A stretch of 58,705 nt of DNA, the filler included, from Platydemus manokwari (lineage: Eukaryota), in assembly GCA_037951405.1 (NCBI GenBank). It is 6 parts of 6 records of this genome, joined end to end, with 100 filler letters (N's around TTAATTAATTAA, not from the genome) between each part and the next. Parts side by side here need not be neighbours in the genome. Positions count along the whole stretch, not along the records: positions 11,697 to 20,608 come from JBBMOY011330983.1; 5 more parts are not named here. One strand, written 5' to 3'. This document shows, piece after piece, positions 1 to 58,705 of this stretch (position 1 is the first letter of the stretch; every line of letters begins with the position of its first letter). The position numbers were made by a program, and so were the translations under genes. The notes beneath the pieces were generated by a model that was given only the letters and a program-made list of their open reading frames with translations, was not told the DNA's origin and ran no database searches.

Positions 1-1432
1 CGTTGATACTTCGTTTCAGTAGAATGGATATATGTTCCACTGGCTTAAAAACATTACATCCATCACAAAATATGGCAATCAATTTTACACAAGTACTGTA
101 TGAAGTTGATAAAGAAGCTTTGTCAGATTAACATTATATAAGAAAAAACCGATTTGGTAACGTACTGTACAATGCGAGAATGCAGTACAAGATATAATCG
201 TAACATTGACTCACATTATTACTATCATCCTTATTCAACCCAACCAGAAATGAATTATAAACAAATGAAATTACATTACACAGGCTTCCTTATTTGAGCG
301 AATTTCAAGTTGTGTGGGTAGATAAAATTTGCAAAATAAATTTTTGTGAAACTCTATTAATAGCAATATATCATTAATATTATGTCACGATAAATAATGA
401 TGTGACAACATATTCCGTAATAGTACATTGTAATGTTTTATTGAGAGATAGCTATTGTTTTTTTTGTTAATTTGAAATATTTGGTTGTAAATTTTCAAAA
501 TATTCAATAGAATTGAATAAGTTTTGTTATATTAAATAGGATTTTCAAAAATTAAATAAAAAATATATTGCTTAGATACTTCTGAACTAAGTGGCAAATG
601 CTATTAAAAAAATTCAAAATAATTTCGCCATAGATTTTGTATTTCTGATTAAATCTTAATATAATTTGATGTCAATCCAATGTTATATTTGTTAACTTTG
701 ATTATCTTTAATCAATTTAGACATTGATTTATAAATTGACAAACAATCATAAACTGAAAAACCATGACAGCAATTGGAGAGAAATGAAAATTTTATGACC
801 AAGAAGCAGTATGATATGAGATTTCGAGTTGAAAGATTGTAAAAACAAAGCATTTTCAGAGTTTATTTTAACTGATTAAGTACTTGAAATCAACAACAAA
901 ATTAACACAACTTGAATTCGACTTATAGCATTGTAAATTTCATAATAATTAATCTAGCAATTATAATTTCACCTGTGAACAAAATGTTTCAAAAATTTTT
1001 GCGGGATTTGATTAGTCAACAAATATGGAAGAAATATATTTAAATTCTTTAGAAATCTAGAATTATTTCACAATACAAGATCATTCTAATTCAAATCTAA
1101 TTTGCAATATTCATTTCTTAAAACGAATGAACTAGAAAGTTCTTCTTAAAGTGCCAAGGACAGTGAAGTATTTAATGGCATAAAAATGACTCATGAAACA
1201 GTAAACCTTAATAATGTTAAAGATTTTAATAATGAATTGAATAATAATTTAATTTAATGTAATGGATGTATGGAATAAACGAATTAAAATAATAATAATT
1301 ATTATTATAATATTCCATTATGATAATGACAGAAGCAAAAAAAATCATTAGGAAAAATAATTTTAATGGATATTTTAATATAATGAAAATAAATATGACA
1401 TTTAATAATAAATCCAATGAGGAAAGAATAAC

Positions 1433-2063
1433 CTGTTCAAAATATAATTTCAGATTTGCAAACGGAGAGCATTGGCCAAAATTATAAACTAAAGGATCAT
1501 TGTTCTGATCCCAACCACTGTTTAAATCAAATTCCGTTTGAATAACGTTTGCAGAAATGGAGTTTGGTAACCCTGTATCGTTATATGTGGTATCAAGGTT
1601 AACAAGGGTAATCGTTCTACAACATCTCACAGAATAATTGCTTAAAGTTCTCGTTAATGTTGACATCGTAAGTGCCTCAACGCCAGGGCCATATATCAAT
1701 ATTCTCGGACCTCGCCCATCAAAATTGGAGGCTTCAGTTCTTTTTAGTTCTAAGTCATTGTGGATATTGATCAATATATTGGCTTTGTAAAATTCGTTGG
1801 AGAATTCTATGATACTCACTTCCTCGATATTGCCTTTGATATATATTTTACACCCAGTAAAAGATACAATTTCATAATGGTGATGAAATGATAATTCAAT
1901 TCTATTGTTAAATGGGATTGCAGAACCAAATATTTCAGCAGTACCTTTAGTAAGGCAAATCAATAAACGACTTTGACTGGTAAATTTAACGATTTGTTCA
2001 GACTTCAAAATGATCTTGTTCCAATTCCAAAAATCACTGCAAAAATCGACTTCTTGATTAGCT
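1433..2063 (-). CDS. CLP1: CLP1-like protein (mRNA 3'-processing / polynucleotide 5'-kinase family), main exon; P-loop degenerate; first and last exons not resolved
   Basis: Translation has the CLP1 N-terminal motifs GTAEIFG and INIHNDLELKR, then GPRILIYGP, LSNYSVR and PLVYNFG..SP..NLKLY, colinear with recalled human CLP1 (GPRVMVVGP...LLNYAVR...PLVYHFGSTTPGTNIKLY). AG acceptor at 2065-2064; GT donor at 1432-1431 after YFEQ. The hydrophobic tail of the track ORF is intron read-through. Confidence 0.8.
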
Positions 2064-4166
2064 CTGGAATAAAAGTCAATTCAATGAAAATAAATTTTAA
2101 ACCTTTATGGAAATTATTTTAATAAAATTTAATACTTAAGATTGAATTTAAATAAAAATATACGTTTTATTCAACTTTTTTTCCTTTAGATATCTATTTG
2201 AACAGAAAGGAATGAAAAAGCACTGTTGTAAGGAAATTTAAAATGCAAGTTAAATCTTTATTATACTTTCTATTAAAAAAAATAATTCTAAAATTACGCA
2301 ACATCATTTACCCATTACTATGAACACAAAATAAAGTAAATGTAAATTCATCTGAGCTTATAAAATATTTTACGATGATCATAATGAAATCAACATTTTT
2401 TAGGTTCTTCAAGTCATAATTTTCAAAAAGCCATGAAAATTTCAATTGAAATTACTGACCATTTCTGAAAGAAATTTTAGACATAAATGGGCGACTTTAA
2501 TCTACAGTTCTGTGCCTAGAACAAATGAAAATATTTTTCAATACTCATTACAAACATTATTTAGACAGGTAATTAATGATCAGGCAAATCATTTATTTAC
2601 AAGACTAACAATTTTTAAATCACTTTAAAATTAATCAAAGATAGTTGCTCTAATAATAGTATTTGCGGTCGTAGAATTATTGTAAAATATTGATTTATGC
2701 CATTCTTAGATGTCCATAAATACTACTTATAACTTTTTTATAATTGTAATTTAGAAATGCAAATAGTGAAGAAGCGACTAATCGTAAATTAACCACGTGT
2801 AAAAAACATTCCAATTACGATAATAATTAAAACGAGTCAGTAATAAAGAAATAATTTACTAACCAAAGTCTACAGAACAAAATCAAGATAATATTGTAAT
2901 AAAAAATTTTTTTTCACTGTAATCTCTAAAAGTCATTTAATATTGATTGATATTGTTTTGAAACAAAATGGAAAGTTAACGATAAACCAAACAATAAACG
3001 GAGAATAACTGTTCAATTCCAAAATAAAACGCAAAAAACGGTTCACTAAATTATGTAAAGATAGTTTAATGAAATGCAAATTTTTATTAATTCCTTTTTT
3101 AGATTGACTGAATAAATATAATTTTAAAAATTGGCTTTGTATTTGTACGAAATAAAATGCACAATTTCAGAATGAAAAATTGTATTTTTCAAGTATATAC
3201 AAGAATCAAAACATTTATTCACTTGAGTCTACTGAATTGCTGAATTTAATAATAGCTAAAGCATTCTTCTATGATTTTATCATTCGATGGCCTAATAAGA
3301 TAAACACAAAACTGACATAATCAAATACAGTTCAGTCTTATTTATTATCATAAATGAAATAAAATATCCTAAGACAATCATTTTGTGTGTAAGTTTATTG
3401 TGATGAAAATTCACAAATAAAATTTCATTTACATATACAAGTCAATATTGGGATGTTTAAGAATTAATAAGTATATTAAAACACGAGAGTGAATGAACAA
3501 GAATAAATTTCCAGTGATATTGAATATCGGTAACTAACTAATTACAAAAGTAAAACAGAAATGCAGGAATGTTGAAAAAAAGAATTTTATGTGATTTTAA
3601 TCTATTCAATATCGCAAATCATTAAGCTATGCATAAAATTAATAAAAAATCACATGCTCTAAAATAGCGTCATTTGAATAACAAAATAATCAAATCATTT
3701 TTATGTAATAATTAAATAACATTTTTCATTTAAATTGAAATTTTCCAAACCGAGAACAACTGGAATCAATTACATTTTTCCTAGTTACTCTTGATAATTA
3801 ATTTTTAATTTTCACACAACACACAATGTTCGTATTTAAGGATTTTCAACCAATAAAGTATTTAGTTACCATGACACCATCAGAACATTTACTAATAAAT
3901 TGATCTAATAACTGTGATCTTAAATAAGTCACTAACTATTCCTACTCTTAAATACGTTGACATTCTTATGCTGATGATATTAAATCATTTGAGTGAAAAA
4001 TGCAAAAATAAGAATATATTTGCATTTATTTTTGTAGTGCAACAGAATTTGAATGAGTCAAAATTATCAATATTTTATAAATCTTTAAAAATTAAAATGA
4101 TAGTGCTCGATTGAAATTTAAAGTGAGTTTGGATTTCAATTGTTAATTTAAAAAAATATCAAAACA

Positions 4167-4235
4167 TTACAAATTATTCAAAAAACTTGAATCTGATGAC
4201 TTTTCTGTGGGTAGATTTTCTGATGGAACAGGTAT
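4167..4235 (-). CDS. Possible terminal exon (IPVPSENLPTEKSSDSSFLNNL*), perhaps of RP2
   Basis: Polypyrimidine tract + CAG acceptor, then a phase-0 open frame to TAA. Phase fits the RP2 donor at 5055, but no homology was recognised. Confidence 0.3.
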   Translation of the reverse strand: MPVPSENLPTEKSSDSSFLNNL

Positions 4236-5055
4236 CTGAAATAAACCAAAATCTCAACAAAATCATCAAGTTTAATTTTATATTTGAAATACATATTAAA
4301 ACTTTAAGAGTGGGAATATTTTAAAATAGAATATTGCAAAAAATAAGGTCGAAATTATTTATAATAAAATAATTTTGAAATATTAATGTGATTTGTGCCC
4401 TTGATTATGAAAGTGGTATAAGTCATATATTTCTTGTTTGGAGATATTAAAGGATTTGCATGTTAAAGAATTAAAAAATATTTGTGTATTATGGAATGAA
4501 ATATTTTGACAATTAATTAGCGCCGGTAAATCAGCATTTAATATGATTGTAAAATTTATTACCATTTTTAAATGGAAATTTGGTTTTGAAAGGTTGAAAT
4601 GACTTATATCATTTTCATAATCAAGGGCTCAATTCTATTTATTTCAACACACAATAATGGATAATTATTTGAGGATGCTTAGATGAGTAATAGTTCAAGG
4701 CCAATTATTCTTCACAATCTATATTTTAAGTATTTTCGTTGGGAATGATTTTCATTTAAGATGATTAAGTTTATCTCTGCACAAATTTTGAAAAGGAAAT
4801 CATTTTTTACTACCAAATGATAAATGATTTACTGCTTAATGTAAAAAATAAAAATGATGTCTGGTCTAAAATATCTTTCAAATTTTATACACAAAACCTG
4901 AGGTCAAATTGAATCCATAAAGTAGCTTACATTGATAATTAAATCCCCGTCAAACCTACTAATCCATATAAACATATCATATATACCGAATAATTAATCA
5001 ACCTGATCATAAATGATTAAAAACAAAGATCAACCAATAAATCATTGAAATTTAC

Positions 5056-8000
5056 CTCGCTCAAGTATTTGACCAATTCATAAGCTAATTTCCTTTCTTC
5101 GCCATTATTATGAAGCAATAAGACTAGAGAAGCCATTTGCGATGATCCACCATCCACTTTAAAACGACGATTACCAAACGTGTATGGAACGACAGACATT
5201 TTTCGAGAATCTGTGATCTCCATTTCCATGAAACGATTCATGATATGATTATCATCTGTAACTGTAAAAGAAGATCTGTTTTGTAAATTTATTTCTTTGT
5301 GTTTCATTATTCAAATATATTTTTTTAAAGTAGAGAATGATTAGAAATATTTTAGATTCCTTTGGTAGTTCTGAAAAACCTCATTAAAAAGTTCGAATCT
5401 CAAAGGTAAAACAAAGAAAACGTTCCAAAGATGGTTAAATGAGCATAAATAAAAATTATTTATTATATCAAATACAAATACTTTTGTGATATATTTTATG
5501 TTAAATATATCTCGAGTGGGCTTTTAAAGTTAATTTTGATCAAAAAAAGTGAGAGTAGTCCAATCTTACCTTGTCTGGTCACTGGCCTATTGTCATTTAT
5601 GTTTATACTGTCTCTGTATAACATCCTAATATCGCTTTTGTATTCTCTATGAATGCATTTTCAAAAAATACTTGATCTACATGACAACTAATTTTAAGTG
5701 AGAATAACTTGGTATTGTTACTATGGATACTATCGGGACAGTCTGTAGTTAATAATTGTTTCTTATAGTCTTTCATAAAATCTACTTTTTAAAATTTTTT
5801 TATTAAATTTATATTTTGATAGATTTTTATTGATTTAAATTCGATTTAAATAAATAACAAATAAAATTTAATTTGATGGTTTATAATAATTATGGCAACA
5901 TTTTATTTTATCAATTATTATAGAAAAGATTCATTATGCCAATATTTCTCTATGAGGCACTAATGTATGATTTTACCTGTATCACCAAGATTACCAGTAA
6001 TATTTGTATTTAACACAGTACTTGGAGAATTAATCAAATCGAACGGTCGAGTTTCTTCAGGAAATATTGAAAAATTGGAACTCTGATCTTCGACAGGAGT
6101 GAAATCATAAATATCCGACCATATGCAATTAAATGGACTCAAATTTGCCGATATGAATTGATCTAATTGTTATGAAAGATAAATATGATAAAATGACCAT
6201 AATAATAATTAATAGTAAATTTTAACATATAATTTGTTGCTCAGATATAAATTGGAACAAGTGATGAATATGGGGATTTTTTAAAGGTTAAATGGAAATT
6301 TAAACTTGAATTTTAACGAAGTATATACTAATTCCATTTGAGTTTTGAGGGATGTATTGATAGTGAATGATAACGAATTTCAGAAATATATGATAATAGA
6401 TTTATTCCAAATATCATGTCACAATATTAGACAAATCAATAAATCCACAGAAGTATTACCGAGATGATTTGGAACCAAATATAATCCAATGATTTAATAT
6501 TCTATCAATCTCGTATTGACATTTTTTCGTAGAGATCATGATAAGGAATTATAATGGAATCATATCAAGTGATCATCATCAAATTATGATGAAGATAAGG
6601 AAATTTACGACGGATTCACATATATACAATAACTAACCTGATAATTGTGGATAATAGAGTTGATAAGGACCAACTTTGAACTTTGAAGTTGACTCAATGA
6701 TAGGTTGGGACGTACAGGATAAGAATACATTTAAATTGCGACAATCACGAGTTCTAAATTGTTGACAAGCAACCATAATGTTGCATTTCACACAGTCACG
6801 AATGAAAACACTAATTAATAAAACATATTATAGCAATAATGATGTACAATACTAATATTTATAAATATTGAACCGTTTTGAAATACCAACTTCGTCACGG
6901 AACCTTATACCAACCATGATCAAGAAAGTATAAATATCGAGACGAAATAAAAAGTCTGAAAATGCATGTGTGCGTTAAGTCTGTCATTTGACAAAATCAC
7001 GATTTTAGAATTTTAATTTAGTTATCCATTTCTATGTATCTAAGGTAAGCACCTGAAAATTCTTTTCGAAGAAAAAGCTTAAAGAATGTTATCGTGTGGA
7101 AAAATTGTTGAAGATGAAGTCTCAAGTTTGATTATTTTGTCTAATTGGAAATGACTTGAACACAAGCGACTCGAGGTCCTCTTGGTTTCCTCTTAAGGAG
7201 CCTCTGTTTCATACCATAATATCACATTAATTTCAATTCCAGTCTTTAGTGATTAACGATCATTTGACAGACAAATTCAGGCTGGAAATGGTATTATTAA
7301 GTGACAAATGTCGGCAGTGACTAATATGTTTCATTAAAAGAATCATTAAAAATATAGTCGTTATTAATTCTTGATAAACGATTTTATATTATCAAATAAT
7401 AATGATTGGAGGAAGAATGACAACTATTTGTCACAGTTGTCGAATGATGGCTGGCAAGACCAAAATTTAAATTGTTATTACTGTTTATATTAAAACAAAA
7501 TATACTCCAAATACCTGGTTTTAACTGGGCCTATTATTATATCACAATTGATGCAATCGTCAACTGTTATTGTTCCAATATTATCGAGAAGATAAATTTT
7601 TGCGTTCTACAAAAGATTACATTTAAAGAGTTTACATTAAAACAAATAATTTCAAGCATATCGAAAAGGGGAGGGGAACAATATTGGCTTCATTTTCATA
7701 AAGTACCTTTAGAGTTATCTTGAAAATGTACTTATATTCAACAAAATTAGGAATAACTCCTCGATTTGATAAACATATTGCTTAGCGTATATATTATCCA
7801 GCCAACTTGAAAATCATAAAAAATAAATTCAATTTTTAAAAGAGTAAACCTACAAAAATATTTCTTTTATCAATGACTCTTAACTGACTATTTTTCAATA
7901 TTTTCTTCTTCACTGTGCTACAAATGAACTGAACCAAATATGCTTAAAGAATTGTATAAATCATTGTATTAAATTCCATGACTCTGTGTAGCATCTATAG

Positions 8001-9262
8001 CACTGATTCAATATATGAAAGTGATTATAACTACATGTCTCCAAATGATAAATAGCTTGACTCTCACTTTCTATTTTCAGTGCTTCTTGATCATTTAAAA
8101 ATATCTACTTGTCTGTCTAAATTACCTTTTTCAACTTCCTTTCTATTAAAATTGGTCAACTTATTATTGCTACACTTCATGAGCTGTTGAATAAAACCGA
8201 ATAGCAGTAACTTGAGTAGCAATATTTCCATTTATTAGTAGTACAAGAATAGTAAGAACTAAAAAATCTTTCTCTTTGCGATAATTATACTAGGAGAACA
8301 AAATAATTTAAGAAAATGGAAGAGTTATTTCGATGGACTTTCAGACTCTGAAAGTATGCTGCTGATATATATTTAAAAATATGATTATAACGAGTTCCAG
8401 TAACCAAGCAGTAAATAATAATAAAATTAAGTAAATATTTCCAATCTTATCCGATGCTATGAATAGAAGAACCACATAATAGTTATATGAATGAGCTACC
8501 TATCGGGATTGGTGATTGTTCATATAGCAAACTCCAATGTCACTCACAAGTTACATTCGATATTAATTTGCATCACTTAATTGATAACATTATAATCATG
8601 TCGGGAAGAATTTTATAAATGATTTAAAATTAATTAATAAATAATTATTTATTTATAAATGATTTGAGTCACAAATATATTAAATTTAAAACACCGAACT
8701 AGCTTTTTAATTTAGGAATCTCAAGCTTGTTCTAAATAATTCATTAATAAAGATAATTCTAACAAGTGAACAATATCATATTATTATGATTATATATTAT
8801 GTTTATATATAATATAAACATAGTATAATTATTATATAAATATTAATCAACAACCATTAATGACCTGAAAAATGCTTTTAAAAGATATGAATTTGCATGT
8901 TTAATCTAATGCGGGATGTTTCAAGTCCAAGAAATGAAATAATTATAAAAATATATTCAGCTGATTAATGTATTTCATTTAAATTTTTAACTTTTTGAAC
9001 TTACTTTACAATTCTGAATAATGAACTGTTCACCATTTATAGTTCCAGGAAGTCGACCTGTACATGAATCAATACAGTTTTCAATGGTAAAGTCTTTAGG
9101 ATCTAATTTTTTTCTTTGATCCCTGGTAGTTTAATAAATTACAAAATTAGATTTTAAATTTAATCATAAAATATAAGCATGCCATGAATATTCTATAGGC
9201 TTCGATTCAGGATTCTGAACATGGAAGTCACCACTGTTGTTGCAGCACAAAATACACCCCAT
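5056..9262 (-). CDS. RP2: Retinitis pigmentosa 2 (XRP2, ARL3 GAP, TBCC domain) homolog; exons 9262-9183, 9122-9005, 7606-7515, 6810-6638, 6162-5977, 5261-5056; 3' end unresolved
   Basis: Spliced translation MGCILCC...[15 protein letters not shown]...[26 protein letters not shown]...[20 protein letters not shown]...[10 protein letters not shown]...QPIIES...[16 protein letters not shown]...[11 protein letters not shown] matches recalled human RP2 along its length. All splice phases are consistent. The MGC acylation motif and the QQFR arginine finger are intact. Confidence 0.93.
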
Positions 9263-9946
9263 TTCAAATTTTACACCTTAGATTTATTTATAGGTTACGC
9301 TAACGAATACAAATATTTAAACACTCGTACACAATTTAAATAAATGACAAATTAGAGAAATATAATAAAATGAAATACAATACTCAAATACCAAGATGTA
9401 TAAAAAATTTTATTGTATTAGTATTTTTAATAAATCTTTCAAACTTGTTGCTTAAACTTAAATTATTATAATTATTATTTTTATCATCTAATAGAAATCA
9501 ATTTGTGAATTTTAAGTGAAAATTACAAATTTATTAATTTACAAAATCCGAAAAATGTGAAATTTATAATATACATTGAAGAATCGAAAATATGCTCCTT
9601 AATTTTGTAAAATTTTGGAACTAAATTTAACATTACTTGTTTTTATTCCAAGGTTATAGAATATTGACTAAATTTAAGTACAGTTTTAAGATTTAATTAC
9701 AAAAATTCTCAGCGTATATATGTTATATGAATTTCAATACCAAATTAAAATTTCAAATTAAGATTTATAAAAGTTTTGAAATAAATTCTTGGGATTAATC
9801 GATGAATTACAATTAAAGAAGGGATCATTGGTAATATTTTAAGATTAACATATGATATTTAAAGACTTAATACTATAAAGTAGTTTTTGTTTTAATATTC
9901 TAAATATTGGATTTTATGAAATACTGATTCTTTATCTTAAATTTTA

Positions 9947-10733
9947 ATGATTTCACCTGCTTCTTCTGTTAAATCCTTTCGCAGTTCAGATTTCAAAAAT
10001 TTGACTGAAGATCAAGTAATTTTAAACGACAAACATTTTTATTTATCTCTAATGGATTTAGATAGTTTCTCAAATACAAGCTATAATTTATAATAAAGAT
10101 ATAACGTCAAATGATGTTTTTATTACTCTTATTAATGGTAATAAACAATTTCTCGTGTTCTCATTAATCTTTGTTATTTAGAAATTATGATTCGAAAAGA
10201 TCCTTTTAAAATACTTAATAAATTGATAAAATTATTTTGGACTTTGGATTTGGAGAATATCGATTCATATATTTATATGTTGATAAATTCTGTAATTATT
10301 GTCTGAATATAAATGAATTGTTTAATATTTTAAGGCATCATCTCTTGATAAAGATGGAAGTCTTAAATTATTAGATTTCGTTAAGGAATTAATTTGTGAA
10401 GAAAAACTATTGCATAACAATATTCTGAAAATCATTCCGAAATTAGTTACGAATATCCGAAGAGATGATTGTTTATTCACTGGATATATTGATATTTCTA
10501 ATATAAGGTTAATTCCGAACTTTCAATCAGTTCAATTTGGATAAAACTATAATTTCCATTTCAGTGATCATTTTGAAAATGTGATTCCTTTGGTGAAAGT
10601 TATTCGAGAAATGAACACGTTAACGAGCATGGAGAAAACAGTATTAATAAAAAAGTTATTAGAAATGATGTCAATGATTGATTTGGAATTATGTCCAGAT
10701 TTTGTTAATGAAATATTAAAACTTTGTGACAAG
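9947..10733 (+). CDS. FANCI: FANCI-like protein, N-terminal solenoid; exons 9947-10015, 10062-10137, 10182-10291, 10335-10507, 10565-10733; continuation not found
   Basis: Five exons joined by 43-57 nt GT-AG introns with matching phases give about 200 aa. It ends VIPLVKVIREMNTLTSMEKTVLIKKLLEMMSMIDLELCPDFVNEILKLCDK, aligning by eye to human FANCI [50 protein letters not shown]. Upstream ILKIIPKLVTNI resembles SLELLPIILTAL. Identity is low. Not in the ORF track. Confidence 0.6.
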
Positions 10734-11596
10734 GTAATTGTTTGAGTTCCTTTTAATAAAATAGATTTCAATGCAGTTTATATGAATGGATTTAGTTATT
10801 GAAATATTATTTCGTGTTCTATGATGATATTTGTTTCTGTGATCAAAAGCATTTTGTACTCATAAATAATGATTGCTGTATAATGTTTATATTTCGGATT
10901 GTTTAGATTTTTAAACAAATGAAGCTTGAATTGTGTTTTTTAACTGATTTTCATCACTGAGATGTTATATGATGATCTGCAATGGGATTTTTACTGGTTT
11001 TTGTCCCAAATATTTTGATGAATTTACCCATATATTATGATTAAGATTTGAGATTATTTTGATTTGGATATAAATTATTTGGTGCTTATTTATTCCCATT
11101 TGATTGGCATGTAATATTAATAACTGGTTAAATATATTGCTCTACATTTGTCTAGATTTGTATTTATTTGTATTCGATTAATAATAATTATTTTAATCAA
11201 TCTTCATAAATATTATCAAATATAAATATGTGATTTATATGACAGATTTATAAATAATATTGATATTTATTGTACTGATTATTATTATTTAATTATTATT
11301 TTACTACTTGTTAATCATAAAGTATTTTTATTGGAATTATTTTGCTTTTAGAATAATTTCCAATATTGTGTTGGGGCTGTCGTGAATTTCTTTAATCAAC
11401 GGCCGGTGAGCTGTTCACAATTGAGGTAATTTATTGATTTTTAATTTATTTTCATTACAATTGTGAAATTAATTAATTAATTATTATTGGTCATTTGTAA
11501 TTTCATTTTAATAGTTAATAATCATTTTCATTATTATTATTTTTACCCATTCTTAATGTTATTATAATGGATCCATTTTCATAATAATAATTTTCA

Positions 11597-11696
11597 NNNN
11601 NNNNNNNNNNNNNNNNNNNNNNNNNNNNNNNNNNNNNNNNTTAATTAATTAANNNNNNNNNNNNNNNNNNNNNNNNNNNNNNNNNNNNNNNNNNNN
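11597..11696. other. Artificial contig spacer (44 N + TTAATTAATTAA + 44 N)
   Basis: Identical 100-nt construct with a six-frame stop linker, repeated five times in the window. Confidence 0.97.
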
Positions 11697-14156
11697 TTAC
11701 ATTTAGCTGGAAGAATAGTTGTATCTAAATTACATAAAGAAACAAAATCCAAGTTTATCGATGTCATCACCGATTTATATAATGTCGTCGATCCAATCAC
11801 AGGTGAATCATTGAATAATATTGATGATGAAGTATATGAATGTATTCGAAATAATGCTACTAAATTGGAGAATGTTTTAAATTATGATCGTGATTATTAT
11901 ATCGAATATTTCGGAATTAAAGTAATTTTATTTAACTTTATTACTGACTTTTATATTTATTTAGACCTTAGAAGCTGTATATCTTTTAAAAATCAATAAT
12001 CGAATTGTAGAACGACCACAACATATGTTGATGAGAGTTGCGATTGGAATACATAAAAATGATATCGATAGTGCTGTAGAGGTAAATTAATTATTATAAA
12101 ATATTATTCCATCAATAATTATCATTGATTAGACTTATAACTTGATGTCAGAAAAATGGTTTATTCATGCAACACCAACATTGTTTAATTCTGGAACTAA
12201 ACGACCACAGCTTTCAAGTTGTTTTCTTTTAACTATGAGAGGTGATAGCTTAGACGGAATACATAGAACTATGAATGATTGTGCAACGATTGCCGAACAT
12301 GATGGTGGTATCGGATTGAATGCTCATTGCATCAAATCAAGGGATTTACAAAATGAACTTGCAAGAGAAGATGTCAATGGTCTCACTTCAGTTATACAGC
12401 TCTTTAATAACAGATCACGAAATGTAAATAAAGGAACTAAAAGACCAGGATCATTTGCATTTTATATTGAGCCATGGCATCCTGATATTTTGGAATTTTT
12501 GAATATCAGAAAGAATCACGGTGATGAATCAAAGAAAGCAAGAGACATATTTACTGCACTTTGGATACCAGATTTATTTATGAAACGAGTCAAGGACAAC
12601 GGTTCATGGACACTGATGGAACCCAATATTTGTACTGGATTATTTGATTGTTGGGGAGATGATTTTGAAAGACTTTACGAATCATATGAAAGTCAAGGAA
12701 AAGGTGTAAAAACCATAAATGCTAGAACTTTGTGGAAAGAAATACTTGATTCACAAATCGAGACCGGCACTCCATACATGCTGTACAAGGATTCGTGTAA
12801 TAGAAAATCTAATCATCAACATCTTGGAACAATCAAATGTAGTAATTTATGTACTGAAATCATTGAATATAGTGCACCTGATGAAGTGGCTGTTTGCAAT
12901 TTAGCTTCGATTTCGTTAACAAACTTTGTTGATCGAGAAAAGAAAACATTCGATTTCGATTCACTTGTTAAGGTTTGAATTAATGATAAAAATTGTAATT
13001 AATAATTTATAATATTTATCTCAGGTAACTGAAGTGATAACGAACAATCTCAATAAAATTATTGATATCAATTATTATCCATTGAAAGAAGCGAAAAATT
13101 CTAATTTAAGACATCGACCTATCGGAATAGGTGTTCAAGGATTGGCCGATGTATTTGCTTTATTGCGCTTTCCATTTGAAAGTAAAGAAGCAATGGAATT
13201 AAACAAAAGAATATTCGAAACAATTTATTTCAGTGCTCTTCAAAAATCGTGTAAATTAGCGAAAGAATTTGGAACTTACGAATCATACGAAGGTTCTCCT
13301 GTTAGTAAAGGAATTTTACAACCAGATATGTGGAATGTGCAATGTAGCGATAAACTAGATTGGCCACAATTAAGATCAGATATTGCAAGGTTTGGTTATT
13401 ATATTTATTTATTTATTTGATATATTTATGTTTTACTTTAGATACGGTGTAAGAAATAGTTTATTGGTTGCTCCTATGCCAACTGCAAGTACATCTCAGA
13501 TTCTTGGAAATAATGAATGTTTTGAACCTTTTACATCAAACATTTATATACGAAGAGTGTTGAGTGGCGAATATGTTGTCATTAATCGATATTTGATTGA
13601 AGATTTAATTAAATTGGATGTTTGGTCTGATGATATATCGAATGCTATTATTGCCAACAAAGGATCTGTTCAAAATATCAATGGTTTACCAGATCAATTG
13701 AAGGAATTATATAAAACAGTATGGGAAATTCCTCAAACTACTATAATTAACATGGCTGCTGATCGAGCTGCATTTATTGATCAAAGTCAAAGTATGAATT
13801 TACATGTTGCAGCTCCAAATTATCAAACATTGACAACATTGCATTTTCTTGCTTGGAAAAAGGTAATTGTTTGGTGATATTATTGATATATTCTTTATAA
13901 ATTTTTAATATAGGGATTGAAAACAGGTATGTATTACTTGAGAACCAGACCAGCAGCTGATCCAATTCAATTTACAATTGATAAAAGTAAAGCAAATTCT
14001 TTGGTTTTAAGCGATCAAGTAAAAAAGTTGTATGAATCGTTATATGGTAATAGAAATATCAGTGAAAAAGAAATTATCGAGAAACTTTCTCTTGAATCAG
14101 AGGCCAACACATGCTCACTTGTAAATAAAGAAAATTGTCGATCATGTCAAGGCTAA
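11697..14156 (+). CDS. RRM1: Ribonucleoside-diphosphate reductase large subunit (class Ia R1), 5'-truncated by spacer; exons <11697-11921, 11965-12081, 12133-12972, 13025-13389, 13442-13862, 13914-14156
   Basis: Motifs: [14 protein letters not shown] (end of ATP cone), [77 protein letters not shown] and C-terminal CRSC. Five GT-AG introns of 43-52 nt with consistent phases. Confidence 0.97.
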
Positions 14157-14182
14157 GTGAAATGTTATTGATTTATAAAAGA

Positions 14183-14188
14183 AATAAA
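14183..14188 (+). promoter_or_regulatory. Candidate polyadenylation signal of RRM1
   Basis: AATAAA starting 27 nt after the TAA stop; weak evidence in such AT-rich DNA. Confidence 0.4.
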
Positions 14189-15121
14189 AATTTTGAATCA
14201 CTTTTTTGATATAAGTTTTAAAATATTAAGATGCATAAACACATTTGAAATCTCGATATTATTCCACGACATTTCAATAATATAAACGAAGTTCACGAAA
14301 ACCTATATTGGCAAAACTTTAAAATGTTATTTTGAGATCTCTGTAATTCAATTTGAGATATTTTTCAAATATTTTTTTAATACTTATATACATGTTAATA
14401 ATATTTTATTTAAAGAAAATATAATAATTATTTTTAATTAATTATACTATTGAGTCGAGACGATCTTCCATAATTGCAGCTGAAGCAGTAATCCAATTTG
14501 AATGGGATTCGTGTGTTAAATTTTATTAAATTTCGAACTCTGACGGGATTTGTCCCAACAGCAATAAGGTGTCAAAGCTTTTTATCTGTTAACGCTTTAT
14601 AAACCTTGTTGTGGTTTGCGTATTTTTTTTTAATAATATAATAATTCTGAGTATTAGATTACTTGATTAATAGATCTCTGAATTGGTATGTATTCGCTTA
14701 GCATTTTTTGAGACTTCTTTCGCTCCACCCGTCTCCGTTTCGAAACACCGACAGGCGAAACAAGACATTATCCGCTCTACAAAAACAATCACCTTTGCTC
14801 TTGAAGGCTATGAAAGATCCGCAAGTTCCACGTATCCCTAAGCCTATGGATGTCTAAAACAGGACCAGTTTTCACTAAAAGGAAAGATTATTTATTTATA
14901 TTTTTTGCAATTTGTTTAGATACTTAATATATTTATTTCAATTAAATTTTTTATTTTGTTTAAATTATATCTCATTAAAATCGTAAGACAATTTTTTCAT
15001 TTTAATTTAAATCATCAGAAATATCTTCTAAATCAAAATCAGTAGTTTTGGTAATTCCAGTCAGAAAGTTTAAAATTTAGAGAATATTAGTGATGAATTT
15101 AATTATAATTTAAGATAAAAT

Positions 15122-15790
15122 GAAAAAGTGAATATTTGCGATAAATGTTGTTCATAGTTTGTAAAAGAAAGTAATTTCATTAAACATCAGTAAATGTGAG
15201 GTGAAGATGGTAAGGGTATAATAACAAGATTAGTTAGTCCAAGTAAACAAAATAATATTTTAAAATTTAAAAACCATAACCATCAAATACCAATTCCATT
15301 TATAATAGTGGATGATACAGAATGTGTTAATATAGAAACCAATAAATCAAGAGGTAAAGAAACAAAAGTTAAATGTAATCAAGTATCTTCTTGGTGTTTA
15401 TTTAAAATTAATTTCAAGATATCCGGATCTAATTGAAATGAAGGCCAATTATTTCAAGGAGAAAATTTCAGAGATTATGATCATTATGTCAGAGAAAAAA
15501 ATTATGGGGCAGCTGCATGTGAAGAATGTAATTTATTAGCTAGGAAATCAAAAGATTTTCCATTATATTTTCATAATGGTTCTAAATATAATTTTCATTT
15601 AATAATAAAAGAACTTGCAAAGAGATCTGAGAAAAAATTGCAAATATTATCATTAACTGAAGAAACTTATATCTCTTTTAATTATGGTTGTACAATATTC
15701 AGAGATTCATTAAGATTATTGAAAAACTCTTTAGACTACAAAGATTATAGTGAACTTAACATCAAAAATTATAAAATTAGCGTTACATAA
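15122..15790 (+). pseudogene. Polinton/Maverick-type protein-primed DNA polymerase B, N-terminal and exonuclease fragment (decayed, internally deleted)
   Basis: One frame with stops reads ICDKCCS*F..ESNFIKH (C2H2-like), then ILKFKNHNHQIPIPFIIVDDTEC (like LKFKN..Q..PF.IYADFE, Exo I), then RDYDHYVREKNYGAAACEECNL (like RDHCH..GKYRGAAH..CNL), FPLYFHNGSKYNFHLIIKELA (Exo II), EETYISF and FRDSLRLLKNSLD. No introns. Absent from the ORF track. Confidence 0.85.
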
Positions 15791-15889
15791 TTTTGATCAA
15801 AAGAGATTTATTTGTGAGAAAAGTATGAAAACCCTTCCATTTTGTAGACGGCATTGATACTAAACCTTCAATTTTTTAATTCAACCACA

Positions 15890-16375
15890 TTAAATTATTA
15901 TTTATAATTTCTATTTCAAGGTTATTAGCATTTCGAATTTGATTATTTATCATTTATAAATCAATTTTATTACTTTTCACTTTATTTTTTCCAGCTTTTA
16001 AAGGTTGAAGATTTGTCCAATTATAACATTTTTTAATATTTTCTTCAAGTGTAAAATTGAATTTATTTCGTGGTAAAACATGATCAATATGCCAATAACT
16101 TCCATAATTTTCCCAAGACACATTTTCCCTAACCAATTTTCTAATTGATCACATGAACAACAAAGATATTTATTTAAAGTATCAGAATTTATATTTTCAG
16201 TTATAGCTTTTGATATTGAATTTTGTAGATGCTTTTGTCTTCTCACTGGATGGAAATTATAATATCTAAGTTTCTGATATTCATTAAACACTCTTTTATG
16301 ATTTGATAATATTCTTTCAGATTATCAAATATTTCTTCTCGATTATTTTGATAATATTTACGTTTTATTGATATA
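15890..16375 (-). pseudogene. HNH (beta-beta-alpha-Me) endonuclease of the type seen in large DNA viruses and Polinton-like elements, frameshifted
   Basis: KYYQNNREEI helical N-terminus, YLCCSCDQLENWL, a frameshift near 16130, then SWENYGSYWHIDHVLP...KKCYNWTNLQPL...NKVKSNK. No introns. Confidence 0.75.
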
Positions 16376-16379
16376 TAAC

Positions 16380-19300
16380 TGTAATAAAGAATTGTAGAAT
16401 ATTAATATTTATTAAATCAAAAGTTATACAACTATTATAGTATTTTAACAAATAGGCATATATCATATCCGTCCGTCTTCGGAAAAGCCTGCGTCTAGGT
16501 AAATCAGTTATCTTGCTGTTTTTTTATTTCTGGTGGACCTCTTCGTTTTCTCGCCCGTGTTTGGTAATATCTCCATTTTTAAGTCATCATTTCTGTTGAT
16601 GATGCTTTACCGCTTGTTCATACTTTCGATACTAGTATCATTGTCCCTTATACCATCATCATTTGCAATATTATCTCTATTCCCGATTTTCTTTACTTGA
16701 TTATAGTTTCGTTGAATAATTTTATTCAATTTTTGATTTTGGAGTTTGTTAGTCGATGCATTGATTTTCTCTTAAATCTTGAATGGGCCCTGCAAATTTT
16801 TTACCAAACATTTTGTAAAACGAATTTTCAACCATCACTGTATCACCAGCTGATAATTCATGGGAATATTTCCATCGGTTATAGTATTCTGCTTACTTCA
16901 CAATCTGATTCTTACTATAATTCTGTACTTCAAAAATTTATGATGATTCATAAACTCTTTAATGGTTTTCCTTTTATATGACCTTGCCTCATTAATAAAT
17001 AGCCGTGGTTTTGTACCGAAAAGAACTTCGAATAGCGAATACTTCACTGATTTGTGAGGTGACATCCGTAACCCATATTCAACGTGTGTTGTTACGTTAT
17101 ACCCCTAATGAGTGATTGTTCAATGATGCTGTAATCATAATTTTCATTTTCTTCAAAGTTCTCTCAATGTACCGATTTGACTGTGGATAATATGGAGAAG
17201 AAAATGTTGTCTTTATTTCCACACATAATTTGGATATTAATGTCAATTGAAAATTTGTTCCGTTGTCCGAGTGAACACATTCCAGATCTCAAAATTTGCT
17301 TATCCATTCTTTCCATAATGTCTTAGCTACATTTTCTACAGTGATATACTTTAATTGGATTAGCGTTACATGTTTGGAAAAATAATTAATGATACTTAGT
17401 ATAAACCGGTTTCCTTGCTTCGTTTCAGGATATGGTTCTGCAATATCGATACCAACAATTTCGAACGGCTTATTTGTAATTATTGATTGCAATTTAGCTT
17501 TATTTCTTCCATCAATTCCTTGGATGATGAGCATTCAATACACGAATGCACGTATTCGTGAATATATTTCCTACAGGCTGACCAATAAAATTCGTTTTCA
17601 ACAACTCCAGTTGTTTTCTCTATCCCAACATGTCCTGATTTTTCATGGATCATTTGAACACAAGTTTTAATATCACATTGAGGTACTATATAACTATAAA
17701 TTCCATTTTTCTTGTGGTATAATGCATCACCTCTATCTCTCAAGTATTCTTTCTGTTCCAAATATTTTAATGAAGAATTTTTGATGAATTTATGGCAATC
17801 TCTCTAAAAATTGAATTTGAGTTCTTTGTTCTTATCTAAAATTTTGTTTTATTCCACTTGACACAAAACTGTCTCATCTTCGTAACACGATACATCGCTT
17901 TTTATATATTTCACCTTTATATCAAATATTTTTTGTATAGTATTGCTTGAGATTTGAATTCATAGCCTTTAATCTACCGATGATGTCCTTTTCTGATTTT
18001 ATATGTGTCAGATCCCATTGCATATCTAAATCTTCGAATTCAGTATTTTTTTAATCTTCAATATTTATTCACTAAAATCTTTTATAATATCTTTAGCTTT
18101 TATTATTTCTTCTTCAGTTAATATATTATTCTCCAAAGGTTTTACTTGGAATAAATATAATTTATCAATACCATGTTTAATCGTTTCAGAAACTTCCTTA
18201 CACGTTTTTTTTATTTTACTATTTAATCCAAATTGAAAAGACTCTCCAATAATCAATTTTATTATTGCGAATAAATTAACTCCTACTCCATAATATAAAG
18301 TAATTACCAGCAAAATTCCAACACCGGAAAGAGGGGGTAAAATACTTGACACAACCCCTAAAACTCCGCAAGATATGAAAATTGAATACTTTAAACAATT
18401 ATCGACTTTACTCCATTTATTTTTAATTTACTATGATGCTTTAATGGTTCTTCTAAAACTCTTCAATTCTAATATTAATATTTACTTTTAATGCATTGTT
18501 TTCATAACTCCGATAAGATGGACTCATATCTTTAGAATCTGGTGAGGCACTAGGACTATTAAAATTATCAATATTGGGATGCAATTTTTGATCTTCCATT
18601 TTATTCGTTTTAAAATAAAATTTAGGAATATTCTAAATCAGAATAATTTTCTGTAAATAAATCATTGATTTCTAATCTTTCTTTATCAGTTAAAATTTTA
18701 ACCGTCACTAAAATTCCAGGAGATTACTATTTGATGGTTTATTTGGAAATATATTTCCAATAAATAAATTAATTTCTTATGAAGTCTTTAACTCTTTAAG
18801 AAATTTACAATATTTGTTTAATTTTCTCGATTTCCTATATATAATTTCCTATATATAATAACTAATTCATCAAAATTTTTATATTCTGCTAATGCTATTG
18901 GACTCCAAAATATGGATATTATTCCTCTTTTAAATTGGTCTATAACCATTTGTTCTCGGCCCTCTACAGATACATATTTGCTATAATCCTTAATCACTAA
19001 TTCTTTTAATGCCATAGAATATTCTCCTACACTCTCTCCAGACATTTGGTATCTATCATTAAACTATTTTACATAGAATTCATGCACATCATTTTCCATA
19101 ACTAATTTGCTTTTTAACTCCTTAACTAAATCCTTATAACTTTTAATTTCGCGAATATCTAATCCTTGAAATGTTTGTAATGCATATGATTTTAAATACA
19201 ATGACAGTCTTTGAATTTTTTCCGCCTGTGTCCAGTCATATGCCTCAGTTAATCTATCATATTCATTGAAGAAATGATCGAACCCTTCTTGTCTCCCATC

Positions 19301-19860
19301 ATAGGGGTTAATTGGTATGTACACATTTTTGCTACTCATAATTACTTCATTCATTTTGTCTAATGATGCTTTACTATTTATTTCAATTTGGGTGCCTACT
19401 ATTATTTTATCAACTATTTCACTATCAATTTGGGTGCTTATGTCTTTTTCAATGGTGCTTATTTCTTTTAAACTATCCTCTAATACTTTGTTGAGTTTGA
19501 ATCACTGGTTTCAGGTAAATTACTGCTATTGGGTTTTATCTACTCAAGATTAATGCTATGATTCTCTTTGCTACTATTTTCGAATTCACTATCGCTACTG
19601 TAATTTTCACTATTAATTTTTCTTCTTACTAAATGTTTGTTCACTATGTCCAAATTTTCTAATAAATTGCTTTTGGTTGAACTACGTAGTCGTCTATCAG
19701 ATTTATCAAGTATTGAATTTGCAGATCCTATTTTATCTATTTATCACTCAATGCGTTAATTTATCAATTTATCAAATCGCTCAATGCGTAATCAATATAA
19801 TAGCGCTTAAAAATCATATTGAACAGGCAATTTTTTTCTCTATGCTCACGTTAACCGCCA
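16380..19860 (-). mobile_element. Decayed Ty3/Gypsy LTR retrotransposon (gag, RNase H tail, integrase; RT not recognisable)
   Basis: Gag capsid-like YDG...FFNEYDRLTEAYDWT..EKIQRLSLYLK..A (19064-19354) and GESVGEY...L...DQFKRGI (18818-19045). Integrase H2C2 HEKSGHVG...YVHSCIEC (17480-17761) and core PFEIVGIDIA.P..T..GNRFIL, HSDNGTNF, SPYYPQSN (about 17170-17480). PBS-like TGGCGGTTAACGTG at 19860-19847. Many stops and frameshifts. Confidence 0.88.
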
Positions 19861-20608
19861 AATTTTCGAGCGTCTTCAATGTGAAATCAAACTTCAATTA
19901 AAATCAAACTGCTTAAGTCTATTAACGTTTTTCGCATATTTTTAATCAACACTTTTCGTGGAGTAAACTAGACCTATTAAGTTATCAATCTTTTTACTAA
20001 TTAATGTCACTTAGAGCAGAGTGTAGACCTCTCAAATTGTTAACTTTGTTGCTATAAAGTTTAAAACCTTAATCTGTTTTTCTTCTTTTTATATATCTGT
20101 TGAGGTTCCGAGAAAACAGACTATAAAAACAATGCATGTTATGATATCGGTGTATATTAGTATCACTTTTTATTATTTTTTAAATAATGGGATGTGCAAA
20201 ATATTAACTTACCTTTTTATTTTTATTTTTATTCTTGTTAAAAGAACAACAAAATAATCTTAATTTTAAATTAATTGGAAAAACCTTTTGGTCGTCAAAT
20301 AATGATAATATTTAATCAAGACAGTTTTAAAGAAAATTCTAGTTGTAAATTGAAATATTAAGTTAGAATATTAAATATTTCGATTAAAGTTAATATCATA
20401 TTTTTTATCATATTTTAATATGAAAATAATTTAGAATTAAATTCGGTTAATATTTGGATAAAAAACTTAGAATAAATTTGGAATAAATTGATAAAATATT
20501 AGGTTGTAAATAAAGTTCGCGGACAAAATTTGAAATAAAAATTTGTTGTACATAAATTTATTTAAAACAACAACTATCCCTCAAAATAAAGTCCGTCATT
20601 ATCAATAA

Positions 20609-20708
20609 NNNNNNNNNNNNNNNNNNNNNNNNNNNNNNNNNNNNNNNNNNNNTTAATTAATTAANNNNNNNNNNNNNNNNNNNNNNNNNNNNNNNNNNNN
20701 NNNNNNNN
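20609..20708. other. Artificial contig spacer
   Basis: 44 N + TTAATTAATTAA + 44 N. Confidence 0.97.
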
Positions 20709-21666
20709 GTAATTATTTGAGGAGTATAAATTTGCAATGGAATGGTTCATAATTTTGACGTTTTCATAAAATTATGAAGTTCATTTAATAAATAATTTTA
20801 TTATATAATATGTAATTAAATCAATAGGACAAATAAAACACCAAATTCTGAGTCTCATTTATTCATTGACAATAGTGACAAATTATTTGATATTTAATTT
20901 CTCAATAGATTTTGGGTTCCGTTATACATGGTAAATGAAAACTTATAAATATATTTCGATTCGTGATTTAGGATTTTCAATTTAAAATATTTGGTTAATT
21001 ACAATATTGTAAATCACTATGGCGACCCTGTGACTTAAACATGTTTTTCAATTAAAACATAAAATAATAGAAAAATATTTATCAACAGAATTAGAAAAAT
21101 CAATAAATATGAGACTATAATAACGGTTATGAAAATTTTGCTTTCACTAATTATTAACACGAGCTTATCTTATTTTCTGTATTTCTTTTCATGTAACAAC
21201 AGCAGAAAGATTTGTCGTCATATTGAGAACCGACGAAATATTAAATTATTAATACAATACGGAACCAATTTAGAACGAAGTCGTGTAATTACATCATTAT
21301 AATGGTATGGTGTAATAGTTAATTGCACCTCGTTTTAATTCTCAATTATTATGACTAACACATTTAAAAATAAACAACTTCCAATAAACATGTAAAATCA
21401 TTCCAAAATGTTGATCCTACACAATTCTACTTGCTTTGATTCAAAAAACGATATACTGATTTTAACAAGGATACAAACATGCAGCCAATTAATATTAAAT
21501 AGATGAGTGAAATAATAATATTTAGATACATACAATATGTTATTTCTATTGTTTTAGTATTAAAATTAATCCAAAGTGATATACGCATATAAAATCGAAA
21601 TAGACATAATCGAATGTTCAATACCCATTTTATTTATATTTTAATAGATTACTTAACGAATATTAC

Positions 21667-24287
21667 CTGGATTTATTGCGCAAATTGGTCTTGATATGAT
21701 CAGCTATCAGATTTTCATCTAACAATTGAAACTGCTGAGCATGGATTCTTTTGTGAGCACTATCAGCTTCTTGCGGCAATTTGTGAGTAATGACTGGACC
21801 TCGATTTTCCTGGAATTATTTTCATAGAAGAATAACTCTTAAAAAAATTAACATTGTCATAGAGTTTTTTCGATAATTTATTGATTATTTGTAAATCATC
21901 AAAAGAATCTGATTTTGATCGTAATAATTCTGTCATTGACTCATATTCTTCATCGAAAACATCACAAACTCGATATGGAGTTCCTCGGTCTTGAATGAAT
22001 TGCCCAAAGCTCATACAACCCAATAAACGATAAATAAACTCATCCGAATCAATTCTAAGCCCTCGCAACAAGAGAAACATAGACTATTAATTAAGTGCTT
22101 TAATTAATTAAAAATAAAATAGAAAACCAAACCTCATTAAAGTGAATCACCGGTTTCTGTCTTATTCTTGTTAATGTGAGACATGACCTATAGCCTGCAA
22201 AGAGTCTACAAAACAAACGAATGAATACGGCTCTTAACTGCTTATCTTGCAACACCGGATCTGGAGCTGGGCTAGGCGGTGGAGGATAAACTTCATCGGC
22301 AGTCAATAAATCAGGATTGAGAATCTTGATATGTTAAATTTAATGGAATAATTTGAATTTTATGTAATAATGATTGTTTATGGTTGTGACAAGCTCAAGA
22401 TGCCACCAAGTCTTGTTCATAATATTATACTTTAGGTGATAGATTTTATTTTCGATCCATTTTATTTCGAACTAAGTCTTAGTCGTCTTTAAATCTTGAT
22501 TGAAAATAAAATATTTGATTTTTAGCCTATAATTATAATATAAAATTATAATCCTGTTAAGCTTAATCAAAATTATAAAATGTTTAGTTTTAAAGCCAGA
22601 ATATATAGAAATTTTGCGATTTAGTTGTATCAAAACAGTAATAGTTTATTATTAAGATAACTACGAGATTAAAATAATTCTTCTCATATTGAACCAAATT
22701 AAGTTAGCCATTTTAAATGCTGTACTATACTTTGAATTGAATTATCCTTATTAAATTTGTTAATGTTTATAAGAAAATAACTTAAGCCTCATTATGAATA
22801 TTCTTTTGAAAAAACATTCTGGTTCTGAGATTTGTTTCAATAAATATGAAATTTTATGTTACCAGCAAAACAAATTATTATATAGAATTAACCAATCAAA
22901 TGTTTCTTGGAATAGAATCTTAGAAATAGAATACTTACAAATTATTGAACAAATAAAATTTGAATGAGTATAAAGCAATAAATTCACTTATGATTTTTAT
23001 ATCATATTATTATTATTCTTGACTATATTATTATATTTATACTTCATATATTATGAAATACGATGAGAGAATTATAATAAAACAATAATTATAAAAACCT
23101 TGGTCAAGCTATCAATTGTTATACTGTTGTATGGTTCGCATAATGGCACCTGTGGAATATTATCTGGGTACTTTGCGCTACCTCCATCCAGATCGACCAT
23201 GACCACATCAGTCTGAAATGATGCATTTAATGAAAAATCAATTATTAAAATGTTGCCATTGTCAAACTTTCATGTAAATTTTAATAAAGCTTAAAAAGAA
23301 AAATTTATGGTGGATAAGATTAATTTAATAAAATTATAAAAATATTTTTATTAAAAAATTCAAATTTGCTATTAATGTTTCACTAATATCACTGCGTTTA
23401 TTCTTATTGATTTCTTATCATTACCAATAATAATAATAATACTTTTTTTAATCGAAGCAATCATAACTATATCTAATTGATTTTATGAAAAAATATCAAT
23501 TATCTATTTATAAATGATTATAGAGCGGAAAGAATCAATAACAAATAAATATTTCAATATAGCAATGTATATAGCAAATTATTGATGTATAGATAAACAA
23601 ACGAAAACCATTTCATTTCGAAAGCTTAGCAAAATTTGGCATTTCTAATTGTATTCGTTAAATTTCCGTCGTATATTAATAAATACGTTTAGTCAATATA
23701 AAATTTGTAACTGGTACTACTAAAGCAGCTTTACAAGAGATTCTCGTCAAAGTAATATTTTATTCATACATTAACAATAGCACATTAATTTTATGAATAA
23801 AATTTAATCCAATAATAATTTCCTCTTTCATTTAAATGATTTTAAAACAAGAATTAAAATACAAATAGATAATTTTGTAAAACGTACGATTTAATGAATA
23901 TCAAACGTTTTCATAAAACAAAAATAATTCAATAATTCTATAATAAAATGCAATTATATTTTTTTCAAATAAAATCTATAAAACATTGTGAGAGTTTGTA
24001 CAAACAGACTCGATTTACAATTTGACAAATGAAAAGTCAGTTTATAATTTATCTTAAGTCAGTGTAGCAAATGAAATGTATGTTGTCTAAATTCATCAAC
24101 TAAACAAAGTTCAGACTTGAACAAAAATATTACAACTGGCTTCAAAGTAGACATTCATCTTTGTAATAAAATCAACGATATTATCATAGTGACATCAGAT
24201 TGTGTAAATTGCTTTTGTGGTAAAGAAACAATGGTGAATAATCAGTAAATTGTCACTAGCTACGGTTTTACTAGTTTTATTATAATG

Positions 24288-24338
<51 letters not shown>

Positions 24339-26205
24339 TAATGTTGAGTCAATAATAAACTGTAAACCACTTACTAGATCGTACATTGGTCTGTAAGATG
24401 TGTGAACTCCTGCTAGAAATGGTGTGGGGGTACTGAGTACATCGATAATTGTCTTTGGAATAATTGGAATGAAAACATTTCTATAATTCATAAAATCTTT
24501 ATAATAACAATTTTTTAATGAATAATATAGAATTGATCACAAAAATTTCAATAGTTATATTATTAATTTTTCATTAAAACTAGGTTTCCCTGTTTGCATC
24601 AATAAAACTCCTTATAAAACTATTGATTTGAAAGAGTTCGATTAAGGAAATGGATTCTTAAGCAGACATTATATTTAATCGTAAAGCTAATCGTTTTACA
24701 ACATTATTTATTTCATAAATTTAAATAACAATTTCATTACAAAAAATATAATTTTTAAAAATAAATATTGAAAAAAGAAAATTGATGATCTTCATAAGCT
24801 TTGCATTTTCCCAATGAAAACTTCGAATTGATTATACTTAAATAAGGTGAAAATCAATATTAATAAATTATAATAAATATTTCTTCATTTTTTCATGTCA
24901 TGGAGTTTCCACAATGCAAGGTTATTAATTCATGGAATAGTGTAGATAAATTAAGTTTGTTCATCACTTGAATGTACGATCAACGCAAATATCTCTAATT
25001 TAGAAACATTTTCTTACAAAACTTCTTACAGTGATCTGCTTTATCAACCTTAACTGATACTCTTTCATAAACGTTGTATTTAATAATATTTCAATGGTTT
25101 ATTTATGATCAAACCATCTATTTAACCAGAAAAAAATTTAACAGTTATTATCAGGCCTGTGAAATTGCAGCCGAAACATGAGTCGAACAAATTAAAAAAT
25201 TCTATCAACTCCAACCTACCATTTTCATTATTAAAAATAAATATGAAAAAATATAATATTCGAAGGTTATTCAACAATTTAAATGTTATACAACAGCTCT
25301 ATTATCGAACAAAGTTAATGTGAACCTTTACAATCAGATCTTATAGAATTAGTTAGGTCTGGCTTAATTGAAACTATGCGATTTCTGAGATTAAATTGTT
25401 TTAAATACAATAAATTATAAACAAATCTTTTTTGAAGTCACTTTGACATACTTATTTTATTATGTCAAGAAGATCAAAGCCGGACTTGTTTTGGTGCGAC
25501 TTGTGAGCTCTTTGGCATATTATCATGATTCATAGATTATTTCTATAAAATGAAAAATAATTAACTTACAAATTTGATATTTGTTCATCTAATTTTTCGG
25601 ATATTTTAACTTTATATTTTTATTTGTATTTTTAACCAAACACATTAAGATACTTGAAATAAATGCTTGCATCGAAACCCTCTTCTCAAATTTCTTAACC
25701 TCTATTAAACATTTTTTCAGTACATATTCTTAAATATATTCTTTTCGTTTTCTTTGATGGGGGAGGGCAAAATGTTAGACATGTTTCATTTATAAATATA
25801 AGATTCCCCAAAAATATCATATATGAACTTATTTAAATTATAATTCAAATATTTGATATTTTTCCTAAAGATTCCAAACATAATATCTATGATTTTCAAT
25901 AATTTATAATAGGACAATCACATTTTTGCGATACCGTTTTGTTTTCGAATCAATGTACTTATAGTTTAATTGAATATATGAAAAAATTATTATTACACAT
26001 TGTTTAGCAAGTATATGAATTAGCCTTATATTTTTATAAATAATCTGTATTTTAAACACAATATTTCAATACCCGTATTTAAGAGGATACATCAGAGACC
26101 GGAGAGCATGACAGGCTTCAGTTAAACGATTGAAACTTTGGGAATAAAGCAGTATTTTCTGATCATTTATTAAGCTTGAGAATATCGCTAATACATTTTG
26201 CATTC
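21667..26205 (-). CDS. SBF2: SET-binding factor / myotubularin-related 5/13, DENN-dDENN region (internal fragment); exons 26205-26073, 24480-24375, 23212-23099, 22324-22133, 22083-21853, 21809-21667
   Basis: Spliced: NVLAIFSSLINDQKILLYSQSFNRLTEACHALRSLMYPLKYGNVFIPIIP...VLSTPTPFLAGV...DVVMVDLDGG...QDKQLRAVFIRLF..LFAGYRSCL...RGTPYRVCDVFDE...KKLYDNEN. Colinear with recalled human SBF1/SBF2; all phases consistent. SBF1 and SBF2 cannot be told apart (invertebrates typically have one ortholog). Confidence 0.92.
24288..24337. repeat. (TAA)n microsatellite in SBF intron
   Basis: About 16 perfect TAA units; this explains the poly-Y run in the ORF track. Confidence 0.95.
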
Positions 26206-26272
26206 CTTAAAAAGAATAATTAATTAATTAATGAACATAATAATTAAAATGATAATAATAAATAAAAATAAA

Positions 26273-26300
26273 AATAATAATAATAATAATAATAATAATA
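26273..26300. repeat. (TAA)n microsatellite
   Basis: About 9 TAA units; this explains the poly-I run in the ORF track. Confidence 0.9.
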
Positions 26301-29300
26301 CTGATAATAAAATAAACAACGAATAAATAAATAATGACAATATTGATCTTAATTAAATTTAACTTATGTAAGAGATACGAAATCGAACTATGATATTTCG
26401 CTATAATATTTAAACATAATTCAAATCTTATGCACCTGGACGCTTCAATGCAATATACATGTTTTACAAACATATAAAATAACATTTACAGACTAATAAT
26501 ATCACTAAAACTACCTACAATAATTCAAATTTATTCTGAATTTCAATTTGATATTTATAGCATATTTACACATTGAATAATTCGTATTCATATAAAATAT
26601 TTTATGTTTATTCCAGTTATTGAAACCGTATCAAAATTAAAAGCGTATTATTATTTCCTTCAGTTATTTCGATATTATAATTTTGATATTAATATTTAGA
26701 TAACAGATAATGAAGTGCAAAATATCTGCATAAATAATGTTAGCACACAAGTAGATTAATGGCTTATTTTAAAAATAATTAGATAAGGAGGTTTAAAAGA
26801 CGTCACAGTGGAGAATTCTTAAAAATCCAACTGCAAATCGTTAATACTTCAATTAACTCTATATTAACTATCCGGTACTGATTATAAATTAACTCATTGA
26901 TAACATATTCGAAATGTTGAATTGCCAAGCCAAAAAAGTGTCTAATGGCTTGCATGGTAAAGCATCAATTTTAAAAAGATTTTACAGAATTAAAATTTAA
27001 GAAAAATCATGATTATTGAATATAATTTCATTTTTTAAGAGGCTCAAAGAAAGAATTAATTACAAATAACGTAAGAACATCAGAAGATTGGATTGAAATT
27101 TACAGCTAAAATGGAAAACCAAAAGATTATGTTTGACATTCAATACACGTATCGTAGTGCCCAAAATAGAAAATAATGAGAAAATGTTTTCATATACTGC
27201 AATTCAGGGAAATATGTACTTTTGTGAATGAATTATAAGTCTTTAAATTCATATGAAACTCTTGTGTAATATTATTCATATTTTACAATGATTTTAAGAA
27301 AATATAACGATTTACTTATGTTTTCATTAAGGTTATGCTTGGGTAAATTTCAAGTCTATAGCCAATAGATATTTTAGCTTAATAATATATAATATATTTC
27401 AAATATAACATTAACGGGTCATTTTAACGAATGTTTGGTTTTAAAGGTTTACCTACATTGTAGATGTTTAAATTACTTTGAAAAAAAATACCACCACAGA
27501 TTTTAGTTTTTGATTTTATCTCTCCATTTAAGAAATCTTCGACAAAATCAATTGTATTTTAAATTAAAATACTAAAAAAATTATTTTTATTGATTTTCTC
27601 ATCAGAAAAAGCTATTATCAAAAACCTTCGAAACTGGTAATAAATTTGTTCAAACAAAATTTGCAATTAAAAGATTTCGAAATTATAAAATAAACAGCAT
27701 AAAAAATAACACAAAAATATTCTTGATTTGGAGTATTTATTTTATATTTATATAAATGAATTTGCCAGGAATTAATCGAATTATTAATATTAACGTTTAT
27801 GGGTTGATTAATTTGATATTAAGATTTTCATATCCACAATAAGTACAGATAAAAATTAAACTGATATCATGAAGGTGAGTGAGAAGAACAAGTAAATTTA
27901 TTCATTAAACTTAAGATTATCGGTTATTTCAGTAATTGAATTAATCGAATATATTCACCTTATGAAATCGCATTTTCGACATTGGCACTTAATGTGTTGC
28001 CATTATAAAATCTGTGGTACACTATTGAAACATAATTTAATAAGATTTATAAACAAGCAAGATGATGACACACCGTTTTTACTGAATCGCTACTATCAGT
28101 AGTGTCGAATATATGGATATTTCATCAATTATAAAACTTGTATTTATAATATAAATGACTGACAATAAATTATATTCCGTTCAAGTTAAAGTAAACAGAT
28201 AATTTTCACAAAAAATCATATCTTTTCGGGTAAAATGGATTAATACGTGTTTGAAAATGATTTTATTAAAAATCAATGAAATTATCACATTTTAATGAAG
28301 GATTTCATGTTGTCATTAGAAGAGTAAAGAAAACACACAGTATATAAATCTAGGAATTATAACATTAAATCAAAATCTTAAATCGATTTTAAGTATAAAT
28401 TAAGTATAAATAATAAAATATAATAAAAATTTAGGTCAATGTTTTTGTAAATATGATTTTACAGAATTTTTAAAAAATATTGATTGGACACTTATTCTCA
28501 CGAATCTTTAAAAGATTACATGAAATAAACATTTGAAAACCATTTAATATGAGAATAAGTAGTATTTTTAAAAATTTATATTGCAGGTATGACCAACATA
28601 ATTCTACCGATAGTCCTTTCTAACTTGGATTTGTTCCAACAATACACTCTCCAAGATTGATTAAAATAGTATAAATTGTTATGAGTTTGCGGCAACAGAC
28701 ATCAGAAAAGAAACAAAGATACAACAGTATTCTTCATTGTTTACATTGTCAAATTACAGTTGAAAATGTGATGGGATAAGTAATTTTGGATTTTTATATT
28801 CTCGTGGTAATTATGTTATACATTCATGATTTTTTGAGATAAAGATGAACCGATCGATATTCTCGAATTTATAATATCAAGAATATTAAATTAGAAGTGT
28901 GATAACAAGAAATATTAATTGATAATATTAACATAAATTAAATTTTCATTTAATAATTAAAGAAAATATGAATTTGAGATATCTATTAATTTTTGTCTTT
29001 TATCGACTCAACATGACTGAAAAACATTTCATAAAAAAGTGCATGAAAATATAGATGAATTAATCAAAAGAATCTAAGTAAACAATTGAATCAATAACCG
29101 ATAAGATCTGAATTATAATATAATCAAGAACAAAATTAAATTATTAGATGGATAAAGTTGTGCACTTAATGCTTAAATAAAGCACTCGTTAGTAGATTAT
29201 TCAATAATTAGTCACTTGTTCGTCAATATTCAACTGTCTGTGTGGACACGATTTATTAATGCGAAACAATCCACTAGGTGGGTGAATCATCGTTCTAAAA

Positions 29301-29804
29301 TTTTAATCACTCCCATTTGACAAATCTAATTACTTATCTTAAATTTAATTTAAATGGAGTGTGTGCCAATGGCATCAGTAATTAATATTTATTAAAAATA
29401 ACTATTAACATGTATATCGATTGTTTAAAAGTTTGTGAAATTGGGACTTATCTTCTCAATATTAATAAACAAAACCTATCTAATTCCCAAATATATGCAA
29501 AGATAATTTATACAATTCTCTTTGGTTAACATTGCAAACAAATTAATAGGAATTTCACTTTATAATTAATCAATATTGATTTTGATTAAATTAATTTATA
29601 CTGGCATAATAAGATCAAATAAATATTAAAGCACCCGCATTAACTTTTTATAGAATTGAAATTATCTAGACCTTTGGTATCAAACATGTATATATATCTG
29701 CCCTACTATGTATCCCAATGACATTATACGATAAATAAGGTTATTTCAAAATCTAAAGCATTGAATTTGCATCAATACCGTGTAGTTTGAACCTTTCACG
29801 AAAT

Positions 29805-29904
29805 NNNNNNNNNNNNNNNNNNNNNNNNNNNNNNNNNNNNNNNNNNNNTTAATTAATTAANNNNNNNNNNNNNNNNNNNNNNNNNNNNNNNNNNNNNNNN
29901 NNNN
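29805..29904. other. Artificial contig spacer
   Basis: 44 N + TTAATTAATTAA + 44 N. Confidence 0.97.
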
Positions 29905-30298
29905 AGGCTCGAACGCTTTTCTAAGCCTCTCTTCAAAACCTCTTCCTTCGGTGGCCTCATATATTGGCAGCAATTCTATCGTGAGAAAAGCCTTCACCAG
30001 TGTTTCTTCGAATTCTCTTGGCTGTGGAGTCAGCTTGATAAATCTCTTCAATTCTATAATGAATTTTAATTGTTCTGCTGGCTTCATAAAATTCTGGACG
30101 TTGGTCGCCATGTTACAAATAAGACGTTTTACAATGAATAATTTATTTAATTTTATTATTAGTGATGTAATAAAGTCTTGAGAGGTTTATTGGATTGTAG
30201 CAACTGACAATTGCGCAATAACTAATCAACATGCAATCAAACAAACACACACATCATACATACCACATTCACATTTCTATTTACGAATCTCCCTTACA
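29905..30298 (-). mobile_element. 5' end of an LTR retrotransposon: putative 188-bp LTR (30298-30111), PBS (30110-30100) and gag-like ORF start, cut by the spacer
   Basis: On the minus strand, TGTAAG...TAACA termini with internal AATAAA, immediately followed by the PBS-like TGGCGACCAAC. An intronless open frame MATNVQNFMKP... runs into the gap. Confidence 0.65.
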
Positions 30299-30939
30299 CT
30301 GTTAATTCTGCATTATTATTAATTACAAAAATTGAGAATAATGAAAAATTAAATTTATCTAAATTCAAGAAGGTTATCAAGAAATGTCCCACAAATCTAC
30401 TATTAGCATTGCATATCAATCGACAAGACTTCTATCGGTTTTGGGATTGCATGAACCTAGATGAAAGTTAAATCAACATAGAGCTAATCCAATTTAATCC
30501 ACAAGAATGAGTTGTAATAAAGATATAGAATGAAAGGAGATTGAAATTTTGACACAGATGAATCTTCATTTTTAATAAAATTTCAGTAATGGAAACTATT
30601 TTAAAATTGTATATAATTTACATATAATAATTTATTAGATAATCAAAATAATAAAAATTGTATATTTTTGATTTTCAATTAATTATAAATTCAAATAATT
30701 ACTTGGTAATAGGGTATTTTTGATTATTTATTATTGTTTTACTATATCATCATTACTAATTGAAAGTATATCAATTTTAAAGTATAACATATTTAACATA
30801 TATTTCTAATTTAACTTAATTTTAAATAAATTTAATATTTTAAGATATACTAGTATTTTAGTAAGTTAACCTAAAGTACTGTTTGATTATCTGAATGGTT
30901 TTAGTTTATTCAAAATTTCTATTTTTTAGTCATTTCTTT

Positions 30940-33900
30940 ATGAATGATTACAAGGTTGTTTTATTGGGTAGTGGTGGTGTTGGAAAAAGTGCATTAACAG
31001 TTCAGTTTGTGTCCGGAGTTTTTGTCGAGTCTTATGATCCAACTATTGAAGATTTTTATGTTAAGAAAATTAGGTTTGTATTTAAATATTTCATATATGC
31101 GTTGTGTTGTTAAATTTAACTATTTCAGAGTTTCAGATGAAATAAAAACAGTAGAAATTCTAGACACTGCAGGTCTTGAACAGTTTTCGTGTATGAGAGA
31201 TTTGTACATAAAAAATGGCGATGGTTTCGTAATAGTATATAGTATAACAAGTGACGAAAGTTTTCAGGAAATTAAACATTTGAAAGATCATATAATGAAA
31301 ATCAAGCCTAATGTTAAAGTATGGAATTTCAATATGAACTTTTAATTACTAATTTTGTTTATTATAATTTTTCTTTAAACGATTTTATTTAAATTAAGTT
31401 ATAAAATTATAAGGTTGATTTATTTATATTTATTAAAAATAATAATTTAAAATTTTCCTTAATATATTTTATTTAAACTTGACCCTGGAGGCTTATGTTT
31501 TGTCAATGAATTTTTAGAAAATTTAAATTTTTTAAAATATTATTCTGTCAATAAATATGTCTAATGTTTTTATTGATTGGTTAACAATAAAACTACTAAC
31601 GCATCTTGAACGTTTGGGTTTGCATTTTGTATTAATAAATAAAATGAAGTTTCAAATGCAGATAAAAATAGTATTTGTCAATGTAATTCGAGATAAAATG
31701 TCGTTATTCTATTGGTTGTTAATCTCTCCAATAGTAACTAATTACAATTGACCTTGGCAATCATTGGTTATCACCTATGGTTATCATCAATGTAATCAAA
31801 ACAGATGGTTTTAATGTCAGTTGTCGTTAAATTAAATGTTGATTTTGTTTCAGTTCATCTTTTTTTCAATTTCTGTGTTAGATTGAAAAGCACTTATGAG
31901 TTCAATTATGGACAAGATCATTCATTGACGTTGTCAATTGCTATTGGTTGACATTTTCTCATGACAACCAATCATATTTAATGAGCTAAAATAATGTGCA
32001 ATTTGTTTTAAATAATCTATATTTCATCAAATCGAAACAATTTTTTCTCTATTTGTATTACAATTGACTAACCGGATAATTTATTATTAGTTTGGCTTTT
32101 TTTCGGTGAGCAAATAATGAAAAATCGTGTAAATCAATAATAATTAACGATAATTTAAATTATTTTGACCACGACTGATTTTCCACATGAGTGAACAAAC
32201 GTAATTCATGTGTGTTCATCCTGTTTGATATCGACTATTTTTACTATTGTTTGCATCACATGCTTATTAATTGATGTCGGTTTATCAGTGACAATATTCA
32301 TTCACACATTTTTATCGGACATTTATTAATATTTTTGACTTGCGTTGTAATAATGATTTGGAATTCACATGGATGAAAAAAATCGCAACCTTGTAACCAT
32401 ATATATATGTGTGCGTGTGTGTGTGTGTGAATGAGAAGGGTTTCTGGCATTTCTAATGATTAGCCTTGTGAATTATAATATATTCTCATCAAATCTCGCA
32501 TATTTTTTTAAATTACAACAATACAAACAAATTTACAGAAATAAACTTCATTGCAATTTTTTATTAAAATAATTTTGTTACAATAACTAATATATTCCCG
32601 TGGGTCTTTAGTATGGTTTGGAATAGAGCTGGAGAATTTGTAAGAAAATAATTTCATTCGATGATAAGAAATACAATCCACAAAAAGAGTATTTCTTTAT
32701 CAACAATAAATTGTAAAATATATTTTTAAAATATAACTCCAAGATAAATAAATAATAAATATAAAATATCAGGTGACTTCTCATCACTCATTTTTCATTT
32801 TATCTACTGTTTTATATACTTTTCTATAGTTATGATTGAACCAATGATAATTCGAATAAGTAGTAATTTGATTTTGTCGATGCTTTCGCTATTGGATAAT
32901 AGTTAGAATGTACTTCTGTAATTTAGTCACTACTGAGTTCTATTTCATGATCAACTTGCACAACGTAGCTTTTCATTTTGGTTTCTTTCCAGAATACATC
33001 TCACAATTTATGACAATTCAATGCAAATTTTTAATTATTAGCAAATATCCTTAATTAGATTAAACAAAATTCGAGTGATAGAAATTTTTTGAATTCATTA
33101 TAATGAAAAAGTATTTCACGTAGATACTCGAAAAGTTGCAAAAAAGTCAAAGATAATTTCAGACTAATTGTATTTCTCAGCATATTTTCATTACATTTTT
33201 GGCTTCAATTAATTATGAAAGAAAAATACAATAATATGATTTAATATTTGACAAATATTTCTTTGATAATCAATTAAATATTTTATTATTTGTATATGAA
33301 ATATATTAAGAACAGGTAAAAATTAAATTGATTTTATTTCTATGGCAACAATTCCATAGATATCTTTTAGTAATGGACTATCATTAATAATTTCAATCAA
33401 TCTCTATCATTGTCCAATTGACAGTTTTAATCGATTATTAAACTATGTCTTGATATCGAGACAAAATTTTTTTATGAATTTTATTTTAAACATTGAAACA
33501 AAAATATTGAACAAAATACACGTTTTGTATTTGAAAATTAGTTTGAATCAGTATAAATCACATCAACTTATCTCAATGGTTTAATCTGAAATTAAGCTGC
33601 TTGATCCACAATGATTTTCCACATACAATTCACAAAATATCGATTGTTTAAAGTTCTATTATATCTTATCTATTATCATCATTGTTGTTTGTTAATCGAT
33701 ATTTTATTGGTTCTGAATGTCAGGTACCAATAGTTCTTGTGGGTAACAAAGTTGATTTAACAACGGACCATCGTGAAGTGAAACGGTCTTCTGCAGAAAA
33801 ACTTGCCATGGAATGGGGTTGTCCGTTTTTCGAGGCATCGGCAAAAAAGAACGTCGCAGTCAACGATTCATTTCAACGTTTGATAGACAATGTGAGTTCA

Positions 33901-34142
33901 TATTATTTATTCTTTGAAAGTGCAAATGACTCATAGACCATTGATTTGATTCTTTGGTATGTCAGTGGTGTTTGTGTGTTTGTGCGTGCGTGTGTGTGTG
34001 TTTCACATTATTGTCAATATGAGAAATACTACTCAAAATTCCGAGTATCACCTTGAATCAATAATCACTATCTTTTCAGATCGCCAAGTCTGCTCGATGT
34101 CAAAAATCGAAAATTAACAACCAATGTTGTATGCTTATGTAA
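30940..34142 (+). CDS. RAP2: Ras-related GTPase Rap2, complete, 184 aa; exons 30940-31073, 31129-31318, 33724-33891, 34080-34142
   Basis: GSGGVGKS P-loop, effector loop YDPTIEDFY (F39 is Rap2-type), [23 protein letters not shown]-terminal CC-MLM CAAX. Splice phases consistent. Confidence 0.93.
32408..32429. repeat. (GT)n microsatellite in Rap2 intron
   Basis: tgtgtgcgtgtgtgtgtgtgtg; a similar tract lies at about 33975-34000. Confidence 0.8.
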
Positions 34143-34401
34143 ACTTTGCAATTTGTCGTCGTTTATTCTTTCTTTCCCCATAAATCTTGTTCTCATATTT
34201 ACATAGATTCGATCAATCTCGTGTTGAAACTGCTATTTTATATTTGTAAAAAAAAATACAAAATATAAAAACATTAAATCCATTGATTTTTTATTGAAAT
34301 TATGACAAAAATTTTTTTTTCAACCAAACAAGTTCAATTATGTTTTAGCATGCATTTGATCGTTTATTTTGACCGGTGTTTCGAAGAAATTATTATTATT
34401 T

Positions 34402-37400
34402 TTATTCCATGATAAATGGAGGTGGAGCCGGCATATCGTCATTGGCATTGGTTGGTGGAGATCTGCTGTGTACATTCTGAAATGGGAATAAAAATAATTA
34501 ATTAATAATTGATGCAGATGATTTTTCGATTTTTCCCATCGAAGGTTAATAAGGTATGTAGGGGTTGAAGATATTGCCAACTATGACTCTTTGCAAGCAT
34601 CTCTTAACAAATCAGAACATAAATTTTGATTATTAGAAAGAAAACAATGGTTAAAATTCCATAAATTCTTGTTTATATTCAATCACAACTATAAACTCTA
34701 AAAAGGAATAGGCCCTTCCTTCCCTTTGTTTATATTGTTCAATGTAAAATGTACTTTTAAAATCTACCCCGGAAAAAGTTTTGTTTCAATTTGCTATAAA
34801 TGAAATGAAAAAAATATTCCAAAAAACTGATAATCAATATATTACAGTGAATAAAATAAAAATGAGCTTTCAACAGTTAAGATCGATATTTGATATATTA
34901 TCTGTCACGCTGAACGATTTTCAAACTTATAAGTTTTGTAGAACAATTCATTTATTTAATATTAAATCTGTTCATTATGATGATGTGAAAAGTTTTCCTA
35001 GTTTTGTCACTGTGATTACACAATCGTTCGACATATTTTCGGATTGATAAAAATTTGGTTTGTGATTTTATAGATAAATATTTGACGACATGATTTATTG
35101 TATATCAAATAGGTAAAAGATTGAAAAGATATTTTATTCAATGACCCGGTTTTATTTATGTTATAACATCATGTTTACAAATCTAATTGAAATTATTATG
35201 GTATTTTGTGAGAATTTCTCTCACTGAAAATTCACTGACTCCAAATGATTTTGAATATTATTTAAAAAAATGGAATAATTATTTGATGTTGATATATTTT
35301 TTTCTAAATTATCCTAAGAATTTCATGATTTTATGAACACAATATGTGTAGTAGTTTCAACCATCTCGGTATGAGCCATCCAGCGTTGTAAAATTATATA
35401 GTTCGAAAAGCCCATTATAAATATAAATTGTATCATTTGATCTGGATAAAGCTGTGTTAAAATAGTCATTTTCCAATTGGTTCAATGTTTCTATAATAAT
35501 TTGATAGTTTGTTCAGGATCGGTGAACATTATAGAAGTGAAAATTATTTCAATTCTTCTCCATTGCATAATCTGTTAATGAACATTACACGTTTTCTACA
35601 AAATATACGTCTATATTGAGATCTATTTGTGAATTTTCCGTTGAATGGAATTTTATGAATTTCATTAATTTTCAACGATTAATTGCGCACCTAAAATGAC
35701 AACCAAGAACTTGTGCCATTGATAAAGATGAAATTTTAGTAGTAAACATATTCAATGAAATTGTTCATTGATCTTCAAATTGAGTGAGAAACGAGAATAG
35801 ATTATTATTATTATCAACATTTACTATAATCAGTGAGGATTATTCTATATTTAGTGGTGTTATTTATGAATCATGAATTCCATTTCTAAACAAAGTTGTA
35901 ACGAAATAATACACACGAACATATTATAATCAGTCAACAATCCGATCCAATAATAATAAATAACATACATGAAGAATTAAGGTGAAATATAAAATTAACA
36001 TTTATGATTTTATTATTAGAAATTGTATTCTATTGGTTATTTTTGATTTAGACCAAATTATTCGTTAATGATTCATGTTCATAATTAATTCGAGCAAATT
36101 TTTCAAATATTAAAATCGTCAATGTAAAAAAATAATTTAATAAATATATTAAAATAATCATTATTGGTAATATATTTGTTTATTAACTCTAATATAGCCT
36201 CCAACATAATAATACCGAATAAATCATCAGTTAATTTTAATAAATAATAAACTGACAACACCTCAGAGAACAAGTTTTATTATTTCTTAAAATGGTTTGT
36301 TTTAATAACCATTGGAAAAATTCGTAGAATCATAAAACATTGTGCATCTATCAATGTGACATTGATTTTTAGACTTCTGATCAAATTGTGTATGTACAAT
36401 GGTGCAATGTTGCTGATAGTCAATACTGTGTGAATGCATTTAATTGGAACTCTGTGAATGAGTAATTCATGTCTGAGATTCAGATGTGTAGACTTAAATT
36501 GCCTTATTTATTGATTGTTTTTTGTTAAGCACGGTAAATTTATTTATCTAATGATTCTGATACGACTACTAGAAAGAGTTTATAGTTCAAGTTCATCTCA
36601 CAAAGTCTCGGCTCCGCCATAATCCCACCTATTTTATCACTTATAATCAAAATACAACTTAAATGTTGATTTATCGAGTTGAAATAGCATTTGATAAAAC
36701 TTGTAAGTCATATAAAATTTAAATCGATGCAAAAAATGTTCAAGTTTATAATTCGAGATGAGATTCTTTTTTGTTTAATAAAAATAGATAGGGTTCTCTG
36801 TGTGTGTTGCACATTGAATGTTTCAATACTTTTCAAAGGCCAGAAAATTAAAATTAACGAATCACTATCTTGGAAACACGAATTGTTTAAAACAACACGA
36901 TTGAGTAAAAATAAAACTATGAGTTGTGGTTCCAGTTTTGCAAAATCTTTTACTGAAATATATAATAAATAAATGAAATGTGAAATTTAGATTTTAAAAA
37001 ATCAATAATTATTTGTGAAAAATCAACCAGTTCAAATAATTAGTGCAAATAAGTCATTTAATTAAAACGATTTTGAAAGTTGAAATGCAAAGCAGTTAAA
37101 TTCATTAAAAATCAACTTTATTAAATGTTATTTCGAGTGTTATCAACCAAGCTATACTGGACTGAAAATTGATTATTAAATATTTGAGCATATTGTTATA
37201 ACCAGAACATCATCATATAAAACTGCAGTTATTATGTTCTATTTTTAGAATTTATATATTTAATAGATCGGTTTATTGACAGAATCATTACAATAACAGA
37301 ATCACACGCCACTTAATGTTGTCATTTTATTAATATTCAAGCAATATTAAACCATACTAACCCTTGGTGATCTTGCACCACTTCCATTACCGAGATTTTT

Positions 37401-37838
37401 CCGCAACCCTGCTGCTACTTGATCGTACAGCTTTTCCGTTTCAATGACATCAGGTGATTTGAAATATTTCGATTTGGTTTCGCCTCCCATTTCGATCTTT
37501 ACTATTTTTTCGGCACTTGGTTTCGATTTTTTAAAGGCATCATTGAGTTCTGAAGTGCATTCTACTTTTTTCAAGTTGGCCATTTTCTTGTAAGGATTTT
37601 CTAGTATCAATCATAGATTATAATTGATAATTGTGAATTATTTTTAATCACCTGGAGTTATATGACGTAAATCTGGTCTGAAATCTTTCATTGGTATTAC
37701 TGTAAGAATGCATTCAGCTTCGGCTGTTCCGAATTCATTAGTAGCAGTGACGTGAATATTTAATTCACCAAGATCATTGCAACGATTTATTTCCAAATAA
37801 TTTATCGATCCATCATTATATGTTTTACATATCGAATC
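34402..37838 (-). CDS. 3' end of an Ig I-set domain protein (titin/palladin-like); exons 37838-37652, 37600-37362 and probable terminal exon 34476-34402
   Basis: YLEI.....D.GE...HVTATNEFGTAEAECILTV fits the E-G strands of an I-set Ig domain. A 51-nt phase-1 intron joins PDLRHITP-E-NPYKKM. The phase-0 donor after SPR fits the acceptor of NVHSRSPP...PAPPPFIME*; that last link is less certain. Confidence 0.7.
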
Positions 37839-38581
37839 CTTAACAAAGATAACATAATCCAATGATTTATTACATGAAAAAGAAATTATAAATATTCATT
37901 TTTACTACTTTCTAAAAATAAGTAATAATAATGTTATCAATTTTTGTTTGTACATGGAAATTTTTTATAATTATTTCTTCCGAACATTAATTGATTAATA
38001 CGGATAGTTTAAAATCAACAAGATAATTTTATTCAAATTTTATGAATTTTGAATGTTTTTAAGAATTTTTCGTAAACGTCATATGAGATGATTAATTATG
38101 TAAGTCAGAGGTGTCAAAACTACGGCTAGACCAACTCTGTATCCCACGAAAAAACTGTACAGTGCATTAATACACCCGATGAAAGCCAAATTACTTACGT
38201 CCAATATATTGAGCTTACAAATCAAAGATTTTTTTGATAACCTTTATTAATATGAGCAAATAATTGAACATTCTGTGAGGTCATTGATTCGGGTCATGAA
38301 ATGAACTTAATTATTTAAGGTTGATTTAAAGCTTCTTTAAATTTTAATGCAAATTTTTTGATATTTTAATATTAATTTTATTTAATACATTAATATTATT
38401 ATTATGTAGATGTGTTTCAGATATTGATTATTTGTCCCAATAAATCCAATTGAATCTTATTGGCAATTCATGCAGCTTAGAAATCTTAGTAACCTATAAA
38501 TTATTTTAAAAAATATTACAACGCATAGATATCAGTTTGAGTTTTTTTTTATTATCATTACACTAGATTTTAATCTCATAA

Positions 38582-38652
38582 CACATTGACGGACAGTAGG
38601 AACAAATGAAATTCGAAATTAACGGCAATAGACCCAAGTGTCCGTCAACGTG
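38582..38652. mobile_element. 71-bp piggyBac-like MITE
   Basis: 14-bp terminal inverted repeats CACATTGACGGACA / TGTCCGTCAACGTG (1 mismatch), flanked by ATAA and TTAA. Confidence 0.6.
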
Positions 38653-39349
38653 TTAAAATACCACAGTTTAGATTATTTTATGAACTATTGTTCCTATATT
38701 GAACGAAAATTAACAATCTCGAAATATTCTTTTCTAATACATTCGTTTCTAGTGATTCTAGTTCAGGACAGGTCAAAATGTCATGTGGAGATTGAGAAAA
38801 TATTGGTATAATCGAAAATGTCTTGACCTTAAACAATGGTGACTCATCACTGTTATAATGATCAACACAAATTTTGTTTACAGAAATAGAAATGTCCTCA
38901 ATATATGTACAACGAATCAATCGATTTCATACATTTTTGATTGTTTCTTTTAATCAGGTAGGAAAGTTTGTTTTTTCGAAAAATTCAATACTTTCAATTT
39001 TATCTATGAAGCGCTTATGTAAAACACATATCACTTATTATTCTTGTACCAACTTTTTACTATATATATAATAAGCAGAAACCATAATCAACATCTTCAA
39101 GTTTTCTAATTTATTGAAATTAAAATAATCAATGGTGGAATTCGAAAATATGAAAATCTATTTGATAATCAATGAGCAGTTGATGTTGATATTGACTGAC
39201 ATGATGATGCTGGTAATGATGTAATATTATCAAATATAATTTCCTTCATCGAAATTCGATACTCAATGAATTCTATGATTTGTCAAGTCAAGATAAAACA
39301 AAGATGATAAAATCAATAATATTACGTGTTTAATATGTTATATATATAT

Positions 39350-39449
39350 NNNNNNNNNNNNNNNNNNNNNNNNNNNNNNNNNNNNNNNNNNNNTTAATTA
39401 ATTAANNNNNNNNNNNNNNNNNNNNNNNNNNNNNNNNNNNNNNNNNNNN
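39350..39449. other. Artificial contig spacer
   Basis: 44 N + TTAATTAATTAA + 44 N. Confidence 0.97.
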
Positions 39450-39555
39450 ATTATTGTTATTATTAATGTCATTATTATTGTCATTCTTATTGCTAATTTT
39501 AGTTCTGGTTTAATTAAATTTTCGTAGGAATTACTGTGACATTATTATTCCATAA

Positions 39556-39708
39556 NNNNNNNNNNNNNNNNNNNNNNNNNNNNNNNNNNNNNNNNNNNNN
39601 NNNNNNNNNNNNNNNNNNNNNNNNNNNNNNNNNNNNNNNNNNNNNNNNNNNNNNNNNNNNNNNNNNNNNNNNNNNNNNNNNNNNNNNNNNNNNNNNNNNN
39701 NNNNNNNN
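39556..39708. other. Sized scaffold gap (153 N, no linker)
   Basis: Plain N run, different from the linker-containing spacers. Confidence 0.95.
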
Positions 39709-40093
39709 TTTAACTATGTACTACCAAGTTTTAAATAGATTCTTATACTTGAATCAATAAATATAGGCACTGTGAATTTATCTTTAAAAATTGTTTTTTC
39801 GAATACAATCATTTATGTAGTAAAGCAAAGTTTCATGAAATAAAATTTTATCCTATCAATATCAATTCAGCACGTTCTCGACCTACTAGTTTCAATATAT
39901 TAAATATTGCTAGTATTCACTATTGGCTAGTACTAGAAAGGCTGTGAGGGTTTGATAATTGAACAATTAACATTTCATATGAGTAGTCCATCGATAATCC
40001 ACAGTTATTTTCACTCACCATAATTAGTACGACTTTGAATTCATTAAAATTGTATAACAAATCTATCTTTCTAACTTATTGCACTGTTTTTAG

Positions 40094-42712
40094 TCCTCCT
40101 CTTGGAGGAGATACTCATATAATCGATGTTAACGATAAAAAACCGGATAACTGGGATGATCGTGAAGAAATTTTCGATCCTCAAGCCAGGAAACCGGATG
40201 ATTGGGATGAGAATGAACCAGAATTTATTCCTGATGCAGAAGCCAAAAAACCAAAGAGTTGGTTGGATAACGAACCATTAATGGTGAAAAGTGATGATCG
40301 CAGACCAAGCGACTGGTAATTAATTATTTGTTAGTAACGATTTTATTTGAAGATATTTTCATTATAAATCTTTATCTATCTATCCATCTCTGTTTAAAAT
40401 TAAAATTATTCAAAAAGTTCTTTTCTAATACAATTAAAAGTTTGTGCAAATATCTATGAATTTGAGATTTCCAACAATTATAGAAAATGCAAATAATACA
40501 TGAACAAAAGTACATCTTAAATTGTAATTTTAAATACATTTTTCTTTAATGGTAGACAGCATACATTAACTATTTGAAAATATTTCAACAAAACTCAAGC
40601 ATATATTTACACGATTCAGGCTAGCACATATTGTAAAGTCACAGATGTTCCTACAATTTGACGTTGACACGAACAAATCGACAACTAACACAATCATAGA
40701 TTTATATGTGAATCTCTTTTGCACTTATATTGATTTAAATTGATAAAAAATAAAATATCTTTTCAATTATTATATAATTCTTTTCCATCAAAATTTAACA
40801 TGTATAAAGACATTTTTATTAAGGGATGAAGAAGAGAAAGGTAAATGGAAACAACCGATGGTAAAAAATTATAAATGCAAAATCAATGGTTGCGGACCAT
40901 GGAGTCCACCGAAAATAAGAAATCCCAAATATCGAGGAAAATGGACACCGCCATTGATTTACAATCCCCACTATCGTGGATCTTGGCAACCAAGAATGAT
41001 CGAAAATCCGGAATACATCAAAGAATCGCAACCATATAAGAAATTGCGACCGTTTGTAAATTAATAATTTTTGAATTTTTCTTTAACATGCATTTATTGG
41101 CAAAAATGTTTTATTTTAAATGTTTTGTTTTTGATTTATATAACGAATTATTGCTTGTTATCGTTCAATCTCGTTAGATCTATATTCGATATGTAAAATA
41201 ATTCAATATTATACAATGGCAATTTTTAATGGAAAATTGATTGGTTGTTTTCATTGAATTTATTCCATCAAATTTGAACACAAAAATCGTTTTTTAGTTT
41301 TGTGTGTGTATATTCGGCCTTGGTTAACATTACTTCATCCTTTCCAGAAAAAATAGTTATATTAACTGAAATTTAATAGTAAAATATTTGTAACCAATAG
41401 TGAAATGACAAATGAATTTTCGTATTATTGAGATATTAAGTGACTTGATATTATCCGAGTTAAACTGAATTAATTTATCGTTAGTTTATTGAAAGAATTC
41501 ATGTCTTGTGATCTAATAGACATTTTTTTCAAGAGTGCTCCAGACGGGATGGTAGTTTATTATGATTAAAATTTTCTTAAATATTTTAACTTAAAGAATT
41601 ATTAAAATTACTCTACAATTTTTATCGATAATTCTTTAGGGTATATCATATTAGACTTAAGTCTTCGTGAGAAATTACAGATAACTTCCTTGATGATAAA
41701 AATAATTTAGACGTCTTTTAAACTATAACCTAATTATTGACAATTGCCACTGTTTTGATTTTATTATTTCTATATTTTGACGGCTTTGACAACAATCTGT
41801 TCTATTATATAAAATTCTTATATAAAATTAGACAACTGGTTTGCAATTGCTACTGTTCGCATTTTATATTCTAATTTTTATTCCATATTTTATAATTCAT
41901 ATAAGTGAAAAATGTAACAAATTTGGTTCAAATAATTATGTTTATTCATCTCTAGAGTACTCTTGGTATTGAAGTATGGTCTCAGACACCAGGATTAATA
42001 TTCGATAATTTTATTATAACAGACAAATTAACACCAGCACGAGAATTTGCCATGCATACTTGGTGGCCTAAATATCAAATTGATACCAAAGATATGCCTG
42101 AATATCAAGTAAAAAATGTGAAGTATTCATAAAATTTTGATTGTAAGAAAAAATTTAGAATATATTCAATAAAACAAAAACCAACCGTAAACCTGGATTA
42201 TCGGCATACATCCATTGGTTTTGGGCAACAATACCAATTGGATTAGGTCTACCCATTCTTTTCTATATCATTATTGTCATTGTCAAGAAATCAAATCGCT
42301 ATTTAGATTTGCCAAAAGATAAACATTTATTACAAGCTTATGAAAATTTGAAAGAAAGAGAATTTCTTAGTCCATTCGATTCTCATTTTTACAAACATTC
42401 AGACAATCCAAATCAAACAACGAATTTCGTTGAGATTTCTGACGAAGCTATCAATCAGCTATTCGGCGGACCAGATGATAAAATTGCTACAGTAATCCGT
42501 AAAAGAAATCGAACCAAGCAGTTGATTAATATGGTATTATATTATTTTTGGCTTGTTAATTTTACAATAATCCAAAATTATCCGCAAGTTTGTCTGATAA
42601 TAAAGCTTGGATAAAACTGATAACTGTATTTTTGAAATTCATACTTTATTTTTAGAGTAAAAATTCCATTTTGAACCACATATCTAGAAATTTACGAGCA
42701 CAAATTTCATAA
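40094..42712 (+). CDS. CANX: Calnexin/calmegin family ER chaperone, 3' part; exons 40094-40315, 40824-41055, 41956-42108, 42159-42533, 42656-42712
   Basis: P-domain type-1 repeats KPDNWD, KPDDWD, KPKSWL, RPSDWD; type-2 repeats GKW..PMV.N, GCGPW.PP.I.NP.Y.GKW; LGIEVWS...IFDNFIIT; transmembrane helix WFWATIPIGLGLPILFYIIIVIV. Phases consistent; AATAAA at 42787-42792. Confidence 0.92.
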
Positions 42713-45700
42713 TATATTATCCTCTCTGCTGTTATTTTATTTATTTAAATTCCTTTTATTTATCAAACAACTTTTTACAATAATCTAATAAAAGTTAATA
42801 ATTAATATTGAAATATTTTAAATAATAATTGTAGTGATAATTGGCTGTTTGCTAAATGATATTTTCGGAATTCCAATAAAAATCTGGTAAGTGGGCAAGT
42901 TTCGTAGTTATTTCTACCTATCAGAGTTAAATAGGACTTTAGTTTAACCATATAACTAGTTGTTCATTTGTGACCTTAGGTTCAGGTCAACCTTTTTTAA
43001 TCCACATTAACGTTGAATCACATGATGTAATAGTACTTCGGTTTGGTATCCCTTTCAAAATTATTTAAAATTTTCCTTCAATAGTATGTAATAATGCGGT
43101 AGTCAACTTGCTCTCAATATTATGTGAAACAATAGTAACTTATAAATTTTTATTTAATCTATTTTAATTCTCAGAAACAGAATGAATTATTTGGTATGAA
43201 AAATCAATTCATCTAGGACATTATTGAAAATATTTATGAATAAAAGAACTATAAAAATTTTTAGTTAATATTAAAATATTTTTAGATGAATTCACCAGCT
43301 GGAGATGCGCATTAATGGATTAGTTTTTCCATAAGATTACTGTTTGTTTGTACAAGTTGATTTAATACTATTTGGATTATTTACTAAATATTTTATTAAA
43401 AGTTTGTTGAAAGTACATTCTTGTTGGTATTGATATTTTTGTCTTGAATTCTTTATAATGGTTATTTCATTAAAATTCTCAAACTATCCTAACAACGGTC
43501 AAGCATTCATGAATTTGAGAACATATATTGATTCTTTAACCGCTTATTTACTGAATCATCAATTTTATTTTTTATCAAGCATTCAATATGCAGGATTGCT
43601 TAGTAAAAATCGTATTATTTTAGGATGTATTTTTGGATACTATTTTGATTTATGATATCTGTCGAGAAATGCAAAAATTCAATGCTAATAAGGACTCTTG
43701 ACATCTTGGAAGCAGCTGTGCTTTCATATTTTATATGCATACATACATACGCAGTCATAGAAACCAATCAGAAGGAACATAGGACAAAGATTTCAATTTG
43801 GATAAATACATTACTACATAACAACATAAACTTATGGACTGACGAATTTCAGTCAATATAAATCTTTAATTTCATTTGGAGTTCCAAAAATCAGAATATA
43901 GTTTCAAATTTAAACACAGTCAAATTTTTGGATAAGTTTCGTAGCAAAAATAGGTTTATGACAAGTTGAAACAGATAAGAGTAAAATTTATTTATCATGT
44001 CTTTTTGATGCTAGTGCTGAGCAGTACCGTTTGAACCAATAAAAGGCTTATTAACTAATTTTGGTTTTGGTATGTCAACTTATAATAGAAGAAAACCTAG
44101 TTGGTTAGGAACTCTCAGTAATTTCACTACAGATTTTTATAAGCACGTATATTAGCTCGTCGCAGTGAGGAGATTCAATATTGATATAAATTTGATGATA
44201 ATTTTAATTTATTATTTGTTAGGGTTGAGATACGACTGTACAATCCATTAAATTATATACTCAAAGTTGTCAGGTACTTTGTACCCGGGATTTTCCATCA
44301 CTCAAAATTTTTATCATTTTTTATACATTGGTCGCTAATGATTTATATTTTTAAAATTTCTTTAAATTTTTAAGTTATTAAATTTTACTGATATTACAAA
44401 TTATTTTAAGTTAAGTTAACTGATTACGTTTTATATTTCTTTTTTATTCTATTTATTTGAATAACTAGGTTTATATAAATGATATTATATTTGTATTTTT
44501 ACCATTTCTTACAAATACAAATGAAGCCTTTTAATCATGAATCAGATAATTGTTTTATCCAAAAATCATACATCAGATAAATTACAATTGAATCAAATAG
44601 ATTATTTTTGTTGAACAAAGTCTTTATCAAATTAATATAATATATTAATAGATCATGAAGGATTACATATGTGTGTTTAATGTCTTGGATTCATCGTAAT
44701 TCTAAGTTTTCGTAACTTGAAATTCGAAGTTGAATGGTGTGTTTTGGATTTCAAACGTCCAAATTCACAATCCAATTCTTCTTGCTCCAGATCTTTCAGC
44801 CTGAGGCGTTGTTGATAAGTATTATGCGCCTTTATTGGGTTCTCTGATTCCTTATTTATCAGATTTAATGTTGACGTCTCATCTTCTGCAGTTTATGTTT
44901 CGGTAGCTTTCTTTTTTCATGTACCAAGTTAGTTGATGATGATGAATATTTTTTCATCATCGCTCTCCTCGTCATCTGAGTAGAGTATTAATCTATCTAA
45001 GCTTTCCCAACACTTAGCGGTGCCGAGGCGTAGTTTTCATGCATTAGTTAAATTTGATATAACATAACAATAATTGATAATCAATAAAATTTATTTATAA
45101 ATCGTTAATACAATAAGCTTAATTCAATGTGTGATATGATAAACTTTTGTGTGTGACGCTGTGATGTCGTGAAGATATGAATCAACGAGCTAATGCAACT
45201 CAACTCTAATAGAGAAAGACATCAATAGAGAAGTAGTTTAAAGAAGTCAAATGTTCCTCGAGAACTTTGAACAGGTTAATTCTCTTTCGGACAATATTAC
45301 TGCATTAATTATAATTCTCTATTATTTTGGTCCAGTAATTCTGAACATCCTTTGAAAAAATTCTCTGTAAACTTTTGTGCATTTTCTCATGTTGCAAAAG
45401 TCCTTTTATATTACTTTTGTTTTATTCTTATCCTTATCTGTTTCGATAAAGGACATAACTAGATGACAACACACGTAAATGATTTGACCAATAATATTCA
45501 CAGAATTCTATAAATTAAATTGGAATTGGAGAAATAAAATATCAAATTAAAATATGACACATAAAGATACACTCAAAGATGGCCTACTGAAGCCGATGAA
45601 AAGGAAGTTGTTTATGCTTATATTTATTTGAATGGAGTGTTGGGTAGTACCAGTTAATTTTACAAATAAAAATTTGAACCTTCATTTATTCAATAAATCA

Positions 45701-48700
45701 AACAAACCTTAATTAATCAATTGACACCTGAGATATGCTTTCAAAAGCTTTCAAGAAAGATAGTCATCTATTACCTCCTTTTTATAACATTTTAGAAAAG
45801 CTAAATTTATATAAAATACCTTTGGTATGTTGTGACACTCTAGTACTTCCAAAATTTCAATGATCAAAATTATTTCTTGTAACTTGAGAATAATTTGGTC
45901 TTTGTATTCCATTTATGTTCTGTTGATTCTACCAGTTATAAACAATTAGCTTGTGATATTAAGAAGAAAATTTCTTTGAGCAACAACGTGCTTCCAATCT
46001 TCCTATTGTCCACCTAAAATTTCAGAGAAGGCTGGGTTATAAATATGCTCAATTTTAAGTAGCTATAACTTTACAGAAATTCTACATCAGTTGTGCTACA
46101 TAAAATAATAAACTTTACATTAAAAGAATAAAAATATTTTTACGGGTATGCCTAATTATGAATATAAAATTAAAATCTTATTTATTGAAGTAATCAATGT
46201 CTCAAAAAAAATACACAATGGACACTATTAGAATTCAGATATTGGATTCTAATAAAATAATTTTAAAAGACGCTGATGTGATATCATTCAAATTTTTAAC
46301 ATTTGATCATTTCTTTATGACAACCAATTTTAAATTGTTCTTGATTAATAATTTTTAATTGATATATTTTTTATTTAAATTTTCTTTAACAGAATTCAAA
46401 TTTAAATAAATACGATTATTGAAACACAATTAGAAGATTTTTAACTATGAATTTATAATATATGATAAATCATTTTTATTTTTCATTACATTCCGAACTT
46501 TTGTTAATCTTTTCTAAATTTAAATTTCGGTCCTTCACTTGTTTTCCATTTTATCTCTTGCTTTTCAATTTGAGTGAAATTTCATTTTCTAGGTTTTGAA
46601 AAATAAGATTAACTGTATTCACATTAAGAAATTTTGAAAATTCATCTTTAGATTTAGAAAAAATAATTTTTTGAAGTTCATTTATAATCTATTACAATTG
46701 GTTGGTGTAAACTCAAAATGAAATCTGAAAATTATTATTTTAATTACAGAATCACAAGGTCGATTTATCAACAGATACAGTTTAAATTGTGTCACAATTC
46801 AATTAAGACTTATTACAAAATACAGGATTAGCAACCGGAAATCCGGAAGTCGAAGACAGAATAGAAAAAACCAAAAGGACTCGCTGTTGAAAATCACGTA
46901 AAAGTCAAGAACAAAATACAGATTACCGACCACACAAGACTGGCAGTTGCTCAAGGAATCCAACCTCTTTTATAGATCTATTATGTGTGCCCGTTTGATG
47001 TCATGAAAATTTGTTTTTCATTTGTTCGTACAGGGATATGTTAGTAATTTTCATTACATCTCTCGTGCCATTGGGAGATATCTGTGTTTGTTGCCATTTG
47101 TTGATATGTGTCAGTAGTATTTTAACTTCTAAACATAGATTAATATGAAATGGAATCTAACTGGCTGTTGGCAAGTGCATTTATCGGATCTGTGTATGTC
47201 AATCATTTAGGAGTTATTTCCTTGGTTCCTGTGAACATTTTGGCTGATTTTGTGACCTACCCAACACATTTTATAATGTATTATAATCCACTGGATAGTA
47301 TAGTTTAATAAAATTACTGTTTAATTTATTAAATATCACAATCCAGCTCCATAAACAGTAATGTGCTTTGAAAAAATGAAATAATTGCATTTTACAATGA
47401 CAATAGATAATTGGATATTATTGAGTATGAGGTATAATGGTGTTTGAATATTTCTAAACAATTCATGAAACACTGACTCCAAATTCGAAGGCAAATAATA
47501 CATTTCCTTGTATATTAATCAATACACTAACACAAATTATAATGCACAAAACATCAACTAAAACTTGCATTCCAACTGGCAGTTGTCCATCTTTACAAAG
47601 ATTTTTATATTCGCGATCTGTATGTAATTTTTTGTGCTCTGTTGTATCATTTTAATTCGATATTGATTTTTCTATGTTTTATTGGGTTTTTAAGTTTTCG
47701 CATGAGTGGGATTGGTGAATCCCTATGAGTGTGTGTTGTTATGGATTATTCAATTCTTTATTCAGTTATGGTTTACCATCTAACTTCACTATGATTGGCT
47801 GGTTACTATGTCTGTATGGCTACGTATGCATGTAAATGTTTAAAGTACTTAAACAATGGTTCCCAAGTGCAAATTGGTTTTTCTTTTGCAGAATTTTATC
47901 TCATCGAACAAGGAACAGAAAATATCAATCGTAATCATTGCAACAAACTTCAAGGTCTTCAAATCACTACTTTCTAATTATATTCAAATGTACAGTTTTA
48001 TTGTTTTATCAATTATAAAATACTGAATTATCTTCTAGCTATTTATATCGTAACAATAATAATGCTAAACATAGAAAGGTCCTATAGTATATTTTAAATA
48101 AATATAACCAATAACTAATGATTAATCAGGCTAAGTTATTAGTACTACAATACAAAAATTATGTTGTAATATAATAATAATAATAATAATAAAAATTAAA
48201 AGAACTAAATAGCAAAAGTACTTCTGACAATCGTATGATGGCTTTCAATAAACATCATCAATGTCTCGTCGTAAAGACATAAGACAGCAGAAATTTAGCT
48301 ACAAATAAATTAAATAATTTAAAAACCTATTATTACAATGATGTGGTGTAAAATTATCAGAATGAATTTAAAAATTCTGACAGGTAATATATTTTTTTGT
48401 ATCATTCCTGCAACACTTCAACTGTGTTCGTAAATTACAAATCACAAACTGAGTGATTATATTAATCGAGGCTCGAAGCCCAAAGACAAAGTATTCTTCA
48501 AAAAAAAATAATAAGAATATAATTAAAAATAATTATTGTTGTAATGGTGTATATATTGCATAAATAGCATTGGAAAATAATTTGGTATTTAGCATGGTTG
48601 GTACGTTTCTTTTGGTACGTCGTCAAGTGTGCCGAAAGCTAGTCCAGTTAATTAATTTTTATTCCCCATGTATACTGGTATTTTTATTATTAAATTTTAA

Positions 48701-49364
48701 TTTTCTATACAATTTTAAACTCATTTTAATTTCATAAATAGTATCAAGAAAAGTTGAAATTAAAAATTAGCTAAAACAATCTAACAACATGTTGAATTTT
48801 TTCAGTTTTTTGATTTTATTTTTAAAATTATAAACAAAAATAATACGATTAATATAATTGATTTTAGTTTATAAAAATGGGACAAGCGATATTTTCAGTT
48901 CTTTTAATTTGAAAACGGTAATTAAAATAAACATTTTTTATTACTTTTAAATTTATCGAATAAATTATCAAATGAATAACAGAAAATCAATTAAATCTCG
49001 CGATTGATTTCAAAACATCAAGCCATTCTAATGACAATTTGAAGATACCACAAAGTCGAAATTTTTTTTGGAATTTCAAGTTTTAATAAAAACTTATTTA
49101 TAAATTGATATCACAATTTTAAATATATGTATGTAAAATTCAAAATGGAACTTCTGTTTACTATTACAAAACAGCAAGACTAGTGGAAATCTTTTAACAG
49201 CCACATTGAAATAATTAATTTTAATAAATTTTAATAATGAAAAATAAATCTAATCATTTTGGTAATCTAAGAAATTTTATTCTAAACTTCAATTATTAGG
49301 TTGTTGGGAAAATAATGGCCGTTTGTAAACGTATACTTTAAAATACTATAACTCGCTTTAAAAT

Positions 49365-49464
49365 NNNNNNNNNNNNNNNNNNNNNNNNNNNNNNNNNNNN
49401 NNNNNNNNTTAATTAATTAANNNNNNNNNNNNNNNNNNNNNNNNNNNNNNNNNNNNNNNNNNNN
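49365..49464. other. Artificial contig spacer
   Basis: 44 N + TTAATTAATTAA + 44 N. Confidence 0.97.
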
Positions 49465-50094
49465 CAAAAACTTGAAGATGTAACAATTATATAATGAAGT
49501 TAATAGAACGTTAAAACAATTTTTGAATGACTTGAATATTTAAAAATCAGGTCGATGCCTCTTTTAGAAATCTGTGTGAATTAGAAAATTAATCAATATT
49601 GATTGAGAATCATTATTTAGATAATGTAATTATAACCGAAAAACAACCCAATAATACATTAATATGGACATTACCAGATCACACAACGAATATCGAAACA
49701 TTAGCATATTATATACCAATAACTAATCATCTTAAGACCATTGTCTTTAAACTAGATTCCCCGATAATTAAATAATCACGTCAAATTTATATTTCCCAAC
49801 ATTTATAGATATTATTTCGATTTAAACTTTTTTTATCATTCTGGTAAAATCTCAATAAATTTCGATGAAATCATTTTAAGATTCTCTCTCTTCTTTTTCT
49901 AAAAGAATTCTTGAAATTTATAGAGTATTTTTATTCGATTCCAGATTCAATAAGCAAAAGAATATAGATTATTTTAAAAACAACAAATGAATATTGTGAG
50001 GAATTTGCTGTTATGGAACTAAAATTCAACCAAAATGGCTTCAAGACAGAAATAGGCATCGACAATAAATGTGATTGTAATGGATACGATGCAA

Positions 50095-50333
50095 TCATTG
50101 AATAAATCATTAAATTATCGATTCGATTAGAGGAATGTATTCAACATTTGTCTATCGATGAACCACATATTTGGGATTGTCAAATCGTTCAATCACTCAT
50201 TCATCATGGACATGAAGCAGTCATTGAATAAATCATTAAATTATCGATTCGATTAGAGGAATGTATTCAATATCTGTCTATCGATGGACCACAAATTTGG
50301 GATTGTCAAATCGTTCGATCACTCATTCATCAT
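50095..50333 (+). repeat. Tandem duplication with 126-bp period inside a decayed coding-like frame
   Basis: Units start at 50095 and 50221 (TCATTGAATAAATCATTAAATTATCGATTCGATTAGAGG...) and differ by only a few substitutions. Confidence 0.9.
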
Positions 50334-50829
50334 AACCCTTTCATACGTTATTACAGATTTTAATTCCAACTCTTTTATCAAAGCAGTTCTCAGTAAATAT
50401 TTATGATAATATATTATCAAACACAACACAAAGTTAATTCCAATATTGAAAATAATCAATATACAACTGTGAATGTCTACCGCGTAAAAGAAAATGCCTG
50501 TTTCCATGGTAACGAGATGTCAAATGCTAAATCAATTGATGGTTGGGTTTCGAAATAAATTTTATAACCCATTAAAAACACATTTCGCCTATATCCCATA
50601 GTTATCCGGGGAAAAAAATGACGAAACAGATCAGTGTTTCACTGAAAAAATGTAACAAAACATGTGATTTGTTTTAATATGTCTGATATAAACATCACTA
50701 ATTAGCTACGAATCCGTTCCAATTTGATTTTGGTTAATAATTAGATTTGCTATGTCATACCGATTGATTTATCAATTATAAAATCGGATCTATTTTTTTT
50801 GATTTTGTAAACAGATTTTTCATGACTAA

Positions 50830-51059
50830 CCTTTGTGAACCTCTGGAGGACAAGTGCACACCAAATGATTCTGACTGGATTTGAAATGATTCTGTATTTG
50901 TTGTGAAATGAACTGATTCACTTGGAGCTGTGATGGAATGGGTATTTGATGCATTTTCCATTGGTTCAATGTTGTACAGTGATCGGTTTGTGGATTAATT
51001 ACAGTTTCGATTTTCGAATTAGTCATTTGATGACGACTGTTGGACATTTGTGGGGACAT
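50830..51059 (-). CDS. Possible first coding exon of an unknown gene (Q/S/N-rich)
   Basis: Acceptor-like TTAG near 51080, ATG at 51059, open frame to the donor-like AAG|GTTAGT at 50829; locally less AT-rich. No homology recognised. Confidence 0.35.
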
Positions 51060-54000
51060 TTTCAGAACATTTCGATCTACCTAATAGACAAATCAATTAT
51101 ATAGTTCTCATAAAATTTTATCGACGATTGTAACTGATTTTCGATGTGAAACGATACGGATTATATTGTGTTATTAATATAGTAATACTATTAAAATCAA
51201 ATCTAAATCCGTTATTCCAAATATACAATAACAAATGACAAATTAATAACAAATCATCAGTAATAATTATTTTAAAATCCATTACAATAAAAACCTATAA
51301 TAGTTTTACATGATTTCACATCGTATTCATCATTTGAAAATTTAAAAATGTCGTACTTGATATTGTTGCTTATTTGTACCAGAATTTCGCATTTTCCAAT
51401 ATTTAAATTATTTCTAAAATAAACATAAATGAAGATATTTATTATTTACAATGTATTCCTCATTAAAATGTTCATTTAAAAATCCATTGATTGATATTAT
51501 TTTAAATGCTATTCAAATGTTTAATTGATTAAATAAAATGAAGAAACTCACATTCCAGAAACAATATCCTTTTTTTCATATATTTATCAATCCAAATAAT
51601 TCGACAGTAAGTTTAAAAGAAAAAATTAATATTAAAATTTCACTTATGTTTTCAAATGGAAATTATTCATTGCAAATTGGAATATTTAATGTTTGCGATT
51701 GAAAGCTAGCAATAGCTGCTCACATAAACTGTCATGATCTCATAAACGTAACATACAATTTTAGAAGTCAAGATTGTATGTCTGGAAAAACTGTAGAAAA
51801 ATTTTGCTTCCCCTTTCTAAATGTGAATGTGTGTTGGGCTATAATTTATATTTGTATTAATGAAGTTGTGTTTTAATAATCTGTGCGTCTACCATATATT
51901 GACAAGCATGAATCAATATGCTTCGACCGCAATGATTTTCTGTTCCACAAATATTATTTTAATTCATACAGTTGTGATGTCGAGATTTTATAATATTTCT
52001 AAATATATTTAAATTATTAGATATTCTGTATGGTTTTGGTTGTACCGCTTCTTCTCTTCTGATTTTATCATGTATGATAGATATTTGATTAGGAATTACT
52101 TAAAATTGTGACAACTAATCTAATGATATAAGTACTAAATAGACAATTCGAAATTCGTCAAAAAGCTAATTTAAACAAAGTATTTTTTGAAAATGTATTG
52201 GGAAATAATTTGTGCTTCTTCGTTTTTTAAATTTTTTTTATATTGTGTAATATAATTATATTTTTTCACTTTCTCGTATTGCAATATTTTAAATAGATAT
52301 TATAAGATTATCTTCTATTATTAATTCTAAAAATAAAGCCTGCATTTTACTTAAATTGAGCGGTTTTGTGTAATTTTCTTGTTATTTAGATATATTTTTA
52401 TTTGTAGAACATAAATGATATGTGATTTCAATTCGGCAAAAACAAAATTTTATAAAAAGGACATAATAAAACATTTAGTTAGATTTGGTAATAAAACGGC
52501 GAGACTATAAATTGCTACAGTCAAAGTCATAAAACATTGCTTATCTATTACAGCAATTCCTTTTTGACAATAATGTTCAATAACGATGGCCTATTAAATT
52601 ACCAAAATTTATTACATAAATTAAGATTTTCCAAATATTCTCCATGATTTTAAAATCAGTATTTCTCATAAGTCAATTAATTTTTCTGATAAAAATATTT
52701 TTGCTCTTTTTGCTTGGTTGTTGTAATATTTATCACTTATATTTAACTCAATAAAATTGAATATTTTTCGTCACTACAGGATTATATCTGGTTCAAGCTA
52801 TTGCATACAATAACAGAATTTGGTGGAAATATTATCTTCAAACTTTCTCAATTAATAAAAATTTATTTCTAACTTTTTATGCAAACTCTGATGATCGAGG
52901 TCTAGATGTTCATAACAAATGAAAATAAAACTAATTTCGAAAATTCATTTAATTTAATCAAAATAATATAACAGACATTTGATGTTCCTTTATGAGAGTA
53001 ACCTTGTGCGCTGGTCATACCAGTAGCAAAACAATGATAAAAACAATCTTATATTCTTCTAGTGAAACAACTTTCTTCATCTAAATTCACACTTTTTCCC
53101 ATTGTTAATTTTAATTTGATTTTAAAATCATGAGCACTGTTAGATTATGAATTCATTTTCATATAATATTATACTGATATCCTATCAGATATATAGTTGC
53201 AATTTTTATTCGTGTTTTTTAATTGACTTTTTGGTGTAATTTCTCTAACAGATGTTTTTTCTTTTAATATACTATGGGTATTTCAATAATAAAGCAACAT
53301 TGTCTCTTCTTAATTATTAGGTCCCTTGTTTGTCCACCCCAATTAAAATAATTGTCTCAGATTTTTATATTTGATTTTATTGAATTAACGAAATGACCCG
53401 ATGAGTGACGCTTATAAGCTAGAATTATACTTGGTCAACATTTGCAAATTACAATCTTCTGATATGTTATTGTAAATCTATACCTAAAGACCTCTGTTAA
53501 AATGTTTTGTTCTAAATTTAAAAATTCACTAGACTGTGGTTATTCACAAGATTTCTTTTAAAATTATTCTCTATTCTCTATGGTTCATTATAGTCCATAT
53601 TTTCGTAATTTTTCATAATTAATTGTAAGCTGTTAATTATTTAACTGTTCTTTTATTCTATATATTACTTTTGTTAAAGATTGTCGGTGTCTTTATAAAG
53701 AACCTCGATAGAGTTCAGATTAGAAATGTGCATATTGTAAAAAGTTGCTGATTAATACTTAAAATATAATCAGAAGGTTGTACAATAAATATCATTCCAT
53801 AATCTCTAACTTATCTGGTCTCCAGATAGATAAGGTCGTTGTTGCTTTGTCGCTCGGTTATAATAAAAATAATATTTAAAATATAAATAATAAAAGCAAA
53901 TGAAACAATAAGATAAAATATATTAATAAGCAAATGATTTTGCAAAAAATACCCTCTAGAAAAAGTTTAAGGCGTGCCACTTAGGTGGATGGGCAAGCCT

Positions 54001-56519
54001 CTCTCAAATAAATGAAAGTGGGGAACTAAACAGTGTGTTTAAATAATTTTTTAAGACCACAAGGCTAAAACTAGCCGTGGGTCGAGATTTAATTATAATA
54101 AAAAATTTTCTCATTGTATTCTGAAACAATGAATAATAATCAAAAATTTCTTCTGTAAGCATGACCGAGATAAAATTTCTTCTTTAACAAAACGTATCGT
54201 TTGATTTAGATTAACAGTCAATTTTGGGATTGTCAATGTTGTGCACAAAATGATGGTTGCTGTTAGCTTATGTACTGCCTAGAGTTCTTTGGGTGTATTA
54301 CTAGGCAGGTTATTACATCTGTTACTATTTTTAGCAACGTTTACTCGTCAGTGCTGAATTTAGTAACAGCCCACAATTTTAGTTGATTATTTCACTAAAT
54401 TTTGGTGGTCTATTTTTAGAACTGACATATTAGCCACAAGCAGTTTTCGATGAAAAATTTTATGACCTTGAAGTCGGAAAGATAATTTTAATTGCCTTGA
54501 AGCACTTAAACAAGTATAATTTTTTATTTATTAAAACACTGTTTTATTTATAATGTTTTTAAGATTTTAATTCTTCAACTTATTGTTATATTTACAATTT
54601 ATGTCCTAAATTTTAAAAAAAATATATTAATTTCTATTATTATTTAGTCTTTTGGTTAGGTCGAAATATCCCGATTGGTTCCCCACATTTTGTTTTACCC
54701 GTAATGTTTATATCATTAATAATGATTTCTTTTTATAAAATAAATATTTTCACTAATCGTGCAAATAACAGTCGATAATTTCGCTTTATTGCTTAAATTA
54801 GATTTTTAAAATTAATGCGTACAATCTGAATTCAATAGATTGGTATAATTTGGATGTGAAATTTGATTAGATTGATTAATACAAAGGTCACTTAAATGTA
54901 GAAGGACATAAAATGAATATATAAGTAAAAATATTAACTTCCTCTATAATTTACGAAAAAACTTTAATTAACTTCTCTTTAAGACTTCATTAATTATTAA
55001 ATGAATTTTGGTTGGGGTGGTTGTTGGTTTATTATTGAATGATGTTTCGTTTTTATTTAATTGTTTGGCGCGATTTAACCTAAACTCACTGGTCCTAAAG
55101 GGGCTTCAACAACTGGTATTGGAGACCAAGGTGTTGGAAATCAAATTCAATATGTTGACTTTCAGATTGTAACACAGAGAATGCGTTGTCTCTCTGGGCC
55201 TAGAATGATATGAGATTCAAAATCTGTTGTTAATTAATTTGATATGCGAAGTTTACAATAATTCGAATCGTTAATAATTATTAAAGTAGTGAGAACGAAA
55301 CTTGGGTTTTCAAAAATATTTTTTTAAGAAAATGAATGTAACAATTAATATGAAAAATGAACACAAAAATTTGAGCTAATATCTCGTACCTCACCTCAGC
55401 GATTAACGAGTAATTCGGTATACGGACGGAGATTGTTAATGATACGGAGAGAAGATGTAATTTATATAGTTAATAAATTCATATAACTTAAATTATGGTC
55501 GTGCTATTAAAATTACGGTTAAATTAAGTTAGTAGACAAATGAATGATAAAATTGTGCAAATAAAAACTTAAACCTTACTGTGCTTGCAATGGCACTATG
55601 CAAAATTCCACTGTATATAGAAAAATCCTCGGACAGCTGTCGATTATTTCGAATATCTCCTCACCAAAATCCAAATGCGATGTCGTTGACAATATGGCTT
55701 CTGTAAATTTCTTTCTGTAAAGAGTTATTCAAACCAGCTGCGCGTATATGACAATTAAGCCTTTCAAAGATCGCAAATATCGATAATTTTGGAATATGTC
55801 GATGATGATTAGATCAGCGTATTTTTCGGCTATTTTGTTTTCTCGCACTTTTGACTTTTTGTGGTTTCAGTTGTGTTGTGTTGTGGGTGGTGTTATGATC
55901 AACGTCGTTATTTATATACACCGATCAAATCCACCCCCTCACAAAGCTCTTTATGCCGATCATTTTTGCTAATTATTTCACACGCTTCGTGTGAATAATT
56001 AATGATTGTATCTGATTCTTAATATCTATTATAATTGTTTTTATTATATTTCTTATTATTTTTCTACCTGTCTTTTTGCTATTTATTATTGTTATTTGTT
56101 ATATTTAACTCAATATTAACTATTGTTTATTTGCCTGTATTTTTTATTATTTGTTTAATTTCATTATTTATTACTTATTTATTTCTCTCCGTATCTTTAT
56201 CTCTACAGGATTTTAACAAAAAAAACAATAATAATAAAAGAATCGTAAATAAAATACAACATATAAAAATGATAATAAAACGCTAATGTTTATTGCTAAA
56301 ATAAAAGTAAATGATCAAAGCAAAAGCCAACGTTTATTAATTAGAGCAATTAATCAGTTATTGATCACGTTAATCAGTTATGGATCACGATCGTCACGAT
56401 AATTGCGTTGTAGGCACAATTGACAGTTATTGTTGATGGGGTTCAATATTTGTTTTCTAGACAGCAGGTCAGTCCACACTCAGGTTCAATGTATATTTTT
56501 AAGTGTACAACATATGTAC

Positions 56520-56820
56520 AGATATTAGCAGGGTGTATATATTTATAGGATATTTGTAGAGTCCATGTTAGAAGAACATTGTTTGTTAGAAAGGTATTGT
56601 ATGTTAGAAGGGTATTTATATTAGTAGGGAGTTTGAATATATATGTTTGTAGGGCGTATGTTTGTAGGGAGTTTGAGAGTGAGCATGTTAGAAGGGTATT
56701 TATATGTATGTATGTATGTTTGTAGAGAGATTGAGGGTGTATTGAGTGAGGGTGTATATTGAGAGAGGGTGTATAAAGTGAAGGTGTATGTTTGATGATG
56801 TATTGAGTGAGGGTGTATAG
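56520..56820 (+). repeat. Degenerate G/T-rich minisatellite
   Basis: Recurrent ATGTTAGAAGGGTATTTATA, GTTTGTAG(G/A)G and TTGAGTGAGGGTGTATA units; almost no C on the + strand. Confidence 0.75.
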
Positions 56821-58705
56821 CCAACAAATATAATATTAAATTACCAATATGGTTATTGTTTGCACTAGTATATCATTTAAAAGTAAACATAAGGGGAAAG
56901 AAAGAAATAGAAAAATTTAGAATAGGTTGAAATGCATCAATTAAGTGGTTTAAAACTTGGATATCTAAACAAACAGGGATATCACAAGAAAAATATATAG
57001 TAAGATGGAAAAGCATACAAAGAAGAATAGAACTAAAATATGAACATAAGGAAAAGAAAGAGGATATCTGGAAAATATTGGATGATGATTATCAATTTTG
57101 GCATTATAGCTTAGAACCAACAGGGTGGAATAGTACAGAAATAGGATTGATAAGTGAAGAAGATAAATACAGAGTAAAAATAGAAGTGTTAAATAGTTAT
57201 CAGGAAGACTTAGTGGACTATAAGTTAATTAAGAAAACGAAGGAAGTAAAACATCTGAAGAGAAAGATAGAAGAACAATATAAAAATAGAAGAGAATGAG
57301 GATTAAACAAAATAATTATGAAATATAAACAACGAGCTTTAATAGAGGAAGAAGAATTAAAAAATGTATTCTCAGAGGAAGAAATAAATGTAGTAACAGT
57401 CAACATAATAACACCAATACCAAATATATCTAAAACGATACCATGGAAGTACACAAGTTTCGATGTATGTTGGGGATATATGACATAAATATGATAAGGT
57501 GTGAGAATAGTAAGAAAAAAGAAATATGAAGCGATGAAATTAATTATAAAGAAAAAGAAATAGAAATGGCGAAATGTAGAAAAGAGTTAAGAAAGAGAAG
57601 TTAATAGACAATTGCCAGTAGATCTGGATGAAATAATAGATGAAGTAGCAAGTGGAGATAATAAAAGCATGGATGAAAAAAGAGAAACGTTCAAGAAGAA
57701 GAAGAAAACAGAAGTTAAAAATACAGAAGATACTGAGTCATCAGGAAAAGATTTCATGAAGTTGATAGAATCACCAGAAACATATAATGTAAATAAGCAA
57801 ATAAGAAAACAACAGGATGAGTTTGAAAATTGCATAAGATGTTTACAAGGACAATATCATGATCCATGTTTTGGAGATCAGAATAAAAAATGAACGAGAT
57901 AGTTGTGAAATTAAAAAGATAATTTATCCATACCGAGAAGAAATAAATTTAGCAACACCGGAAATGAATAATGTGGAAGAGGATAAAATAGAAGAAGAAA
58001 TAATATATGAAGAACATCAAATATAGCAACAACCCATATTTCCACCAGAATATCAATCACAAAATAATCATGGATATATACCACAAGTCCCATGTGATAA
58101 TTATGGGAACATGATAAGAGATACCATCAACATCAAGAATGTTTCAAGCCATAAATGAGCCAATAAATCAATTAATAACATATAATTATGGTGACAATGG
58201 AGAAATAATAGAACAAGAAGTTCAGAGAAAGAATATAGAAGAAGATAGGTTAAGAAAAGGAAACGAAGAAAATGAGTTAGGAAAAAGAGGAGAAGAAGAT
58301 AAAATAGAAAAAGGAACTGAAACAAAAAGAAATAAAAGACAATAAGGAAATGAAAGATCAAGAAACAACAATCAGAAAAACTAGAGGAAGGCCACCAGGA
58401 GTTAAGAATAAAATTAAAAATAAAATGACAAATAACGATGATCCCATAAATTTTAATGAAAAAGACATATCACCTAAAGATTCTGATATAGAAGAGAAAA
58501 CCAAATATAAAACACAAGCACTTAGTGACGAAATCTGTGCATTAGATAAAAATGAGAAATTGCATATAAAGGCCATAAGAGAATTTAATCAAAAAGAAGA
58601 AGTTAAGGAAAAAATCAAACAATATTTACAAGCACTTAGTGGCGAAGCCAGCGCTTTAGATAAAAATGAGAAATTGCATATAAAGGCATTAGAGCATTGC
58701 ACAAA
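56817..58705 (+). pseudogene. Decayed long intronless ORF, probably from a mobile element: two ubiquitin-like units, CxxC-H-C motif, AT-hook and 38-aa repeat
   Basis: A-rich, coding-like sequence mostly in one frame with scattered stops and frameshifts. Motifs: NASIKWFKTWISKQTGISQEKY, VKHLKRKIEEQY, CIRCLQGQYHDPC, KTRGRPPG, and a 114-bp in-frame repeat at 58515/58629. Confidence 0.5.

Follow-up and report, generated by a model that had tools for sequence, protein, structure and literature searches.

The stretch of DNA analysed here (58,705 nucleotides, hereafter the window) is drawn from the Platydemus manokwari assembly GCA_037951405.1, and its positions 11,697-20,608 come from record JBBMOY011330983.1. 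At the left end of this piece, at 11697-14156 on the plus strand, lies a gene for the alpha subunit of a class Ia RNR, which we refer to as window RRM1. A splice model combined with translation gives six exons that hold the last 737 codons of the gene (Table 1). The five introns between them measure 43, 51, 52, 52 and 51 nt, each of the five begins with GT and ends with AG, and the joined exons (2211 nt) form a single open frame of 736 amino acids closed by a TAA codon at 14154-14156. The 5′ part of the gene is cut off by the piece edge at 11697; the N-terminal ATP cone (A-site, PF03477) would lie upstream, outside the piece. Pfam profiles placed the barrel domain (PF02867) on exons 3, 4 and 5, covering profile positions 1-515 of 523 with E-values from 1e-91 to 3e-40, and the end of the all-alpha N domain (PF00317) at the start of exon 3 (29.7 bits, cut-off 28), while exons 1 and 2 align with human residues 75-188. 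Residues are given in human numbering throughout; it was set with phmmer against PDB, where exon 3 residue 1 corresponds to residue 189 of human RRM1 (3hnc, E = 1e-112). The host DNA has a GC content of about 28% and introns of about 50 nt, and is eukaryotic.

Table 1. Positions of window RRM1, its functional elements and neighbouring features, counted along the whole window.
Feature	Position	Strand	Remarks
Exon 1 (partial)	11697-11921	+	human residues ~75-149
Exon 2	11965-12081	+	human 150-188; carries TLEAVY where human has TLERSY
Exon 3	12133-12972	+	human 189-468; C218, S-site module, N427/C429/E431, C444
Exon 4	13025-13389	+	barrel domain (Pfam)
Exon 5	13442-13862	+	barrel domain (Pfam); includes phosphate-binding stretch
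Exon 6 (last)	13914-14156	+	YY pair and C-terminal CRSC, then stop
C218 (redox-active cysteine)	12220-12222	+	alignment to human RRM1
Rewritten S-site/dimer-interface block	12250-12450	+	~67 residues, human 228-295
K243E (GAA)	12295-12297	+	neighbours S242A, A245D; peptide IAEHDGG
R256K and replaced loop 1	12334-12381	+	human 256-271; R256K codon 12334-12336
Loop 2	12421-12450	+	Y285N, D287N, Q288K, one-residue deletion and N291T relative to human YVDQGGNKRPG
N427, C429 (thiyl radical), E431	12844-12858	+	alignment to human RRM1
C444	12895-12897	+	alignment to human RRM1
Y737/Y738 (radical-transfer tyrosines)	13932-13937	+	within GMYYLRTRP, last exon
C-terminal CxxC (CRSC)	14136-14147	+	CRSCQG-stop
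Short G+C-richer islands	14700-14880, 16450-16560		within very AT-rich spacer
117-aa open stretch	15437-15787	+	start of type-B DNA polymerase (organellar/viral), PF03175, E = 1e-5, 25.0 bits, cut-off 25.8
64-aa open stretch	15957-16148	-	WHIDH...N...N, HNH-like look; weak Pfam match to GmrSD_C, E = 0.019
Decayed LTR-retrotransposon remains	16900-19500	-	broken by stops and frame changes
Integrase core, weak match	17100-17288		
Integrase zinc-binding H2C2	17480-17758	-	PF17921, E = 3e-13
Gag-like open stretches	18821-19501	-	no Pfam match

Beyond the gene, the piece contains remains of mobile elements and short open stretches (Table 1). The polymerase-like stretch probably represents part of a Maverick/Polinton-like or plasmid-like element. 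Rfam gave no match over the piece (11,697-20,608), the two G+C-richer islands included.

An initial sequence-only reading of this DNA had described a clean frame, clean splicing and an intact catalytic apparatus. Our gene model agrees with it: the redox-active cysteine, the N427/C429/E431 set, C444, the pair of radical-transfer tyrosines and the C-terminal CxxC were all found at their expected positions. Window RRM1 shares its fold and domains with human RRM1 and yeast Rnr1 (3hnc, 1zyz), and outside the block described below it is about 60-65% identical to them. By fold and catalytic residues, as read from the alignment, it is a member of the class Ia RNR alpha family, with a regulation that would be atypical.

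The atypical part is a block at the specificity site (S-site) and dimer interface that comprises helix A, the K243 region, loop 1, helix B and loop 2. Compared with canonical RNR alpha, residues S242, K243, A245, R256, I262, G264-S269, P274-L276, T282, Y285, D287 and Q288 are all replaced, and loop 2 is shorter. Loop 1 is replaced relative to human IRATGSYIAGTNGNSNG, and the loop-1 invariants I262, G264, T265, G267 and S269 are absent. The S-site residues that are retained are D226, the GGIG motif (G246-G249), N270/G271, K292, R293, P294 and G295; among the elements that mark a canonical S-site (D226, S242/K243, R256 and the loops), D226, K292 and R293 alone remain. Alignment to human RRM1 bore out the changes that had been listed from the sequence, namely K243E, R256K, the replaced loop 1 and, in loop 2, Y285N, D287N, Q288K and the deletion of one residue. 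A further change pointed out at the same time, TLERSY to TLEAVY in exon 2, is a real substitution, but one of little weight, as the two columns concerned are 48% and 73% conserved. AlphaFold2 gave a low-confidence model of the exon-3 fragment (mean pLDDT 57, below 50 across loop 1).

The nearest relatives of window RRM1 among 5.8 billion proteins are two sequences, P0151 (71% over exon 3) and P0157 (66%). Both carry other oddities of window RRM1, including NHQHLG, and both have a canonical S-site, in which ISKHAGG, CIRSTG..GTNG.SNG and ARYVDQGGNKRPG are kept. The source of P0151 is a pair of ENA metagenome contigs, L001 and L079 (98.7% mutual identity), and in both of them the three intron positions around exons 3-5 match those of window RRM1. 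The rewritten block itself has no counterpart among the protein matches obtained from the 5.8 billion proteins. Searching 50%-cluster representatives returned matches of at most 59% identity, close kin being absent from that set, and the exon-3 ORF product had no exact match on record. When peptide patterns of the rewritten block were run against JGI metagenomes, canonical RNRs alone were retrieved, at 45% identity, and a literature search for paralogs with a rewritten S-site yielded nothing pertinent. On the sequences compared, the rewriting of the S-site is confined to the lineage of window RRM1. A viral origin of the gene was considered and rejected: the best IMG/VR match (61%) is of the canonical type and no nearer than cellular sequences, and spliceosomal introns are common to window RRM1 and its cellular sister.

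Several features of the sister contigs and of the window gene were recorded alongside. On L079 the last intron of window RRM1 is missing and exons 5 and 6 are fused (2084-2746), and exons 1 and 2 were not found in the 780 nt that precede exon 3. The same contig has, at 3095-3163, a 98.5% identical piece of exon 5, about 350 nt past the stop and at the contig end, which points to either an incomplete tandem duplication or an assembly repeat. On L001 an A run is one base short (1975-1985), which breaks the frame of exon 5; since the nearly identical L079 is intact there, we take the break to be an assembly error and not the mark of a pseudogene. In window RRM1 two other rare residues, C352E and P357T (human C352 and P357, listed for the 12961-12969 region), lie outside the rewritten block. 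In the C352 column window RRM1 has E and the sister lineage D, and P357T was found in window RRM1 alone.

To place the divergence along the protein, the spliced product of window RRM1 was aligned with 178 homologs. It differs at 18 of the 173 columns with a conservation of 90% or more. Among such columns 14 of 23 deviate within human 239-291, compared with 4 of 150 elsewhere (Fisher test, P = 1.4e-11). All 178 homologs have R256 and Q288; window RRM1 has K at both. Extreme deviations, defined as columns at least 80% conserved in the family where no more than 2% of homologs share the residue of window RRM1, were sought over the whole protein, and 20 out of 22 fell within human 232-288. The specificity-site elements had been said to have diverged as a group, and this scoring of conservation agrees: divergence is concentrated in the S-site instead of being spread evenly over the protein.

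Relative-rate counts, for which either the family consensus or single sequences served as the outgroup, gave the same distribution. Within the block (human 228-295) there are 26 changes unique to window RRM1 versus 2 unique to the sister, a roughly 13-fold difference (P = 3e-6). Everything outside the block adds up to 31 versus 29, with 11 versus 14 in the rest of exon 3, 10 versus 9 in exon 4, 7 versus 4 in exon 5 and 3 versus 2 in exon 6. Relative to the sister, dN reaches 0.41 in the block, against 0.15 in other parts, with synonymous sites saturated (pS about 0.8). Canonical pairs are 0.70-0.85 identical in the block, equal to or above the rest of the exon, whereas window RRM1 compared with canonical sequences shows identities of 0.37-0.46 in the block and 0.67-0.80 in the rest. 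The length of the block is unchanged save one residue, and its frame is kept. Because changes in the block are so unequally shared between the two lineages and those in the rest so evenly, the catalytic body remains under constraint, and the S-site/dimer-interface module has been released or remodelled. Two simple causes were tried and rejected. A compensated frameshift does not account for the block, since its alternative frames are unlike canonical sequence and score 18-20, against 148 in frame, and AT pressure does not either, with a block GC of 0.363 versus 0.34 for the rest of the exon.

We then turned to other copies of the gene. Among public sequencing runs the stretch is present in one only, X1 (Logan contigs); none of the RNA runs among them has window RRM1. 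At a likeness of at least 80%, X1 holds 64 contig pieces, of which 24 are at least 99% alike, 9 fall at 95-99%, 12 at 90-95% and 19 below 90%. Window-type contigs (at least 99%) span the block, and about half of the depth at 12339-12378 is window-type. A close variant differs there by one silent change and four loop-1 replacements (R70K, R78S, V81L and N82K in exon-3 numbering). Of the more distant contigs, one of 1826 nt (~84%) aligns with 12130-12197 and 12439-13318, the 241 nt between (12198-12438) being unmatched, and one of 556 nt (~92%) aligns with 12012-12282 and again from 12376, with 12283-12375 skipped. The X1 sample has further versions of the gene whose likeness to the window is lost at the S-site block, as judged from contig alignments. 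The contig depth of the copies is alike, about 9-19, which fits a single genome, contig depth being weak evidence on this point. Given the 4:1 ratio of replacement to silent changes between the two window-type versions, constraint on loop 1 appears low; this suggests, on five differences only, a better fit to loss than to a new fixed binding site.

At six positions (11879, 12924, 14012, 14016, 14039 and 14105) the window letter is absent from all X1 contigs, and the difference at 12924 is N378K. These six fixed differences mean that X1 is another strain at least, or that the window has private variants, and on account of them X1 counts, as a partly independent source, against an assembly artefact. 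Several similar copies in one sample do invite mis-joins, and the block could in principle be a chimera formed inside exon 3; yet the window-type contigs of X1 cover it and make up about half of the depth in loop 1, X1 is not simply the same assembly, and the block is in frame, its other frames holding nothing like canonical sequence. We regard an artefact as extremely improbable.

The gene might instead be a redundant duplicate that is turning into a pseudogene and whose S-site happened to decay first. Decayed mobile elements do adjoin it, no public RNA run contains it, and loop 1 is apparently under low constraint. However, the frame of 2211 nt is open, all five introns have kept their GT..AG borders, and lineage-unique changes outside the block are as many in window RRM1 as in its sister (31 versus 29, though with synonymous sites saturated). 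Neutral decay would not leave 670 codons and all catalytic residues untouched, and we consider this course of events very unlikely.

Specificity regulation is what chiefly safeguards dNTP balance and replication fidelity. It seems to be universal in RNRs of every class, with a few class I enzymes of Herpesviridae as the reported exceptions (review PMC3267527). The signal that reaches the catalytic site is relayed between subunits by loop 2 (PMC3483043). A saturating screen in yeast found dNTP pools to be perturbed by single changes at S242, K243, A245, R256 and I262, as well as at T265, G267, S269, P274, M275, T282, A283, Y285 and N291, and rnr1-K243E proved to be a strong mutator in which dGTP is very high (PMC6326808). 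Q288 touches every substrate but GDP, and yeast rnr1-D287N and Q288E were unobtainable as sole alleles (PMC2896522). Window RRM1 is altered at every position from the yeast screen and at both D287 and Q288. Among the yeast rnr1 mutants K243E, R256H, S269P, Y285A/C, D287N and Q288A/E, all at positions changed here, K243E and D287N are identical to the window residues, and further single changes (S242T, A245V, I262, T265A and G267C) also match altered positions. The yeast mutants are single laboratory changes with a fitness cost, while window RRM1 has accumulated about 26 natural changes in one module. Since single substitutions at the same positions in yeast derange dNTP pools or are inviable, loss or rewiring of the canonical effector control would be the most reasonable reading of the block.

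The explanation we favour, and hold to be moderately probable on these comparisons, is that window RRM1 encodes a functional, catalytically competent RNR alpha whose module at human 228-295 escaped the canonical constraint and was rewritten, while purifying selection continued on the remainder of the enzyme, and whose specificity control would be lost or altered. In the triphosphate pocket E243 and D245 would take the place of K243 and A245. Binding of effectors in the canonical manner, and the relay through loop 2, would be lost or deeply altered; catalysis, radical transfer and re-reduction would remain. The protein would have a fixed, effector-independent substrate preference, or would pair with a canonical alpha copy. 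Against this, some nucleotide binding may persist, as D226, GGIG, N270-G271 and K292/R293 are kept and R256K is conservative. A stronger version, which we put forward tentatively, is that window RRM1 may be the first cellular class Ia R1 devoid of dNTP-effector specificity control, either constitutively dimer-competent or a heterodimer partner, and with a fixed preference.

Viral enzymes offer two partial parallels. R1 of the HSV-1 type may resemble window RRM1 in lacking specificity control, a likeness drawn here from sequence, but it is viral, whereas window RRM1 is cellular and contains introns. Betaherpesvirus R1 homologs of the M45/UL45 type have lost their catalytic residues; they too are diverged R1 proteins put to other use, but window RRM1 retains all of these residues.

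The block could also represent an S-site that still works with altered chemistry, responding to different or narrower effectors in a new regulated scheme of specificity. This would accord with the retention of D226, G246-G249, N270/G271, K292 and R293, with the preserved charge in R256K and with a block that is in frame and conserved in length but for one residue. On the other hand, the charge of K243 is reversed and position 245, in the triphosphate pocket, has become acidic, every loop-1 residue invariant in the 178 homologs is gone, the X1 variant with its excess of replacements has the look of low constraint in loop 1, and the block is without counterpart in the collections searched. We consider a retuned site unlikely.

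The sequence-only reading had left two alternatives, a specialised paralog or a sole copy that skews dNTP pools and so might bear on the AT-rich genome. The first is favoured by the presence in X1 of other versions that match the flanks of the S-site block and not the block itself, and window RRM1 is probably a specialised extra copy rather than the sole R1. Yeast Rnr3 would be a parallel, as a second large-subunit gene that can support or alter RNR output; it retains a canonical S-site, and in window RRM1 it is the S-site that has changed. In yeast, loop-2 mutants survive via Rnr3 (PMC2896522).

An organism living with window RRM1 as its only R1 would have unregulated specificity and skewed dNTP pools, perhaps tied to AT-richness, and we think this rather improbable. 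In its favour, the other copies are known only as contig alignments, and the nearest database relatives are about 70% identical, in a lineage that is poorly sampled. Yet X1 contains several diverged versions at similar contig depth, and in yeast D287N or Q288E is inviable as the only allele and K243E is a strong mutator. The proposed link with AT content found no support: other copies appear to exist, the block is not AT-enriched, and the yeast K243E and Q288A mutants point to an excess of dGTP and not of dATP or dTTP.

If window RRM1 is indeed an extra, catalytically competent alpha subunit that has lost or altered its specificity control, it would provide a natural test of how far dimerisation, substrate switching and fidelity depend on the S-site, and would show how a cell tolerates or exploits an unregulated reductase beside regulated ones. 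Should the duplicate turn out to be silent or marginal, it would still be a clear case of module-specific release of constraint after gene duplication.
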